A stretch of DNA of 64,000 nucleotides, from positions 1-64,000 of the IMG/VR virus record IMGVR_UViG_3300047510_001751; one strand, written 5' to 3'. Source of the stretch: a virus. The notes beneath the pieces were generated by a model. That model saw only the letters and a list, made by a program, of their open reading frames with translations. It was not told where the DNA came from and made no database searches. The translations under genes were made by a program, and so were the position numbers. Of this stretch, positions 1 through 64,000 are shown piece after piece (the first letter of the stretch is position 1; each line of letters opens with the position of its first letter).

Positions 1-407
1 CCACCAGAAACTAAAATTGCCGTTCCCGAATTATTTAAAACTCCAGTAGCACCACCACCACCACCGCCGCCGCCAGAATAACCTCTACCTCCACCAGCAT
101 TGCCTCCTCTTCCGCCAGAAGCAAGGCTACTAGATCCACCAGCACCGCCACCAGTTCCTGTAGCATTATTAGCTCCATTGTTACCAATAGCACCAATAAC
201 TACAGTTATGTTTCTATTTACAAAATTAGTAATGTACCTAAAAACGCCTCTTCTTCCTCCAGCACCAGGACCACCACTACTGCCGCCATCAACACCGCCG
301 TTACCTCCTCTAGCGCCAGCAATAGTAATGGTTACAGCATCAGCATTGCTTGGAATGCTAACAGCAGAATTGCCAGTATAAGTATTACTTACGTTAGTTC
401 TAGACAT
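1..407 (-). CDS. Glycine-rich virion/tail-fibre-associated protein (partial, runs off window start)
   Basis: ATG at 407-405 just after stop of upstream tail-collar gene; reads MSRTNVSNTYTGNSAVSIPSNADAVTITIAGARGGNGG...GGGGGGGATGVL. Confidence 0.8.
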   Translation of the reverse strand, partial: MSRTNVSNTYTGNSAVSIPSNADAVTITIAGARGGNGGVDGGSSGGPGAGGRRGVFRYITNFVNRNITVVIGAIGNNGANNATGTGGGAGGSSSLASGGRGGNAGGGRGYSGGGGGGGGATGVLNNSGTAILVSG

Positions 408-413
408 CTGTTA

Positions 414-1295
414 TCAAATTTTGATAATAAATTCTACCATCATATAAGGAGAAATAGCAGTATCAAGTTTTTTAACGTTTTCTGTAGTAATAATAACTTC
501 ACTTTCTAATCCGTCAGCTGCTATCTGAGTGTTAAAAAATTCATATGCAAAAGTTGTATTATCTTTTAATTCTTTTGATGCTGGTAATTGTATTCCGTGA
601 GTGTGATCTACAGTAAAACCAGCGCCATCTGGAGGTTCAATTGTTATGAGAACGTTAGATCCTTCCGTTTGAGCATCGTTACCACCTTTTCCTCCACCAG
701 TAAATTGGATAAATGAAGAGTCTGTCCAATTTCCTAGGTAAGTAAATACACCAACATCAGCATCATGACCGTGAGCCTGAAAATTTTCTTCTGACAGTGG
801 AGCATTTAAAGTGGCACCAGTAGAAGTTTTATAAATCGGGTTTCCGCCAAAAGCATTTTCTTGTCCAATGACTTCAAAATTACCACCATATCTAATTGTT
901 ACAGAATCTCCTACCAAAGATTGAATGATTGTTTCAGCACCTACTTTTAATGTTGTTTGATCTTGATCTAAAGTAGTATTTAAATATTGCCCAGATGAAT
1001 TAGCACATCTAATATATTTTGAACCCAAATCTGGCAATTGAAATTGATTATCAGTTAGAATATCTTGTTCTTTGGCAAATTTACAATTATTACCAGTTCC
1101 CAATACAACGGCTAATTCTGGATACACACTAGCAGAAAGAATACTTCCATCACATCTTAAATATCCAGCAGGCAAAAATTCTCTCCATTCTGCCTGATCT
1201 GGGATATTTACATCTGGCAATTTAATCATAAAAGGCATGATTAAACCTGTAATTCCACCAAATTTTGCTTTTTCTCTAGTATAATACTTAGCCAT
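414..1295 (-). CDS. Phage tail-collar domain protein
   Basis: G-x-IMPF...PAGYLRCDGS-x5-YPELA-x-VLG...F-x-LPDL tail-collar motif. Confidence 0.8.
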   Translation of the reverse strand: MAKYYTREKAKFGGITGLIMPFMIKLPDVNIPDQAEWREFLPAGYLRCDGSILSASVYPELAVVLGTGNNCKFAKEQDILTDNQFQLPDLGSKYIRCANSSGQYLNTTLDQDQTTLKVGAETIIQSLVGDSVTIRYGGNFEVIGQENAFGGNPIYKTSTGATLNAPLSEENFQAHGHDADVGVFTYLGNWTDSSFIQFTGGGKGGNDAQTEGSNVLITIEPPDGAGFTVDHTHGIQLPASKELKDNTTFAYEFFNTQIAADGLESEVIITTENVKKLDTAISPYMMVEFIIKI

Positions 1296-1296
1296 A

Positions 1297-2907
1297 TTAA
1301 TATGCTCTAATTAAATTTGTTACTGATAAAGATGGCGAAGTTAAAGTAAAAGCTATCTGTAAAGCTTCGGGAACATTATCAGGAATAACATTTGGTTGGC
1401 AATCAACAGAAATAAAATCTTTGATGTTTAAATTTCCTGGGTCATATGTCACCAAAAATTCACCTTCGTGATCGTGTGGTTCAATAACATCATTTATAGT
1501 AGAATCATTTTTAGTTGTAACCGTAAAGCTAACAGCAGCATTATTATACAAAGTTTTTTTAAAATTATCTGCTAAATCGCTACCACCTCCACCAGAATCA
1601 TAATTAGGTTGTTTAATCGGAGAAACATCATCAGCAAAAGGAAGAATGCTATTAACGTTTAATCTTCCACTTGTTCTAATATTTATTAAGTCGGACGTTT
1701 CTGTTTCTCCTGATGCTCTTGATCTTAATTTTTTGGCAGATGTAAACCAAGGTTTTCCTACACCATGAGAAGCAGCACTTGTTTGAATAGGTGAGTGTGT
1801 TCTTGCTGGCTTTGATCCACCAATGACTGCCAAAGCATATCTACCATAACCTTGAGTAAATGGACTATTAGATGATCCAACCGTAGCTTGATTACTATTT
1901 TCCCCTGTTTGATCTCCCCAATAATTAGCAATACCAGTGCTTTCTAAAGGACCATCTGGATCACAATTATTATTAAAACAGAAGTCATTTGGACATCCAT
2001 TGTTTTGTCTGTATGTCTGAGATAAGAATATCTGTGGGTTATCCCAAACACCAACACCCGTTCCAGGCTGAGTGTCGGAATCATTTTTATTGATTGTTTC
2101 GTATGTTCCTGGGTGAACGTGCTGAGGCATATGATTTCTGCCTAGCTTACGAGGGACAACGTATACAGATCTCACATCAAAACCACCAATAAAAGTTTGT
2201 CCTTCTATTGTTCCTTGAAAATATGAATTTCCTATGGCATCAACTGTAATAGTAACATCTCCACCGCCGCCAATAAGAGAACCACTAATTGTTAAAGTAT
2301 CTCCTTGAGTATAACCTTCTCCTTTATCTTTAATAGCTACAGAATATGCTCCATCACTTGCAACAATAACATTAAATATTGCTCCTTCTCCAGTTCCACC
2401 AGTAGAAGAAATATTTTTAAATACTTGAGTAGACCCACCAGCAGTTCCAGATCCAGTTGTTGTGTACGAAGCAATAAAACCGTCTGGATCTGGAGTATAG
2501 GTAAAATTAATATCAGTTGTAGCAAAAAATGATGATGGTGGTCCTAAATCACCGTCATCCCCCATAAATTCAGTAACTATGTTGGCAGCAGCACTATCAT
2601 CAATAGAAGAAGGAGCTATGCTAGCACTGGCATTAAAATGCTCTGGACCAATATCGGCAAGAGTTTTTTGATTAACAATCGGCAATCTGAAAGTGCCTTC
2701 ATAATCTGGAAATGATCCATCAAATCCAGTACCACCGTAACTGTCTTTTAAAATTCTAGCTAATAGAGGATATTCATCAGCTCTTAATTCAGCTCCATTA
2801 CATAATAGCCACCCTTTAGGTATTCTTGTTAATTGGCCAGTCCAAGGCATTACCGAACCAATCGGTAATGCCTTTTGTGTTCTTACAGCGTTGTAATTTC
2901 TTGGCAT
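1297..2907 (-). CDS. Tail-collar domain protein (short tail fibre/baseplate-like)
   Basis: PIGSVMPWTG...PKGWLLCNG...YPLLA...YGG...FRLP tail-collar motif; Gly-rich body. Confidence 0.8.
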   Translation of the reverse strand: MPRNYNAVRTQKALPIGSVMPWTGQLTRIPKGWLLCNGAELRADEYPLLARILKDSYGGTGFDGSFPDYEGTFRLPIVNQKTLADIGPEHFNASASIAPSSIDDSAAANIVTEFMGDDGDLGPPSSFFATTDINFTYTPDPDGFIASYTTTGSGTAGGSTQVFKNISSTGGTGEGAIFNVIVASDGAYSVAIKDKGEGYTQGDTLTISGSLIGGGGDVTITVDAIGNSYFQGTIEGQTFIGGFDVRSVYVVPRKLGRNHMPQHVHPGTYETINKNDSDTQPGTGVGVWDNPQIFLSQTYRQNNGCPNDFCFNNNCDPDGPLESTGIANYWGDQTGENSNQATVGSSNSPFTQGYGRYALAVIGGSKPARTHSPIQTSAASHGVGKPWFTSAKKLRSRASGETETSDLINIRTSGRLNVNSILPFADDVSPIKQPNYDSGGGGSDLADNFKKTLYNNAAVSFTVTTKNDSTINDVIEPHDHEGEFLVTYDPGNLNIKDFISVDCQPNVIPDNVPEALQIAFTLTSPSLSVTNLIRAY

Positions 2908-2908
2908 T

Positions 2909-5900
2909 TTAGATTTCCATTAACCACCAACCTTGTTGTGAAGGAGGAGCACCAGTAGTAGTTCCATCATAATTTAATGCTCCAACGTATACTAACCCAA
3001 GACCAGCATTTGGAGATTGTACTACTAGTTCACCACCATTATATGTAGAACCGATAGAAGGTCCTTGTCCAGAATTTGTACTATCACCCTGTACACGAAC
3101 ACCAGTTGGTCCTCTAAATCTCAAGGAAATATTGTATGTTAGGTTTCCACCAACATCAACTACTCTAATAATATCACCTGTTGTTGGATTTTGTGGAAGC
3201 TTGACAATAGTATCGGCACTAGGAGCAACGAAGTAATTCACATTAGATACAGCCTCGATAACATCTTCTCCACCACTGACATATACCCACTTTCTGGCAC
3301 CAGATGGAGTAAAGAATCCAGTAACTCCAGCAAAATCCATTGATCCATCGTTGCCGATTTCAAATAGTTTTTGCTCTAGAGTTCCACCATCACCATCACT
3401 AACAATCTTGTTGACTGTTAGATCGCCACCGTTAATCTTAACATCGCCAGAGAATGTGCTGAGGCCAGTTCCTTCTACAGATAGGGTTCCAGAAATTGTT
3501 AGGTTTCCAGTGCTATTCTGTAAGAATAGTTTCTGACCAAATACAAGTCCGCCGTCGCCATCATCAACAGGATTATTGTCAGTAATTAGTAAATTACCGC
3601 CTCTCAATGTAGTGTTGGATGTAGAACCTTGTACAGTAAATCTATCACAGTTAGCACCACCAATACCAAGATCACCAAAGATACATGTATTGCCAGTAGC
3701 ACTATCAACAGCAAACCTTTGACTGGTTCCATTAGTAATAACTAAACGTTCTTGGTTTGTAGTTGTTGATCCAATTAATGTAAATGTCTTATTAACATTT
3801 AAAGTTCCAAGAATGTCAGTATTGCCTGTGGTTGAATCTACTACAAATACTTCAGTTGCTGGATTACCACCATCATTGATAACAAATTTCTGGTTTGTCG
3901 TTTGGTTGATAGCATTTACATTAGCTAGTTCTCCGTCACTAAATCTCAAAATATCGCCAGAAATTACAGATCCGCTGAATACACCAGTTTGAATTGTCTG
4001 TATAGTTCCAGAACCTGGATTATTCAATCCATTTTCTTCATTAATAAAACTTACATCATTTGCTAGAGTATATTTAACAAGAACAGCATTATCTGGGTGA
4101 TCAGTTCTTAGGTAACGATAAGTTCCAGTGGAAGATCCTACATTTGGTCCAGAAACCATTAGCTGATCGCCAGTAAGAGCATTTCTTGCTCTTCGGACTT
4201 TAATTCTTAGTGGCAGATCGGAAATATCATTTAAATTAGTTAATTCAATAACTTGTACAAGTTCGCTATATTGTTCGCCAACTGGAGAAGCTGTAGTATT
4301 TTGACCTGTTACTTGGAGAGAACGATCAATAAGGACATAATCACCAATACCAAATTGATTGAAGCTTTCCTCCCCAATAGGTAAGAAATATTCTTCTGGA
4401 TTAGCTGGGTTAACTTGATACTCACTTCCGCCCCATAGTGATAGACCTTGAGTATCAATGGTTCTTTCAATTTCAACTTTTTTGAAAATATCGACATTTA
4501 AATTATCAATATTTCCTCTGGAATGTAATGTAGTAGGAGTTCCAAAAGATCCTCTTCTTACAGTGAAAGCACCAGCGTTTAAACCACCAATTAATGTAAT
4601 ATCACCTTTAATTTCGGCGGCGTTTTCAGCAACAAGAGTATTGTTAATCGTCGTGAAACCACCAGCTCCACCAATCTTTAATCTTGTTACAGACGTAGCA
4701 AAATCAAGTGTAGAAACGTTTCTACTGAACATCTCAAGTTCTCTAGAATTAACTTGGAACTCAGAAAATCCAGTGCCAGGAGGATTATATGTACCAATTG
4801 TTAAATTACCATCAATTTCAGTGAATCTATTTTTAATATTAAATAAACTTTCTACGTTACTGAGTTTTCCATAAGCACCACCCATTCTGATAATGCTGGT
4901 GTTAGTATTTGTTTCAGATACTGTACCAATATCAATTAAGGAATTAGTAGATCCACTATGAATCCAAAGTTCTGTAATTGGAGCAAATCTACCAACGTTT
5001 ACTACTTGAGTATTAGAAACATTACCAACGTTAATTGTCTGATCTTCATTTGTAATATTACCTATGTTTAACTCTTCAGCAACACTAAAAGCATTTACAG
5101 AAGTAGCAACCGTATCAATTAAATTAAACGCTGTGCTAGTAGTAGTTAATGATCCACCATTTATCGCCAAATTAGATTCTAATTTAAGATCATTTGTAAT
5201 TCTAGCATTACCCTTGACTACAAAATTTCTATCTAATTCAGCTAGTGTAGTGTTAATACCAATTCTACCACCAACATTTGAAGCAGTTACTGCAGTTGTT
5301 GAAGCAACACGAAGAACAACTTCGTCGTCTGGAGTATTTACTCTCGGGTCAAAACCTACAATGAAAGCATGATCAACTTTATTAAATGTTCTATTTGCTA
5401 GAAGTGGGTTATCAATAAAATTATTTGGTGTTGTACTTAGAGTTCTACCACTAATGAAAGCATTGCCAACTACGTCTAAGTTTGCTCTAGGATCAACTGC
5501 TTCGGATACAAATCCTTCTAATTGATCCCCACCACTACCATGCTTTGCTCTAGAAAGAGTGTTAATTCCTAGCTTAAAGTCACCATAGTTATCAGTATTT
5601 GTTCTAATTGTTTCGGCACCTAGAACTCCAAATTCTTTCCAAGAATTTCTAGAAATTTCAATTTTCCAGTCAGCTGGAATAATTGTTGGATCATCAATAC
5701 TGGTAGAAATAATAAATGGAGATGTTACTTGGAATTTATTAGTTGTAACTGTGCCAACTGTTCTTAGTCCATTTAAATTAGCAAATCTTCCAGTAAATCC
5801 AGTAATTTTTAATTTAGAACCTTGGACAATTCCAATATCAGCATTAGTTACACCAACTTGTAGTGTAAATTCAACAACATTAGAACCAAGAGCAGTAACA

Positions 5901-8900
5901 GTAAATACACTCTCAGTTACTTCATCGTAGAAATTGCTGAAAATCCAACCAAGAGATCCAGTTTTGTCTACTTGATTTCCTTTTAGAAGGATATCGCCTG
6001 GAATTGGAGAAACAGAACCAAATTCAACATTTAATCCAAGAGTATTTAATTCTTGATTTGGAGTATAATTTGATGGAACATTACCGTTTGTTTGATCTAC
6101 ATGTGTTCTAATGCTGTAGTTTTGACCACTTAAAGCAGTATTTCCTCTTGGGTTTAAAGTAAAGATAGCAGAATAAATGTTATTCTTGCTAAGTACAATA
6201 TTGCCTTCAGAAGGAATGTCACTTAAAGCAAATGTAGCACTATCTAATGTTACATCTTCACCAGCAGCAGAATTCAAGTTAGAAACTACAGTTAGAGCGA
6301 ATGGCTCCTGTGGTTCTACATTGATTGTAACTGGATTATTAAAATTGGCATCACCATCTACAGTAATATCTCTCTCAAATACTACAGGTAGTTCAAATGT
6401 AGTTACTAGACCGCCGAGATCTCCCTCTTCATCATCAGAAGAAACTAGCTCAGCTTTTTCAAGGAATGTTTCTTCGCCAGTGATAGCGTTGATCTTTCTA
6501 TTACCAATATAAAGATCGCCGTTAGAGTTTAGACCAGTGTAGAATACAATACCACCATCTTCACGCTTAGACTGAGCATAGAAGTCTTGAATATCTGAAA
6601 GAACAACTTCCTGACGTAGTGGGAAGCCAGTTGAGTAGTTACCAGGACCAAATCCTAAGTATTCAAACGTATGGTTTCCAGAACGAGCAATAGATGGACG
6701 ACGAAGTTCTACATATAGTCTATTTTCTGTTGGATATGGAGAATCACCTGAAATAGGAATTAATCTGTCTTCAGATCCAGAAGTAGCATTACCAGACTGA
6801 GCAGTAATGGCATTTGTAACATAATCATATCTATCAAGTGCTGGATTATTAATAAAATCTAAAACAACTTCTTTAGTTTCACTATTCTTTGAATCGTTTG
6901 TTGTTACAAGACCATGTACAAAGTTATCAGCAGCACAAATTGTAGCAGGAACATCAGTAATTGACGTATCTCTCGTACCATCTGGTCTTACTTGGAACCA
7001 TAATGGATCATTCTTATAATCTAATGGATATAATTGAGAAATTGGTTGGCTGAATTTAAAGTTTCTGAAGTTTGTACCAACACCAGGACCAGTTGGATAT
7101 GGAGAAACATTTCCTTTAATACAAGTTAGATAGTAAATACCAGCTTGTTGATTAGGAATACGGCGTTGAATTTCATCAATGTCAAAAATATAGAATGAAT
7201 CTTCGATCTCCCCAGCATCTTCAACAGAAATAATTCTGTACTGGGTGCTATCATCGTCTTCGATAATATCACCAGGAGTCATTGTTAATACATTAGCATC
7301 CTTAATACTGTATAGATAATCTTTTCTATCAGACTTACTAAGTGTATTATTTGGGCTTCCTACACTATTTTCTTTAGCTTCTAAAGTAGCAAAAATTACA
7401 ACAGCATTGCCGTTGCCATCAAATACTGGTTCCCCGTCATTATCAAGAACAGGTTGTGTGAACACAGTATCTACCAATGAATTGTATTCAATTCTCTTAT
7501 TATCATCAATATTTTTGATAATTAAATAATGTTCATCGGTATCTTCAACATTAAAATAACCTTGTAGATAACCAGAACCAGCGGAGAATCCAGACCAAGT
7601 AATTCTGTTATTAGATACACTACTTAAAGTGTTGAATCTAAACGATCCACCCTGAGGGGCATTAATTTTAACAGTAGTGAATTTCTCGTTTCTTAACTGA
7701 TCGTTAGTAATACCATAATCAAATACAGTTAGCTCAAGATAATTTGAACCTTCTACTTCTACTTGACGAGCAGACTGAATGCTAAACGATACTTTACTCT
7801 GGGTTTTGTCACTATCAACTACTTTTACTTGATTAATATTATAGGGATCATAAGCAAAATTAATATCTAGTTCATTCTTAGGAAGACCTAATTGCTGAGC
7901 AATTGTTCCTCCAGTTGGTTGTTGTACTTGAATTTCAAAATAAGCTAGATCAGGTGATCCAGAAGCAACGGGAGAAAGAACAATTCTTTGTGGTAAAAGT
8001 TTTCTAGTTTCGTCAGTTCTTGCTTTGAGAACAAATCCATTAAGAGGATCACGAACACCTTGAGCATACTCAGGAATTACATAACGTAAACGATAAATTC
8101 TATCCTGAGCGTTTCTGCCGTCTTTAAGTCTCTTATAGAAAGTATTTTTACTTCTAGCATCTTTTAATGTATCACCAAGCTCTTGAATTCTTTTAATAAT
8201 GTTAAAATTATTGCTAATTTCATTTTTTGTATTAATATACCATTGACCAGTTGTTGTATCTGAATTAACTAAAGCAGCATCAAACTTAACTGGGCTTTCT
8301 CTTTTATCAGAAAATACGTAGAAATTTTTACCAAAACCTGGAGTAAAAATAATTCTAGGTGTTCCAGCGATAGCTTCAGCAGAACTATAAAATAGAGCAA
8401 ATGTTTTTGGAGTTACAAATCTAGCGTAGTAGTACGTAGTAGTATCAATTGGTTCAGTAATGCCAGCATTAGTAATTTGAGGTAGTTCTGATTCGCTAGG
8501 ATCACCAAAAGTTCTAAAGAATACTTTATGTACTGTATCCGAAGAAGAAGGTACATCAAAAATATGAGGAACGTCTGTTTGAATTACATCAGTTTGACCA
8601 GTAACAAAGTTACATAGGTATTGATGTAAGTCGTATGTATCATCTAATACATATTGCTGAAGTTCAATTTCTACATCAGGATCTATAGAATCAGTTTCTG
8701 ATGAATAGATGTAAATGCCAGCAGCTGCGTTTTCTTTAGTTCTGGCAAGCATAATCTTAGTAGATTCATCTGATCCAAAAGTATTTGGATATTTTACTTC
8801 ATCCGAATAATCTTCTGGAGAAGTTGCTCTGCCAGGAGCAATTACATAGTAAATTGTATTGGTTTCAAATCCTCTAGGAAGTCTAATTACTCTCTTGTCT

Positions 8901-11900
8901 GGATTAGTTCCTTCCCTCGCTTTGGGTACTAGACGAACTGCCGTACCAGTTTCAAATTTATGTGGATTAGAAGTGCCACCACCAGTATTTACTGTAAATA
9001 AAGTTGATCTAGAAGCAAGATTAGCTGTATCAAGAACTGGTTCAACTCGTGTTACATTATTAAATTCTGGTTCAGTTCTATTAATTCCTATCAAATCTCC
9101 AGGATCAGCATCAGTTCCAATAGCTTGAGTTAAAATACCAGCAAATGTTGTAATTGTGCTGGCAACATCAGCACAATCATTTGCTGGATCATATACCCCA
9201 GCTTCACCAGAAATATCACCAATAACAGTGTTATCTATTACTTGAGATAAATTGTGATCACCTTCAATAGTAATCACTTGATTTTTCATTGCTTGAATAG
9301 CAAGATCTCTTACTTCAACATAAACTTGAATAGCTTGAGGTCTTTCTCCAGATAAAATATTTGGCTGAAGTACATATTCTCTAGAAAAATCATATACATC
9401 ATTATTTCCACCAAATTTAACATTGTAAGCAATAGCGTCAACAAAAAGTCTTACATCACTAATAAATTCTGGGTAAAAACTGGATAAATTAAATCCAGAA
9501 TTATCTCCAAGCATTCTATCAATTGCTTCTTGTACAATTAATTCTTTGTTGGAAAGAATTAAATTAGAAGCATCGATTTCTCTGCCGCCCAATGGCGTTA
9601 ATCCTTGGTTAAGAATTAAGAAAATATTTACAAAATATTCTTGAATAGCATTAGCTACATTTGAACACTCTGGATATCCATTTCCTTCAGTAGGACCCCA
9701 AGTGCTTACATCTTGAATTAGAGTGTCATCTTTGATGGCTGGAGTAGCTGCCCAAGTTCCTTGTAAGTTTGAATCACTATCAATAATAGAAGCTGTTTTG
9801 GGGAATTGAAAATACAAATAAGCAGAAGAAGAATTTAAATTAGCAGGTACACTCAATCCTTCATCTAATTTACTTCCAATATTTCCTAATTCAATTCTAG
9901 TTGAATCGACAATTCTCTTAACATAAACATTATTAGGAATTACTGGATTTATTTGAACAGGGGTAGCAAGAGGATTTAATTTACCATTAGTAAAATTAGC
10001 TATAGTGTAATCATATTGAGTAACTTTCATACCAACAAGAATACCACTAGTATCACCAATATCTACAATAGCAGATCCTTGGGTAGTAATACAATTTCTG
10101 ATGAGATAATCATAATTTCTCATCGCTGCTATACAAAGATTCTTAACGTAATCTAACGCTTCAATAGTTTCGTTAAGTTCGTTAGGAATATAAGCTAGCT
10201 GACCACCAATATAATAACCTTCAGCAGCCTGAATGGTGTTAATATTACCACCAAGTCTCAAATCCTGAACAACAGCATCTACAAAATAACCGATATCTCT
10301 TTCACACTTAGAAATATTAATTGTTGTCTTGGTAGTAAGTTCAGGATACTTTTGAAGAATGTATCCATAAGCTTCTTGCTGAATAAATGTTTTGTTGGTT
10401 TCAATAATATTTGAAGCATCCTGTGCTCTGTTATCAATTGAAATACCATCGGGATTTAAAGTTTCTAAAGCTACAGTATATCTCTTAAAGCCATTAGGAG
10501 TAACAGTAGAGAAATAATTCTCTGTTGTTCCTGAAGGAGATTTTAGCTTTAAAAATATTTTTTCGTCTGTTTTAGCACCAAGTCTATAACCGCTAATTGA
10601 TGTTGATGGCCTATCAAAAGGACTATATGAATCATCGCTACCATAATATAGTTTAGTTTGATTAGTTACATCTTTTGATGGCTGCAAAGCAATAGAATAA
10701 TACTTTAATTCCGTTTCATTAAAGGCACTATCATCAACTTCTTTTACAGGAATAATATCAGTAATGTAACCACCTTTATCCTGGTTGAAAGAGAATCCTT
10801 TAAATCCTACAGCGTGGAGTGAAGTGTTACCAAAGTTAGAGTTGGAGTTGGTGATAGACATATCACCGCCAGATTCCATCAAGAAGTGATCAAAGAATCC
10901 TACAGCAAATACCGAAACACACTGAATGAAAGAATCATCAGAAGCACGGATGTGGAAATTTCTCCAATCATCTTTCCAGTAAGCATCACCTTTGGTATGG
11001 TAAGGAATCGTAGCAAAAGCGTCTGTTAATGATGCTTGATTCCAAGTATTAGAGAACTCGTCATAACGAATAAATGCTCTATCATCTCTTTGTAGAGAAA
11101 CACCAGTATACTGGGCAACAACCATCGACTTGAATCCAGTTGCTTTAGATCCATCTGCCCACATACCACACTGACCCCAGGTGGAACGAATAGAACAGTT
11201 AAAAACGTATGGTGAAGCGGATTCTACAGAGTCAATTTCTGCCTGTGATCTAGCACTCAAATTTAATGATGGTGTACTGGAATTACTGTATCCAGTTTCA
11301 TTAATATCAAGACCTAAAATTGCTGGGGTAGTAGCAACTTCATACTCAAATACTCGGGGATCTTCTTGATCAACAGCAGTTACTTTGAAAGTACCATTTA
11401 ATAAATCATTGAGACCATTATCTACAATAGCAACATACTGATTTACAAAATATCCATGAGCAATTTTAGTAGTAGCTACAATTATAGTCTTAGATGGATT
11501 TGTTGACTGCTTAAGTCTAAGGTTTACAATGCTTCTTGTATCAGAAAGAGGACCCACAATTCTATTTTCTTGTGGTAGAGCCTCTAAGTCACCATCATCA
11601 ATTGTTGGTTGGAATAAAGCAAAAGCAGTAGCAACTTTGTTGTAATACAGATCTAGATCATCTAGATCAGCATACGTCATGATGGTGATCTTGTGGTGTG
11701 AATACTCAGGTACTGCTAATTGAGTATTATTTCCTTTCTGGAAATACACTTTACCAACTCTATCATTACTATCATAAAGAGGAGAATTTTCTGATAAATC
11801 TCCGTCCTTGATGGTAAATTGCCAAATATAACAACCACCAGTTAGATTAAAGATCGAAGTTCTTTCCTGAGTGCCGTCAGCAGGATCGGGGACATAAAGA

Positions 11901-13423
11901 GGTCTAACAATAGTTCTACGTAGGTCATAGCCGATTAGAGAGCAACCTCTGGGAACAATAGCACCACCAGTAGAAGCATTAAATTTGTAAAGAACGTTAT
12001 CTGGATTGGAAAGATCAAGAATAGAATTATCTTCCCACTCTTCCAATGCTCTATTGTAATTAAATACTGGAATATCACCAGTAATTTGAATACTAGAAAG
12101 ACTTGTAATATCTCCTTCTGAAATTACAGTGGTAATGATGCTAACAAGAGTATCAATTGTTGATTGTACATCAACACAAGTAGCAGCATTTCCTGATGGA
12201 AGATTTGGAACAATTGCTCCACCAGAGCCATAAGTTGCTGGACCAGCAAGAATATTTAAGTCTTTTGAATAAAGCTGATTGGTTACAGCTTTTTTCATCA
12301 TATCACGAGCAGCATTAAAAGCAAACACAGATTGTGCTTCTTCGCCCAAAAGACCATTAGAAATTGGAAGACCTTCTTTTGTGAAATATGCTTTAGATGC
12401 GGCAACGACATTAGCATTTCCGCCATTAGCGAGGTCAGCAGCAACAGCATCAACAATGTAACCAATGTCACGTTTACACTTAGCTTCCCCAGTACCGATG
12501 GTAGCAACTGTTTCTACAGGAAGATTTTCAAGATTACCAGTATTAATAATACTAGTTACAATTGCTGTAAGAGTGTCAATTGTAGTTTGAATATCAGCAC
12601 AAGAATTTACATTGGTATTTGATCCTGTAAGAGGATCTGCATTGAGCGTTAAATCTTTATAAGTTAGCTGATTGGTTACAGCAGATTTCATCAAATCTCT
12701 TGCTTTATTAAAAGCAGTGATTGACTCTGCTTCTTCTCCCTGAAGACCATTATCAATCCAAGCAGTTCCAGAATTATTGAAGTAATTTTGAAGGAATTTA
12801 CGAGTATAGCGATTACCGCCACCTAGCAATACATCCAAAGATACAGCATCAATAAAAAATCCAATATCACGTTGACATTTAACTGAATCTGGATTTACAA
12901 ATGTAGGATGAGTAATAGCAATTTGAGCAAAAGCTCCACTGATAATTTCTTGACGATTTTTTTGAATTAAACGATATGAGTCAAATCCTCTATTTAAAGG
13001 ACTTTCAATTGGATCTCCAGGTACTACCCAATCAGTTCCCCAAGCAGCTTCGTCATATTGAATAGCAATTTCGCCAAAAGCTCGATCAATAATTTCTTGT
13101 CTATTAGAAATAATTAAAGTTTTAGCGTCAAAATATCTTTGCTTTTCTCCTCGGTCAATTTCAACAAGTCCTGGTCTGTTATCAATAAAGTGATCACCAG
13201 GCATCAACATGATGCTAAATTGGTCAAATCTATCGTTATCTTGTCCTGGCAGATAAGAATAACGGGCTACTTCAAGAAAGGCTCTTTGAATTGTCTTAAA
13301 TGGACGTAAAGGAGAGTTACCTCTATTGTCTAACTCATCTGTAGCATTGAAATCATCTGGAGAAACATAGAGATATTTACCAGTTTTGCTTGAATACAGA
13401 TTATCAAGTCTTGTAAGAGCCAT
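2909..13423 (-). CDS. Giant virion structural protein (3504 aa)
   Basis: N-terminus LYVSPDDFNATD...GNSPLRPFKTIQRA typical of large cyanomyovirus structural proteins; internal C-x-RDIG repeats; late promoter upstream. Confidence 0.8.
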   Translation of the reverse strand: MALTRLDNLYSSKTGKYLYVSPDDFNATDELDNRGNSPLRPFKTIQRAFLEVARYSYLPGQDNDRFDQFSIMLMPGDHFIDNRPGLVEIDRGEKQRYFDAKTLIISNRQEIIDRAFGEIAIQYDEAAWGTDWVVPGDPIESPLNRGFDSYRLIQKNRQEIISGAFAQIAITHPTFVNPDSVKCQRDIGFFIDAVSLDVLLGGGNRYTRKFLQNYFNNSGTAWIDNGLQGEEAESITAFNKARDLMKSAVTNQLTYKDLTLNADPLTGSNTNVNSCADIQTTIDTLTAIVTSIINTGNLENLPVETVATIGTGEAKCKRDIGYIVDAVAADLANGGNANVVAASKAYFTKEGLPISNGLLGEEAQSVFAFNAARDMMKKAVTNQLYSKDLNILAGPATYGSGGAIVPNLPSGNAATCVDVQSTIDTLVSIITTVISEGDITSLSSIQITGDIPVFNYNRALEEWEDNSILDLSNPDNVLYKFNASTGGAIVPRGCSLIGYDLRRTIVRPLYVPDPADGTQERTSIFNLTGGCYIWQFTIKDGDLSENSPLYDSNDRVGKVYFQKGNNTQLAVPEYSHHKITIMTYADLDDLDLYYNKVATAFALFQPTIDDGDLEALPQENRIVGPLSDTRSIVNLRLKQSTNPSKTIIVATTKIAHGYFVNQYVAIVDNGLNDLLNGTFKVTAVDQEDPRVFEYEVATTPAILGLDINETGYSNSSTPSLNLSARSQAEIDSVESASPYVFNCSIRSTWGQCGMWADGSKATGFKSMVVAQYTGVSLQRDDRAFIRYDEFSNTWNQASLTDAFATIPYHTKGDAYWKDDWRNFHIRASDDSFIQCVSVFAVGFFDHFLMESGGDMSITNSNSNFGNTSLHAVGFKGFSFNQDKGGYITDIIPVKEVDDSAFNETELKYYSIALQPSKDVTNQTKLYYGSDDSYSPFDRPSTSISGYRLGAKTDEKIFLKLKSPSGTTENYFSTVTPNGFKRYTVALETLNPDGISIDNRAQDASNIIETNKTFIQQEAYGYILQKYPELTTKTTINISKCERDIGYFVDAVVQDLRLGGNINTIQAAEGYYIGGQLAYIPNELNETIEALDYVKNLCIAAMRNYDYLIRNCITTQGSAIVDIGDTSGILVGMKVTQYDYTIANFTNGKLNPLATPVQINPVIPNNVYVKRIVDSTRIELGNIGSKLDEGLSVPANLNSSSAYLYFQFPKTASIIDSDSNLQGTWAATPAIKDDTLIQDVSTWGPTEGNGYPECSNVANAIQEYFVNIFLILNQGLTPLGGREIDASNLILSNKELIVQEAIDRMLGDNSGFNLSSFYPEFISDVRLFVDAIAYNVKFGGNNDVYDFSREYVLQPNILSGERPQAIQVYVEVRDLAIQAMKNQVITIEGDHNLSQVIDNTVIGDISGEAGVYDPANDCADVASTITTFAGILTQAIGTDADPGDLIGINRTEPEFNNVTRVEPVLDTANLASRSTLFTVNTGGGTSNPHKFETGTAVRLVPKAREGTNPDKRVIRLPRGFETNTIYYVIAPGRATSPEDYSDEVKYPNTFGSDESTKIMLARTKENAAAGIYIYSSETDSIDPDVEIELQQYVLDDTYDLHQYLCNFVTGQTDVIQTDVPHIFDVPSSSDTVHKVFFRTFGDPSESELPQITNAGITEPIDTTTYYYARFVTPKTFALFYSSAEAIAGTPRIIFTPGFGKNFYVFSDKRESPVKFDAALVNSDTTTGQWYINTKNEISNNFNIIKRIQELGDTLKDARSKNTFYKRLKDGRNAQDRIYRLRYVIPEYAQGVRDPLNGFVLKARTDETRKLLPQRIVLSPVASGSPDLAYFEIQVQQPTGGTIAQQLGLPKNELDINFAYDPYNINQVKVVDSDKTQSKVSFSIQSARQVEVEGSNYLELTVFDYGITNDQLRNEKFTTVKINAPQGGSFRFNTLSSVSNNRITWSGFSAGSGYLQGYFNVEDTDEHYLIIKNIDDNKRIEYNSLVDTVFTQPVLDNDGEPVFDGNGNAVVIFATLEAKENSVGSPNNTLSKSDRKDYLYSIKDANVLTMTPGDIIEDDDSTQYRIISVEDAGEIEDSFYIFDIDEIQRRIPNQQAGIYYLTCIKGNVSPYPTGPGVGTNFRNFKFSQPISQLYPLDYKNDPLWFQVRPDGTRDTSITDVPATICAADNFVHGLVTTNDSKNSETKEVVLDFINNPALDRYDYVTNAITAQSGNATSGSEDRLIPISGDSPYPTENRLYVELRRPSIARSGNHTFEYLGFGPGNYSTGFPLRQEVVLSDIQDFYAQSKREDGGIVFYTGLNSNGDLYIGNRKINAITGEETFLEKAELVSSDDEEGDLGGLVTTFELPVVFERDITVDGDANFNNPVTINVEPQEPFALTVVSNLNSAAGEDVTLDSATFALSDIPSEGNIVLSKNNIYSAIFTLNPRGNTALSGQNYSIRTHVDQTNGNVPSNYTPNQELNTLGLNVEFGSVSPIPGDILLKGNQVDKTGSLGWIFSNFYDEVTESVFTVTALGSNVVEFTLQVGVTNADIGIVQGSKLKITGFTGRFANLNGLRTVGTVTTNKFQVTSPFIISTSIDDPTIIPADWKIEISRNSWKEFGVLGAETIRTNTDNYGDFKLGINTLSRAKHGSGGDQLEGFVSEAVDPRANLDVVGNAFISGRTLSTTPNNFIDNPLLANRTFNKVDHAFIVGFDPRVNTPDDEVVLRVASTTAVTASNVGGRIGINTTLAELDRNFVVKGNARITNDLKLESNLAINGGSLTTTSTAFNLIDTVATSVNAFSVAEELNIGNITNEDQTINVGNVSNTQVVNVGRFAPITELWIHSGSTNSLIDIGTVSETNTNTSIIRMGGAYGKLSNVESLFNIKNRFTEIDGNLTIGTYNPPGTGFSEFQVNSRELEMFSRNVSTLDFATSVTRLKIGGAGGFTTINNTLVAENAAEIKGDITLIGGLNAGAFTVRRGSFGTPTTLHSRGNIDNLNVDIFKKVEIERTIDTQGLSLWGGSEYQVNPANPEEYFLPIGEESFNQFGIGDYVLIDRSLQVTGQNTTASPVGEQYSELVQVIELTNLNDISDLPLRIKVRRARNALTGDQLMVSGPNVGSSTGTYRYLRTDHPDNAVLVKYTLANDVSFINEENGLNNPGSGTIQTIQTGVFSGSVISGDILRFSDGELANVNAINQTTNQKFVINDGGNPATEVFVVDSTTGNTDILGTLNVNKTFTLIGSTTTNQERLVITNGTSQRFAVDSATGNTCIFGDLGIGGANCDRFTVQGSTSNTTLRGGNLLITDNNPVDDGDGGLVFGQKLFLQNSTGNLTISGTLSVEGTGLSTFSGDVKINGGDLTVNKIVSDGDGGTLEQKLFEIGNDGSMDFAGVTGFFTPSGARKWVYVSGGEDVIEAVSNVNYFVAPSADTIVKLPQNPTTGDIIRVVDVGGNLTYNISLRFRGPTGVRVQGDSTNSGQGPSIGSTYNGGELVVQSPNAGLGLVYVGALNYDGTTTGAPPSQQGWWLMEI

Positions 13424-13464
13424 AATTACTCAGACCTACTAGTTGTGTGCTTTCTTCTTCAAAG

Positions 13465-13472
13465 TATTTATA
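13465..13472 (-). promoter_or_regulatory. T4-type late promoter TATAAATA
   Basis: Exact TATAAATA about 40 nt upstream of the giant structural gene. Confidence 0.75.
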
Positions 13473-13476
13473 CAAT

Positions 13477-13502
13477 AAAACCCCTCCCGAAGGAGAGGTT
13501 TT
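13477..13502 (-). terminator. Rho-independent terminator after tRNA-Asn
   Basis: AAAACCTCTCC-TTCG-GGAGGGGTTTT hairpin with T tail. Confidence 0.75.
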
Positions 13503-13543
13503 AAGGCACACGGAAGGGGTTTGGATCATGGCAGTATCGCCAA

Positions 13544-13615
13544 CTGGGGCGGCGGGATTCGAACCTGCAACCGATCGGTTAACAGCCGATAGCTCTGCCG
13601 TTGAGCTACACCCCA
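13544..13615 (-). tRNA. tRNA-Asn(GTT)
   Basis: Cloverleaf; anticodon arm ATCGG-CTGTTAA-CCGAT; T-loop TTCGAAT. Confidence 0.95.
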
Positions 13616-14041
13616 TTAAGTTAAATATGATCCTTGTAAATATTTGAGAGCTTTTTCAACACCTTCAACAGTATCACCAAGTCTCCCAATACCCACATTA
13701 CAGTTATCACAAATAAATCCACGAATAGTTTGGGTGTTATGAATATGGTCACAAACTAATTTTAGATCAGTTCTGCCACAGCAAGAACAAGGAGTTCCTA
13801 CTGGAGGAGTTTTAATTTTAAATATGCTCATTAATTTACGAGCAGCTTTATTATATTTTTTCCCAACAGAACTTCTACACACTTTACACACTGATCGAAG
13901 GTCTCCTTTAGACCCCCGATTTACATGATAATAATCTTTATTGAAGGGTTTTTCAATTCCACAACAAGCACATGCTTTTCTGATTTGTTGGGACAATTCA
14001 GATTTTTCATTAAAAAGAATTTCAATAACAGATGCAGACAT
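13616..14041 (-). CDS. Endonuclease VII-like free-standing homing endonuclease
   Basis: CSCCG...LVCDHIH...IRGFICDNCNVGIG motif; N-terminal CxxC/CxxC; stop abuts tRNA-Asn. Confidence 0.8.
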   Translation of the reverse strand: MSASVIEILFNEKSELSQQIRKACACCGIEKPFNKDYYHVNRGSKGDLRSVCKVCRSSVGKKYNKAARKLMSIFKIKTPPVGTPCSCCGRTDLKLVCDHIHNTQTIRGFICDNCNVGIGRLGDTVEGVEKALKYLQGSYLT

Positions 14042-14043
14042 AA

Positions 14044-14187
14044 CTAAAATACTTCTTTAGATTTAATTTTTACCCAATTGAGTAAATTCAAATATTGAAA
14101 CTTATCGTCGGTTTCCTCCTTTGTTTGAATTAGGGTTTCAAGTGCTTCGATAACCATTTCGTGATCTTTTTTAGATAAAAGAGTCAT
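14044..14187 (-). CDS. Small hypothetical protein (47 aa)
   Basis: MTLLSKKDHEMVIEALETLIQTKEETDDKFQYLNLLNWVKIKSKEVF; fills the gap and is coupled to the next ATG. Confidence 0.65.
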   Translation of the reverse strand: MTLLSKKDHEMVIEALETLIQTKEETDDKFQYLNLLNWVKIKSKEVF

Positions 14188-14225
14188 TTGTTTACCCTCG
14201 ACTTTTTTGACGATTTTTTGGCGGG

Positions 14226-14265
14226 GAATTTTTTCCCGATTTCATGGATTTAGTTTTTCAATTTC
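14226..14265. repeat. 40-bp direct repeat, copy 1
   Basis: gaattttttcccgatttcatggatttagtttttcaatttc; 38/40 identical to 17422-17461. Confidence 0.9.
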
Positions 14266-14281
14266 GGATTATAGAATCCGA

Positions 14282-14363
14282 TGTCGATGAGAGGACTTGA
14301 ACCTCCACGTCCGAAGACACTGGAACCTAAACCCAGTGCGTCTACCAATTCCGCCACATCGAC
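14282..14363 (-). tRNA. tRNA-Leu(TAG)
   Basis: Cloverleaf with long variable arm; anticodon loop TTTAGGT. Confidence 0.93.
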
Positions 14364-14406
14364 ATAACCACCACGGCATTCTGGTTTATCTTTCCAGCGC
14401 AAATGA

Positions 14407-14483
14407 TGGTTCCTCTGTCTGGGAATTGAACCCAGTTTCCAACTCCCTTGTCGGGGTGTCCTTACCAATAGACTACCAGAGGA
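14407..14483 (-). ncRNA. tRNA-like RNA with aberrant anticodon arm and encoded CCA
   Basis: TCCTCTG/CAGAGGA acceptor + A + CCA; D-arm with GG; T-arm CTGGG-TTCAATT-CCCAG; no canonical 7-nt anticodon loop. Confidence 0.75.
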
Positions 14484-14484
14484 T

Positions 14485-14545
14485 TGGTGAGTCGGATATG
14501 ATGATCCCGACTCGTATGAAAGATCCGAACATTTCCAGACCTTTC
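14485..14545 (-). ncRNA. Two-hairpin RNA ending in a minihelix-ACCA
   Basis: GAAAGGTC/GATCTTTC hairpin then GAGTCGG/CCGACTC + ACCA; packed between tRNA-Thr and the tRNA-like RNA. Confidence 0.55.
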
Positions 14546-14547
14546 AA

Positions 14548-14621
14548 AGCCCAAGGTCGGACTCGAACCGACGACCTACGCTTTACAAAAGCGTTGCTCT
14601 ATCCAACTGAGCTACTGAGGC
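14548..14621 (-). tRNA. tRNA-Thr(TGT)
   Basis: Cloverleaf; ACGCT-TTTGTAA-AGCGT anticodon arm. Confidence 0.95.
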
Positions 14622-15136
14622 ATTCTAGCAAATTCAAACCTACCATATTTAGATCCCCAAAGCTGATGTTTATGTTCAGCACAGAATCCACGGTCCATAA
14701 CATAATAATGAGTTGGAGTCAACTCAATTTGATTTTGAAGATAAGTCTCTCGACCCATCCAGTCTACCATACAATCACAACCTTGTATACCCCCGACAAA
14801 TGACTGACCTTGTTGAGTGAGAACTACATCACAGCCAGACTTTAATTTTAGCACATCCTTGTCAATGTTGTCAAGGTGTTTAAATCCAAGATAAGTTTCT
14901 TTATTTTGGATTTCATAATTATAAATTCTAATTTGGTTATTTTCTTGAATTGGTTCAAGAACAAATTGCCTGTATGGTTTATTTAATTGATAATTGTATG
15001 CTTGTTCGCCATAAATTAATCCTTCACCCAAATTTACATGAGTAACTCTAATGTAGGCGTACTTACTTGGGTGAGAAAATGCTTGAATTTTATTTTCAAA
15101 TCTTCCTTCAATTAATCTAAAAAATTCATTAATCAT
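14612..15136 (-). CDS. cpeT: CpcT/CpeT-family phycobilin lyase
   Basis: GRFENKIQAFSHPSKYAYIRV...YGEQAY...PYRQ...GCD...C...Y...DRG...WGS family pattern. Confidence 0.85.
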   Translation of the reverse strand: MINEFFRLIEGRFENKIQAFSHPSKYAYIRVTHVNLGEGLIYGEQAYNYQLNKPYRQFVLEPIQENNQIRIYNYEIQNKETYLGFKHLDNIDKDVLKLKSGCDVVLTQQGQSFVGGIQGCDCMVDWMGRETYLQNQIELTPTHYYVMDRGFCAEHKHQLWGSKYGRFEFARMPQ

Positions 15137-15395
15137 CTTTTGGCAGTAATTCAGGATTTTCTAATTCAAGTTCAAACATTAATGGATGTACTTCTTCTAG
15201 TATCAAATAGTTAGACCATACATAAAGATCTTCATCATCAAAATCTCTATTACTAAGAGCTTCTGTTTGAATGCCTGGGTGATCTTGAACTATTTGTGGA
15301 AGTTCATCAAAGGTATATGGCATACCTTGAATGAAATACATACGAACTACCTCGCCCATATAAAAGCAATATGATTGAGATAGTGTGTATTTCAT
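15129..15395 (-). CDS. Hypothetical protein
   Basis: 88-aa ORF coupled to cpeT by overlap. Confidence 0.75.
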   Translation of the reverse strand: MKYTLSQSYCFYMGEVVRMYFIQGMPYTFDELPQIVQDHPGIQTEALSNRDFDDEDLYVWSNYLILEEVHPLMFELELENPELLPKDD

Positions 15396-15426
15396 TACTT
15401 TTTTCCACTCAATTTATTTAGTGGAA

Positions 15427-15499
15427 TACCCGTGGTCAGATTCGAACTGACCCTGGAAGCATTTTAAGTGCTCTGTCTCTGCCGCTGGACTACACGGGC
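15427..15499 (-). tRNA. tRNA-Leu(TAA), short variable loop
   Basis: Cloverleaf; GAGCA-CTTAAAA-TGCTT; 73 nt, no long variable arm. Confidence 0.85.
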
Positions 15500-15513
15500 A
15501 TGTGTATGAGACA

Positions 15514-15542
15514 ATCATAGCAGGTTTTGCTGAGATTGTCAA
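15514..15542 (-). promoter_or_regulatory. Sigma70-type early promoter
   Basis: TTGACA-N17-TATGAT upstream of tRNA-Leu(TAA). Confidence 0.8.
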
Positions 15543-15543
15543 G

Positions 15544-15616
15544 TGCTGGTTGTGGGGATCGAACCCACCTGTCTTGCCTTATGAGGGCAGTGCTTTCTCC
15601 AGAGAGCTAAACCAGC
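15544..15616 (-). tRNA. tRNA with CAT anticodon (Met or lysidine-type Ile2)
   Basis: Cloverleaf; TGCC-CTCATAA-GGCA; atypical D-loop. Confidence 0.85.
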
Positions 15617-16065
15617 GTTTGTAAAAACTCTCCCCAACTATCACCATAATGTAAGATATGGTGACAATTATGACAAAGAAGATCACATTTGTCAACTTCT
15701 TCTTTAATGGTTTCCCATTTTCTATTAGCAAAAGATCTTCCATCAAGTTTTAATTCTTTTTGAGATGGGTCTCTGTGGTGAAAACATAGAGTTGCTGGTC
15801 TATCTTCGCCACATTTTTCACATTTGCCACCTTTATATTGAAGGGCTTTCCATTTATTAGAATAACCTCTTGCTTTTTGTTCAGTATAAGTGTCTCGGTT
15901 TATTGTAACTGGGTCATTTTTATAACGCCATTTTTGCCTACAAGCATTACTACACCATTTTTTTAGTCGTCCTTTTGTCATTCTCTCATTAAGAATGTCA
16001 CATCCACAACCTTGACAAGTAGTAATATTAGTATCCATAATGGTGTTATGAAGATATACATACAC
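15607..16065 (-). CDS. HNH homing endonuclease
   Basis: GGKCEKCG...LCFHHRDP...KCDLLCHNCH; TATAAATA at 16067-16074; true start may be Met at 16038. Confidence 0.85.
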   Translation of the reverse strand: MYVYLHNTIMDTNITTCQGCGCDILNERMTKGRLKKWCSNACRQKWRYKNDPVTINRDTYTEQKARGYSNKWKALQYKGGKCEKCGEDRPATLCFHHRDPSQKELKLDGRSFANRKWETIKEEVDKCDLLCHNCHHILHYGDSWGEFLQTLV

Positions 16066-16090
16066 CTATTTATACAACAAGTGTATGTAA

Positions 16091-16162
16091 TGGGAATACT
16101 GGGAGTTGAACCCAGACTAAGCCCTTATAAGGAGCCCGCTCTAACCATTAAGCTATACTCCC
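16091..16162 (-). tRNA. tRNA-Ile(TAT)
   Basis: Cloverleaf; GGCTC-CTTATAA-GGGCT anticodon arm. Confidence 0.88.
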
Positions 16163-16195
16163 ATGAAATGAAGTGATTATATCAATTTAATGGCT

Positions 16196-16774
16196 TCATA
16201 TTCGTCCTGTTGCTTTCGATAGCCAATTTAAATTAAGAACTAACCTATGAGAAGTGTTTGTCGAAGAAACTCCTGTGTGAAGCATGTTATTCGGAAACAC
16301 ACAAATTCTATTTTCTATAGATTTTACTATAGTACCGTCAGAAAATTCTGTAAACCCATTATTGGTATTAATGTAATAAATTGCCGTCATTCCTTTTCCC
16401 AAAAAAGAGTTAGATACATCTACATGAAACCCTGCTTTATTAAAGCGTCCTGTGTTGGGGGTTAAATTAATTTGTGCTCTCAATAAAGAAGATATTTGTA
16501 GTTTATCTACAATTGGCTCTATTATAGGATAGTATTCATTTCTTGTAACATCATGTGATACTTGAGTATCTTCAATATAGCGGTGATGAACACTAACTAG
16601 TTTATGTACAAAATGTAAATTACTATTTGGATTTCCTACATAAAGATTATTTGGTAAAATAGTTCCTCTATTCCAAGGAAATTTAGAGCTGTTTGTAGTA
16701 TTTAAAATATTTAAATGCTGAGAGGCTTCTAAAAAATTATCGATCGTTGTTATACTATCTACATATAACATCAA
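16196..16774 (-). CDS. 2OG-Fe(II) oxygenase family protein
   Basis: FHVD...TAIYYINTNNGFTEF...NRICVFP...HTG...RLVLNLN (HxD...H...R). Confidence 0.85.
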   Translation of the reverse strand: MMLYVDSITTIDNFLEASQHLNILNTTNSSKFPWNRGTILPNNLYVGNPNSNLHFVHKLVSVHHRYIEDTQVSHDVTRNEYYPIIEPIVDKLQISSLLRAQINLTPNTGRFNKAGFHVDVSNSFLGKGMTAIYYINTNNGFTEFSDGTIVKSIENRICVFPNNMLHTGVSSTNTSHRLVLNLNWLSKATGRI

Positions 16775-16883
16775 ATTTTTTCTTCATTTGTTTTACACGT
16801 TTTTTAGCAGCTCGTAAAGCCTGAGGTTTAAGAGTCCTCTTTTGTTCTTTGCTGCTGTGATGTTGCCAGTTTGGAACAGTCAT
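16755..16883 (-). CDS. Small basic hypothetical protein (42 aa)
   Basis: MTVPNWQHHSSKEQKRTLKPQALRAAKKR...; directly behind a dual promoter. Confidence 0.65.
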   Translation of the reverse strand: MTVPNWQHHSSKEQKRTLKPQALRAAKKRVKQMKKKFDVICR

Positions 16884-16904
16884 TGGATTTCTTTGACCTG
16901 TGTG

Positions 16905-16938
16905 TATTTATAGTACCACCTACAGGTGAGCTTGTCAA
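16905..16938 (-). promoter_or_regulatory. Overlapping early (TTGACA-N17-TACTAT) and late (TATAAATA) promoters
   Basis: Both motifs read directly from sequence. Confidence 0.75.
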
Positions 16939-16951
16939 GCCGATTGTGCCA

Positions 16952-17272
16952 CTAGTCTCTTTGTCTCCAGTCATCAGGCTTATCCTTGGTCCACCAATCA
17001 ACCATATCATCAATACTATCGAAACCACTCTTACCAAACCGTTCGTGTCCAGTGCCACCTATATCAAGTTGGTTTAAAAAATCATCCATATCTCCCTCCA
17101 CCATATGTGGATTTTCTGCTGTTCGTCTCGCCTGTCTCAACATAGTACCAGCAGTTCGATTAGCTTTGGCTAATTTTTCTGCCCATATCATTTCTTCCAA
17201 GCTCACTTCTTCATGTTGAGCGATCTTGTTACAGATACCTTCTAAACGTAGACGATATTGTGTAGACAGCAT
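16952..17272 (-). CDS. Conserved cyanophage hypothetical protein
   Basis: MLSTQYRLRLEGIC...; promoter upstream. Confidence 0.8.
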   Translation of the reverse strand: MLSTQYRLRLEGICNKIAQHEEVSLEEMIWAEKLAKANRTAGTMLRQARRTAENPHMVEGDMDDFLNQLDIGGTGHERFGKSGFDSIDDMVDWWTKDKPDDWRQRD

Positions 17273-17325
17273 GTATATTCTCCATATAGAATTATTTATT
17301 AGGACCCTTAACCCCTGACAGAGCT

Positions 17326-17354
17326 ATCATACTGAGGTTTTGGGAAATTGTCAA
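17326..17354 (-). promoter_or_regulatory. Sigma70-type early promoter
   Basis: TTGACA-N17-TATGAT. Confidence 0.75.
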
Positions 17355-17421
17355 GGGTATTGACTTTAAAAGCAAAATGGTTTAATATGGTACTCAACTT
17401 TTTTACTCATTTTTACCTGGA

Positions 17422-17461
17422 GAATTTTTTCCCGATTTCGTGGATTTAGTTTTTGAATTTC
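17422..17461. repeat. 40-bp direct repeat, copy 2
   Basis: gaattttttcccgatttcgtggatttagtttttgaatttc; 38/40 to 14226-14265. Confidence 0.9.
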
Positions 17462-18656
17462 AGTTTAGGTAAATCTGTGTAGCAACTACAGAAACTTTAG
17501 CTGGTTCTAAAGTTATTTTAGATGTCTCAGCAAAAGAAATTAATGCTTGGGTTTGAGTTAATTCAATGGCTCCTAATTTACTACCAACATTAACTTTAAA
17601 TTCTTTTTCATCTAAAGTCATTTTACTGACTTGACCAGCAGCTTCAAATTTATATCCACCTGTAGTAGTAGACATCTCAACTTTACCACCGCTAGAAACT
17701 TTATACGTAGCAATTTCTGGTGTTGGATTTGCTCCTATCTCAAGGACATAAGACTCTTGTTGAGTGCTTTCCCGAATTGAAGTTCCTGTGATAACAGTCT
17801 TTTGTTTTCCTATAGTTTTTTCCGATAGGTTTCCTTTTACTTCCCTAGCATAGTCAAGATCTACGTTCAAAGAGTAATTTTTGTTTACGATTTGTTTGTA
17901 ATCTCCTGTCACACCTAGTTCATAATTACCATTTACAGTATAATTAATACTACCTGGAGTAGAAACAGATGTGACAGCGTTAGGATTATACTGTTCAATT
18001 TGTACTTCACCTGCCCCTTTGGAATATTCTCCGCCGCTTAAATTTTTCTCAAAGAAACTAGTGTTTAGATTAAAAGTTCCCCCAAACATGTTAATTCTGC
18101 CTCCTTCTTTACCAGCAGAAATGTTTATGTCTTTTCCTGAAGTTAAATTTAATGTGCTCGAAGCATTTAATGTAATATTTTCTCCTTTTATTACAGCTTC
18201 TCCGCCAATACATTCAATGAGAACATCACCATATACTTTCAAAGAATATGCTGGTAGTTTTGTTTCGTCTATTCCACCTTTACTATTAGTTTCTTTTTTT
18301 AAAGATCCATCATCTGGTCTTCCCTCAACTTCAATGGCAACAGACTTTGTTTTTTGTAGTTGGGATTCAGATTTCATGATAAGTTTTCCACCACAGCCAC
18401 TTTGAGATGGAGAACCAGTGCCAAAAATTATATTTCCTTGGTTATCAATATGGAAAGCAGATTTTCCATCAGTAATAGCAAATCCAGAAGAGCCATCTTC
18501 TGGAAAAGTATAGGTAGTTAGAGTCCATTTGCCAAGAATATAAGAATAATCTGGAATAGGACCTTCACCATAGCTAACAGATAAATCCCCAGTTGAATTA
18601 GGAACTGTACCTTTAGTTACATCTGGATTTGAAGCTGGTTTGTTAGTTACAGACAT
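17460..18656 (-). CDS. gp5 C-terminal-like beta-helix spike protein
   Basis: TAATG coupling to gp5; C-terminal ~8-residue V-x-G-type repeats (YELGVTGDYKQIVNKNYSLNVDLDYAREVKGNLSEKTIG). Confidence 0.55.
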   Translation of the reverse strand: MSVTNKPASNPDVTKGTVPNSTGDLSVSYGEGPIPDYSYILGKWTLTTYTFPEDGSSGFAITDGKSAFHIDNQGNIIFGTGSPSQSGCGGKLIMKSESQLQKTKSVAIEVEGRPDDGSLKKETNSKGGIDETKLPAYSLKVYGDVLIECIGGEAVIKGENITLNASSTLNLTSGKDINISAGKEGGRINMFGGTFNLNTSFFEKNLSGGEYSKGAGEVQIEQYNPNAVTSVSTPGSINYTVNGNYELGVTGDYKQIVNKNYSLNVDLDYAREVKGNLSEKTIGKQKTVITGTSIRESTQQESYVLEIGANPTPEIATYKVSSGGKVEMSTTTGGYKFEAAGQVSKMTLDEKEFKVNVGSKLGAIELTQTQALISFAETSKITLEPAKVSVVATQIYLN

Positions 18657-21600
18657 TATGGACAATCAATATATTTACCTGTTCCGATCTTGGTGTATCC
18701 TCTGGTCTCAAGTTCAACTTTATCTAGACAATTTAGACTTGGTAATACTCTAGCACCAGCACCTCCACCACCTCTAATTATAATACTAGGAATGTTCTTA
18801 AATGTTTTTGTTCTATCTAAAACTTCGACACTAAAAACGTATCCCAATTCATTTATTCTAGCTCTAGCAATTCCTTGCTCTCCATTGATAAACACATCAG
18901 GCTCAGAAGTATATCCTCTTCCTGGATTTAATAGTGTATATGAATCAATTACACAAGTTAAATTTTGGTTATCTGGATTATTTTTAACGTATCCTCTTCC
19001 AGTTCTAGTAACTCTAATTTCACTAACGTAGCCATTTTCATCCAATAAAGCTATGGCAGAAGCTCCGTAACCTTTACCACGTACAATAACTCTAGGTGGT
19101 TTTTGATATGGGCAACCCCTTCTACTGATTGGTATGCTTATGATTGCTCCAGAGTCATTTGTTACAGGAACACCAGCAGTTGGCGGATTGATACATGGGA
19201 CCAATGGTGTTATAATGACTGGTTCATCTTCTATAATGTCACCAAGTACAATAATTTGAGCTGATGCTCCAGTTCCATTAATAATAAATGTAATTGTTTC
19301 ATTAGTTTCTATTTCCAAATCTTTATTAATGCCAACATAAATTTTTGCTGTGTTGTTGTAAATAACAAACGTTCCAAACAATTTACCGTTGATAATGTCG
19401 TTTGATTTCAATGAAGAACCGTATAGTACATATTGTAAATTAGTTCCATCAGGAACATTAGATGTAGTTACAGTAAATTCTGCCGTTTCTCCTTCCATAT
19501 ATTCTATTTTATCTGATTCGACAAAGAAAGATGGTGTAATGATAGTAACTTCTTCGTCTTCTGGTATAGGATCAGCAGAAATTATTACTGAAGTAGCATC
19601 ACCATTTTCAACGCCAACAATACTAAATGTCAATAACTCAGAATTTTCTATATCAGCATCTTTTGCTATTTGTACAAGAACTGTAGCAGCATTATTAACT
19701 ATAGTAAATGTTCCAGATAATTCATATTCAATAATATCAGTTTTTTCGATTTCTGGTCCAGATAATTCGTAATTAACTACTGTATTGTCTGGAACATTTA
19801 CTGATGTAATTGTATAAGTAATTGTTTCTCCTTCATCATAAACAATCTTATCAGACTCAACAAAATAATACGGATCTTCTGGAATATCATCCCCCAAAAT
19901 AGTGACAATAGCCGAAGCATTAGTGTTATCAATACTAAAGATAAGTCTTTCACTTGGGTCTGGAATGTCTTCATCAATTAAATTACCATCCTCATCTTCT
20001 ACTTGAGTAGAAAAATCATTATTAATTGTTGTTTTAATTTTAACCTCAGCAAAATTATTCACAACTGTAAACGATCCTGTTAATTGACCACCATCAACAT
20101 CATTTGAACTGATGTCTCCAGAAATTGTGTATGATAGCGTTACGTTATCAGACACATTTTGAGTTACTATATTAAAAGTTATTTCTTCTCCTTCAAAAAA
20201 AGAATTTCTATTTGGAATAACAGTATAAGTAGGAAGAGTGGGAAGAATTGTATTTAAAGTTGTCTTAGTTTTGACAGGAGATGTAATAAAATTAGCGGGT
20301 GGGTTTAAAATAGTAGTTGATTGCGTTGATGTAATCTCTCCAATGCCAGTAGGTAATTCACTAATTGGATCTTTAATAGCATTCAAATCATAATTTAAAA
20401 TTTCACATACAAAAATTTTCCCATCAGGGAACGAAACTACAGATCCTTCTGGAGTTGTACCTTCAGAAAGTTTTATTTGAAATGTTTCAACATTTTCATC
20501 TATATCATCAGCTAAAGTTTTAAACACCAAAGTTTTTTCTGATTCTCCTGGAGCAAAACCTAATGTTCCTCCATTAGTAGGTTTGATAAAATCAATTCCT
20601 TCTGTTGCAGATCCATTAATTACTTGATATTTGACGCTAGAAGACACTAAAGTGTTTCCTTCTCGAAAAATTGTGAACGTAGCGTTCTTTCCTTCTACTA
20701 CCTGAACATCACTTGATCGATAAACAAAAATATTTTCGAGACTTGCTACATCAGAATCAACTGGAACATCTTCTGCTGGTTCAAAAATACCACCAACAAA
20801 TACGATACTAGTTTCTTCATCTTCTGTAGATTCTTTTGATTCATCACAAATGGAAGATCCAGCTAAAGGACCATCTTCTAATTGCTCGATTAATTTATCT
20901 AACCAATCTTCTGTATCTTCTGTACCACAATCAGTACATTCTTTCGTTACCTTTTCACACTGTGTGGAAGGACCATCACAACTAATACCAAGTAAACTAA
21001 AAACTTCATTGATAGCTGATCCGATTACATTAAGTGGGTCTGCTAAAGTATCTAAGAAATCTTGTAAAGGTCCCAATACTGTACTTAAAATTTCTTCTAG
21101 TCCATTTAAAATTTCGTTAATAATAGACTCTACTACAGCATCAATTAAACATGTAACAGCATTAAATGCTTCCATGAAAATATCTAATAATAAATCAGTA
21201 AGCCACTGTGCTAGAGTGTCTGTAAAATCAGCCATCTCACAGCCAAGGTCATCAAGAATTTCATTGATTACATCTAGTACTGGCTTTAATCTGCTTTCTT
21301 TTTTAGTAATTGGTTGGAAAGGTTCCACACCAAGATCAGGAGCTACTGGTCCAGTGTTAACATTCCCAAGCTCATCTGTAGTTGGAACATCAGCAATCAA
21401 TGTGACTTCCACTAAACCATCAATACCTTCTCTAACTACATTGACAACTTCTCCTTTTGCTCGGGAAACAAAACTGGATACAAGTCTTGTTGCTTTGTTA
21501 ACGTAAGTTCTGGCGATTGATTCGTAATTACTTAACTCTCCGTTAATCTGACTGACATAATAATCTCCAAGCTGACCACCAGATTGTTGATTGGCTGCCA

Positions 21601-22294
21601 GCATTTCAGATAAAATATTTGTTAACCCTCCAGACAAATCAGATTCTGATCCACATTTTGGATTAGCGATTTCCACACATACTTTTGCTCCAGTTGGGTT
21701 TGTAGCAGTGTTTTCAGCAAATAAAGCATAGAAACTTGCTGGGGCTTTTCCAGGTACAGCGGCAGCAATTAATCCAGTTTGCCCAGGTTTAGTATATTTT
21801 GAATCGTCAGCTTCAGCTTCACCACCATCTTTCTTTTTTTCTGGTAGAGGTTCGTGCTTGTAAGGATTTCTTTCTGGATCAAAATATGTCGTAAAAGATT
21901 TACATGTTCCAGATGGATTAGGATCTTTCTCATAATTTTCTATTAGCGTGGACCCAGCTGTATGTCCAATTGATCCCATGATAATTGGTTTTTGTTTATC
22001 AGCATCTAAGTAAAAACCAATTACCCAATTACCTTGTCTTAAGTCTACAGAAGCTCCAGTTGTACCACCATCGGTAAATGGTGTAGTGACTGGCATCATT
22101 ACGTTTGCCCATGGCAATTCATTAGTAGGTGTAGCATCACAGTCCTTCAGATGCTGACCTACAATTCTTACACGATACCTACCAGAATTTTTTGGATCAT
22201 CGTTTTTGTTTGATTCAACTTGTCCAACCCACCAGTTAAATCCATCAGAACCTATTTGATTTATTGGAAACAAAGATGATAATACTGGATCCAT
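18656..22294 (-). CDS. gp5: Baseplate hub/spike protein gp5-like (N-terminal OB fold, Calx-beta/Ig-like repeats)
   Basis: DGFNWWVGQVE...GRYRVRIVGQH...LPWANVMMP...VIGFYLD...PIIMGSI; no T4 lysozyme domain visible. Confidence 0.85.
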   Translation of the reverse strand: MDPVLSSLFPINQIGSDGFNWWVGQVESNKNDDPKNSGRYRVRIVGQHLKDCDATPTNELPWANVMMPVTTPFTDGGTTGASVDLRQGNWVIGFYLDADKQKPIIMGSIGHTAGSTLIENYEKDPNPSGTCKSFTTYFDPERNPYKHEPLPEKKKDGGEAEADDSKYTKPGQTGLIAAAVPGKAPASFYALFAENTATNPTGAKVCVEIANPKCGSESDLSGGLTNILSEMLAANQQSGGQLGDYYVSQINGELSNYESIARTYVNKATRLVSSFVSRAKGEVVNVVREGIDGLVEVTLIADVPTTDELGNVNTGPVAPDLGVEPFQPITKKESRLKPVLDVINEILDDLGCEMADFTDTLAQWLTDLLLDIFMEAFNAVTCLIDAVVESIINEILNGLEEILSTVLGPLQDFLDTLADPLNVIGSAINEVFSLLGISCDGPSTQCEKVTKECTDCGTEDTEDWLDKLIEQLEDGPLAGSSICDESKESTEDEETSIVFVGGIFEPAEDVPVDSDVASLENIFVYRSSDVQVVEGKNATFTIFREGNTLVSSSVKYQVINGSATEGIDFIKPTNGGTLGFAPGESEKTLVFKTLADDIDENVETFQIKLSEGTTPEGSVVSFPDGKIFVCEILNYDLNAIKDPISELPTGIGEITSTQSTTILNPPANFITSPVKTKTTLNTILPTLPTYTVIPNRNSFFEGEEITFNIVTQNVSDNVTLSYTISGDISSNDVDGGQLTGSFTVVNNFAEVKIKTTINNDFSTQVEDEDGNLIDEDIPDPSERLIFSIDNTNASAIVTILGDDIPEDPYYFVESDKIVYDEGETITYTITSVNVPDNTVVNYELSGPEIEKTDIIEYELSGTFTIVNNAATVLVQIAKDADIENSELLTFSIVGVENGDATSVIISADPIPEDEEVTIITPSFFVESDKIEYMEGETAEFTVTTSNVPDGTNLQYVLYGSSLKSNDIINGKLFGTFVIYNNTAKIYVGINKDLEIETNETITFIINGTGASAQIIVLGDIIEDEPVIITPLVPCINPPTAGVPVTNDSGAIISIPISRRGCPYQKPPRVIVRGKGYGASAIALLDENGYVSEIRVTRTGRGYVKNNPDNQNLTCVIDSYTLLNPGRGYTSEPDVFINGEQGIARARINELGYVFSVEVLDRTKTFKNIPSIIIRGGGGAGARVLPSLNCLDKVELETRGYTKIGTGKYIDCP

Positions 22295-22318
22295 ATCACA
22301 CAGGATTTTATATATTAT

Positions 22319-23728
22319 TTATTGTGTTTTAGAAGCATAATCTTTCATCCCATAAGAATCTCTAATTAGAGTGAGAAAAGTATAACATCTTCTTTTCTTT
22401 GGATCAAAAACATGATTGACTTCGGAAATTAAATATGTTCCGCTATGCTCGGGGTCATATTTTTCTGTAATTTTTTGTTCTTGGGTGACTTGGTTTGGAA
22501 TCATGATGTCAATAACATCCCCAACTTTAATAGCTGGTGATCCATTTAATTTAATTTTTACTTTCTGGTTTGTTAACGAATTTAATCTAGAAATAGATTG
22601 AGCCATGTAAAACTTTTGGTAATCTGGAAACTGAGTTGCTCCATTTTCTCCGTCTCTTTTTTCTGGAGAAGCAGAATCCTCCCCGTCATACCAAGTTTCG
22701 TGGTCTAACACCATACTCATAACACGAGTAGGATACTTAGATAATTCTTTCTGACCATAAGGCAATCCTTTTTGAGAGCCCAGATGCTTCATGCTTTCAT
22801 ATGATTTGTCGAGAGAATACACATATTCTTCATAGGCACCTGTACTATAATTGTAATAACAAATTACAGAAGAGAATGCTCCTGTTCTAAGCTTGTTAAG
22901 AATATCAATCTCGTTTAAGAAATCAATTGATAATATTTTTCTATCGGGTGAAGAATTTACATCAGCAGGTTCTTGAAAATATGTTCCAACTGATTTTTCT
23001 CCAGCACATAAAGTATCAATTGATTTAAAAACATATCCATCTTTATTTTCAAAGAAGAAATATCCAGCACTACCGTCCACACTACCGTAGTCAGAACTAT
23101 CTACTGGTTTTAAAGAAGAAACACTTTGATTACTTGATGTGGTGGTTTTTGATTCTTTATTTTCTGTAACTTTAGATGTGCTAGAATTTGCTACTGCTTT
23201 AGATTGAATACTATTGATGATAGAAAATGGAGATTTTTTTCCTGGGTTGAAAATAATATTAAATTTTGTTGATTCTTCTTCTAATTCTTTATCTGTCTTT
23301 AAGTAATCTTTTAAAAGAGTTTGAACAATTGTGTTTGGTTTGCCACTTAATGTTTTTGTAACACGGATACCTTCATTAAGCAATCCTTCATTAGATATTA
23401 ACCCAAGCGTATATGTTTGAAATCTTTCGGCACCAAATCTACTATAAATTTTATACACATTCATATCATAATCATATTGTTGATTGTCTGGTCCAATTAA
23501 ACTCACCTGTATTCGTTCGGTTCCTTGTATTGGCAACGATGATATAAGGTTAGCACCAGAATCAACCATCACTAAAGTTCCCGACACTACAGGAGATGTG
23601 ACACTTTCGAAGTAATCAAATCTTTGAACAAGATCTGTAATATCATAAGATTCGTTAGACTTAACACGATATATGACTACAGATTTAATTTGAAAACTTG
23701 AAGCATATGGTTTTATATTATCTGACAT
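22319..23728 (-). CDS. Baseplate hub protein (gp27-like, inferred)
   Basis: Position between tape-measure-like genes and gp5; YFFFENKDGYVFKSIDTL and SGTYLISEVNHVF hub-like motifs. Confidence 0.55.
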   Translation of the reverse strand: MSDNIKPYASSFQIKSVVIYRVKSNESYDITDLVQRFDYFESVTSPVVSGTLVMVDSGANLISSLPIQGTERIQVSLIGPDNQQYDYDMNVYKIYSRFGAERFQTYTLGLISNEGLLNEGIRVTKTLSGKPNTIVQTLLKDYLKTDKELEEESTKFNIIFNPGKKSPFSIINSIQSKAVANSSTSKVTENKESKTTTSSNQSVSSLKPVDSSDYGSVDGSAGYFFFENKDGYVFKSIDTLCAGEKSVGTYFQEPADVNSSPDRKILSIDFLNEIDILNKLRTGAFSSVICYYNYSTGAYEEYVYSLDKSYESMKHLGSQKGLPYGQKELSKYPTRVMSMVLDHETWYDGEDSASPEKRDGENGATQFPDYQKFYMAQSISRLNSLTNQKVKIKLNGSPAIKVGDVIDIMIPNQVTQEQKITEKYDPEHSGTYLISEVNHVFDPKKRRCYTFLTLIRDSYGMKDYASKTQ

Positions 23729-26400
23729 TAACCAATACCTAACGAGAATGGACTATTATAAAAATCTTGAGTAGGATTTCTGCCAGATTCTATGCCCATT
23801 TCTCCGCTTGGAGGAGGAGCAGAACCAGCAGAAGCAATTTGTTGCCCACCACCTGTATTTAATACAGTTATTCCTCCGCCAACAGATTTATTTGAAGAAG
23901 AAGAAGGAGTAATTGAACTTATTCGATTTGCTCTTTCTGTTGCTCTATCTAAAGCCTGATCAAATTGATTTCTATTACTTTGTCTAATTATATCAGGATC
24001 TCCCCCATTTGTAGATGTAAAATATTCTACAATTGATTTGCCCTGTGGTTTAGACATGTCAAGTTTTGTTGCCCCATCATAAAAATCAAATCCAACTGTT
24101 GTCTTATGTGCTTTAATTTCTCCATATTCGGGATGATTAAAAATTCTTTCTTGGCCTACTTTAAGACCATAATTACTTGTTATTGCTTGTCCAAGTTGTG
24201 CTGCTGGCGATGATGGGGGTGGAGTATTAGCTACAGTTTCATACTTTTTCAAATGTTCTGTATATCTTTTTGCCGCCTCTGGAGTATGAACATTTGGTTG
24301 ACTACCTCCAGGTAATGAAGGCCATCCTAGATCTTTAGATAATTTAGGGAACACTTGAGTTTCTAACTGCCCCGATTTCAATGCGTTAACCAAGCCCGCT
24401 TCTCCTCCTTCACCTCCACCAGCATTCCAAACAGAAGTCATAAAAGTTCTCATAATTTTAGTTTGATTTTCCATGCTAAATTTATCTTTTGTTGGATCTA
24501 AACCAGCATTAACTGCTCTTTCTCTTAGGTAAGAAGAATGAAATTGAAATGCTCCTAAAGCACCAGTCGATGAACCATTACCAATATATGATTTAGCTTT
24601 AGATATAGCATCATCAATAGTCATGTCAGAAAGTCCCTGTACTTCACCAATTCCTTGAACGGAATTAGGACCACCTTCTCCACCAGATATAGTTTGCATT
24701 AACGCTTTAATTTCTGCTGGAGCATCTCCTGGAAGCAAGCTCCCATCTCCACTTCCTGGTCCTGGTCCTGGTCCTGGTGTTTTGTTTATACTATCACCAA
24801 GTTTTTCAAGTAATTTCCCAAACCCATCAGTTAATTTGGCAAATAAATTTTTCTTAGACTCACCAGTTTCTTCTTCTGCTCCTTGTTCTTTTTTTGTTGA
24901 CACTGATTTTTTAGTTGCGCTTACTATGGATGGAGGCAATCCAAACACTCCAGCAATTGGTCTCGCCACTCTTTCTATTTCTGGATTGATGTTAGCTCCT
25001 TCCCCACCAAGACGCTGCATGTAATATGTGGTGGCGGCAAGAATACTGCCACCAGCAGCCATCATTGGTAGTGACATTACATCAACCATTGATTGAGATA
25101 GTTTTGATGCTTCGGTAGTGCCACCTCCAGCAGTACCAATGATATTTTTTGTGGTATTAAATCCAAATTTAGATGTTATGGGGGCGGCATTTACTGTAGT
25201 ATTTGTTCCTGTTTCATAAGTAGGAAAGTTGTTGAATGTATTAGATGATACAGGCGAAATATTATTGAATGTATTAGATGTTTTAGTTGTGCCCATTTCA
25301 TACTTGGGCGTAGAATTTATAGTCTTTTGATTAACAATAGACTCTGTTGGTTTTGGTCTTACTTTGCCATCAATAGCACTAGGTTCCCCTTGAGTATAGT
25401 TGTTATCTAAGGGAACTACAGCTTCATTACCATGTAATTCTACCATGTATCCACTATCAGGACCAGAAAATACAGCGCCTGTTTCTGCTTTAGGGATATC
25501 ATCTCTGTCATAAGCAGACATCTGCTGAAACTCTATGTCCTGAGCAGATGTTGCTGGTATTTTACTTTCGTCTTCTTTAGTAAGAAGGTTATCAAAATTA
25601 ACTATACTAGCAGCATCTTTTTGTTTTTCTAATTTAGTTTCTGTTTCTTTAGTTTCGGCTTTATCTACAGCTTGCTTTTGAAACTCCGTTTGATTTGAAA
25701 GAGCATTGATAATTTTTTGTAATTTATCATCTAAAGAATTAGCATTAGCTTTCAATTGCTGGTGCATCATTCCCTGTAGTACAGAAGAATGAATCATCTG
25801 GTCAGCAACTACTTTATTTTTTTCAGCAATAGATTCAGCAACTTTTTGTATTGATTCAGTGATTGCTCCAAGAGAATCTAAGATGTCTTCTTTACTTACT
25901 CGCTGTTTTTTATTGACGGCTTTCTGTGTTTTCTTTGCTGTAGTTGGATCCACCCACTTGCTCTTTGGTCTGAGCATTGGATCATCTACAAAGCCCTCAT
26001 AAAGTGGTTTAAATTTATCTCTAAATGTTTTTGCTTTATCTCCTGTATTAAACATGTCAAAAAGAACTTGAGTTCTTTCAAACTTATCAAGTTTATTCCT
26101 TCCTGACTTACCAGTGATGGCTGACTTCAGCATACCACCACGATTTTTCCATGTTTTTAATTGAGAAAGTTTCTTTTGTTTATATTCTCCCCCAAATTTC
26201 CAACGTAAAGCCTTCTTGAAGAAGTATCCTCTTTGAATTCCAGATTCTTCGAGAGAAGTTTGATATTTTTCAGCCTGAGCTTCAGCATACTTTCTTTCAT
26301 CTTCGGCAAGCTTTCTTGCTTCGAGTATCCTACTGATAACCATACCAATATGATTGGTATCCTCTCTTGTATCAGTAAAGCCTACTGTTCCTGCTGACAT
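23728..26400 (-). CDS. Tape-measure-like protein with lysozyme-like domain
   Basis: Coiled-coil N-half; ELHGNEAVVP; LMQTISGGEG...TGALGAFQF lytic-transglycosylase-like motif. Confidence 0.55.
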   Translation of the reverse strand: MSAGTVGFTDTREDTNHIGMVISRILEARKLAEDERKYAEAQAEKYQTSLEESGIQRGYFFKKALRWKFGGEYKQKKLSQLKTWKNRGGMLKSAITGKSGRNKLDKFERTQVLFDMFNTGDKAKTFRDKFKPLYEGFVDDPMLRPKSKWVDPTTAKKTQKAVNKKQRVSKEDILDSLGAITESIQKVAESIAEKNKVVADQMIHSSVLQGMMHQQLKANANSLDDKLQKIINALSNQTEFQKQAVDKAETKETETKLEKQKDAASIVNFDNLLTKEDESKIPATSAQDIEFQQMSAYDRDDIPKAETGAVFSGPDSGYMVELHGNEAVVPLDNNYTQGEPSAIDGKVRPKPTESIVNQKTINSTPKYEMGTTKTSNTFNNISPVSSNTFNNFPTYETGTNTTVNAAPITSKFGFNTTKNIIGTAGGGTTEASKLSQSMVDVMSLPMMAAGGSILAATTYYMQRLGGEGANINPEIERVARPIAGVFGLPPSIVSATKKSVSTKKEQGAEEETGESKKNLFAKLTDGFGKLLEKLGDSINKTPGPGPGPGSGDGSLLPGDAPAEIKALMQTISGGEGGPNSVQGIGEVQGLSDMTIDDAISKAKSYIGNGSSTGALGAFQFHSSYLRERAVNAGLDPTKDKFSMENQTKIMRTFMTSVWNAGGGEGGEAGLVNALKSGQLETQVFPKLSKDLGWPSLPGGSQPNVHTPEAAKRYTEHLKKYETVANTPPPSSPAAQLGQAITSNYGLKVGQERIFNHPEYGEIKAHKTTVGFDFYDGATKLDMSKPQGKSIVEYFTSTNGGDPDIIRQSNRNQFDQALDRATERANRISSITPSSSSNKSVGGGITVLNTGGGQQIASAGSAPPPSGEMGIESGRNPTQDFYNSPFSLGIG

Positions 26401-26432
26401 TATACTTACCTGCTATCCTGCTATTTATTTTG

Positions 26433-29400
26433 CTATGCTGTTAATCTTTGAAGTAGCAAATCCTTCATCAATTCTGAAGAGGTTTTACCTGGAGAATTAA
26501 ACATCATTGGCGGTTGGCTAGCTGGCATAGTTGGCATTTGTGGTTGTTGATTATTAATAATCATCATGTCATTTGTTGACTGTTCTTCTTGTGAAGATAA
26601 TTGTTCTATTTGAGCAATTGTATTTTGTTGAGATTGGGAAGCTGGAGAAATAAAATTATTATAAGTTGGCGAATTTAAATTTGTTACTGACGCCATTAAA
26701 TTGTTAGGTGCTGCCGAGAACTGAGAAGTAGATGACACCGCCTGAGCTGGTGGGGTAGCAGTGGCAGAGGGAGTGGGCTGTGGTTGCTGAGGTTTAGCTA
26801 TTGTTGATGGTATTTTTCCTCCTTTAGGTAATGCTATATCAGTTCTACCATGAATCAATTTTAATATCTCCACACCATCTTTGACCATGGACATACCAGC
26901 ACCTGCCCCACCACCAGAAAAATATCTAGTTTCTGCTCCTTCAATGACGGGAGCAAGCATAGAAGTATTTTCTACAGAACTTCCAAATCTATCTCCCGAC
27001 TTTACTGGAGTATAAAAATCAATAGCATTTCTTCCAGTGCCTCCATTTCTAGCACGATGGGCAGCTTCAGCATCTGTAATCCACTTATTTTGTTCGTCCT
27101 TGGTTCCGTTCACAGGGAAAATTCTGCCACCAACGCCAGCATTGCTAAGTTCCATTTTCCTACCAACTCTATCATAAGCTACAGCCATTTGTAATATTAA
27201 TTTTCTCTTGTCTTCCATGCTAACGTTAGGTCCAAAAGAAAGGTCTTGGTGGAAGTCAGCACTTCCTCCAATAACTCCGCTTGGTCCTGTTTTTAAACCA
27301 GTGTCAAAGGCACCATCGCCAATAAGATTGAGGTCCATTCCGCCTCCTCCTCCGCCTCCTCCACCTCCACCAGGACCACCAGTGTTGAGATTTTTCAATA
27401 AATTTTCTAACTTTCCTTCTGGGTCGATCATACTCAGAAGTCTTTCGGCAAATAAATCCTCATTTTGGGTGTCAAGTAATTCTTTTTCTTTTCCAGTAAA
27501 TTCTTCTTCAGCAGATCCTGTTCTTTTTTCTTTAACTTTCTTCAATTCTTTATCAAGTTGTGGCAAAGACCCCCCAACATTAGTTTGAGTAACAGTTGAT
27601 GGAATATCATACTCTTTAGCCATCTGCCCAGCAATACCTTTAAATGTTGGAGCAATTGGTGCCGCTACAGCGCCAGCAGAATTAATGTATTGTGATGTGG
27701 CAGCTAACATAACACCACCAAGAGTGCTCATTGGAGACATATCCAACGGAGCATCTTTTTTAACAACAGCTTCAGTGCCGTGTAGTATTGCCGTGCCTGG
27801 TTTAGTTAATCCTGTGCCAGTTTCATGTGCTCCAGTAACTTTATCAGCTACAGCACCACCAGCCATTCCGCCACCAATTGATCCCACAAGGCCGCCTAGG
27901 ACGGCTCCAATAGCGGCACCAGGGGCAGCGCCAACACCGCCAAACCATACCCCTATAGCCGCTCCTAGAGCAGCTCCAGCCTTTGCTCCGACAGCACCAC
28001 CAGCAGCAGCACCAGCTAATCCTCCGCCAACTCCAGATAATGCTTGAACTTCGCTTTGCCCAGATTGTTTTCTATCAGCATATTCCAATCCAGCAAAAAC
28101 ATATCTAGCAGGACCAGCCATCCTGCCAACATTACCCATGCCACGAACTTTACTTAGAGCACCAACAGCTCGTTTTCCTTGGGTAGGAAGAATAGAAGTT
28201 ATTTTATTTGCTACCTTTGCTTGTGCTTTACCAGGAAGACGCTGTAATTTTCTTACTTTTTGCCTAGCATTTCTTACAGACTTAGGCAGTTTACGGTATA
28301 ATTTTCTAGTTAATCTAGACTTTAAATATTTTACAAGTTTATTTTCTCTTTTCTTTTTTTGTGGTCCTTTAGTTAAATCTTGATAATCAGAAATTCCAGC
28401 AGCATCTCGCTGTGCTTCGAGTTTATTTTCAGACGATTTAGATTCTAGTACTTCGCTTTGTTGTTGTGATATATTTGCCTGTGCTTCAAACTGTTGTAAT
28501 ATTAAACCAAATTTATCTTCAAGTATATTTGTTTGAGATGAAATTAATTCTCCTATTGCTAATTGAGTTTCGATAGAAGCTTTAATTAATTCATTTTGAT
28601 TTTCTAAGTTTTTATTTACAGTATCTAATGTTGCTTGAATTCTACCGAAGTTAACAACAATAGCATCAAATATTTTTTTGTTGCTTGTGTATGTGGATTC
28701 TTTTTTTGGCTTGTTTATTTTATCAAGTAGTTGCTCAAGTAGTTCTGGATCTACTTCATCCTGTAATAGTTCATCGGGTATATCATCTTCAGATCCAAAA
28801 TCCTCATCGTCTTCGTCTTCTCCAGCAGCATCTACAATCTCTTCTTCAATATTTTCTATTACCTGTTCATCATCTTGATCTTCTTTCTCGTCTTCTCTAA
28901 CTTCATTAAGTAAATCATCTAAATTACTACCATAAAGATCATCATAATCTTCGTCATCCATCTCCTCTTCATCTTCTTCTTCATCCTCATCTGGATCTTG
29001 ATAGTATCCATCATAGACTGGAGGAACAATTACTTCAGTTTCATCTGGTTTTAATTTTACTAACTGAAGAATAAGTTCAAGAATTTTAGCACGATATTCC
29101 TTAACCTCTTCATAATCATCACGAACATTTAAACCAGTAGCTAAGAATAACCACTGCCTAACAGCTACTTTATCTTGACTATCTTTATTATCGCCACCTA
29201 ACTTACCAGCAAAATAAATTGCTCTATCAATATCTGATTTAAATTCTAAATCATAAAGTCCATTCTGTCCCCACATGTAGCGGGTCTTGATGTGTTGTAG
29301 TTCTGAAAATAGTTCTGGATGGTTTACCTTTCTAGTAACCTTAGCTTTGAACTCTTCAATCCTTCTTTTATCTTCTGCTATGATGGCATCAATAGCATCC

Positions 29401-30107
29401 ATAATCTCATCTGACTTTTTCTCAAGAGCAGTATCAAGATTATCTACTATTTCATCAGCAAATTCTTTGCCATCATCTACAAATTTATCTCCTGGATTGT
29501 ATACCTGTGTCTGTCCATATTCAGGTAAATATGTATCTACTAACCAATTAATATAGTTCTCTAAGTTATCACCAGATTCATTTTCTAATCCAGGATAATA
29601 TCCAGATTGTTTAATATTTTGTATCAGCTTATCGGCATCACGTTCAGGTAAATTTACAAAAGAAGAAAGCTTTCCAAACAACTCATCCTTTATACCAGTA
29701 AGCCTTGCCTTTAATTTACGCCAGATTTTTTCGCTAACTTGATTGATAGGATACCAACGTATTGGTAAACCAGAAGGAACTTTTGGTTTGGTATCTTCTA
29801 CTCTCGTATCAACAAAGTCTGCTGTTCCAGCAGAAGATATACCATAAAATTCTTTTAACTGACTAGTAATAGCACGAATAGCATCGTTCTCCTTACCAGT
29901 CATTAAATCGCTATCAATACCATCATAGTATTCTGGAAGCAATGATGGCACTAACCATTCATCACTACTAGCAATTAATTTCTTTGCCTGTTCTATTCCT
30001 TCTGAAGTATGTGGAAATACACGATAAGCAATAAGAGTTCCGACAGCAATTTCAGTATTGTCCCTGCCGTTTTTTCTAATAGGTTTTATTGCTTTTGATG
30101 GTATCAT
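26433..30107 (-). CDS. Tape-measure-like protein, paralogue of 23728-26400
   Basis: Acidic and coiled-coil regions, Gly/Ala-rich hydrophobic stretch, ILHGTEAVV, possible metallopeptidase-like C-terminal domain. Confidence 0.55.
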   Translation of the reverse strand: MIPSKAIKPIRKNGRDNTEIAVGTLIAYRVFPHTSEGIEQAKKLIASSDEWLVPSLLPEYYDGIDSDLMTGKENDAIRAITSQLKEFYGISSAGTADFVDTRVEDTKPKVPSGLPIRWYPINQVSEKIWRKLKARLTGIKDELFGKLSSFVNLPERDADKLIQNIKQSGYYPGLENESGDNLENYINWLVDTYLPEYGQTQVYNPGDKFVDDGKEFADEIVDNLDTALEKKSDEIMDAIDAIIAEDKRRIEEFKAKVTRKVNHPELFSELQHIKTRYMWGQNGLYDLEFKSDIDRAIYFAGKLGGDNKDSQDKVAVRQWLFLATGLNVRDDYEEVKEYRAKILELILQLVKLKPDETEVIVPPVYDGYYQDPDEDEEEDEEEMDDEDYDDLYGSNLDDLLNEVREDEKEDQDDEQVIENIEEEIVDAAGEDEDDEDFGSEDDIPDELLQDEVDPELLEQLLDKINKPKKESTYTSNKKIFDAIVVNFGRIQATLDTVNKNLENQNELIKASIETQLAIGELISSQTNILEDKFGLILQQFEAQANISQQQSEVLESKSSENKLEAQRDAAGISDYQDLTKGPQKKKRENKLVKYLKSRLTRKLYRKLPKSVRNARQKVRKLQRLPGKAQAKVANKITSILPTQGKRAVGALSKVRGMGNVGRMAGPARYVFAGLEYADRKQSGQSEVQALSGVGGGLAGAAAGGAVGAKAGAALGAAIGVWFGGVGAAPGAAIGAVLGGLVGSIGGGMAGGAVADKVTGAHETGTGLTKPGTAILHGTEAVVKKDAPLDMSPMSTLGGVMLAATSQYINSAGAVAAPIAPTFKGIAGQMAKEYDIPSTVTQTNVGGSLPQLDKELKKVKEKRTGSAEEEFTGKEKELLDTQNEDLFAERLLSMIDPEGKLENLLKNLNTGGPGGGGGGGGGGGMDLNLIGDGAFDTGLKTGPSGVIGGSADFHQDLSFGPNVSMEDKRKLILQMAVAYDRVGRKMELSNAGVGGRIFPVNGTKDEQNKWITDAEAAHRARNGGTGRNAIDFYTPVKSGDRFGSSVENTSMLAPVIEGAETRYFSGGGAGAGMSMVKDGVEILKLIHGRTDIALPKGGKIPSTIAKPQQPQPTPSATATPPAQAVSSTSQFSAAPNNLMASVTNLNSPTYNNFISPASQSQQNTIAQIEQLSSQEEQSTNDMMIINNQQPQMPTMPASQPPMMFNSPGKTSSELMKDLLLQRLTA

Positions 30108-30286
30108 TGATTAGCTGCTGCTCTCTTTGCTTCTTCTTCCTTAAGGTGTTGAATTAACAAGGATACATACACTTCTCTTTCCCAAGGAATTAAATTTTCT
30201 ACTTCCGTCAAAGAATATTTATGATACTGTAACAAAGCAAAATTAGTTCTGAAGTACCCTTCCAAACTATTTTGGAAGAGTGCTAT
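30104..30286 (-). CDS. gp51: gp51-like baseplate hub assembly protein; no ATG in frame, probably made as a gp26-gp51 frameshift fusion
   Basis: IALFQNSLEGYFRTNFALLQYHKYSLTEVENLIPWEREVYVSLLIQHL...; TGA overlaps next ATG; missing from ORF track. Confidence 0.8.
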   Translation of the reverse strand: MALFQNSLEGYFRTNFALLQYHKYSLTEVENLIPWEREVYVSLLIQHLKEEEAKRAAANQ

Positions 30287-30295
30287 ACGAAAAAA
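30256..30295 (-). promoter_or_regulatory. Candidate -1 ribosomal frameshift signal (T TTT TTC + 7 nt + 11-bp hairpin)
   Basis: Heptamer 30295-30289; ACTCTTCCAAA-ATAG-TTTGGAAGGGT hairpin 30281-30256. Confidence 0.7.
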
Positions 30296-30996
30296 TTCTG
30301 TAACCCTTCTATAGTATATTCAGATTCTACTCCAGTATTAGGATTGATTACTTTAAACTTATGAATAAGACGAGGCATTGATTCATAGAAAGTTTGAATT
30401 GCTTCAAATTGTTTTGCTGTAAGACTTTCCACAAATTCTTTCATTTCTTTTTTAGAAGTTGTAGAAGAGTCCCATACTTCTTCCGTGTTAAAAATTTGAT
30501 CAATTGAATCAGCAATAAAATCAAATATTTCTTCTGTTTTAATATTTTTATTAAGAAATTCTGATTCAATAAATCTATCCATACCAGGATATTTCATGAC
30601 AATACCAGTAGTATCATCAAGCATAATTTTACTTGTATGACCTTCTGGTTTAAAAACATTTACATCATTGATATTAATAGACACTTCCATCTGTGTTGTG
30701 TTGTCATCTTGACAAGTAACATTCATAATAATCTCTTCACTTACCGAGGCAGCTCTAATTTTTAAAAAGATATACTCAAGATCAAAGCTTGGGAGATCAT
30801 CTACCTTAATTCTTGATTGAACACAATTTTTAATCAGATCTTTGACAGCATTTTTGATGTCCTTTTCTTCTTCCGATTCCAAAGCTAACAGTAAAACCTT
30901 TTCTTCTTTCACTACAAAAGGTCTATACTTAATTGTCTTACCAGTAGAAGGTAGTTCTAGTTCGTATGTAGGAATTCCAATCTTTGGTAATGCCAT
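30283..30996 (-). CDS. gp26: Baseplate hub subunit gp26
   Basis: MALPKIGIPTYELELPSTG...YRPFVVKEEK...FDLEYIFLKIRAASVSE...GLQNFF. Confidence 0.9.
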   Translation of the reverse strand: MALPKIGIPTYELELPSTGKTIKYRPFVVKEEKVLLLALESEEEKDIKNAVKDLIKNCVQSRIKVDDLPSFDLEYIFLKIRAASVSEEIIMNVTCQDDNTTQMEVSININDVNVFKPEGHTSKIMLDDTTGIVMKYPGMDRFIESEFLNKNIKTEEIFDFIADSIDQIFNTEEVWDSSTTSKKEMKEFVESLTAKQFEAIQTFYESMPRLIHKFKVINPNTGVESEYTIEGLQNFFV

Positions 30997-31025
30997 AAAA
31001 CTTTATTTCAATTCGGTATCATTAT

Positions 31026-31733
31026 TTATCCGTTGTATTTACGGATATCTACATTCCAATATGTGTGACGAGTATAATAAAAATTAGCACTCACCTTTGT
31101 AATTTGAGATGATCCATATGATAATGGAACAGCATCAATAGAATAAGGATATACATTTTCTAATACACATACTAAAGATACTCTTCCGTTGGGAGCGTTC
31201 TGACCTCTTTCTGCTTTAGATATTCTCAATGTAGCTTGATATTCTTCTGGGTATTGTAATCTATTAATTCGATTGTCTGCTCTTTTTATAGCAAAACTTT
31301 TAACATCCTTCAATAAAGATGATGTTGCTTTTTCTTCAAACATAGTATCACCAAATATAAATCCATGCCAAGCATTTAGAAATTTAAATGGAATCATATT
31401 GGCATCACACATCCACGATAAAGAAAAGTCACTAACCATTCTTGTGTGAGCATAATTGATAGTTCCTTCACCTAAATATCTGCCATTGATTTGACCAGTA
31501 GCAGCAGAAATATTTGGAAGTTGTGCCTCATCACAAAACATATTAATTAAGGCACCTGGCTGTCCAGTAGTGGTATTTTCTGGAAGTTTTATTCCTAGTC
31601 TACCAATAGTATTAACTAGGCTGCTCAGCTTACCATTGGTAAAATCAAATTCAACATCATAACCATTGGACATCGCCATACCGCCATTGGCGGCAATAGC
31701 AGCTACGAAGTTGTCTATTGATTTGGTTGCCAC
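31026..31733 (-). CDS. Tail tube-like/baseplate tail tube initiator (gp54/gp19 family)
   Basis: FCDEAQLP...YAHTR...L-x-NVYP...L-x-YG...F-x-Y pattern; GTG start. Confidence 0.55.
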   Translation of the reverse strand: MATKSIDNFVAAIAANGGMAMSNGYDVEFDFTNGKLSSLVNTIGRLGIKLPENTTTGQPGALINMFCDEAQLPNISAATGQINGRYLGEGTINYAHTRMVSDFSLSWMCDANMIPFKFLNAWHGFIFGDTMFEEKATSSLLKDVKSFAIKRADNRINRLQYPEEYQATLRISKAERGQNAPNGRVSLVCVLENVYPYSIDAVPLSYGSSQITKVSANFYYTRHTYWNVDIRKYNG

Positions 31734-31734
31734 T

Positions 31735-31761
31735 CTAAATACAGTCGGAGGTTTATTTATA
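31735..31761. promoter_or_regulatory. Divergent late promoters
   Basis: CTAAATA (+, 31735-31741) and TATAAATA (-, 31754-31761) in the gap between divergent late genes. Confidence 0.6.
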
Positions 31762-31764
31762 TTT

Positions 31765-32202
31765 ATGGCGTACTCTGGTATCTACAAACCTATCAACCCA
31801 AAAAAGTACAGGGGCAATCCCACTAGAATTATCTATCGTTCTATGTGGGAGAGAAAGTTTATGGTATTTTGTGATAACAACGATAGCATTGTAGAGTGGG
31901 GTAGTGAAGAAGTTATCATCCCATACCGTTGTCCTACCGATGGCAGAGTACATAGATACTATCCTGATTTTTATGTAAAGATTAAAACTAAACAAGGAGT
32001 TATCAACAAGTATCTGATTGAAGTTAAGCCAAAGAAGCAAGTCTTAGGTCCACCAGAAAAACCAAAAAAGAAAACAGCTGCTTGGAAAAGAGAGGTTCTT
32101 ACATACATGAAGAACCGTGCCAAGTGGTCTGCTGCTGAAGACTTTTGTGAAGATAGGCAGATGAAATTTTTAATCCTCACCGAAGATCATCTAGGAGTAT
32201 AA
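31765..32202 (+). CDS. gp4: Head completion protein gp4 (TnsA-like nuclease fold)
   Basis: MAYSGIYKP-x-NPKKYRG...YRSMWE...WGSEE...HRYYPDF...IEVKP. Confidence 0.92.
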   Translation: MAYSGIYKPINPKKYRGNPTRIIYRSMWERKFMVFCDNNDSIVEWGSEEVIIPYRCPTDGRVHRYYPDFYVKIKTKQGVINKYLIEVKPKKQVLGPPEKPKKKTAAWKREVLTYMKNRAKWSAAEDFCEDRQMKFLILTEDHLGV

Positions 32203-32203
32203 C

Positions 32204-33067
32204 ATGGCAGCCAAGAATAATTTAAAACCAAAACCATACGCCAAAAATAATATTGATCGATGGATATATCTTACTGGTCATGAATTAAATTCATTAGATG
32301 ATTATACTAGAGATCAAATTCGTGCCCTCGCTTCTAAGTATGGAGTAAAACGTTACTCTTCATACAAAGATATGACAGAGTTAGCAAAGATTGTAAGTGA
32401 AACTGAAGGATTTAAACAAGCAGGAAAGAAAGAAGGTTATAAAACTATCTACGAAAAGATCAAAGAAAAATCACAGGGAGAATCACAAAGTTTAATATGG
32501 TATAGATCTAATCTTAAAACATTAAGTGCTAATATTCAAGCAGAACCTTCTCGAATGAATGAGCAAGAAAAGTTTGATTCAATTAGTGCTTTAGTCAATC
32601 AAGATCAAAATGTAAATCGTCGTAGAGTATTTCCTGGACACTTGTGCTTTTTTGAATACAAAGCTGAGACAGAATCCCTTCCGTATTACGACAAATATCC
32701 TCTTGTATACATTCTTAAAGTTGAAGGTTCGGCATTTTATGGTGCTAGCTTACATTACTTAATACCAAAGAAAAGATTAATTGTTGTCAATAAATTACAA
32801 GATGGTAAAATAGATATCCCCCGTGTAATTATTCATAAATATCTTTATAAAAGGTGTAAAAGTTTATTCTTGGATTTAGCCAAACAAGAATGGGTTACTG
32901 CTTCTGCTCTTCCTGTAGAAGATTTTGTGTTAATGAAAGGTGGTGGCAAGATTGAATATCCTAAAGAATATGTTTGGGAAGAAATTGATCAGCACTGGAA
33001 TGATAGAATCAAAGGCACAAGGATCATTAAAGGTACTAACAGGAACGACATAGAGAGGGTCAAATAA
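32204..33067 (+). CDS. gp2: DNA end protector gp2 with N-terminal extension
   Basis: FFEYKA...LPYYDKYPLV...GASLHYL...IHKYL. Confidence 0.8.
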   Translation: MAAKNNLKPKPYAKNNIDRWIYLTGHELNSLDDYTRDQIRALASKYGVKRYSSYKDMTELAKIVSETEGFKQAGKKEGYKTIYEKIKEKSQGESQSLIWYRSNLKTLSANIQAEPSRMNEQEKFDSISALVNQDQNVNRRRVFPGHLCFFEYKAETESLPYYDKYPLVYILKVEGSAFYGASLHYLIPKKRLIVVNKLQDGKIDIPRVIIHKYLYKRCKSLFLDLAKQEWVTASALPVEDFVLMKGGGKIEYPKEYVWEEIDQHWNDRIKGTRIIKGTNRNDIERVK

Positions 33068-34177
33068 ATGAGCACAGCGTCTAGACAAAAAGCTAACATA
33101 GAAAATGCTAAAAAAAAGCAAGCAGCTGCTCCAGCAACTAACAGTGATGTAAAGCCAGGATCTACTACTACTGGGCGAGCTGGTGCGGCAGAAAAAACTC
33201 AAGAAGAAGATGCCCCGATCAATTTAGTTATATACACCCCCAAAGCCACAGCAGGAAGCACGACAACAGGAGTTCTTAGATACCCAGCAGATCCAGAAAT
33301 TACCGAAGACAGCGACTATGTAGTATTCAGCTTTTTTAAATATGCTCCTCCATTTGGTGGTGGCGAAAATACACCAAACTCGGCAGCAGCAAATTCGACA
33401 ACCAATACCCAACAAGCGAAATGGGGATACACAAATTACCAAAATTCAAACGATAGATCATATAACAACGAATCATACGCTCCAATAATTCTTTACATGC
33501 CAGAAGATATTCAATCTCAATTTGGAGCTGGTTGGAATGGAGCTGGATTTGGAGCTACAGCTGCTGGCATGATGGGGCTAGCTGGTATGGTAAACAATCA
33601 AAGAGATTTCACAGCAATGCTTCAAGGTCTTGGTGGAGCATTTCCTGGGGCAGTAAAAGCAGCTACATTTAATGCCTTGACTCAGGGAATAAATGCTGTA
33701 GCTGGAGCAAATATTTCATTGAATCAAGCACTAGGAACAATATCTGGTACAATTCTAAACCCTAATGTAGAGTTAGCATACGAAGCCCCAAAGCTAAGAA
33801 CATTTAATTTAAGATTTAAATTAGTTCCTCGAAGTAAAAAAGAGGCAGAACAAATAAAAAAAATATGTAATAGATTTAAAAAAGCTATGCTGCCCAGTTT
33901 TGGTGGACAAGCTATTTTTGGACAAGCAGAAGCATCTAACATGCTAACAATACCAGATCTATGCCAAGTTTCTTTTATGAAAGGTGGTAGCTTACATGAG
34001 TATCTACCCAAATATAAATTATGTGGTATTACTGATGTAAATATTAACTATACTGCTGCTGGAGCTTATGCTACGTTACCAGATGGATCTCCTGTAGCAA
34101 CTGAACTTTCATTATCATTCCTAGAATCTAAACTTGTATTCTCGGACGAAGTAAACGAAGACGGATCAGGTATCTAA
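33068..34177 (+). CDS. gp48: Baseplate tail tube cap gp48
   Basis: LRYP...I-x-LYMPEDI...ILNPNVELAYEAPKLRTF-x-L-x-FKL-x-PRS...L-x-F-x-E. Confidence 0.88.
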   Translation: MSTASRQKANIENAKKKQAAAPATNSDVKPGSTTTGRAGAAEKTQEEDAPINLVIYTPKATAGSTTTGVLRYPADPEITEDSDYVVFSFFKYAPPFGGGENTPNSAAANSTTNTQQAKWGYTNYQNSNDRSYNNESYAPIILYMPEDIQSQFGAGWNGAGFGATAAGMMGLAGMVNNQRDFTAMLQGLGGAFPGAVKAATFNALTQGINAVAGANISLNQALGTISGTILNPNVELAYEAPKLRTFNLRFKLVPRSKKEAEQIKKICNRFKKAMLPSFGGQAIFGQAEASNMLTIPDLCQVSFMKGGSLHEYLPKYKLCGITDVNINYTAAGAYATLPDGSPVATELSLSFLESKLVFSDEVNEDGSGI

Positions 34178-34178
34178 A

Positions 34179-35513
34179 ATGTATTTTTCATTCATACCAA
34201 ACATAGAGTACGACAAAAAACCAATTCAGTATCCATTTTCTGAATCAGATTTTGTTGTAGCTAAAAATTTCTTTAGAAGATATCAAGTAAATCCAGATGT
34301 CTTTTCATACTCAGTTTACTTTAAAAAATATGCTATCCAAGATGGTGATAGATTAGATACTATTGCCGAAGCAGCATACGGTAATTCTTTTTATGATTGG
34401 GTAATTGCTTTAACTAACAATATGATAAATCCTTTGTTTGATTTACCATTATCAAGTGATGATCTAAGAAAATACTTAGAATCAAAATACGACGATCCAT
34501 ATTCAACAATCAAACATTATGAAGTAATTAGTAACCAAGAGCAAATTGAAGCTTTTGGAAAAGTTATTATTCAAGGTGGCACTATAGTTGACGAAACTTT
34601 TTATAATAGTTCTGAGAGATATATTGTTGGCACGTTACCACAGGTAGATCCAACCGTAGAAACTATTCCCATTAATAAAGTAATTGATACTAGAATAACT
34701 ACAAACATTCAAGAATTTAATGGCACTTATATCGCCCCAAACGGAACTGGAGTAGGAAGTAATGGTGGATTTGCTGTAGGTCCACATTTAAAATTTGGAA
34801 ATATTAAAGGTGGAGTAAGATGGGCTACATTAAAAGCTATTGATGCTACAAATTTCGAAAGTGTAGAAGGATTAGTTATACGAGGGAATGATACCAACGG
34901 AGGAGAAGTTCCTGATATCGCTGGGGAAGAAGAATTGAGGTTACAGTATCAGGTTGGTGGAACAGATCCCGACGAATGGATTACTATTGGAGTTATTGTT
35001 CCGACAACATCCGAAGGCAGCAATGCTGGAGACGAATTTAATTTGTACTCAATTAACTTACCAGAGGGAGCTAAACAAAACAATACATTTTTCAGATTAT
35101 ATCAAATTAGTAGTAGTGGTCCTAGCAATGATCATTACGGTATTCGTAGTATAGAATTTAAAGGATCATATGAAAAAATAACACCTCTTGATTACGAGGT
35201 AATTCCGTTAGATCAAAACTCTTATATAATTGATGGAGTATATTGGAAATACGATGGTCAAAATTGGACCAGAAAAATTTCAACAGGTGTCAAATATAAT
35301 ATCAATAATATTATAACAGAAATTCCTGGGCAACAATTATGCCAACCTGTATATATTTTTGAATACGAAGAACAACAAAATGAAAAGAAAAGAGAAATTT
35401 ATTTATTGAAACCATCTTACTTAGATGCTTTCTTAACTGACTTTAGAAAGACAAATTTATATGGTAAGTCAAGTGACTTTATTAACAATAGATTAAAACG
35501 AACTGGCATATAA
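34179..35513 (+). CDS. gp53: Baseplate wedge subunit gp53 with large internal insertion
   Basis: MYFSFIPNIEY...KNFFRR...DRLDTIA...YG...DWVI...IKHYE; C-terminal YEEQQNEKKREIYLLKP. Confidence 0.88.
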   Translation: MYFSFIPNIEYDKKPIQYPFSESDFVVAKNFFRRYQVNPDVFSYSVYFKKYAIQDGDRLDTIAEAAYGNSFYDWVIALTNNMINPLFDLPLSSDDLRKYLESKYDDPYSTIKHYEVISNQEQIEAFGKVIIQGGTIVDETFYNSSERYIVGTLPQVDPTVETIPINKVIDTRITTNIQEFNGTYIAPNGTGVGSNGGFAVGPHLKFGNIKGGVRWATLKAIDATNFESVEGLVIRGNDTNGGEVPDIAGEEELRLQYQVGGTDPDEWITIGVIVPTTSEGSNAGDEFNLYSINLPEGAKQNNTFFRLYQISSSGPSNDHYGIRSIEFKGSYEKITPLDYEVIPLDQNSYIIDGVYWKYDGQNWTRKISTGVKYNINNIITEIPGQQLCQPVYIFEYEEQQNEKKREIYLLKPSYLDAFLTDFRKTNLYGKSSDFINNRLKRTGI

Positions 35514-35535
35514 AAAAGGGGGCTTACGCCCCCTT
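35512..35535. terminator. Terminator between convergent gp53 and gp32
   Basis: AAAAAA-GGGGGC-TTAC-GCCCCC-TT hairpin. Confidence 0.8.
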
Positions 35536-35542
35536 AATTGTA

Positions 35543-36427
35543 TCAATCTTCTTCAGCCAAACGAGCGAAGTAACTCAGAGCATCATCATCTTCATCAGAT
35601 TTAAACGACGGAGTAGAAACAGGTTCACGCTCACGAGTCACGGTAGCGACAGGAGCAGGATCTTCATCTTCCTCATACTGAGCCTGACGAACTTCGGGAG
35701 CAGTATTCAGAACAGCACTCATACGAGTTTCGAGTTCTTCATAAGTCTTAAATTCACCAGCATTAGTGAAAGCTTCGAGAGAATACTCTTGCTTCCAAAT
35801 AGCTTCTAGCTCGTCATCATCGTTGCTAAGAACAGCAGGAGCAGCAAACTCAGAAGCATCATAGTTCCAGTAACCACCAATGGTACGGATCTTGATTTTG
35901 AAGTTAGCTCCTTCCCAAAGATCAAAGACATTTACAGGAGTCTCATCTTGAAACTCAGGTTGCATGGCAGCAAGAATCTTATCATGAATCTTCTTACCAT
36001 ACTTGAACAAGAACACCTTACCATTATTGTCTGGGTTCTTAGGATCGTTTACAACATAGATGTTGCTGTAGTAAGAAAGCTTACGCTTACGCTGACGAGC
36101 TACATCTTTATCAGATTCATGACCACTGTTCCACAGCTTAGTGTTGGTGGCACAGATGGGGCACTTATCACCATTGGTGGTGGGGCAGTTATCAATCAGC
36201 CAACCACCAGGACCTTTGAAGGCATGGTTGTAAACTTTAGCCCAAGGCACGCTCTCTCCTTCGGGAGCGGGCAGGAAACGGACAACGGCATAGCCGTTAC
36301 CCGAAGCGTCAAGTTCGGGCTTCCAGAGCCTATCGTCGGCACCATTGTTGGTGCTGGACTTTTCAAGCTCCTTCTGGAGAAACTCGAAACTGCTCTGGGA
36401 CTTACGCTTAAGATCAGCAAAAGACAT
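35543..36427 (-). CDS. gp32: Single-stranded DNA-binding protein gp32
   Basis: GNGYAVVRFLPAP...HAFKGPGGW-x-IDNCPTT...CP-x-C...acidic tail DDALSYFARLAEED. Confidence 0.97.
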   Translation of the reverse strand: MSFADLKRKSQSSFEFLQKELEKSSTNNGADDRLWKPELDASGNGYAVVRFLPAPEGESVPWAKVYNHAFKGPGGWLIDNCPTTNGDKCPICATNTKLWNSGHESDKDVARQRKRKLSYYSNIYVVNDPKNPDNNGKVFLFKYGKKIHDKILAAMQPEFQDETPVNVFDLWEGANFKIKIRTIGGYWNYDASEFAAPAVLSNDDDELEAIWKQEYSLEAFTNAGEFKTYEELETRMSAVLNTAPEVRQAQYEEDEDPAPVATVTREREPVSTPSFKSDEDDDALSYFARLAEED

Positions 36428-36482
36428 ACGGATTTCCTTGGATAATTTGGATTTGGCTTGTGTGACGCTGAATCACCTAGAC

Positions 36483-36511
36483 ATCATAGCACAGGCTCAA
36501 GGGAGCGTCAA
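36483..36511 (-). promoter_or_regulatory. Early promoter for gp32
   Basis: TTGACG-N17-TATGAT. Confidence 0.75.
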
Positions 36512-36849
36512 TCCCCTTGAGCCTCTAGTTGGTCTTTCATGACACGGACTTTCTCAAGTAAGTCATCAAACATAGCCCCCATGGTCTTGCCAGGAGTAGC
36601 TCCAAGCATAACAGCAGCTTGCTTCATGCTTTCAGCCATCTCCATGGCTTCGGGATCATCGCTTAAACAAATTCTAGCATGAAAGATTTTTTGTTTTTCG
36701 ATCAGTTGTTCCATCACTTCAAAATATTGAAGTTTCTTTTCCTTGTTTAAAACAGCAAAAGCAACCATAGATCTCATACAGAACTGTTGAAGTTCTGCCA
36801 TTTCTTGAAGATCACCCCGAACCATTTCGGATTTAAAAAAGTTTCCCAT
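36508..36849 (-). CDS. DUF1825-like hypothetical protein
   Basis: FFKSEMVRG...LIEKQKIFHARICLSDDPEA. Confidence 0.7.
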   Translation of the reverse strand: MGNFFKSEMVRGDLQEMAELQQFCMRSMVAFAVLNKEKKLQYFEVMEQLIEKQKIFHARICLSDDPEAMEMAESMKQAAVMLGATPGKTMGAMFDDLLEKVRVMKDQLEAQGD

Positions 36850-36851
36850 AG

Positions 36852-37097
36852 TTATACAAGCATGAGTTTTGCTCGTGAAGTTTTCTTCATGAAGTTAAGC
36901 TTCTGAGCATCGTATTTAAGTTTTTCTTTTAGTGGCTTTGACATCAGTTTAGAAACTGATTCAATTTCAATCTCATTATGTTCACAGTAGTGAATGATAG
37001 CATCAATATAATTCATTGAATTGTCGTGAGCTATTTTTTCAACCTCCTGAGCAAACTTAGTAGGCGTCATAAAATTATTCTCTAATATTTCTTTCAT
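36852..37097 (-). CDS. gp33: Late-promoter transcription coactivator gp33
   Basis: F-x3-VE...NYIDAIIHYCE-x-NEIE-x-E-x-V-x-KL-x-SKPLKEKL...LNFMK. Confidence 0.9.
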   Translation of the reverse strand: MKEILENNFMTPTKFAQEVEKIAHDNSMNYIDAIIHYCEHNEIEIESVSKLMSKPLKEKLKYDAQKLNFMKKTSRAKLMLV

Positions 37098-37767
37098 ACC
37101 TCTGTTCGTATTCTTGAATGTATTGTTGTAATTTAATAAAATATTCTTTTTTGGGAGGCTGAATACTCACTTGTGTTTCGCCGTTTTCACAAGCAACAAT
37201 AGTAACTAACTGCTCTACCTTCAGATTATAAAGTTCCTGTAGCATACAAGCATATGCCACTTCTTGAACGTAATAATCGTAGAGATACTCTTCTTTCTTT
37301 TCTTCGGCTGAAGTTTTAAAGTCGATGATAGAAAGTTTACCGTTGTACTCAGCAATACAATCTACACGACCAGCAATTCCAAGAGTGTCAGAATAAAGGC
37401 CAGCCTCTTGTAAGTATATGTTATTTATATTATCAAGAATTTTACGTGAGGAATTGAACATAATCCAAACCAAAGGATATTCCTTATAAAGATCTACATT
37501 ATGTTCGTTGTTCAGGTAATTCTCTACCAGTTTATGATAACGATTACCACGAGTAGTGGAGCGAGAAGAGATTCGGTTTGCTTTATCCTCACCAACTCTC
37601 GCCCGCCACTTAGCAATGATTTCCTTTTTCTTTGGGTTGTTGCTAATCACAGTGGTAACTGATTTGTGCTTTTGTCCAGTGGGAGTATTGTAATACCTCC
37701 GACCTTCAATCATAACGGTGTTCATTTCAATAGGCTCAATCAGCCCAACATGATTAAAAACTTTCAT
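37075..37767 (-). CDS. PD-(D/E)XK (Cas4-like) exonuclease
   Basis: RY-x2-P...SVTTV...RG-x2-H...E-x2-LYS...AGRVDCIAEY...IIDFKTS...Q-x2-AY. Confidence 0.85.
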   Translation of the reverse strand: MKVFNHVGLIEPIEMNTVMIEGRRYYNTPTGQKHKSVTTVISNNPKKKEIIAKWRARVGEDKANRISSRSTTRGNRYHKLVENYLNNEHNVDLYKEYPLVWIMFNSSRKILDNINNIYLQEAGLYSDTLGIAGRVDCIAEYNGKLSIIDFKTSAEEKKEEYLYDYYVQEVAYACMLQELYNLKVEQLVTIVACENGETQVSIQPPKKEYFIKLQQYIQEYEQRYERNIRE

Positions 37768-38520
37768 TTACATTCCCAAATTAATTTTAGCGATAAGATA
37801 AGACTTCACAAGACCAGAGCGAACGATGTCTTCAATACCAAATTCGATAAGTGAAAACTCATCCATGTTCTGAAGAATTCGTTGGAAATCAATGATACCA
37901 GTTCGTTCGTTAGTACGTTGTAGGTCCGACTGACTAGCATCACCACAGAACATAATCTTACTATCTTGACCGATACGAGTCATAATAGAATCAAGTTCGT
38001 GGAAGTTAAGGTTCTGACATTCATCAACAATTACAATTGAATTGTCGAGGGTAGAACCACGAAGGAAAGATGTACTCCAGAAACTGATTGTTTCTTGTTG
38101 TTTGAGGTTGTCGTACAACATGTCAAACGAAGGATCGTCTGGCAGCTCAAACATATACTTTACCATATTCTTGTATGGGATTTGGTAAAGCGATGACTTG
38201 TCTTCGTGTGTGCCAGGAAGGAAACCAATTTCTCTAGTAGCAACTAGAGAGCGAACGATGTAAATCTTTTCGTAAGGTGTTTTTTCATCTAGAACATCAC
38301 GAAGAGCAAGGTAGAGGGCAACGAATGTCTTACCCGTTCCAGCGGCACCATAGGCAAAGATGTTTTGACCAGTTCCATATTGTTCAAACATTTTAGTTTG
38401 ATTTTCTGTAAGAGGTTCAATGTCAAGAAGATAATCTGAATTGATTGGCTTCTTTCTTCTCATTTGCTTAGCACTCATACCATTAAGGTCTGGAGTATTT
38501 CTTTTTCTTGCTCTTGGCAT
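37768..38520 (-). CDS. phoH: PhoH-family ATPase
   Basis: GAAGTGKT P-loop; IGFLPG; FLRGST; DECQN; GDASQSDL. Confidence 0.95.
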   Translation of the reverse strand: MPRARKRNTPDLNGMSAKQMRRKKPINSDYLLDIEPLTENQTKMFEQYGTGQNIFAYGAAGTGKTFVALYLALRDVLDEKTPYEKIYIVRSLVATREIGFLPGTHEDKSSLYQIPYKNMVKYMFELPDDPSFDMLYDNLKQQETISFWSTSFLRGSTLDNSIVIVDECQNLNFHELDSIMTRIGQDSKIMFCGDASQSDLQRTNERTGIIDFQRILQNMDEFSLIEFGIEDIVRSGLVKSYLIAKINLGM

Positions 38521-38540
38521 AGTTGTTTATAGTGATTAAT

Positions 38541-38783
38541 TTACCATTGAACACGAGAACCAGGGGCTTTTGCCACTTTGTTCTTCATAATATCAGCCCA
38601 ACCTGGATGAGTTTTATTCATCTTGTCTTTCCAATCTCCGACTTCACCAACGCCAGCTACACCAGCGGACCAATCCTTATCCCATTGGGGATTATCTTTT
38701 CTCCACTGATCATACTCCACCATTGACATGTAGAGTTCTTGTTTCTCTCCAGTTTCTTTATGAATTACAGGGTATGTTGGCAT
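38541..38783 (-). CDS. Conserved cyanophage hypothetical protein
   Basis: MPTYPVIHKETGEKQEL...WDKDWSAG. Confidence 0.75.
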   Translation of the reverse strand: MPTYPVIHKETGEKQELYMSMVEYDQWRKDNPQWDKDWSAGVAGVGEVGDWKDKMNKTHPGWADIMKNKVAKAPGSRVQW

Positions 38784-39475
38784 CAGTTCCACTCCAAAGC
38801 TTGGGCAACAGTCGGGAATTGTGTAGAGAAAATTTCTTTACACATCTCAGCAATTTCCATGTGCTCTTTTTGAGTACCATTTGCTGAGCGTAATTCTATA
38901 TAGTGTACCCATGACCGTACAGATCCAGTCATATAAATTCTGGTTGGTACTGCCAAAGGCAATACAAACCTCGAACATTCCTTAGCAACTCCAGCGCCAA
39001 GCATATCATCATACAATTCTTGTGCTTCAGCAAACAGCATTTTCATTCGTCGCTGGAAAGCAATCACAAGTTCAGGATCAAGATCATCAATAGAATTCTG
39101 ACGATTCTTAGTATCCTGACGACGAAGTTCGGGCAAAGGAATTTCTTCGGTCAGAAGATTAGTGTCAGCGTAACGTTGTGAAAATTCTTGATATGTAAAT
39201 GAACGGTGCCGCAAAATTTGAGCCGCCAGTCCACGAGTAGTATTGATTTCTAGGGTCATGTGTGCCTGTTCAAAGACACTCCAATGTCCATGCTGAATAC
39301 AATATTTAAGCAGCCCCGAGATCTTCGGGTTGTCCTGGTTGTTCGGGTTGCTCACTCTCGCTACATACGCCATCATCTCCTCTGCTTTCGGTGTCACTGT
39401 CACCAGCTTCACTGATTGGTTGTTCAAAGATCGTTGGATCGACGGTGTATCCAAATCCACGGGTTGCTCGCTCAT
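38783..39475 (-). CDS. thyX: Flavin-dependent thymidylate synthase
   Basis: ARVSNP...HWSVFE...QILRHRSFTYQEFSQRY...SRFVLP; start uncertain. Confidence 0.95.
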   Translation of the reverse strand: MSEQPVDLDTPSIQRSLNNQSVKLVTVTPKAEEMMAYVARVSNPNNQDNPKISGLLKYCIQHGHWSVFEQAHMTLEINTTRGLAAQILRHRSFTYQEFSQRYADTNLLTEEIPLPELRRQDTKNRQNSIDDLDPELVIAFQRRMKMLFAEAQELYDDMLGAGVAKECSRFVLPLAVPTRIYMTGSVRSWVHYIELRSANGTQKEHMEIAEMCKEIFSTQFPTVAQALEWN

Positions 39476-39608
39476 AGTCTGTAAGATTTTTCCGAAGTTT
39501 TTTAATTTGATGCCGACGCTTAAGAATCTCGACATATTGATCTGTACTATATTTTGGGTCTCCTAATGCCTGGGTAAGCATTTTGGTAGCCCGCTTTAAT
39601 GAAGTCAT
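39306..39608 (-). CDS. Hypothetical protein overlapping the thyX 5' end
   Basis: Start follows promoter at 39632-39660; basic N-half ending RGFG; C-half overlaps thyX in another frame. Confidence 0.55.
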   Translation of the reverse strand: MTSLKRATKMLTQALGDPKYSTDQYVEILKRRHQIKKLRKNLTDYERATRGFGYTVDPTIFEQPISEAGDSDTESRGDDGVCSESEQPEQPGQPEDLGAA

Positions 39609-39631
39609 AAAATCAAAGCAGATTTGTTCGT

Positions 39632-39666
39632 ATCATAACACAAAAAAAGGGGGCTGTCAAGCCCCC
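39632..39666 (-). promoter_or_regulatory. Fused terminator hairpin and early promoter
   Basis: GGGGGC-TTGACA-GCCCCC-TTTTTTT then TATGAT at N17. Confidence 0.75.
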
Positions 39667-39673
39667 GTCTGAT

Positions 39674-39757
39674 TTATTTCATCGCCATTACCATCTGAGC
39701 TTGGTGTAGACGATTTTGTTTTTGAATTTGTTTACGAATAACATTCAACCAATTCAT
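39674..39757 (-). CDS. Small protein (27 aa)
   Basis: GGAGG RBS; MNWLNVIRKQIQKQNRLHQAQMVMAMK; ATGA overlap with DUF4278. Confidence 0.6.
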   Translation of the reverse strand: MNWLNVIRKQIQKQNRLHQAQMVMAMK

Positions 39758-39912
39758 TTTGCTACCTCCTGATTGTGGCAAGGACGATAGGCAACACCAC
39801 GATAAGTGTTTGCTGGATGTGCTGGGGCATGTGTTTCGGAATACCACTTTTGATATTCTTGCTTTGGGGTTTCAGTGTTGTACTTACATCCACGATAAGT
39901 TGCTTGTGACAT
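39754..39912 (-). CDS. DUF4278-like small protein (52 aa)
   Basis: Two (T/A)YRG motifs: MSQATYRGCKY...NTYRGVAY; AAGGAG RBS; behind glutamine riboswitch. Confidence 0.75.
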   Translation of the reverse strand: MSQATYRGCKYNTETPKQEYQKWYSETHAPAHPANTYRGVAYRPCHNQEVAK

Positions 39913-39942
39913 TAGGTTTTCTCCTTAGGGTTTTAAGTTAAA

Positions 39943-40043
39943 GAGCGTTCCTTCAGTCGGCTTTTGCGTTCGCTATTTCCAAATAGCGAATGAACGATCC
40001 GTTCCGAGTCGGCTTACTTCCGTCGCCAATGGCGATGAACGAT
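39943..40043 (-). ncRNA. Tandem-type glutamine (glnA-class) riboswitch
   Basis: ATCGTTCA...GACGGAAGTAAG...ATCGTTCA...GAAGGAACGC aptamer landmarks, duplicated. Confidence 0.8.
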
Positions 40044-40049
40044 AGGAGT

Positions 40050-40078
40050 ATTTTAGCACTCCTATCGTATCTAGTCAA
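40050..40078 (-). promoter_or_regulatory. Promoter for riboswitch/DUF4278 unit
   Basis: TTGACT-N17-TAAAAT; predicted start site at the riboswitch 5' end. Confidence 0.7.
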
Positions 40079-40080
40079 CT

Positions 40081-40106
40081 AATATTGTATTTTTTTATAC
40101 AATATT
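40081..40106. promoter_or_regulatory. Palindrome matching the NtcA box
   Basis: AATATT-GTA-TTTTTTTA-TAC-AATATT (GTA-N8-TAC). Confidence 0.45.
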
Positions 40107-40107
40107 T

Positions 40108-40434
40108 TTATCGTATAATATATTCTAATGTGTAATCTTTCGCTTTTAATTGTTCGATGATAATGTCACAAGCAATCTTGGGTTCAGAATCTCCACAAGT
40201 AAATACATCTACAGCAGCTTCTCCTTTCTCTGGCCAAGTATGAATACTAATATGACTTTCAGAAAGTAAACAAATTGCTGTCACACCTTGTGGTTTAAAT
40301 TGGTGTGACATAGTTTGTAGAACATGTGCTCCACATGCTTCTGCCGAATTCTCAAGCAAATCACATAGAAAAAACTCATTATCTAATAAAGATAATGAGC
40401 ATCCATACAGGTTGAGTAAGTAATGCTTTCCCAT
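40108..40434 (-). CDS. speD: S-adenosylmethionine decarboxylase proenzyme
   Basis: GKHYLL...F-x-PQGVT...LLSESHISIHTWPE...AAVDVFTCG. Confidence 0.95.
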   Translation of the reverse strand: MGKHYLLNLYGCSLSLLDNEFFLCDLLENSAEACGAHVLQTMSHQFKPQGVTAICLLSESHISIHTWPEKGEAAVDVFTCGDSEPKIACDIIIEQLKAKDYTLEYIIR

Positions 40435-40683
40435 TTAAATTAACCAAAGTGTATCGTTGTTTCCTTCACAACATTTTCTAATTTTAATATCATATCCTTT
40501 TTCCATAAGCAATCTAGCATCTGGCATAGCCTCTTGTAAATTTGTATAGAAAAAAACTTCAGAATATTTTTTTGTTAGAACTGCTGTCCCATTTTTATTA
40601 ATTCTTTTTAATACTTTTGTATCTTTTAAATTATTATTTTTCCAAACTTGAATACAATAAGTATTTTTCCAGCTTCCTGCCAT
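40435..40683 (-). CDS. Hypothetical protein
   Basis: 82-aa ORF tightly packed in operon. Confidence 0.65.
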   Translation of the reverse strand: MAGSWKNTYCIQVWKNNNLKDTKVLKRINKNGTAVLTKKYSEVFFYTNLQEAMPDARLLMEKGYDIKIRKCCEGNNDTLWLI

Positions 40684-40958
40684 TATCGTTTCCTTTTTTC
40701 TTCTTTGGGTGGTTTATTTCCCCAAAGTTTGGGGTTTACTCTACCTTCGGATTGCTTAAATGATTTTAATCCTTCACGATATCTATCCCAATAATAATCA
40801 AATAATTCAATTTTGTTTCTAGGGATTGCTATATCGTAGGTAATTGCTCCATCAATTTCATAAGTTACGATGTATGCTGTGTATGGCAAATTTCGATCAT
40901 TTGCTAGTTCAGGATCACAGTTTTGATGAAGAATCACCATCAACCACGTCCCCCCCAC
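40683..40958 (-). CDS. Conserved cyanophage hypothetical protein
   Basis: ILHQNCDPELA...FDYYWD...GRVNPKLWG; start uncertain. Confidence 0.75.
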   Translation of the reverse strand: MGGTWLMVILHQNCDPELANDRNLPYTAYIVTYEIDGAITYDIAIPRNKIELFDYYWDRYREGLKSFKQSEGRVNPKLWGNKPPKEEKRKR

Positions 40959-41374
40959 TTAATATTGGGGAACGCTTCTTCTACACAAGCACGAGTAATT
41001 TTATACTTTCTACCAAGAGATTTATCTTTCACAAGAACAAGAAGATCCGCTTCTTCTTCTTGAAGACCTTCGAGAAGTTGAATAAAAAGATTTTCTCTGG
41101 TAGTCTGGTTGATTGAAGAATTGCCGCCCTTGAAGAAAAGGTACAGCTTACGATACTCATGCTCTAGGACAGTATGCTCTGTACCCTTGGGAGCGTCGTT
41201 GGGCGTAAATGGAACTTTTCCCTCAGGTAACATAGAAATCACGCTTTCATCAAAGTTAGCGATGAGTAGGGAGCGAAGAGCAGGAGTATTGTATTCGTTG
41301 AGAAGTTTGATCTTTTCAGCTTTAGTTTTGGCGTTGCTCACTTTTTGGAGCACTTCGGAAATTAGCAATTTCAT
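40940..41374 (-). CDS. Conserved T4-like hypothetical protein
   Basis: MKLLISEVLQKVS...ALRSLL...LP-x-G-x-VP...RE-x-LFIQLLEGL. Confidence 0.8.
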   Translation of the reverse strand: MKLLISEVLQKVSNAKTKAEKIKLLNEYNTPALRSLLIANFDESVISMLPEGKVPFTPNDAPKGTEHTVLEHEYRKLYLFFKGGNSSINQTTRENLFIQLLEGLQEEEADLLVLVKDKSLGRKYKITRACVEEAFPNIKWGGRG

Positions 41375-42234
41375 TTCTTAAATGGCGAGGAACTACGAAA
41401 ATAAAACACTTCCATCAAATCAGTTAATTGATTTTGCTGAAAGTATTCTAATGAGATTTGTTTGTCGTTAATATTTATAGTGTTAAATTGATCTAGGATC
41501 TTTTGTTCAAGATCTTCTGGCACATAATCTAGATCAATAAGAGTTCTGTTCCTATAGTAATTATCAATTTCTGATTTAGTTTTACAAAACACTGATGGAT
41601 CTTGATCTACCCAAAGATTTAATTTCTTTTGGCTGATGGGTTTTTGTCTTTTTTCAGCTACAAAAGTATCATCATCAGACAAAAAGTTAGGAATGCCATC
41701 TGACTTATCACCTTTAATAATATGCTCTTTAATAAAAGCATATGGGTCGTCAGATGAAATATAACTTTTCATGATAGGGTTGTATTGATACACCCCAGGA
41801 TACTTGTGAAGTTGAATAAAATCTTTATCTCCAGAAAGAATTAAAACTTTTTCTTTCGGTTTCTTGTGTCGGCACAATACGGAGATTACATCATCAGCTT
41901 CAGCACCATATACTTCCATCACTTTGTATGGAAAGTATTCTTTAATTTCATCACGAATTTTATTCAAGACATCAAAGATTGAATGCCAATCTAGTCCAGA
42001 ACTTTTACGATCTTTCTTTCTATTATATTTGTAGTAGGGAAAGAAATCTTTTCTCCAATAGTGTTTGCTATCGTAAGCTAAAACTACTTCCCCATATTCT
42101 TGTTTATATTGTTTCTCATAAGCAATTAAACTTCTGAGAACCATATGACGAACCAATTTTTCATTAAGGTCGTCTTTCTTAAGTTGTGCCATCAAGTTAC
42201 TAATCATAACTTGATTCATGTCAATAATAATCAT
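41371..42234 (-). CDS. rnh: T4 RNase H-type 5'-3' exonuclease
   Basis: IIIDMNQ...YWR...YK-x-NR...EADD...SGDKDFIQL...GDKSDGIPN. Confidence 0.92.
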   Translation of the reverse strand: MIIIDMNQVMISNLMAQLKKDDLNEKLVRHMVLRSLIAYEKQYKQEYGEVVLAYDSKHYWRKDFFPYYKYNRKKDRKSSGLDWHSIFDVLNKIRDEIKEYFPYKVMEVYGAEADDVISVLCRHKKPKEKVLILSGDKDFIQLHKYPGVYQYNPIMKSYISSDDPYAFIKEHIIKGDKSDGIPNFLSDDDTFVAEKRQKPISQKKLNLWVDQDPSVFCKTKSEIDNYYRNRTLIDLDYVPEDLEQKILDQFNTININDKQISLEYFQQNQLTDLMEVFYFRSSSPFKK

Positions 42235-42457
42235 CCTCTTCTTCTTCCTCTTCTTCGTCAATAAAGGTTACAGCAAGTAGCTCTTCGTTAATAACAATTC
42301 CTTGGTCATCATACATTTCTGGATGAAGTTGAGGAGAATTATTTTTATTGTAAAAATTATAAACAATGTCGTTGATAAACCAACCAGCTATAATTCCAAC
42401 TATAAGAAATAGAACTACAAAGCAGCCCATGAAAAAGAGGATTGTAGGCGATTCCAT
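42221..42457 (-). CDS. Membrane-anchored hypothetical protein
   Basis: N-terminal hydrophobic helix; HPEMYD...acidic tail. Confidence 0.75.
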   Translation of the reverse strand: MESPTILFFMGCFVVLFLIVGIIAGWFINDIVYNFYNKNNSPQLHPEMYDDQGIVINEELLAVTFIDEEEEEEEDDYY

Positions 42458-42479
42458 TTTAATTCTCCGAGTGACTTGG

Positions 42480-42599
42480 TTAGTTTAAGTCCCTCCAACT
42501 GAATTCAAATTTAAAAAAGAATTGTTTTTGTAGGAGGGAAAATTGTTTAATTAATTTTAGACCATGTGTTTCTGGCTCTTTTGTAGCCCTCCTGAGCAT
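42480..42599 (-). CDS. Small hypothetical protein (39 aa)
   Basis: ATAAATA upstream; MLRRATKEPETHGLKL...FEFSWRDLN. Confidence 0.5.
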   Translation of the reverse strand: MLRRATKEPETHGLKLIKQFSLLQKQFFFKFEFSWRDLN

Positions 42600-42633
42600 T
42601 AGCTCCACACCTTTATTTATGGGAGTTTTGGGG

Positions 42634-42894
42634 TCATTCATGATCTTTTTTGGAAGAAACTAATTTCTTCTCAACAAAATACTTCACAGTTTCTATTAGA
42701 CCACCAATTACTTGATCATCAATAATTACAAAAGGAAATCCTTTTGCTAAGGGATATTCATTTTTAAATTCTTCTAGAGTTAAATCTTTACCCACAACAT
42801 AATCAGTATATTCAACACCAGCTCTGTTCATCAATTCAATAATTTTTACACAATACCCACAACCAGTTGTTTTGTAAATTTTAATGTTCATCAT
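42634..42894 (-). CDS. Glutaredoxin
   Basis: IY-x3-GCGYC...FP-x-V-x-IDD-x2-IGG. Confidence 0.88.
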   Translation of the reverse strand: MMNIKIYKTTGCGYCVKIIELMNRAGVEYTDYVVGKDLTLEEFKNEYPLAKGFPFVIIDDQVIGGLIETVKYFVEKKLVSSKKDHE

Positions 42895-43559
42895 TTGAAA
42901 CTCTCCAATTCTCCTTTGTAATAAACATACCAATCAATTCCTTTGCCCATAGTATCGCCATCACAATAGATGTCTTCTCCATCATACTCCATACCAGTAA
43001 CAATGGTCCAGGAATCAGCAACTTCAGTAATATTAACTACAAGTTTTTTTGGATCAAACTCCACCCCATCAGGAATTTCAAACTCTCCAATGTAACTACC
43101 ACGTTCGTAAGAATTGTAAAGCATCCAAACGCCTTCTGATTCATTCATCTCATAAAAAATTCTACCAATGGCATTTTCTTCTCCGTTTTCTTTTGGAGCG
43201 TCATCGTCAATTTCTTCTTTAGAATACCACGTAAGTTGATTGATCGGTGATGTCCAGATTTGATTTTCCTCATCATCTGCTAAGCAAACACCAATGTTTT
43301 GATCATCAGTATCTGGACCCCAGCACATACATCCATCAGTAATCTCATCCCACGTAGGAAGATTTTTTTCTGGATCATTCCAATCACGATCAGTTTCCTC
43401 GGAAAGTAAATCAGCATCAAAATGAATTTGATCGTCTTCATCAAAAGTAAAATACTTGTCTACTTGTTCTTGAGTTAGTTGTACTGCTCCAAGCTCATTG
43501 AAATACGTTCGATGCCACGAACTTTCTCCACAACTAATCCAAACGTTATACTTAGCCAT
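42891..43559 (-). CDS. Acidic hypothetical protein
   Basis: MAKYNVWISCG...; behind early promoter. Confidence 0.75.
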   Translation of the reverse strand: MAKYNVWISCGESSWHRTYFNELGAVQLTQEQVDKYFTFDEDDQIHFDADLLSEETDRDWNDPEKNLPTWDEITDGCMCWGPDTDDQNIGVCLADDEENQIWTSPINQLTWYSKEEIDDDAPKENGEENAIGRIFYEMNESEGVWMLYNSYERGSYIGEFEIPDGVEFDPKKLVVNITEVADSWTIVTGMEYDGEDIYCDGDTMGKGIDWYVYYKGELESFK

Positions 43560-43583
43560 AGCCAATAAAAAAACCACCTGCTT

Positions 43584-43612
43584 ATTGTAGGTGGTTCGGG
43601 GGGTTTTGTCAA
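43584..43612 (-). promoter_or_regulatory. Early promoter
   Basis: TTGACA-N17-TACAAT. Confidence 0.75.
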
Positions 43613-43639
43613 GTGTCCTAGGGGTAGTCAATGATTATT

Positions 43640-44020
43640 TTAATTAATTCTTCTTCTTGGTGGATATCGATACACATTAGATGGTGCTTCTGGTTTCATC
43701 CAGTTATTAATCTTCTCATAGTTCTCGTGAGAAAAGAAATACTGACTGTTATACCATTCTTCCCAAGGAGTATGACCTTTAGATTGATTACATGAATGAC
43801 AACATGCCACCACATTTGTTTTAATATCTAGACCACCCTTACATTGGGGTAGAATATGGTCTAGTGTAATATTTTCTTCTGATTTACAATAAGCACATTC
43901 GTTGTTCCAAGCATCTTTTATATTCTGTTTCCATAATCGTTTTGCTTCACTCTTAGATGTTGTATGAAGATTAAACAGGTAGTCCTTAGGCGAATGTAAG
44001 GGAACCATAAGTGCTTGCAA
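43640..44020 (-). CDS. HNH endonuclease downstream of psbA
   Basis: CAYC...TLDHILP...GG...NVVACCHSCNQSKG. Confidence 0.9.
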   Translation of the reverse strand: MQALMVPLHSPKDYLFNLHTTSKSEAKRLWKQNIKDAWNNECAYCKSEENITLDHILPQCKGGLDIKTNVVACCHSCNQSKGHTPWEEWYNSQYFFSHENYEKINNWMKPEAPSNVYRYPPRRRIN

Positions 44021-44045
44021 CTTATTGATATTTATTATTTGACAT

Positions 44046-44069
44046 AAAAAAAATCCCCCGAAGGGGATT
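44046..44069 (-). terminator. psbA terminator
   Basis: AATCCCC-TTCG-GGGGATT-TTTTTT. Confidence 0.8.
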
Positions 44070-44094
44070 GATTTATTTTATACCCGATAAAGTA

Positions 44095-45174
44095 TCAACC
44101 AATAGCAGGTGCTGTGAGAGCAACAGGAGTGCTATCAGCAGCAGCAAGGTCGAGCGGGAAGTTGTGAGCGTTACGCTCGTGCATCACTTCCATGCCAAGA
44201 CCACCACGGTTTAGGATGTCTGCCCAAGTGTTAATCACATGTCCCTGTGAATCCTGGATGGACTGGTTGAAGTTGAATCCATTGAGGTTGAACGCCATTG
44301 TGCTAACGCCCAAGGCAGTAAACCAGATACCGACAACAGGCCAAGCAGCAAGGAAGAAGTGTAGCGAACGAGAGTTGTTGAACGAGGCATATTGGAAAAT
44401 CAGACGACCGAAGTAACCATGAGCAGCTACAATGTTGTAGGTCTCTTCTTCTTGTCCAAACTTGTATCCATAGTTCTGTGACTCAGTTTCTGTCGTCTCA
44501 CGGACGAGAGAAGAGGTGACAAGAGATCCGTGCATAGCAGAGAAAAGAGAACCACCGAAGACACCAGCAACTCCCAGCATGTGGAAAGGGTGCATAAGAA
44601 TGTTGTGTTCTGCCTGGAAAACAAGCATGTAGTTGAAAGTTCCCGAAATCCCAAGAGGCATTGCGTCACTGAAGGATCCTTGACCAAAGGGATAGACCAG
44701 GAACACTGCAGAAGCAGCAGCAACGGGTGCTGAGTAGGCAACACAAATCCAAGGACGCATGCCCAATCGGTAAGACAGTTCCCATTCACGACCCATGTAG
44801 GCATAGATACCAATCAGAAAGTGGAAGACGACCAGTTGAAATGGTCCACCATTATATAGCCATTCATCAAGTGAATTGGCTTCCCAGATAGGATAGAAGT
44901 GAAGTCCGATAGCATTGGAACTAGGAACAACAGCACCAGAGATGATGTTGTTGCCATACATGAGTGAACCAGCAACTGGTTCACGGATACCGTCGATGTC
45001 AACGGGGGGAGCAGCGATAAAAGCAACGATGAAACAAATAGTAGCGGCGAGAAGGGTAGGGATCATCAGGGTTCCAAACCAACCTACGTAGAGGCGGTTA
45101 TCGGTAGATGTTACCCACTCACAGAATTGTTCCCAAGTATTGCTTTGTCGCTGTTGGGCGATAGTAGCAGTCAT
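44095..45174 (-). CDS. psbA: Photosystem II D1 protein (359 aa, intron-less)
   Basis: NRLYVGWFG...[51 protein letters not shown]...HNFPLDLA. Confidence 0.99.
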
Positions 45175-45236
45175 AATTTTATTAGTCCGTAAGGTTTGTG
45201 AAAGTATGTGAAGAAATGTTTCCATTCCTTAACACT

Positions 45237-45270
45237 TATTTATAATACAACCTTTTATTTAGGATGTCAA
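45237..45270 (-). promoter_or_regulatory. psbA dual early and late promoter
   Basis: TTGACA-N17-TATTAT overlapping TATAAATA. Confidence 0.8.
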
Positions 45271-45385
45271 TAGGTGTTAGTACCTACTTATGTCATGAGG
45301 TGCTAACATTAAAATCCTTTATGGGTCGAGTCTTCACAGGCATAAATAACTTTAAGAATAAATATGCCCTTCTGTAGTTAGTGTA

Positions 45386-48300
45386 ATGGCAAATCGCTTT
45401 CCTTTAATTGTAAACCCAGATACAAAAAAAATCGAAGAATTAGCTTCGGGTGATAATATTGATTTAACAAGCAATAGTATATACGCTGGGGGTAGTATTG
45501 GAACGTTTGGGCAATACTTAAAGTCAACTGGCACTGGATTGGTATGGGATACTCCAGGAGATGTATTTTTATCTGCTTCTCAGACACTGATAAACAAAAC
45601 ATTTGCTAATGCTGTCATTTCTGGATTGAATAATAACATTTATGATATTCCAAATTCTTCTTTAGTAAATTCTTCCATTACACTTAACGGTCAAGAAGTA
45701 GAATTAGGTGGTTCATTTACATTTCCAATTGACACTAACACAACTTACAGCATTTCATTAACTGATGGCGCTGATGCCACCAGAAAAATTTTAAGATTAA
45801 CTGGAACTAATCCATCTTCTACAGATGATATTACATTTAAAGCAGGGCAAAATGTAACCATTTCAAGAACTAACGACGAAATTACTTTCAATAGTTCATA
45901 CGTAGATACTATTACTAGAGTACAAGGTGAAGCGGGAGGCACACCTGTTTCTGGTGATGTAGTTATTGTTGGTACTGGGTCAACTGATGTATCACAAGCT
46001 GGACAAACAATTACAATCAATTCGTTTTACATCGATACAATTACAAGATTAAAAGGAGAAGCAGCAGGAACATTTAGAAGTGGTGACGTTACTATACTTC
46101 AAGGTGGAGCAACTACAGTTACACAGGCTGATAATAATATCACAATTTCTTCTCAAGATACTATCACCAGATTAAAAGGTGGTGCTGGTGGTGTATTCCT
46201 TTTTGGTGATATTACTTTTACTGGATCTAACGCCACTAGTGTTACCCAAACAGGAGATGTAATTACAATCGATTCTACCAATACTGTTACCAGAGTATCA
46301 GGTGGGTTGTCTGGTACTCCAGTAACTGGAGATGTTAGAATTTTAACGGGTGGAGCTTCTAGCGTTACTCAATCTGGAAACGACGTTACTATTTCTTCTG
46401 TAGATACTATTACTAGATTAAGAGGTGGTACAGGAGAACAGCTTGCTTCTGGTGACTTTACAATCATCGGAGCTGGTGCCGCTGCTGTAACTCAATCTGG
46501 CAATACGATTACTGTTACTGGAACAGATACAAATACAGTTACTAGAGTACAAGGATCTCCTGCTAATGGAGGCAATTTACTTTCAGGTGACATCACAATT
46601 ACTGGTGCTGGAGCCGCTACCGTATCACAATCTGGTTCAACAATCACAGTAACAGCAACTGATACAGACACAACATATTCTGCTGGCATTGGATTAGCAT
46701 TAAACGGCACTATTTTTAGTTTAAAGAACCAAGATTCATTAACTAATAATAGATTAGTAAAATGGAATGCTTCTAATGGTCAATTAGTTAACTCCAACAT
46801 TGCCGACGATGGTTCTACAGTAACTATTACTGGAAACCTAAACGTTGCTGGTACTACAACTACTGTTAACACGGCAACTCTTGTTGTTAATGATGCCGAA
46901 ATTGAATTAAGAACAGGAGCTAACATAACTCCTTCCAATGGCGGCATTCAAATCAACAGAACTACAGATGGTACTGGAGCAGTAACAGCATATCAATCAC
47001 TTCAATGGTTTGAATCTGGTGGATTCTGGAGATCATTTAACGGTACAGTATCAAACAGATTTGTAACCGAAAACGAAACTCAAACCTTAACTAACAAAAC
47101 TTTAACTTCACCAATTCTAACTTCACCTCAGTTAGGTATTGCCACTGTAACTACCATCAATAAAGTTTCAGTTACTCAACCAGCAACAGGTGCTACGTTA
47201 ACAATCAACGAAGGCAAAGCATTAACTGTAAGCAATAGTGTATCATTCTCTGGCACAGATAACTCCACAGTAAACTTTGGTGGTGGTGGTTCTGTTGCCT
47301 ACGTATCAAACAAATTAAGTTTATTTGCTGCCACAACTTCAGATGAATTTAGAGGTGTTATTTCTGATGAAACTGGAACTGGTAGACTTGTATTTGCTAC
47401 CAGTCCAGAATTTGTCACCTCTATAACAACAGCAAGCACTACATTTAGCGTATTTAATACTAACGTTTCAGCAATTAATGCTTTTGGTTCTGCTACTTCT
47501 ATCACAATCGGTGCTACAAGTGGCGAAACAACAATTAGAAATAGCTTAACAGTCAATGGTAATATTACATTAGGAAATGATATTGCTGACACAGCAACCA
47601 TCAATGCTACAACCACATTTAACAACGAAGATGTAACAGTTCGTGGTATTCGTGTTGGTAGAGGTGCTTCTGGTGTTGATACAAACACTGCTTTTGGTAA
47701 AGAAGCACTAAGACTTGTTGTTGGTATTGGAGCAGGTAATCAAAACACTGCTCTTGGTTACGAAACTCTATTCTCAAACAACACTGGTAGCAGAAACGTT
47801 GTTGTTGGATTTAGAGCAGGTAGAACAATTACCAATGGTGCCGATAACGTGGCAATGGGTAATGATGCCCTTTACACAACTACAGTTGGTACTAAAAATA
47901 TTGCTATTGGTACAGAAACTTTATTCAGTAACGTAGCAGGCGAGCATAACGTTGTTATTGGTTATAAAGCGGGATGGGGCATTAGTGGTAGCGGTAACGT
48001 TGTCATTGGTCCTGCTCAAAATGGTAACACAAGCGATGTCACATATCAACTACCTAACCCAACAGGAAGCAATCAATTAGTTATTGGTTCTGGTGCTGGT
48101 GCTTGGATTAGAGGAGATAATAATTTTGATATTACAGTTCCAAATAACTTAGGTGTCTCTGGAAATCTTACCATTGCTGGTTCTACAACTAATTTAAACA
48201 GCAGAATTCTAACAGTAAGAGCATCTAATGTAACCTTTGTTGATAAAGAATTAACTCTTGGTAATGTAACTACAACTACATTCAGTGCTATCGTTCAGCA

Positions 48301-50014
48301 AGGGCAAACATCAATTACTTTAACTTCATTTGGTACTGGTATTATTCCAGGAATGATTGTTGTATCTCAGACTGATGGTATCACAGTTCCTGCCAACACA
48401 ACTATTGTTTCGATTGATGAAGTTAATTCCCTTGCTGTTCTTTCGGCAGCACCAAACCTTGGAACTGGTAGTGTAACATTCCAGGCAACAGGTCCATCAA
48501 ATACTTCTGCTGACGGTGGTGGTATCCGTGTTAAAGGAACCACAGATAAGACTTTCGTTTGGGATAACACAAACACTTCATGGACAAGCAACCAAAACCT
48601 AAACCTTGTTGCTGGTCTAAGTTATAGAATTAATGGTACTTCAGTTCTAAACGCTACCACACTAGGAGCAAACGTAGTTAATTCTTCGCTGACTTCAGTT
48701 GGAACTTTAAATGCTCTCTCCATTGCTAATAGTGGCACTGCTGTTGGATTAACAATTACCAACACTGGTACTGGAGATTGCTTAGTTGTTAACGATGAAG
48801 CAAGTGATACCACACCCTTTAAGATTGGTAATGACGGCACAGTTTATATCACTGGAAACATTTCTGATTTCACTGCTAGCACTGGAACAACTAACCAAGT
48901 TCTTGCTAGAAAAGCAGGTGGTGGTATTGAATGGAAAGGTCTCAATACACTTGCCGATCCTAACACAGTAACCAACGCTGGCACTTCTACCGATAATGCT
49001 ATTGCTAGATTTGATTTAGCAACTGGTAAAATTGTTCAAAACTCTGGTGTTACTATTGATGATAATGGTGTTGTTGATATTGGAACTGCTGGCAATCTTA
49101 CAGGAAATGGATCTCCAGCAAAACTTAAAATCAATTCTTCTGCTCAATACGATGGTATTGCTTTAGGAAACGGTGCTTCTTATAGCACAATATCCCGTGG
49201 AGCAACAAATCCTGGTCTAGTGTTTACGGCCAACGCTGCTCCAGCAAACTTAGGGGGATCAGAAACTACTGTATTTGAATGGCATTCTGGCAGTGCTGGT
49301 GGAGGAGGACCAAGTAGATTAGCAGATCTTTCTACATCACAGAATTTTAGATTAGGAAATGTTGATTCAAATCCAAATATAATTTTACATTCAGTAAATA
49401 ATGGAACGGCAAGAATTAGATTTAGAGAAGGTGGATCACTAACTACTGGATTTAATGAATACTCTTTAGGAATGGCGGGTAATGCCAATAGAATGACATT
49501 TGAAATGCAGGGTCAGGGTGAAGTAGCTTATGTAACTGAAACTGGTATTGCCTTCCCATCTGGCAAAGGTATTGACTTCTCTGCTGCTGACAACGCCGCT
49601 GGAATGACTAGTGAGTTATTGAATGATTATGAAGAGGGAACATGGACACCAGCAGTAGCAGGAAGCACTTTAGCGGGAACAGCATCATACGTAGTACAAC
49701 AAGGAAGATACACAAAAGTAGGAAGACAAGTGTTTGTGGAAATGTATATAAGCTGGTCATCTGGAACTGGAACAGGAAATCTATTAGTTAGTGGATTGCC
49801 ATTTACATCAGCAAATGTAGCAATATATCCTTCTCTAGCGATTGGTTTTGTAAATGAAGTGTCAATGGGTTCAAATGCTTATCTGACAGCATATGTAGGT
49901 ATTAATTCCACAACTATAAATATTGATTCTGCTCAAGTTGGTGGTACAACAAGAGCTGCTACGGCATATAGTGCTAGTGGGGGAATACAAATTTCTGGTT
50001 GCTACACCGTTTGA
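45386..50014 (+). CDS. Long tail-fibre protein
   Basis: MANRFPLIVNP start; QTLTNKTLTSP motifs; six ~42-aa repeats; C-terminal DYEEGTWTP...GRYTKVGRQV domain. Confidence 0.85.
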   Translation: MANRFPLIVNPDTKKIEELASGDNIDLTSNSIYAGGSIGTFGQYLKSTGTGLVWDTPGDVFLSASQTLINKTFANAVISGLNNNIYDIPNSSLVNSSITLNGQEVELGGSFTFPIDTNTTYSISLTDGADATRKILRLTGTNPSSTDDITFKAGQNVTISRTNDEITFNSSYVDTITRVQGEAGGTPVSGDVVIVGTGSTDVSQAGQTITINSFYIDTITRLKGEAAGTFRSGDVTILQGGATTVTQADNNITISSQDTITRLKGGAGGVFLFGDITFTGSNATSVTQTGDVITIDSTNTVTRVSGGLSGTPVTGDVRILTGGASSVTQSGNDVTISSVDTITRLRGGTGEQLASGDFTIIGAGAAAVTQSGNTITVTGTDTNTVTRVQGSPANGGNLLSGDITITGAGAATVSQSGSTITVTATDTDTTYSAGIGLALNGTIFSLKNQDSLTNNRLVKWNASNGQLVNSNIADDGSTVTITGNLNVAGTTTTVNTATLVVNDAEIELRTGANITPSNGGIQINRTTDGTGAVTAYQSLQWFESGGFWRSFNGTVSNRFVTENETQTLTNKTLTSPILTSPQLGIATVTTINKVSVTQPATGATLTINEGKALTVSNSVSFSGTDNSTVNFGGGGSVAYVSNKLSLFAATTSDEFRGVISDETGTGRLVFATSPEFVTSITTASTTFSVFNTNVSAINAFGSATSITIGATSGETTIRNSLTVNGNITLGNDIADTATINATTTFNNEDVTVRGIRVGRGASGVDTNTAFGKEALRLVVGIGAGNQNTALGYETLFSNNTGSRNVVVGFRAGRTITNGADNVAMGNDALYTTTVGTKNIAIGTETLFSNVAGEHNVVIGYKAGWGISGSGNVVIGPAQNGNTSDVTYQLPNPTGSNQLVIGSGAGAWIRGDNNFDITVPNNLGVSGNLTIAGSTTNLNSRILTVRASNVTFVDKELTLGNVTTTTFSAIVQQGQTSITLTSFGTGIIPGMIVVSQTDGITVPANTTIVSIDEVNSLAVLSAAPNLGTGSVTFQATGPSNTSADGGGIRVKGTTDKTFVWDNTNTSWTSNQNLNLVAGLSYRINGTSVLNATTLGANVVNSSLTSVGTLNALSIANSGTAVGLTITNTGTGDCLVVNDEASDTTPFKIGNDGTVYITGNISDFTASTGTTNQVLARKAGGGIEWKGLNTLADPNTVTNAGTSTDNAIARFDLATGKIVQNSGVTIDDNGVVDIGTAGNLTGNGSPAKLKINSSAQYDGIALGNGASYSTISRGATNPGLVFTANAAPANLGGSETTVFEWHSGSAGGGGPSRLADLSTSQNFRLGNVDSNPNIILHSVNNGTARIRFREGGSLTTGFNEYSLGMAGNANRMTFEMQGQGEVAYVTETGIAFPSGKGIDFSAADNAAGMTSELLNDYEEGTWTPAVAGSTLAGTASYVVQQGRYTKVGRQVFVEMYISWSSGTGTGNLLVSGLPFTSANVAIYPSLAIGFVNEVSMGSNAYLTAYVGINSTTINIDSAQVGGTTRAATAYSASGGIQISGCYTV

Positions 50015-50058
50015 TAAATAACTCTGCCTAACCCTGTTTTATTCGGAGAATAACCCTA

Positions 50059-50313
50059 ATGGCATTAGAAGAAGTATCAGTAGTAGATAAGATTGAAGTT
50101 CTACTCAACGGATCTATTCAAGTAAGAAGAAGAGATCAAATCCTCAAAGATGGTGTAGAAGTTGCTGCTACCTATCATCGTCACGTTATCAATCCTGGTG
50201 ACGACCCAGCAAACGAAGATCCTAGAGTTGCTGCTATCGCTGCTGCTACGTGGACTGAAGAAGTAATTGCTGCTTACCAAGCATCTCTACCACAACCAGA
50301 AGTAACTGAATAA
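50059..50313 (+). CDS. Small fibre-associated protein (possible chaperone/adhesin partner)
   Basis: MALEEVSVVDKIEV...YHRHVINPG...WTEEVIAAY; follows fibre gene. Confidence 0.7.
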   Translation: MALEEVSVVDKIEVLLNGSIQVRRRDQILKDGVEVAATYHRHVINPGDDPANEDPRVAAIAAATWTEEVIAAYQASLPQPEVTE

Positions 50314-50314
50314 T

Positions 50315-50343
50315 AAAAAAAGGGGGTCGAAAGACCCCCTTTA
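50315..50343. terminator. Bidirectional terminator
   Basis: AAAAAAA-GGGGGTC-GAAA-GACCCCC-TTT. Confidence 0.85.
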
Positions 50344-50346
50344 ATT

Positions 50347-50637
50347 TTATTCGTTTGCTTTTATAATTTCATTAAGATTAATTTCTTCACATGTTAAATG
50401 CTCAGCAAATCCAGGCATATTATTGTATTTGGGATTGCCATGAGAAGTGAAAACATCTCGTTCGACGTAATTGTTTGTTAAAGGATCTTTATCAAACATT
50501 TCAATCTGAATGACATTTGTTCCTCCCATTCTATAAACAATAATTTTCATATCTGTGTCATCTATTTCACAGATATTACACCATCCACCACTGTTTCTAT
50601 ATTTAATTTTACAAAAAAGATTTTGAAAAAATTTCAT
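50347..50637 (-). CDS. Hypothetical protein
   Basis: 96-aa ORF ending at terminator. Confidence 0.55.
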   Translation of the reverse strand: MKFFQNLFCKIKYRNSGGWCNICEIDDTDMKIIVYRMGGTNVIQIEMFDKDPLTNNYVERDVFTSHGNPKYNNMPGFAEHLTCEEINLNEIIKANE

Positions 50638-50646
50638 AATCCTTTA

Positions 50647-50766
50647 TCACCACACGCCAGGGATGATCTGCCCAGTGGTCATATAAGTGCCAACAGCAAT
50701 GACGAAACCGAGCATAGCTAGACGAGCGTTGAGGATCTCTGCCTCAGGTGTAAATCCGAATTTCAT
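50647..50766 (-). CDS. hli: High-light-inducible protein (39 aa)
   Basis: [39 protein letters not shown]; not in ORF track. Confidence 0.93.
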   Translation of the reverse strand: MKFGFTPEAEILNARLAMLGFVIAVGTYMTTGQIIPGVW

Positions 50767-50960
50767 TTTGTTTCTCCTTTATAAATGTGTTGTTGTTTGA
50801 GATCAGGGTTTGGTTCAGAACAAACCACTTGTTTGACAGGTTTAATAACAATAAATTTGTCATTTTTTAGAGTGCCTGCCACTTTCACTTCAAGTTCTAG
50901 ATTATTCCAATCTAGACTTTGGAGAGCAACTCCAAGTTGCCCAAGCATTCCAGCACTCAC
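50763..50960 (-). CDS. Conserved hypothetical protein
   Basis: Overlap-coupled between petF and hli. Confidence 0.7.
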
Positions 50961-51250
50961 AGGTTCTCTTCCTGCTCAGTGAGAATCACACAATCGCTGG
51001 TAGGGTATGCTACACAAGTCAACACCCAACCATCTTCAAGTTGATCATCATCAAGGAATGATTGCTCTTCATTATCTACGGTGCCGCTAATCAGTTTGCC
51101 AGCACAAGCAGAACAAGCACCAGCACGGCAAGAGGAAGGAAGATCTACGCCTGCCTCTTCAGCAGCTTCAAGAATGTATTGATCATCAGGACACTGAATA
51201 GTTTGCTCGGTTCCATCAGGGGATTGGAGAGTAACAGAATAGGTAGCCAT
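50957..51250 (-). CDS. petF: Plant-type 2Fe-2S ferredoxin
   Basis: [13 protein letters not shown]...FLDDDQ...VLTCVAYP. Confidence 0.97.
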
Positions 51251-51336
51251 TAGTAAGTTTCAGATAGTTGATTAATGGAATGTGCCAACAAAACGAGGAA
51301 GGCAACTGAGGTCATTGTAAACAAAAGTTCAGTCAT
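51250..51336 (-). CDS. Small hydrophobic protein (28 aa)
   Basis: [28 protein letters not shown]; TAATG coupling to petF. Confidence 0.55.
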
Positions 51337-51349
51337 TGTCAATCAATTG

Positions 51350-51559
51350 TCAGAGAATGCCAAAAAAGAGTTTGCCAGTGGCAACGTAAGACACGATGCC
51401 TGCTACGAATCCTAGCATAGCCCAACGTCCGTTGGCAAGCTCAGCACGTTCGTTATGGGTCATCATGCCATACTTAATGGCATCCTCATCCGAGATATAC
51501 ATCACGGGTTCTTTGGCAAACATGTTTTGCTGCCCACGGTCATTAGTCGTTACGGTCAT
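51350..51559 (-). CDS. hli: High-light-inducible protein (long form)
   Basis: NMFAKEP...AELANGRWAMLGFVAG. Confidence 0.93.
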   Translation of the reverse strand: MTVTTNDRGQQNMFAKEPVMYISDEDAIKYGMMTHNERAELANGRWAMLGFVAGIVSYVATGKLFFGIL

Positions 51560-51567
51560 TTCAATTT

Positions 51568-51621
51568 GTTACGATTTGTTACGATATTATATAGGAAAAA
51601 AGGAGGGGTGTCAACCCCTCC
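51568..51621 (-). promoter_or_regulatory. Porin terminator fused to hli promoter, with HLR1-like direct repeat
   Basis: GGAGGGG-TTGACA-CCCCTCC-TTTTTT; TTGACA-N17-TATAAT; GTTACGAT-TT-GTTACGAT at 51568-51585. Confidence 0.7.
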
Positions 51622-51631
51622 TGTCAGAAAA

Positions 51632-53113
51632 TCAGAACGTAAACTTGGTTTGGATTACGCCACCCCAGTTAGAGGAAGCACCTTGGAATGCTTGATTGTT
51701 AGCAACATAGATTACAGCAGGAGTAATGCTGATGTTGTCACTCACACGATACTTGTAGAAGATCTCAAGCAAACCAGCCTTATCACTAAGACCAGAAGCA
51801 TTGCCAGGTTGTCCATAAGCAATACCAGCACCATTGCCCCTACCAAATACATCGCTCCACTGAAGACCAGCAAACCATGTAGAAGTGTTGGTAGCACCGT
51901 TAGGAGTAGAAGGACCACTTACAGTGTTCCAACCATAACCACCACTCACAGAAGGAACGATACCAGAAGTCTTGGGTTGCCAGTAAGCGTTGATGGCATA
52001 ACCATTAGATGCTTGATTGGCAGCAAGAGCACCAGAAGCACCCAGAACACCGTTGTAAGTACGAACACGAGTGCCTTGAGTACCATAACGATAACCAAAG
52101 GCAGCACCCCACTGAGGAGCACGATAACCGATCTGAGCAAGAGTGTTCAGAGCACCTGCTGAGTTGAATACGCCAGTATCACTATTGTCACCTTGTTGAG
52201 CAACATAGTTCAGACCAGCAACAAATCCACCTTTCTTGCCAGGTTGAACATACTGAACACCAAAACCAGAACCAGTTGCCTTGTTATATACACCAGGAAC
52301 GCCAGCAGTGGTAAAGAAGTCAAGGATTTCAGAACGATATGCCGTAGGAACCCATGCCATCTCAGTGTTACGAACCAGAGCACCAGCGGTAAGAGTCATA
52401 CCTTTGGTGAGAGCAGGGAAACTATAATAGAGACGATCAATCTGAACCGAGTTCTCATAAGTTTCCGCTTTATCCAGCTTCAGAACAGACGAGGAAGAAC
52501 CAAAAGGTTGTGCTGAGAAGTTGCCCGAACGAAGACGGGTACGAAGCAGATCCTTACCAGTGAACGATGTATCAAAGTTCAGACGAAGATCGTAGTTGAA
52601 AGTAGTGTTTCCAACATTAGCACCAGCAGTAGTTTTGGCACCAGGAACACCACCAAGAATGAAGTTTACTTCACCCTTCAGTTTGGTTGTGGTTGAGAAC
52701 TGAGTTGCTTCAAGTTCACCAACCTTTGCTTCAAGACCATCTACACGACCACGAAGAACAGCAAGTTCCTGAGCAAATTCTGCTTGGAGTTTACGAAGTT
52801 CATCGGTAACTTCAGTTACACGATCCAGGCAAGCATTCAACAATGCTGCTGCTTCATAACGGGTCATTGCCTTGCCGCCACCATAGGTGCCGTTAGGATA
52901 ACCAGCAACACAACCATAACGCTCAACTAGATTGTTGAGTGCCTGATATGCCCAGTCAGTAGGTTGAACATCAGAAAATTGAGTGATAGAAGTGACCTGT
53001 TCTGCCGAAGCATACTTATTAACCTCACTCATATTTACTTCAAAAGCTGATACAGGAGAAACCACCGAAGTAGTAACTACAGCACCAGCAGCAATAAATG
53101 AACGAATCATCAT
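51632..53113 (-). CDS. Cyanobacterial SLH-domain/OprB-type outer-membrane porin
   Basis: Signal peptide; FSDVQPTDWAYQAL...GYP...TRYEAAA SLH; coiled coil; FSTTTKLKGEV; C-terminal QTKFTF. Confidence 0.93.
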   Translation of the reverse strand: MMIRSFIAAGAVVTTSVVSPVSAFEVNMSEVNKYASAEQVTSITQFSDVQPTDWAYQALNNLVERYGCVAGYPNGTYGGGKAMTRYEAAALLNACLDRVTEVTDELRKLQAEFAQELAVLRGRVDGLEAKVGELEATQFSTTTKLKGEVNFILGGVPGAKTTAGANVGNTTFNYDLRLNFDTSFTGKDLLRTRLRSGNFSAQPFGSSSSVLKLDKAETYENSVQIDRLYYSFPALTKGMTLTAGALVRNTEMAWVPTAYRSEILDFFTTAGVPGVYNKATGSGFGVQYVQPGKKGGFVAGLNYVAQQGDNSDTGVFNSAGALNTLAQIGYRAPQWGAAFGYRYGTQGTRVRTYNGVLGASGALAANQASNGYAINAYWQPKTSGIVPSVSGGYGWNTVSGPSTPNGATNTSTWFAGLQWSDVFGRGNGAGIAYGQPGNASGLSDKAGLLEIFYKYRVSDNISITPAVIYVANNQAFQGASSNWGGVIQTKFTF

Positions 53114-53182
53114 AGTATTATTTAAATTAACTACAAGGTTTATTTATTCCCTATTTGTAAAGTTTTACAACTTTAAAGGGAA

Positions 53183-53254
53183 AGCGGGGTATCGGAATCG
53201 AACCGACGACATCTAACTTGGAAGGATAGCGTTCTACCGCTGAACTAACCCCGC
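53183..53254 (-). tRNA. tRNA-Gly(TCC)
   Basis: Cloverleaf; anticodon loop CTTCCAA. Confidence 0.95.
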
Positions 53255-53268
53255 AAAAAAGTGGGTAA

Positions 53269-53712
53269 TTAAATTACCCGATCAAATTCAAATAATCCAG
53301 AATCTTTTCCCCAAACAAGTTTGCCACTTTCATCATAGCCAGCGTCTCTAGAAAAACATTTTTCTCGGTTGAATTTAAATTCACTTTCGATTCTAATATC
53401 TTTTACGATACACTCACCACAGGTTTTAGCAACCCAGAAAGCACCATTCCAATAAATGTTATGGTCACAAGTTGGGTTCCAGTCCATATCGAAACTCCGA
53501 AGAAGAACTTCTTCATCTGTAATCATTTCATAAGTATGATATGATTGTCGATATGGATCTGTTTTAGGATAATCGTATTCATAAAAGCTTTGAGATTGTA
53601 ATTTGTTTTCACCCAAATCTTTCCAAACTAAACGTATCATAGCATAATTGCATGGATACATAAAAGCTTGGTTTTTATTAGAATACTCGCCTACAATTTC
53701 TTTAAACTCCAT
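53269..53712 (-). CDS. Second CpcT/CpeT-like lyase
   Basis: G-x-YSNKNQAFMYP...PYRQ...C...C...SRDAGYD...LVWG. Confidence 0.75.
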   Translation of the reverse strand: MEFKEIVGEYSNKNQAFMYPCNYAMIRLVWKDLGENKLQSQSFYEYDYPKTDPYRQSYHTYEMITDEEVLLRSFDMDWNPTCDHNIYWNGAFWVAKTCGECIVKDIRIESEFKFNREKCFSRDAGYDESGKLVWGKDSGLFEFDRVI

Positions 53713-53725
53713 AAACACATTACCT

Positions 53726-53865
53726 CCAGGCTCGCCACCTGCCCTTTGACCAGAGGCAGGAAACTGGGCGGGAGAGAGTCCCATCCGCACCACCAATTTT
53801 TTAGAGAAATTGGAAACTCATCGAGGGGGTTCCCGACCAGTGCTGTTATAGTCCATCCGTGACTG
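53726..53865 (-). ncRNA. Structured RNA resembling cyanophage manA-class motif
   Basis: TAACAGCACTGGTCGGGA...CCAATT/AATTGG...GGTGCGGATGGGA/TCCCGCC...CTGCC/GGCAG...GGCGAGCCTG multi-hairpin; family name from recall only. Confidence 0.55.
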
Positions 53866-54070
53866 TTTGAAGAATTAGATCTTCATACGCTGCTTCCACA
53901 GCATCGTCAAAGTCCTCGTAAGGACCGTGATTGACATCATTATACACGTAGTAGAATTTTTTGTCAATCATTTTTACGCTGTAATACGTGATCACTTTGT
54001 CATCATTGTCGAGTTCTTCGACAAATCTCATGTTAGTTTCAAGCATAGCATTTAGGGTAATTGGCTCCAC
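53846..54070 (-). CDS. Hypothetical protein
   Basis: 74-aa ORF; HGPYEDFDDAVEAAY. Confidence 0.65.
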   Translation of the reverse strand: MEPITLNAMLETNMRFVEELDNDDKVITYYSVKMIDKKFYYVYNDVNHGPYEDFDDAVEAAYEDLILQTVTDGL

Positions 54071-54086
54071 CAGAGTAAGTTAAGGT

Positions 54087-54326
54087 CTAACCCAGACCAT
54101 TAAACGAAATAACATCATCACTCATAGAACCACCATAATAACTAGTGGGGATATTATTCCCGATACAAAATACATTTTTATTTGTTTCAGTAATTTGTAT
54201 ACTTACAAGTTTATTATAAGAATCAAACAAATCACTGATAGCAGTTTCATTTTTATCTTGAAGTGCTGTAATAAGTGCTTTGCTTACAGCATCTTTTGCT
54301 GTTTCAATCTGTGATTTCAGGGACAT
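54087..54326 (-). CDS. Hypothetical protein
   Basis: MSLKSQIETAKDAV... Confidence 0.6.
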   Translation of the reverse strand: MSLKSQIETAKDAVSKALITALQDKNETAISDLFDSYNKLVSIQITETNKNVFCIGNNIPTSYYGGSMSDDVISFNGLG

Positions 54327-54498
54327 AATTTTCCTCAATAACATTATCGAAAAGATCTTTAAGATCATCACCAACTGGTGTCATTACAACACCTTTACCA
54401 TCAGGTAGTCGGATCAAAAATAATTCTTGGTTTTTTTCAACCCGATCCATATAAGCATCGAAGTTGTCTTCAAACTCTTGTTGGGTGATTTCAATCAT
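54304..54498 (-). CDS. Phd/YefM antitoxin-like small protein
   Basis: EITQQEFEDNFDAYMDRVE...LFLIR...GKGVVMTP resembles the Phd/YefM N-terminal fold. Confidence 0.45.
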   Translation of the reverse strand: MIEITQQEFEDNFDAYMDRVEKNQELFLIRLPDGKGVVMTPVGDDLKDLFDNVIEENYVPEITD

Positions 54499-54516
54499 AG
54501 TTTGTCATGTAGACAA

Positions 54517-54591
54517 TCGGGGTGATAGGACTCGAACCTACGACTTCCGCTTCCCAAAAGCGGCGCTCTAGCCAAACTGAGCTACACCCCG
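54517..54591 (-). tRNA. tRNA-Pro(TGG)
   Basis: Cloverleaf; CCGCT-TTTGGGA-AGCGG. Confidence 0.95.
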
Positions 54592-54704
54592 TTGGTTTTC
54601 CGATGTATGATCATGATACCACAGATCGGAGGAATAATCAAGAGAGAACCCATTAGAGAAACTAATAATGGATTCTCCATAATCGAAACAATTAAATGTC
54701 TCAT
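54582..54704 (-). CDS. Small membrane protein (40 aa) ending inside tRNA-Pro
   Basis: MRHLIVSIMENPLLVSLMGSLLIIPPICGIMIIHRKTNGV; ATGA overlap with upstream ORF. Confidence 0.55.
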   Translation of the reverse strand: MRHLIVSIMENPLLVSLMGSLLIIPPICGIMIIHRKTNGV

Positions 54705-54955
54705 CTTACTTCATAATCTAATTTACGAACTTTACGCTGCTTCCTTTGCTCCTGAAACTCCAGATCCTGTCTCGTCAAGATCGATTGATCCTGACGCTTG
54801 GACTTGGCCCCCGAGATTATTTCTACAAGGGTAAGATCCAAGGCGCTGATATTCCCACCACGGATGCTGGTAAGGTTGGGACACTGACAGCATCTGAGTT
54901 GTGACGGGTGCTCCTCTAATACTTTCCCGCAATTTTTGCATCTGATTATTAACAT
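54701..54955 (-). CDS. Zn-ribbon hypothetical protein
   Basis: RCKNC...CCQCPN...ISALDL...KRKVRKLDYEVR. Confidence 0.8.
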   Translation of the reverse strand: MLIIRCKNCGKVLEEHPSQLRCCQCPNLTSIRGGNISALDLTLVEIISGAKSKRQDQSILTRQDLEFQEQRKQRKVRKLDYEVR

Positions 54956-55073
54956 CTCTAAGCATTCCTTTTATCGCTTCAAGTTCTTCATGAATATCTT
55001 GATGATGAAACCTAAGTGGTTTCTGAATCAACTCATTAAACTTTTTCTTTTTCATGATTATTTATGAGTGTAA

Positions 55074-55145
55074 TGGGCGATACTGGATTCGAACCAGTGA
55101 CCATCTCCGTGTAAAGGAGGCACTCTACCGCTGAGTTAATCGCCC
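55074..55145 (-). tRNA. tRNA-Val(TAC)
   Basis: Cloverleaf; anticodon loop TTTACAC. Confidence 0.95.
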
Positions 55146-55149
55146 TAGG

Positions 55150-55223
55150 CGCTTCAGGTTGGATTCGAACCAACGACTCACGCTTTAGAAGAGCGTTACT
55201 CTATTCCACTGAGTTACTGAAGC
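55150..55223 (-). tRNA. tRNA-Arg(TCT)
   Basis: Cloverleaf; ACGCT-CTTCTAA-AGCGT. Confidence 0.95.
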
Positions 55224-55229
55224 ATGTTT

Positions 55230-55631
55230 TTATTTTACCACACTTGATGGGCAGTTGTCAACCCATGGGGAACACAACCTCATTTCTCCACCCAGTGCTT
55301 GACACTCATCAGTATAGCACACAGAGGTGTCAACTGGTTTTTCTGAGTATCTTGGTGACGGCATCCTAACAGTTCCGTCGTCTCCTGTCAAGCGTTCATA
55401 CTCGGCAATTGCTTTATCAACATCACGCTTAACTCTATTATCTAAAAGTTTAGGATCTTTGATAATGTATTCATTCAATTCTGTATTCGGAAAATACTTT
55501 CTTTGAATTTCATCAATCAGGTCATAAAGATGTTTCTCATCAATACCTGTACATTCTGAAAAAGATGCTACGATTGTTGTTAACGTAATGCCTATAATGG
55601 CAAACCTAATTGTTTTTTGTTTGAGGTTCAT
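55230..55631 (-). CDS. Hypothetical protein with N-terminal hydrophobic helix
   Basis: 133-aa ORF; Cys-rich C-terminus. Confidence 0.75.
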   Translation of the reverse strand: MNLKQKTIRFAIIGITLTTIVASFSECTGIDEKHLYDLIDEIQRKYFPNTELNEYIIKDPKLLDNRVKRDVDKAIAEYERLTGDDGTVRMPSPRYSEKPVDTSVCYTDECQALGGEMRLCSPWVDNCPSSVVK

Positions 55632-55668
55632 AAAAAAGGGGAGTGTGGCACTCCCCAGTATTTATCTA

Positions 55669-56031
55669 TTACATACGAGAGTAACAGACACGAACAACCC
55701 CTGATCCTGGAGAAGCGATTTTAGTAAACGCTCCATAAGATAGATCAAGAGATCGTCCACCCACAAATGGTCCACGATCATTCACACGAACAATGACAGA
55801 TTTGCCATTCGATTGGTTAGTCACCCGCAACCTAGTTCCGAAAGGAAGGCTTCTGTGTGCTGTTGAATGACCGTAAGCATTATATCTTTCTCCGTTAGCG
55901 GTGGTTAAACCGTGATATCCATCACCGACTCCATAATGTGAGGCGAGGGAACATCCGCTCGCTGCCTTTGCTTGAAGGGGTGCCAGTCCTACAGTGGCAA
56001 TGGCTAGAATTGAAAGTGTTTTAAAAAGCAT
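55669..56031 (-). CDS. rlpA: RlpA-like (double-psi beta-barrel) lytic transglycosylase
   Basis: Signal peptide; ASHYG...TANGE...TAHRSLPFGT...VRVNDRGPF...LDLS. Confidence 0.93.
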   Translation of the reverse strand: MLFKTLSILAIATVGLAPLQAKAASGCSLASHYGVGDGYHGLTTANGERYNAYGHSTAHRSLPFGTRLRVTNQSNGKSVIVRVNDRGPFVGGRSLDLSYGAFTKIASPGSGVVRVCYSRM

Positions 56032-56042
56032 TTAGTTAAATA

Positions 56043-56115
56043 GAATTCTACATCCGTATAGAAAGGGGGTACACCCAACCTCTCGGAGGGCACTTTCCAC
56101 GGCTCTAATTGTCAC
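56043..56115 (-). ncRNA. Structured 5' leader of rlpA (candidate cis-regulatory RNA)
   Basis: CCGT-GGAAAG/CTTTCT-ACGG enclosing TGCCC/GGGTG stem with CC-GAGA-GG tetraloop; promoter TTGACA-N18-TATAGT at 56169-56198. Confidence 0.5.
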
Positions 56116-56238
56116 TCACGTTGTCATGATATGAGCTTTACAATTATTACAAACTGTAAAGCACTCATACTATAGCACCTATTTAGTTGTCTTGTCAACC
56201 CCCCGTGGATAAATATATTTGGTGGGGAACCCGAACGT

Positions 56239-56430
56239 ATGCCGAGAGAGTGGAACACTCCGATTAGAGAGCCATGGAATGCTCCTATTCATAACACATT
56301 AAAAGCAATAGATAACCACACTCAAGAATACTTTAAGAGTGGCGATAAATGGCATCTACAAAAAGCAGATCAACTTAGGCAATATTTACACGAGTTAAAA
56401 ACCTGGATACATCATCAAGAAGGAAGATGA
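56239..56430 (+). CDS. Conserved cyanophage hypothetical protein
   Basis: MPREWNTPIREPWN; ATAAATA upstream. Confidence 0.75.
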   Translation: MPREWNTPIREPWNAPIHNTLKAIDNHTQEYFKSGDKWHLQKADQLRQYLHELKTWIHHQEGR

Positions 56431-56666
56431 AATTTAATTTAACCAAACTTATTTTTATAGTTTGTTTTTCTACTGTTGGATTTGTTGGGTTAAATTTCAT
56501 TGCCTGTAATTTCATGTTACCAGGATCAATCATTAGTGCTAATGTTCTTGGGGGATTAAAAAACCCCCCTCCTTTAGATTGTAAGGAATCTGAAAGAAGA
56601 GGGTATGAAACTTTATTAACTATTCTCACTACAGTAATTGCTCTACGAGCTAAGGTAGAAGATTAA
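56427..56666 (+). CDS. Small membrane protein (possible holin-like)
   Basis: Two hydrophobic segments; convergent with lysozyme gene. Confidence 0.6.
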   Translation: MKFNLTKLIFIVCFSTVGFVGLNFIACNFMLPGSIISANVLGGLKNPPPLDCKESERRGYETLLTILTTVIALRAKVED

Positions 56667-57133
56667 GAAACCCAGAGTTTACCCTCTGCCTTTCTTCTTC
56701 TAAGTAGTCCTGCCTCTACATTACTACCAGGATTACGATACATCTCTAGAACTTTAGGAACGTCGTTCCATTTTTGATCTTTTAAGATACGAGTGATAGT
56801 ATTAAAATTCCCAGAACCATAGAAATTAGCGCCGAGATTATAAGCAAAAGATAATAATGCTCCACGTTGATTGTCATTCATCTCACTCCAATAAGGAATT
56901 TTTTGTAGGGCAGGTAAGAATCTATGCTCAACATCATACATCAGATATTCATCTGCTTGCTGTTGAGTAATAAACTGACCTAACATAAAGGTAGATCCAT
57001 CTGGTCTACGAGTGCTTCCCCATCCTATTGTAATAGGAGCAGCACCTGTTTTGGGATCTGGGTATGCTTTTAAATGACAACCTTCAAACTCTTTGATTAG
57101 TTCTAGCCCTCGATGAGGAATAGAACTTACTAC
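56663..57133 (-). CDS. GH24 phage lysozyme domain, reachable by -1 frameshift from the upstream peptidase
   Basis: GLELIKEFEGCHLKAYPDP...ITIGWGST...ALLSFAYNLG...GLLRRRKAE; catalytic E/D/T lie upstream of first ATG (56986). Confidence 0.88.
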   Translation of the reverse strand, partial: VVSSIPHRGLELIKEFEGCHLKAYPDPKTGAAPITIGWGSTRRPDGSTFMLGQFITQQQADEYLMYDVEHRFLPALQKIPYWSEMNDNQRGALLSFAYNLGANFYGSGNFNTITRILKDQKWNDVPKVLEMYRNPGSNVEAGLLRRRKAEGKLWVS

Positions 57134-57139
57134 TTTTTT
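57099..57139 (-). promoter_or_regulatory. Candidate -1 frameshift signal (A AAA AAG + 5 nt + hairpin)
   Basis: Heptamer 57139-57133 then TAG TAA; AGTTCTA-TT-CCTC-ATC-GAGG-GC-TAGAACT. Confidence 0.78.
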
Positions 57140-57834
57140 ACGGCGTCAAAAACTCTACCCCAACCATCATTGCCTTTTGGGCACCATCTACGTGCCAACT
57201 CAGATCGTTTGTATACCGCTCCTCTACCATTGGTAACAGGACCCGTATAGCCATCGTTAAGGCTTCCATACGGGTCATGAACGATGTAGTCTCCAGCGGG
57301 GGTCTTCCCAATCACAACACACATGTGGCCTCCTGTAGGAGCACTGAGAGGTCCCCTGTGAAGGATGCCAATTACCATTGGACGATTTGCTGCTAATTCT
57401 TTATCGAGATCAGCAAATGACAAATCATATTTGAATGCAGATTTAATACCATACCCCATCAAGACACGAGTTTGTACAGTATGATCGGTTGTATCCCCAG
57501 CAGCAAATACTTTCTGAACATAAGCATCGTCACCTTTAGGACCTTTCAGTGTGCCTGGTTTAAAATATTCAAGACACATAGCACAAGCAGAACTATTACA
57601 AGTTCGTTGAGCATCACGATAATTATCTGTTTGAGGGAACCAAGGGAAGTTTTCAAGAATATTAGTTGCTTGTTTTTGAACTGATGTTCTGTATGTTTTA
57701 ACCCAACCAGAAGTATCTTCTAATTCTTCTGGGGCTGATTTTTCCAAAGCATGAAAAAACATTTCAACTGCTTTTACGTGATTGGGATTCTTCTCATCAA
57801 AATGTTTAAAGAAGTTATGTAAATTAATTTTCAT
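57130..57834 (-). CDS. C39-like cysteine peptidase (endolysin N-terminal part)
   Basis: QTDN...RTCNSSACAM; GGHMCVVIG; YIVHDPYG (Cys-His-Asp). Confidence 0.82.
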   Translation of the reverse strand: MKINLHNFFKHFDEKNPNHVKAVEMFFHALEKSAPEELEDTSGWVKTYRTSVQKQATNILENFPWFPQTDNYRDAQRTCNSSACAMCLEYFKPGTLKGPKGDDAYVQKVFAAGDTTDHTVQTRVLMGYGIKSAFKYDLSFADLDKELAANRPMVIGILHRGPLSAPTGGHMCVVIGKTPAGDYIVHDPYGSLNDGYTGPVTNGRGAVYKRSELARRWCPKGNDGWGRVFDAVKK

Positions 57835-58169
57835 TGTTTTTCTCTGTGAAGTTGAATGTAATACTCGGCATCTACTACGACTAATGGTTTCTTGCCATTC
57901 TTTTTCATGACAAGGACTGGTTCATAATCACCTGAGTTTGCTTGAGCTTGTTCGTAAGCATCCCAAACATTTAACTTTTCTACATTCTTACATTCAATGC
58001 TGTGGGGAAACTTTTGTCTGGCAGCTCGTGCCATGATTAAATCTTCTCCACCAGCGCCCATCGATCTAGATTCAATATCTTCAGGATGAACGTCAAGCAT
58101 TTCAATAAGTTTGTCACGTACCCATTGCTGAAGACGACGACCTTTCGCTTTCGCTGACTGAACTTTCAT
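57831..58169 (-). CDS. Holliday junction resolvase-like PD-(D/E)XK nuclease
   Basis: KAKGRRLQQWV...GEDL...SIECKNVE...PVLVMK. Confidence 0.65.
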   Translation of the reverse strand: MKVQSAKAKGRRLQQWVRDKLIEMLDVHPEDIESRSMGAGGEDLIMARAARQKFPHSIECKNVEKLNVWDAYEQAQANSGDYEPVLVMKKNGKKPLVVVDAEYYIQLHREKQ

Positions 58170-58208
58170 AATAAAAAACCCCCATATAGGAGGTATTTAT
58201 CTATTCAA

Positions 58209-59393
58209 TTAAAGTTGGAACCCAACAAATGTATCTTTAGTTACGTCTTGTTTGAGACCACCAATAACATAACTTTCAACTTCTGTTTCTTGTGGTGCTA
58301 CTTGCATAGACTTAGAATTTAACCAGTGCTCAGTCCAAGGAAGTGGATTGTTATTAAGAGGAGCATCAAAGATTGGATTAAATCCAATTGCTTTTAGACG
58401 ACGATTAGCAGTCCACTCAACATACTTCTGAAGTAGTTTAGCATTCAAACCAATCATAGAACCATCTTTAAACAGATAGTCAGCCCAAAGTTTTTCTTCT
58501 TCTACACATTGTTTGAACATGTTATAAACAGTCTGCTCTTCTTCTTTAGCAATTTTAATCATATCAGAATCATCACCCTGATTCCATTTATTAATAATGT
58601 TTTGGGTAATAACAAGATGCTGTGACTCATCACGGGCGATTAAACCAATGATCTTAGCATTACCTTCCATGAGTTTGAGTTCACCGAAAGCAAACGAGCA
58701 AGCAAAAGAAACGTAGAAACGAATACCCTCAAGAATATTTACGTTCATGACAGCAAGATACAATTTACGTTTCAGATCATAAAGAGTTTCTTTGGCAGCA
58801 GGAACACCTTCAAGTTGATGCTGCCATTGATTACCAGAAGAATAATCTTGAGCAGCCTGAATAAAATCATCGTATGCTTTAGTTACACTTTGAGCACGTT
58901 GTAAAATTTGCTCATCGTGAATGATTGTATTAAACACCTCAGTTGGATCTGGATAGACATTCTTAATAATGTAAGTATAAGAACGACTATGTACCATTTC
59001 CATAAACTCCCACACTTTCATACATGCTTCCAGTTCAGGAAGAGAACAGTGGGGAGCGAACGCCATACTAGGACCACGACCCTGAACAGAATCTAGAAGA
59101 ATCTGATACTTAAGATTAGCAGTGAAGATATGCTTTTGCTCTGGACGAAGTGATTGAAAATCAGCACGATCCTTTTGAAGGGAGACCTCCTCAGGTCTCC
59201 AAAAGTATCCAAGTTGAGTTTGAGTAAGTTTATCAAACACAGGATATTTAAACTGATCGTATCTTTGGACCCCCAAGGGGGCACCAAAGAACATCGGTTG
59301 TTTTAAAGTATTGACATCTGCTGTGTTGAATACAGTCATGCCGTCGATCTTGCTCATGGGTTCTTCGGTAAGTTTAAATTTTACAACTGTCAC
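58209..59393 (-). CDS. nrdB: Ribonucleotide reductase class Ia beta subunit
   Basis: YFWRPEEV...LDSVQGR...E-x2-HSRSY...EGIRFYVSF...RDE-x2-H...APQE. Confidence 0.97.
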   Translation of the reverse strand: MTVVKFKLTEEPMSKIDGMTVFNTADVNTLKQPMFFGAPLGVQRYDQFKYPVFDKLTQTQLGYFWRPEEVSLQKDRADFQSLRPEQKHIFTANLKYQILLDSVQGRGPSMAFAPHCSLPELEACMKVWEFMEMVHSRSYTYIIKNVYPDPTEVFNTIIHDEQILQRAQSVTKAYDDFIQAAQDYSSGNQWQHQLEGVPAAKETLYDLKRKLYLAVMNVNILEGIRFYVSFACSFAFGELKLMEGNAKIIGLIARDESQHLVITQNIINKWNQGDDSDMIKIAKEEEQTVYNMFKQCVEEEKLWADYLFKDGSMIGLNAKLLQKYVEWTANRRLKAIGFNPIFDAPLNNNPLPWTEHWLNSKSMQVAPQETEVESYVIGGLKQDVTKDTFVGFQL

Positions 59394-61695
59394 AATCTTC
59401 TTCCTCCAAAGTCAATAGGTCATGAATGAAATTATCTGTTTCTTGAGGCTTTTCAATAATTACCTCATCTTTCTTAGCATCGTATGTGTTTTGATAGTAA
59501 GAAGTTTTCCAACCGTATTTGTAAGTGTTCAAGAAATCTTGAGCCATTACACTTACTGGTACTTCATTGTCGGAATAGTTTTCTGGATTGTATGACCAGT
59601 TCCCCGAAATCGCTTGGTCAAAGAACTTTTGCATAACAGCAACAATATTGATATACCCAGTATTGTTAGGCATATCCCAGAGAAGCGTATAATTGTTCTT
59701 AAGAGATTGATAACTGGGGACAATCTGCTTGAGAGGTCCCTTCTTCGATTTCTTAACGGACAAGTAATCTCTAGGTGGCTCGATTCCATTTGTGGCATTT
59801 GACACAACGGAACTGCTCTCCGAAGGCATCTGTGCGGACAGTGTTGAGTGCCTGAGACCGTGAGCCAAGATGGATGCTCTAAGTTCTTCCCAATCATAAT
59901 TGAGGTTGTTTGGTACGATTTCGTCTACGTCTTTTTTGTAAGTGTCGATTGGGAGAATACCGTCAGAGTATTTTGTTCTATTAAAATATCCACAGGCTCC
60001 TTTTTCCTTGGCGATTTCGTTGGAAGATTTGAGCAGATAGAACTGGAAAGCTTCAGTAAGGTCGTGGACGAGTTGCCATGATCTTGAATCGTCATAATGT
60101 TCTCCATGTTTAGCTAGATAGTGAGCAAGACCAATATAACCAATACCAAGAGAACGACGGTTGATCGTAGAAACCTCAGCAGCCTTGACTGGATAATTCT
60201 GGTAATCAATTAACTCTTCAAGACCACGAACAGAAAGATCACAAAGTTCTTCCAGTTCATCTAGATTTTTTAATTTCCCTACGTTAATAGCAGAGAGAAT
60301 ACAAAGGGCAATTTCTCCTTCTCCATCAATGTGCTCAATGGGATCAGTTGGAAGTGTAATCTCCTGACAGAGATTAGACATATAAACTTTATCTTTAAAG
60401 GAAGAATGAGTATTACAATGATCGATATTCATAATGTAAATACGACCAGTTTCTGCTCTTTCTTTTAGAAGATCAAGAATCAATTCTTGAGCGCCAACTG
60501 TTTTCTTTTTGATGTTTGGATCCTTTTCGTACTTTACGTAGAGTTCATCAAACTCAGGATAACCAAATGCTTTATAAAGACCAGGAACGTCATGTGGCGA
60601 GAACAATGTAATGTCTTCGTTCTTGATAAACCTTTCATAGAAAAGTTTACTAGTTTGAATTGAGTAATCAAGTTTACGAACTCGATTATCTTCAGTTCCT
60701 TTATTGTTTTTGAGAACTAGAATATCTTCTATTTCTTGGTGCCAGATTGGAAAGTGGACAGTAGCACTTCCACCACGAATCCCGTTTTGTGTACAGCATC
60801 TGACAGTCGATTCAAACTTTTTGAGGAATGGGATAACCCCTGTATGAGCAACTTCTCCGCCTCGGATCTTACTGTTGACTCCACGGATTCTGCCAGCGTT
60901 GATGCCAATACCCGCCCTTTGAGCAACATACTTCCCGATAGCCATATCAGAACTAAAGATGCTATTGAGGGTGTCATCAGAATCAATAAGAACACAACTA
61001 GCAAATTGTCTAAGTGGTGTTCTGACTCCCGCCATGATTGGTGTTGGGATGTTGATCTTGTGCTTGGAGATGGCATTGTAGTAACGGCGAACGTAATCCA
61101 ATCGTACTGAAAGTGGATACTCAGCAAACAATGTCAGAGCAATCATCATATACATGTATTGGGGAGTTTCATATACCTCACCACTACTTCTATCCTGGAC
61201 AAGATACTTGTCAACTACTTGACGTAGACCAGCATAAGAAAATAGATAGTCACGTTGATGATCAACCCAACCATTAATTTTTGCCCAATCCTCATCAGAA
61301 TACTTGTCTAGGATTTCTTCATCATATACTTTCAGAACTGTTGAATTATATAGGGCAACATCATAGATGCTAGGCATACCCTCTTTCCAAATATTCTTGT
61401 GGAACACTTGTTTACGAAGAGCAAACAAAAGGAGGCGAGCTGCTACAAATTGATAGTTAGGATTCTCTAAAGAAATTAAATCACTGGCAGAACGAATAAG
61501 AATTTCTTGAATATTTTCAGTCGTAATACCGTCATAGAATTGAAGACCAGAATTCATTTCTACTTGAGAGGCTGAAACCCCAGCAAGACCATCACAAGCT
61601 TCATCGACCATACGATGAATCTTATCCAAATTTAAAGCTTCAATGGTGCCATCACGTTTTTGAACTTTAATGCCGTTGCTCATACTTTCTTCCAT
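59374..61695 (-). CDS. nrdA: Ribonucleotide reductase class Ia alpha subunit
   Basis: ATP cone; PTPIMAGVRT...ASCVL; SNLCQEI; MPSESSS; GWKTSYY; start may be 61683. Confidence 0.98.
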   Translation of the reverse strand: MEESMSNGIKVQKRDGTIEALNLDKIHRMVDEACDGLAGVSASQVEMNSGLQFYDGITTENIQEILIRSASDLISLENPNYQFVAARLLLFALRKQVFHKNIWKEGMPSIYDVALYNSTVLKVYDEEILDKYSDEDWAKINGWVDHQRDYLFSYAGLRQVVDKYLVQDRSSGEVYETPQYMYMMIALTLFAEYPLSVRLDYVRRYYNAISKHKINIPTPIMAGVRTPLRQFASCVLIDSDDTLNSIFSSDMAIGKYVAQRAGIGINAGRIRGVNSKIRGGEVAHTGVIPFLKKFESTVRCCTQNGIRGGSATVHFPIWHQEIEDILVLKNNKGTEDNRVRKLDYSIQTSKLFYERFIKNEDITLFSPHDVPGLYKAFGYPEFDELYVKYEKDPNIKKKTVGAQELILDLLKERAETGRIYIMNIDHCNTHSSFKDKVYMSNLCQEITLPTDPIEHIDGEGEIALCILSAINVGKLKNLDELEELCDLSVRGLEELIDYQNYPVKAAEVSTINRRSLGIGYIGLAHYLAKHGEHYDDSRSWQLVHDLTEAFQFYLLKSSNEIAKEKGACGYFNRTKYSDGILPIDTYKKDVDEIVPNNLNYDWEELRASILAHGLRHSTLSAQMPSESSSVVSNATNGIEPPRDYLSVKKSKKGPLKQIVPSYQSLKNNYTLLWDMPNNTGYINIVAVMQKFFDQAISGNWSYNPENYSDNEVPVSVMAQDFLNTYKYGWKTSYYQNTYDAKKDEVIIEKPQETDNFIHDLLTLEEEDCDSCKI

Positions 61696-62672
61696 TCGGT
61701 TAACTTAAGTTTTGCTTCTAAACCTTGATAGGTGTTTGATTCTACCACACTTTGAACGTTGTGTCCAGTCATCACCATATCATTGATATCTTTTTCAATA
61801 ATAGTGGATGGCCAAATAACTACACGTTCTCCATTATCAATTGCTTTTGTGTATTTGGAAACGATTTCTTTATTTCTAGGTTCGTTATCAAAAACATAAA
61901 CTAGTTTGTATTCGCTACCATTGAGATTAACATCGCTGCCACACATGGCAATACTATTGGAAAGGAACATGCTGTCAAACGGTCCTTCGGTAACGTAGAT
62001 TGTTTCATTTTCATCTACTCTATCCATCCCAAATATCTTGGTCTTTGAATCATCTAACATGATTGTAATGTATCTGATCTTGGCTTTAGGAGCCATTGAA
62101 CGACCCTGATATCCAAACATGTTACCTTCTTTATCCCTGAGTGGTATGATAATTCTGGGACCATCTTGCTTCAAGTTTGGGAAAACTTTTTGCTGAGAGT
62201 TCGTCCATTCTTTAAATTTGGGACAGTAGTAAAAGTAATCTAAATCTTTAATTTTTCTTTCTTCTAGGTACACCCGAGCTGGGTGTGTAATATTTAGTTC
62301 TGAAATCTTCTCAAGATCAATTCCTGTTTTCCTTTTCTGAAACTCAGGTTTTGTAAAATTGAAGTCTGGATTTTTGGTCTGTGTATTTTTTCCTGTAAGA
62401 CCCTCTCGATAACGCTCCATCACATACTGATTGTGTAGATGAGCACAGTTATCTTTTAGGAAATTCGTGAACGTTCTTCCCACGCCACAGTTGTGGCACT
62501 TAAACACAAAGTCATTTTTTATCTTAAAAAGATACCCTCTAGTCTTGTTCTGATGTTTCTTACTATCACCACAGTAAGGGCATCGGAAGTTGTAGAGGGA
62601 ATCTTTTTTCTTGGCGAATTTTTGAAGCTGAGGGGAAACTAGACCAATGTACTTGACATCAATGTAACTCAT
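61680..62672 (-). CDS. gp61: DNA primase gp61
   Basis: FRCPYCGDS...KCHNC; TEGPFDSMF TOPRIM; VFDNEPRN; KDINDM. Confidence 0.95.
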   Translation of the reverse strand: MSYIDVKYIGLVSPQLQKFAKKKDSLYNFRCPYCGDSKKHQNKTRGYLFKIKNDFVFKCHNCGVGRTFTNFLKDNCAHLHNQYVMERYREGLTGKNTQTKNPDFNFTKPEFQKRKTGIDLEKISELNITHPARVYLEERKIKDLDYFYYCPKFKEWTNSQQKVFPNLKQDGPRIIIPLRDKEGNMFGYQGRSMAPKAKIRYITIMLDDSKTKIFGMDRVDENETIYVTEGPFDSMFLSNSIAMCGSDVNLNGSEYKLVYVFDNEPRNKEIVSKYTKAIDNGERVVIWPSTIIEKDINDMVMTGHNVQSVVESNTYQGLEAKLKLTEWKKV

Positions 62673-63100
62673 CGTGTAGTGGTTTGTTCAGTCCTCCCAT
62701 CATAGCGCAACGGAAGCATGTTGTCAACAAATGGGACTACGAATCCGACCAGCAAAATGGCGGCACCCACGAGAGCCGCCGCCTGCCATTTGAATTTTGA
62801 TAATTCGTTTACGTTTGCTTCTACTGTTTCTAATCTTTTGATGACAGCTTTATGCTCTTCAGAATTTGAATGCTTGACATCTTCAATCATTCTAATCATA
62901 AGCTCATCTGTTTTGAGACTTTGCTCAATTCGTTCATCATGCTTAGCTAAAATTGTAGCAATACGTGAATTGCCTTCTGAAATTTTATCTACAGCATTCT
63001 CCAACTTGTCTAGCATCTCTCTTGATAGGGACTCATAGATGTTTAATTTAGATTCCAATACATCCAATTTAGCGAGGTCTTTTGAAAAATTGTTAAACAT
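62669..63100 (-). CDS. Coiled-coil protein with C-terminal membrane helix
   Basis: Heptad-rich N-part; WQAAALVGAAILLVGFVV. Confidence 0.75.
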   Translation of the reverse strand: MFNNFSKDLAKLDVLESKLNIYESLSREMLDKLENAVDKISEGNSRIATILAKHDERIEQSLKTDELMIRMIEDVKHSNSEEHKAVIKRLETVEANVNELSKFKWQAAALVGAAILLVGFVVPFVDNMLPLRYDGRTEQTTTR

Positions 63101-63111
63101 CTACTTATCCC

Positions 63112-63837
63112 TCAGATATTTCTTACGGCGAAATCAAGGGCACTTTGGTATGTCGAAGCATCTTTATTAAGCATGTATCTAAATTGCTGTTGATTCTCTG
63201 GGGAGAGGGAAGCATAAGTAGCAGCAATTTTCTTAGCAGAAAAATTATCTAAGTTTTGAACACTACCATCATCAAATTGAATTTTGGCGAATTGTGTTTC
63301 ACCGTGAGTTAGTTCTGAAGTAGCTACTTCTAAAGCTACTTCCACAGCATCAAGTTGTCTTGTAGATTCCATAATTAAACCTCCATCATGTTCATAAGAA
63401 TTTTTTAACGAAACTTTTTTTTGTTGTTCAGAAGCTCTTTTTTTAAAGTCTGAAAGACGAGCTTTCATTAATGTATCCATTTCTTTAGTTTTAGTCATCA
63501 TTTTAGCTTTCGCTTCATCACGTTTCTTTTGTAAATCTTTTTGACGATTTAATTTTTTTTGCTGACCAATCTGTTTCTGGGCTCTCTCGGTTTCGGAGGG
63601 CACCGCTTCAGAAATTAATTGTTGTAATTCTTCTTTCATTTGCTTTCTTCTTGAAATACGAGAGAGTAGATTTTTAGCACCCTTTGTTCTGCCATCAATT
63701 TTATCGGCATTATTTTTTTTATATTTTCTATGCTGTTTTGGATTGACTAAAACAAACGCTGGTGGTAGTTGAAGACCACTACCATCTCCAGCAGAATTAA
63801 TCATTTCGTTTATATTAGGTTCAATTGTTTTAGACAT
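63112..63837 (-). CDS. Conserved hypothetical protein
   Basis: 241-aa ORF; LPPAFV...DGRTK motif. Confidence 0.75.
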   Translation of the reverse strand: MSKTIEPNINEMINSAGDGSGLQLPPAFVLVNPKQHRKYKKNNADKIDGRTKGAKNLLSRISRRKQMKEELQQLISEAVPSETERAQKQIGQQKKLNRQKDLQKKRDEAKAKMMTKTKEMDTLMKARLSDFKKRASEQQKKVSLKNSYEHDGGLIMESTRQLDAVEVALEVATSELTHGETQFAKIQFDDGSVQNLDNFSAKKIAATYASLSPENQQQFRYMLNKDASTYQSALDFAVRNI

Positions 63838-64000
63838 TCTTCGTCAACGTCTTTATTAAGGGTCTCTGGTAATCTATTTAGGAATAACAAAAATGCCTTA
63901 AGTATTGGCCAATATATTGTTTCAATTTTAAAAAATAATAAAGGGGTAGCAGCATCATCAAATACATTATACATTAATATAATATGGTTTAGAATAAGGT
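63810..64000 (-). CDS. Conserved hypothetical protein (partial, starts beyond window)
   Basis: LILNHIILMYNVFDDAATPLLFFKIE...YWPILKAFL. Confidence 0.75.
   Translation of the reverse strand, partial: LILNHIILMYNVFDDAATPLLFFKIETIYWPILKAFLLFLNRLPETLNKDVDEECLKQLNLI

Follow-up and report, generated by a model that had tools for sequence, protein, structure and literature searches.

Tailed phages make a short and a C-terminally extended tail assembly chaperone through a conserved -1 frameshift (G/GT), and the lysins LysA of mycobacteriophage Ms6 and the clostridial CD27L and CTP1L are obtained as two products with a shared C-terminus by use of an in-frame internal start. The dnaX gene has an upstream Shine-Dalgarno-like stimulator, an element that is optional for this class of frameshift. 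In E. coli dnaX, the -1 cassette behind the tau and gamma products contains an A_AAA_AAG heptamer and a stem-loop, and is decoded with a single tRNA-Lys(UUU) (PMC5009743). In the IS3 family (IS911, IS3), OrfA/OrfAB likewise relies on slippage by -1 at an A_AAA_AAG close to the 3' end of the first ORF (PMC4066793). The mechanism itself is textbook, but we found no phage lysin made by programmed -1 frameshift in the literature searched, and cyanophage, lysozyme and endolysin cases are absent from a 2016 review (PMC5009743).

We analysed a window of 64,000 nucleotides (the whole stretch of DNA under study) from a T4-like virus of cyanobacteria. The arrangement of one locus on its minus strand suggests that a programmed -1 ribosomal frameshift of the dnaX/IS3 type makes both a peptidase and a peptidase-lysozyme fusion, a reading that we give a probability of about 0.8. 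The features of the locus are as follows.

57130..57834, minus strand: peptidase ORF of 234 aa, 0 frame (ORF listing; TAG stop 57132-57130 included)
57688..57834, minus strand: module at the N-terminus of the peptidase, some 47 aa long (KINLHNFFKHFDEKNPNHVKAV...W..YR) and not part of the catalytic core (homology and model)
57274..57633, minus strand: span with the predicted papain-type catalytic residues Gln68 (57633-57631), Cys79 (57600-57598), His170 (57327-57325) and Asp187 (57276-57274), from an alignment of 93 homologues
57146..57148, minus strand: TGA that shuts the -1 frame upstream and leaves a 13-nt window for a productive shift
57133..57139, minus strand: slippery heptamer A_AAA_AAG, GT[A AAA AAG], in the 0-frame X_XXY_YYZ phase and inside the ORF overlap
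57099..57127, minus strand: predicted stimulatory stem-loop, 5 nt past the heptamer (RNAfold, RNAalifold)
56663..57145, minus strand: -1 frame ORF with a complete GH24 lysozyme, P0001 (Pfam, PDB, PHROG; stop 56665-56663)
56984..56986, minus strand: first canonical start in the lysozyme frame, Met54 of P0001, beyond Glu21, Asp29 and Thr39

The peptidase ORF ends, on the minus strand and in the 0 frame, with GCC GTA AAA AAG TAG TAA, and no slippery run other than A_AAA_AAG occurs in the 13 nt open to a productive shift. The -1 frame reads RRKKVVSSIPHRGLELIKEFEG... (P0001) and is open to the stop at 56665-56663; post-slip decoding of the lysozyme ORF would begin at codon GTA 57133-57131. A preliminary description of this DNA had placed the heptamer at 57139-57133 within an ORF end of GTA AAA AAG TAG TAA, followed after 5 nt by a hairpin, with products of 234 aa and 390 aa. 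The sequence bears out this ORF end, the hairpin is recovered at 57127-57099 with a folding energy of -13.5 kcal/mol, and both product lengths are correct.

In the proposed mechanism, most ribosomes would stop at the TAG next to the heptamer, releasing the 234-aa peptidase. With the ribosome on A_AAA_AAG, the stem-loop 5 nt downstream would sit at the mRNA channel entrance, and some ribosomes would slip by -1, both tRNA-Lys(UUU) re-pairing on AAA AAA. Alternatively, the P-site tRNA alone may move on A_AAG while the stop codon is in the A site. Slipped ribosomes would continue as ...AVKK-VVSSIPHRGLELIKEFEG... to give the 390-aa peptidase-GH24 lysozyme. Lacking a start for its own translation, the lysozyme would supply muramidase activity only through the slip. 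The slipping, its efficiency and the ratio of the products (fixed, according to the preliminary description) are inferred.

The marine Synechococcus sp. MIT S9451 has 43 tRNA genes with a single tRNA-Lys, of anticodon UUU, and none with CUU; the phage was found to carry no tRNA-Lys gene. The condition of a single tRNA-Lys(UUU) has been linked to high shiftiness of A_AAA_AAG (PMC5009743). Host-type decoding, as represented by this one Synechococcus genome, fits a shift at A_AAA_AAG, and no measurement of A_AAA_AAG frameshifting in cyanobacteria was found in the literature.

The locus resembles dnaX in its heptamer, in a stem-loop a few nt downstream, in the single tRNA-Lys(UUU) and in products sharing their N-terminal part. 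It differs in polarity, as the shift would here lead to the long product whereas in dnaX the long product comes from the 0 frame and the short one from the shift, via a stop, and in gene class (a phage cell-wall hydrolase as opposed to a replication clamp loader). With the IS3 family it shares a fused downstream ORF without an efficient start of its own, a 3' structure as the presumed stimulator and a 0-frame stop adjoining the shift site. However, no mobile element is involved, the structure is, as far as tested, a simple hairpin and neither a pseudoknot nor a three-way junction, and the downstream domain is an enzyme also found alone in relatives. The G/GT system concerns another gene with another function and other slippery sequences, and its shift is routinely annotated while that of the lysin is not. 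As for Ms6 LysA, CD27L and CTP1L, one lysin locus would provide two related polypeptides with a common domain, but through proposed recoding and with a shared N-terminus.

The peptidase ORF matches the Peptidase_C39_2 profile (PF13529) with 42.3 bits (Pfam cut-off 24), as well as PHROG 3617 at positions 1-234 and the 'endolysin' PHROG 10051. The peptidase profile had zero matches among PDB sequences, and a fold search was used instead. The AlphaFold model (pLDDT 91.6) has the C39-like peptidase 3erv as its best PDB fold match, followed by the phytochelatin-synthase-like peptidase Alr0975, PCAT1 C39 domains and staphopain, the top matches having a probability of 1.0 and TM-scores of 0.47-0.60. 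Residues Q68, C79, H170 and D187 are invariant across the 93 aligned homologues (32-56% identity), and the papain-like fold suggests their catalytic role. The 234-aa product belongs to the papain-like cysteine peptidases of the Peptidase_C39_2 family. Its ATG overlaps the stop of an upstream PDDEXK-like gene (ATGA). The N-terminal module comprises a helix in the model (residues 17-33) and then a low-confidence linker, and phage DSL-LC03 has the same module at the head of a lysozyme encoded on its own (51% identity, E 1e-12). Natural partners fused to the peptidase domain are GH24, GH19, GH108 and LysM modules. Together with the 'endolysin' PHROG matches, these partners point indirectly to a phage endolysin role, in which both products would act on peptidoglycan and serve host lysis; no holin was identified.

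The Phage_lysozyme profile (PF00959) covers P0001 over its full length (positions 1-125 of 125; 83.3 bits, cut-off 22.3, E 2e-23). The alignment to the 149-aa solved lysozyme 9kbq (E 2e-16) begins at residue 10 of P0001 and residue 6 of 9kbq, and it pairs the Glu of the FEG motif with an identical residue. Catalytic Glu21 is located at 57085-57083, and we take Glu21, Asp29 and Thr39 to be the counterparts of catalytic Glu11, Asp20 and Thr26 of T4 lysozyme. The -1 ORF contains an entire GH24 lysozyme domain with the Glu-Asp-Thr set. It also matches positions 244-404 of PHROG 3617, a 405-aa family that covers both halves. The claims that the -1 frame holds a complete GH24 domain, is shut by the TGA at 57148-57146 and has its first ATG/GTG/TTG at 56986, past the catalytic residues, all agree with these results: no such codon lies upstream of the catalytic residues in the lysozyme frame of the window. 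The start at 56986 is the one used by gene callers, and the truncation anticipated by the preliminary description follows, as the resulting 107-aa stump is devoid of the catalytic Glu, Asp and Thr. A similar stump of 72 aa is annotated as 'putative lysin' in the RefSeq record of S-PM2, and metagenome gene callers truncate the lysozyme likewise in many relatives.

For comparison, 122 distinct related loci were assembled. The same layout occurs in about 58 distinct relatives: S-PM2 (71% nucleotide identity to the window locus), 56 further loci, and L122, a frameshift-type locus that reads LIKEFED and was overlooked by the lysozyme motif search. The lysozyme ORF is intact, with 145-152 aa after the LIKEFEG motif, in all 63 relatives whose contig reaches the gene end (63/63), and together with the conserved catalytic motifs this suggests that the lysozyme is under selection. 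The layout could also stem from an assembly or homopolymer error, one missing homopolymer A being a common sequencing error and A7 versions being in existence, or the lysozyme could be a decaying pseudogene. However, A6 is found in 57 distinct loci and in dozens of independent assemblies, excluding the assembly indel that had been considered beforehand, and the two genome records of S-PM2 match at equal length. With the intact downstream ORFs, these comparisons lead us to regard error or decay as effectively refuted.

A single heptamer proves nothing: AAAAAAG is common at 37% GC and occurs 44 times in the window, against 36 ± 6 expected. The statistical weight of the signal hence comes from comparison with relatives and not from the window alone. 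Where the lysozyme lies in the -1 frame, the heptamer is present in 65/65 unique classed loci (64 AAAAAAG, 1 AAAAAAA), and also in L122 beyond these. The codon 5' of the heptamer is GCA in 34, GTA in 27, ACA in 3 and GAA in 1, i.e. A-ending in 65/65. The junction Lys-Lys is encoded as AAA AAG in 64/65 loci and AAA AAA in 1/65, while AAA AAG accounts for 5/71 elsewhere in the same peptidase ORFs. This argues that the synonymous sites of the heptamer are constrained and that the preceding A is kept across four amino acids. The interval open to a productive shift is 10 or 13 nt in 52/57 classed frameshift-type loci.

Among the 122 loci, the heptamer is never missing where the -1 lysozyme lacks a start codon at the junction. 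In 12 loci the frames overlap at -1 and the heptamer is absent; these have an overlapping start instead (ATGA in 11, GTGA in L146). The heptamer is found in none of the 22 loci without a downstream GH24 gene. A clade with its own ATG (L002, L056, L058, L062) retains the heptamer, which is consequently not strictly diagnostic of shift dependence. The -1 frame relation was dropped as independent evidence: it may have been inherited, and a -1 offset is equally imposed by ATGA coupling.

The stem-loop, AGTTCTA-T-TCCTC-ATC-GAGGG-C-TAGAACT after the spacer TAGTA (57132-57128), consists of 7 + 5 bp, interrupted by two bulges of one base each and capped by a loop of 3 nt. The 3' arm of the stem codes for Leu-Glu-Leu at the lysozyme N-terminus. 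By RNAfold the window's own hairpin is moderately unusual only (z -2.7; 2/200 dinucleotide shuffles equal it), and the heptamer site ranks third of 99 AAAAAAG sites genome-wide by stability of the 45 nt downstream. The core stems of relatives begin 2-8 nt past the heptamer. Over a fixed length of 60 nt, and judged against dinucleotide shuffles, the no-start class has a mean z of -4.45. The classes independent of a shift average -0.9 (own ATG), -0.56 (ATGA coupling) and -0.61 (in-frame fusion, no heptamer). A strong stem thus appears specific to loci that would need the shift and to their close in-frame derivatives.

A single consensus structure for 57 junctions failed (column sums 96, 99 and 102 in alignment A2). 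The 50 distinct arm pairs form stems in at least three registers, offset by 3 nt, and as the stems occupy three registers these were analysed separately. RNAalifold supports 11 pairs in the window's register (19 sequences), 5 of them with compensatory changes, and 9 pairs in a second register, 3 with compensatory changes. Native stems have a mean of -16.5 kcal/mol, compared with -9.1 for chimeras joining the 5' and 3' halves of different loci. It was found that 9% of chimeric stems attain the native mean; these reflect one stem family common to many loci, which makes the control conservative. Taken together, this suggests that the stem arms co-evolve.

The A7 variants L052 (three identical contigs) and L108 encode the exact predicted shift product in frame, and in the ACG-2014f clade peptidase and lysozyme are also fused in frame. 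These natural fusions, with PHROG 3617, suggest that the fusion is viable. The preliminary description had proposed heptamer conservation, hairpin covariation and natural in-frame fusions as checks on its reading of the junction as a dnaX/IS3-type -1 signal. The relatives provide all three, in support of that reading.

The A7 variants would also suit transcriptional slippage, whereby the polymerase adds one A in A6 such that a fraction of the mRNA is A7 and encodes the same fusion protein. Polymerase slippage is used by Thermus thermophilus dnaX (PMC5009743). However, three conserved features are ones that it would not require: G as the seventh base, the phase of the run relative to the 0 frame, and a downstream RNA stem spaced by 5-8 nt. 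An A6 run is moreover shorter than those generally known for useful polymerase slippage, and we consider this route highly improbable.

A separate lysozyme could arise from non-canonical initiation (ATT, ATC or CTA near LIKEFEG) or from reinitiation after the TAG. Many loci conserve Ile-Pro (ATT CCT) ahead of G-[LV]-E-L-I-K; lysozymes of the S-SRM01 type begin just two codons before it. Ile codons (ATT/ATC) and GGAG-like runs near the lysozyme N-terminus, the latter in the stem 3' arm of the S-PM2-like family, make weak non-canonical initiation conceivable, and the ATGA-coupled relatives show coupled translation of both genes to be an accepted solution in the family. However, the three stem families share no conserved near-cognate codon, and both the candidate starts and the GGAG runs are buried in a stable stem, which should block initiation. 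Separate initiation further leaves unexplained the synonymous constraint on A_AAA_AAG, the restriction of the stem to start-less loci and close in-frame derivatives, the A7 variants, and the fact that separately encoded lysozymes have an N-terminal module of their own while those fed by the frameshift lack one. On balance, it appears quite unlikely.

If the programmed frameshift is confirmed, a phage cell-wall hydrolase would join the short list of bacterial and phage -1 frameshift genes. The finding would correct a systematic annotation error (the S-PM2 reference stump and those of metagenome gene callers), and expressing an active cyanophage lysin would require the fused reading. The cassette would be a ready-made reporter of frameshifting for marine Synechococcus, a group in which few studies have addressed the control of translation. 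One gene tree holds frameshift-dependent, ATGA-coupled, own-ATG, in-frame fused, separate and peptidase-only states, a series useful for following the origin and decay of recoding signals.

It is doubtful that the shift is also a regulatory device, its efficiency setting the muramidase dose relative to the peptidase and hence the timing or completeness of lysis. As parts of the same joint reading, the efficiency might respond, via the hairpin, to conditions in the infected cell such as lysyl-tRNA supply, temperature or light, and short and long forms might be complexed through their shared N-terminal module. The reading also includes the speculation that polarity flipped at least once: the in-frame fusions of ACG-2014f and L109 carry A_AAA_AAG TCT GA, i.e. 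the heptamer with a -1 stop, which on paper is the dnaX polarity, the 0 frame giving the fusion and a slip the short form. This reversed arrangement was set aside as speculation only, given a stem z of approximately -1.5 in ACG-2014f and relatives at 73% identity without heptamer.

A GGGG run is present in the Gly-Trp-Gly-Arg codons 11-13 nt upstream of the window's heptamer. It was set aside as a Shine-Dalgarno-like stimulator, the sequence being already fixed by the Gly-Trp-Gly codons.

We read positions 56500-58000 of the minus strand together with the ORF listing, and the layout put forward in the preliminary description, in which a -1 frameshift at the end of a peptidase ORF would give a peptidase-lysozyme fusion alongside the short peptidase, was borne out element by element:

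57834..57130 (-): peptidase ORF, 234 aa, with 3' end GCC GTA AAA AAG TAG TAA
57148-57146 (-): TGA closing the -1 frame upstream
57139-57133 (-): heptamer A_AAA_AAG, in the 0-frame phase required for tandem slippage
57127-57099 (-): stem-loop after a 5-nt spacer, 7 + 5 pairs, -13.5 kcal/mol
56986 (-): earliest ATG/GTG/TTG of the -1 frame, past the catalytic Glu (EFEG motif), Asp and Thr

The 0-frame stop lies directly 3' of the heptamer, and the -1 frame is open over 160 codons (translation RRKKVVSSIPHRGLELIKEFEG..., P0001). The stem-loop has a z-score of -2.7, with equal or better folding in 2 of 200 shuffles. While the heptamer count alone is not significant (44 in the window vs 36 ± 6 expected), this site comes third among the 99 in the genome when they are ranked by the folding energy of the sequence downstream.

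Both domain assignments also held. The upstream ORF matches Pfam Peptidase_C39_2 (42.3 bits, cut-off 24) and the -1 ORF matches Pfam Phage_lysozyme across the entire profile, residue 10 aligning to residue 6 of a 149-aa lysozyme of solved structure; a complete GH24 domain thus starts directly after the shift site. A profile-free search yielded 821 peptidase homologues, and Gln68, Cys79, His170 and Asp187 are invariant in 93 homologues of 32-56% identity. Papain-like peptidases are the best fold matches of the peptidase AlphaFold model (pLDDT 91.6), with matches to a Bacillus C39-like peptidase (3erv), Alr0975, the C39 domains of PCAT1 and ComA, staphopain and pseudomurein endoisopeptidase. In a large protein database, the peptidase domain occurs in in-frame fusions with GH24, with GH19, with GH108 together with a peptidoglycan-binding domain, and with LysM modules. 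Fold matches and fusion partners together suggest a cell-wall peptidase role.

The ~47 N-terminal residues of the peptidase (57688-57834 (-)) form a separate module, which may serve as a targeting, wall-binding or pairing domain. The stand-alone lysozyme of phage DSL-LC03 begins with the same module (L003:2102-2767; 51% identity, E 1e-12), indicating that separately encoded lysozymes have their own copy and frameshift-fed ones borrow that of the peptidase. By eye, ATGA-coupled GH24 and GH19-like genes at other loci have an N-terminal module of another kind (~55 aa), and the frameshift-fed glycosidases are without any such module.

The window derives from a T4-like cyanophage (190 kb, 37% GC), and annotated phage genomes display four states of the locus. 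S-PM2 (71% nucleotide identity) has the layout of the window, its peptidase ending GAT GCA AAA AAG TAA with a start-less lysozyme in the -1 frame, annotated as a 72-aa stump. S-SRM01 retains the heptamer and has a lysozyme with an overlapping ATG; DSL-LC02 and DSL-LC03 encode peptidase and lysozyme as separate genes; ACG-2014f has one in-frame fusion of 405 aa. Two viral-contig scans were added to the annotated phages, giving 122 distinct loci that were classified by state.

States of the peptidase/lysozyme locus
-1 lysozyme with heptamer, no ATG/GTG/TTG ahead of the catalytic motif: 42 loci
-1 lysozyme with heptamer, GTG or TTG only (mostly within the stem 3' arm): 15 loci
Additional start-less heptamer locus overlooked by the lysozyme motif search (L122): 1 locus
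Heptamer and the lysozyme's own ATG: 8 loci
Overlapping ATGA or GTGA start, heptamer absent: 12 loci
In-frame fusion: 19 loci
Separate genes: 3 loci
GH24 gene absent downstream, heptamer absent: 22 loci

Across this set, the heptamer is present in all loci that have no junction start codon. At six loci without the heptamer (L059, L060, L065, L066, L068 and L079), GH24 gives way to a different gene after the peptidase: it is ATGA-coupled, contains an ISHESGGG motif and resembles GH19 'chitinase'-type wall hydrolases.

The heptamer is constrained at the synonymous level. In 65 loci with heptamer and -1 lysozyme, the junction Lys-Lys pair is spelt AAA AAG 64 times and AAA AAA once, compared with AAA AAG in only 5 of 71 Lys-Lys pairs in the remainder of these peptidase ORFs. 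The codon 5' of the heptamer is GCA, GTA, ACA or GAA, so that the amino acid varies and the third base is invariably A. A 0-frame stop follows the heptamer immediately in 49/57 start-less loci, and the productive two-frame overlap is just 10 or 13 nt in 52/57.

RNAfold predicts a strong hairpin in all start-less loci. Using a fixed 60-nt window and dinucleotide shuffles, the mean stem z is -4.45 for the class with no start and -3.0 for the GTG/TTG class, against -0.9 for own-ATG, -0.56 for ATGA-coupled loci and -0.61 for in-frame fusions without heptamer. The stem arms form 50 distinct pairs, and native stems average -16.5 kcal/mol vs -9.1 for chimeras joining 5' and 3' halves from different loci. 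An alignment of 57 junctions (A2) places the stems in three registers, one codon apart (23, 19 and 11 sequences). For the two larger registers, RNAalifold finds 11 and 9 pairs with compensatory double changes at 5 and 3, for example UA to CG (6 sequences), GC to AU (4) and AU to GC (5). The 3' arm falls within conserved lysozyme codons (G-V/L-E-L) and the 5' arm within an otherwise free linker, which evidently evolves so as to remain complementary.

Non-canonical initiation or reinitiation could in principle supply the lysozyme. We consider this improbable, as it leaves unexplained the synonymous heptamer constraint, the specificity of the stem to start-less loci, the absent N-terminal module and the variants with seven A at the junction; furthermore, the candidate non-canonical start codons are located within the stem. 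RNA polymerase slippage at the A run is more improbable still, since it has no need for the terminal G, the phase or the stem. A sequencing error or pseudogene was excluded by recurrence across assemblies, by two S-PM2 records matching at equal length and by intact -1 ORFs. Each of the 63 complete -1 ORFs is intact, placing the lysozyme under selection.

The seven-A variants L052 and L108 read GTA AAA AAA GTA GAA with the lysozyme in frame, and so encode the exact ...KK-V-E... product predicted for the frameshift. The L052 sequence is identical on four contigs (L052, L105-L107), and L108 comes from a different stem family; these are natural constitutive fusions, or possibly homopolymer miscalls. 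One PHROG family of 405 aa matches both halves of the window locus. The lysozyme is likewise fused in the marine clade around ACG-2014f, described in our fusion analysis as without any heptamer. A_AAA_AAG TCT GA followed by a stem is retained in the in-frame fusions of ACG-2014f (L005:1941-2040; also L086-L088) and L109, where a -1 slip would read GTC TGA and release the peptidase only, with dnaX polarity. The ACG-2014f stem has a modest z (about -1.5), and the heptamer is missing from relatives of 73% identity.

As far as sequence-level features go, all those tested agree with a dnaX/IS3-type -1 frameshift, and the window cassette would work like the dnaX and IS3-family frameshifts, with the trans-frame protein a predicted one. 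A_AAA_AAG is especially shift-prone where a single tRNA-Lys decodes AAA and AAG (PMC5009743). The 12 tRNA genes of the phage include no tRNA-Lys, and marine Synechococcus MIT S9451, taken as a representative and not as proof, has one tRNA-Lys with anticodon UUU and none with CUU among all 43 tRNA genes. Within the phage tRNA cluster, ARAGORN also calls a 'tRNA-???' with a two-base anticodon (ca) at 14407-14483 (-).

In the peptidase tree (FastTree), the frameshift state occurs across the whole non-marine part (57/105 rows), mixed with peptidase-only, ATGA-coupled and own-ATG states; the tree as a whole requires 31 state changes. An ancient frameshift layout that was replaced again and again would account for such a pattern, as would modules exchanged between phages. 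Since the tree has no root and only 29/117 of its inner branches are well supported, we claim no direction. Many lineages conserve the signal, and annotation passes over it even in a model phage. The gene class is an unexpected one for it, and the natural controls are unusually rich; the proposed mechanism is a textbook one. Full-text searches that covered few subscription journals, together with the review PMC5009743, turned up no frameshifted phage lysin and no comparable frameshift in any cyanophage.

Upstream, a terminator-like hairpin with a T run (58178-58194 (-)) lies between nrdB and a PDDEXK-like gene, which is joined to the peptidase gene by an ATGA overlap. PDDEXK, peptidase and lysozyme may therefore be transcribed as a separate unit; a convincing promoter was not evident. 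The ORF at 56427-56666 (+), 79 aa long and hydrophobic at its N-terminus, converges on the lysozyme 3' end. S-PM2 shares this ORF (L001, minus-strand ORF 2844-3194), and it matches no PHROG; its product is a predicted membrane protein adjoining the lysin and a possible holin. Just downstream of the lysin locus, at 55669-56031 (-), lies a wall-related RlpA-like DPBB lipoprotein (Pfam DPBB_1, E 5e-24), with the same placement in S-PM2.
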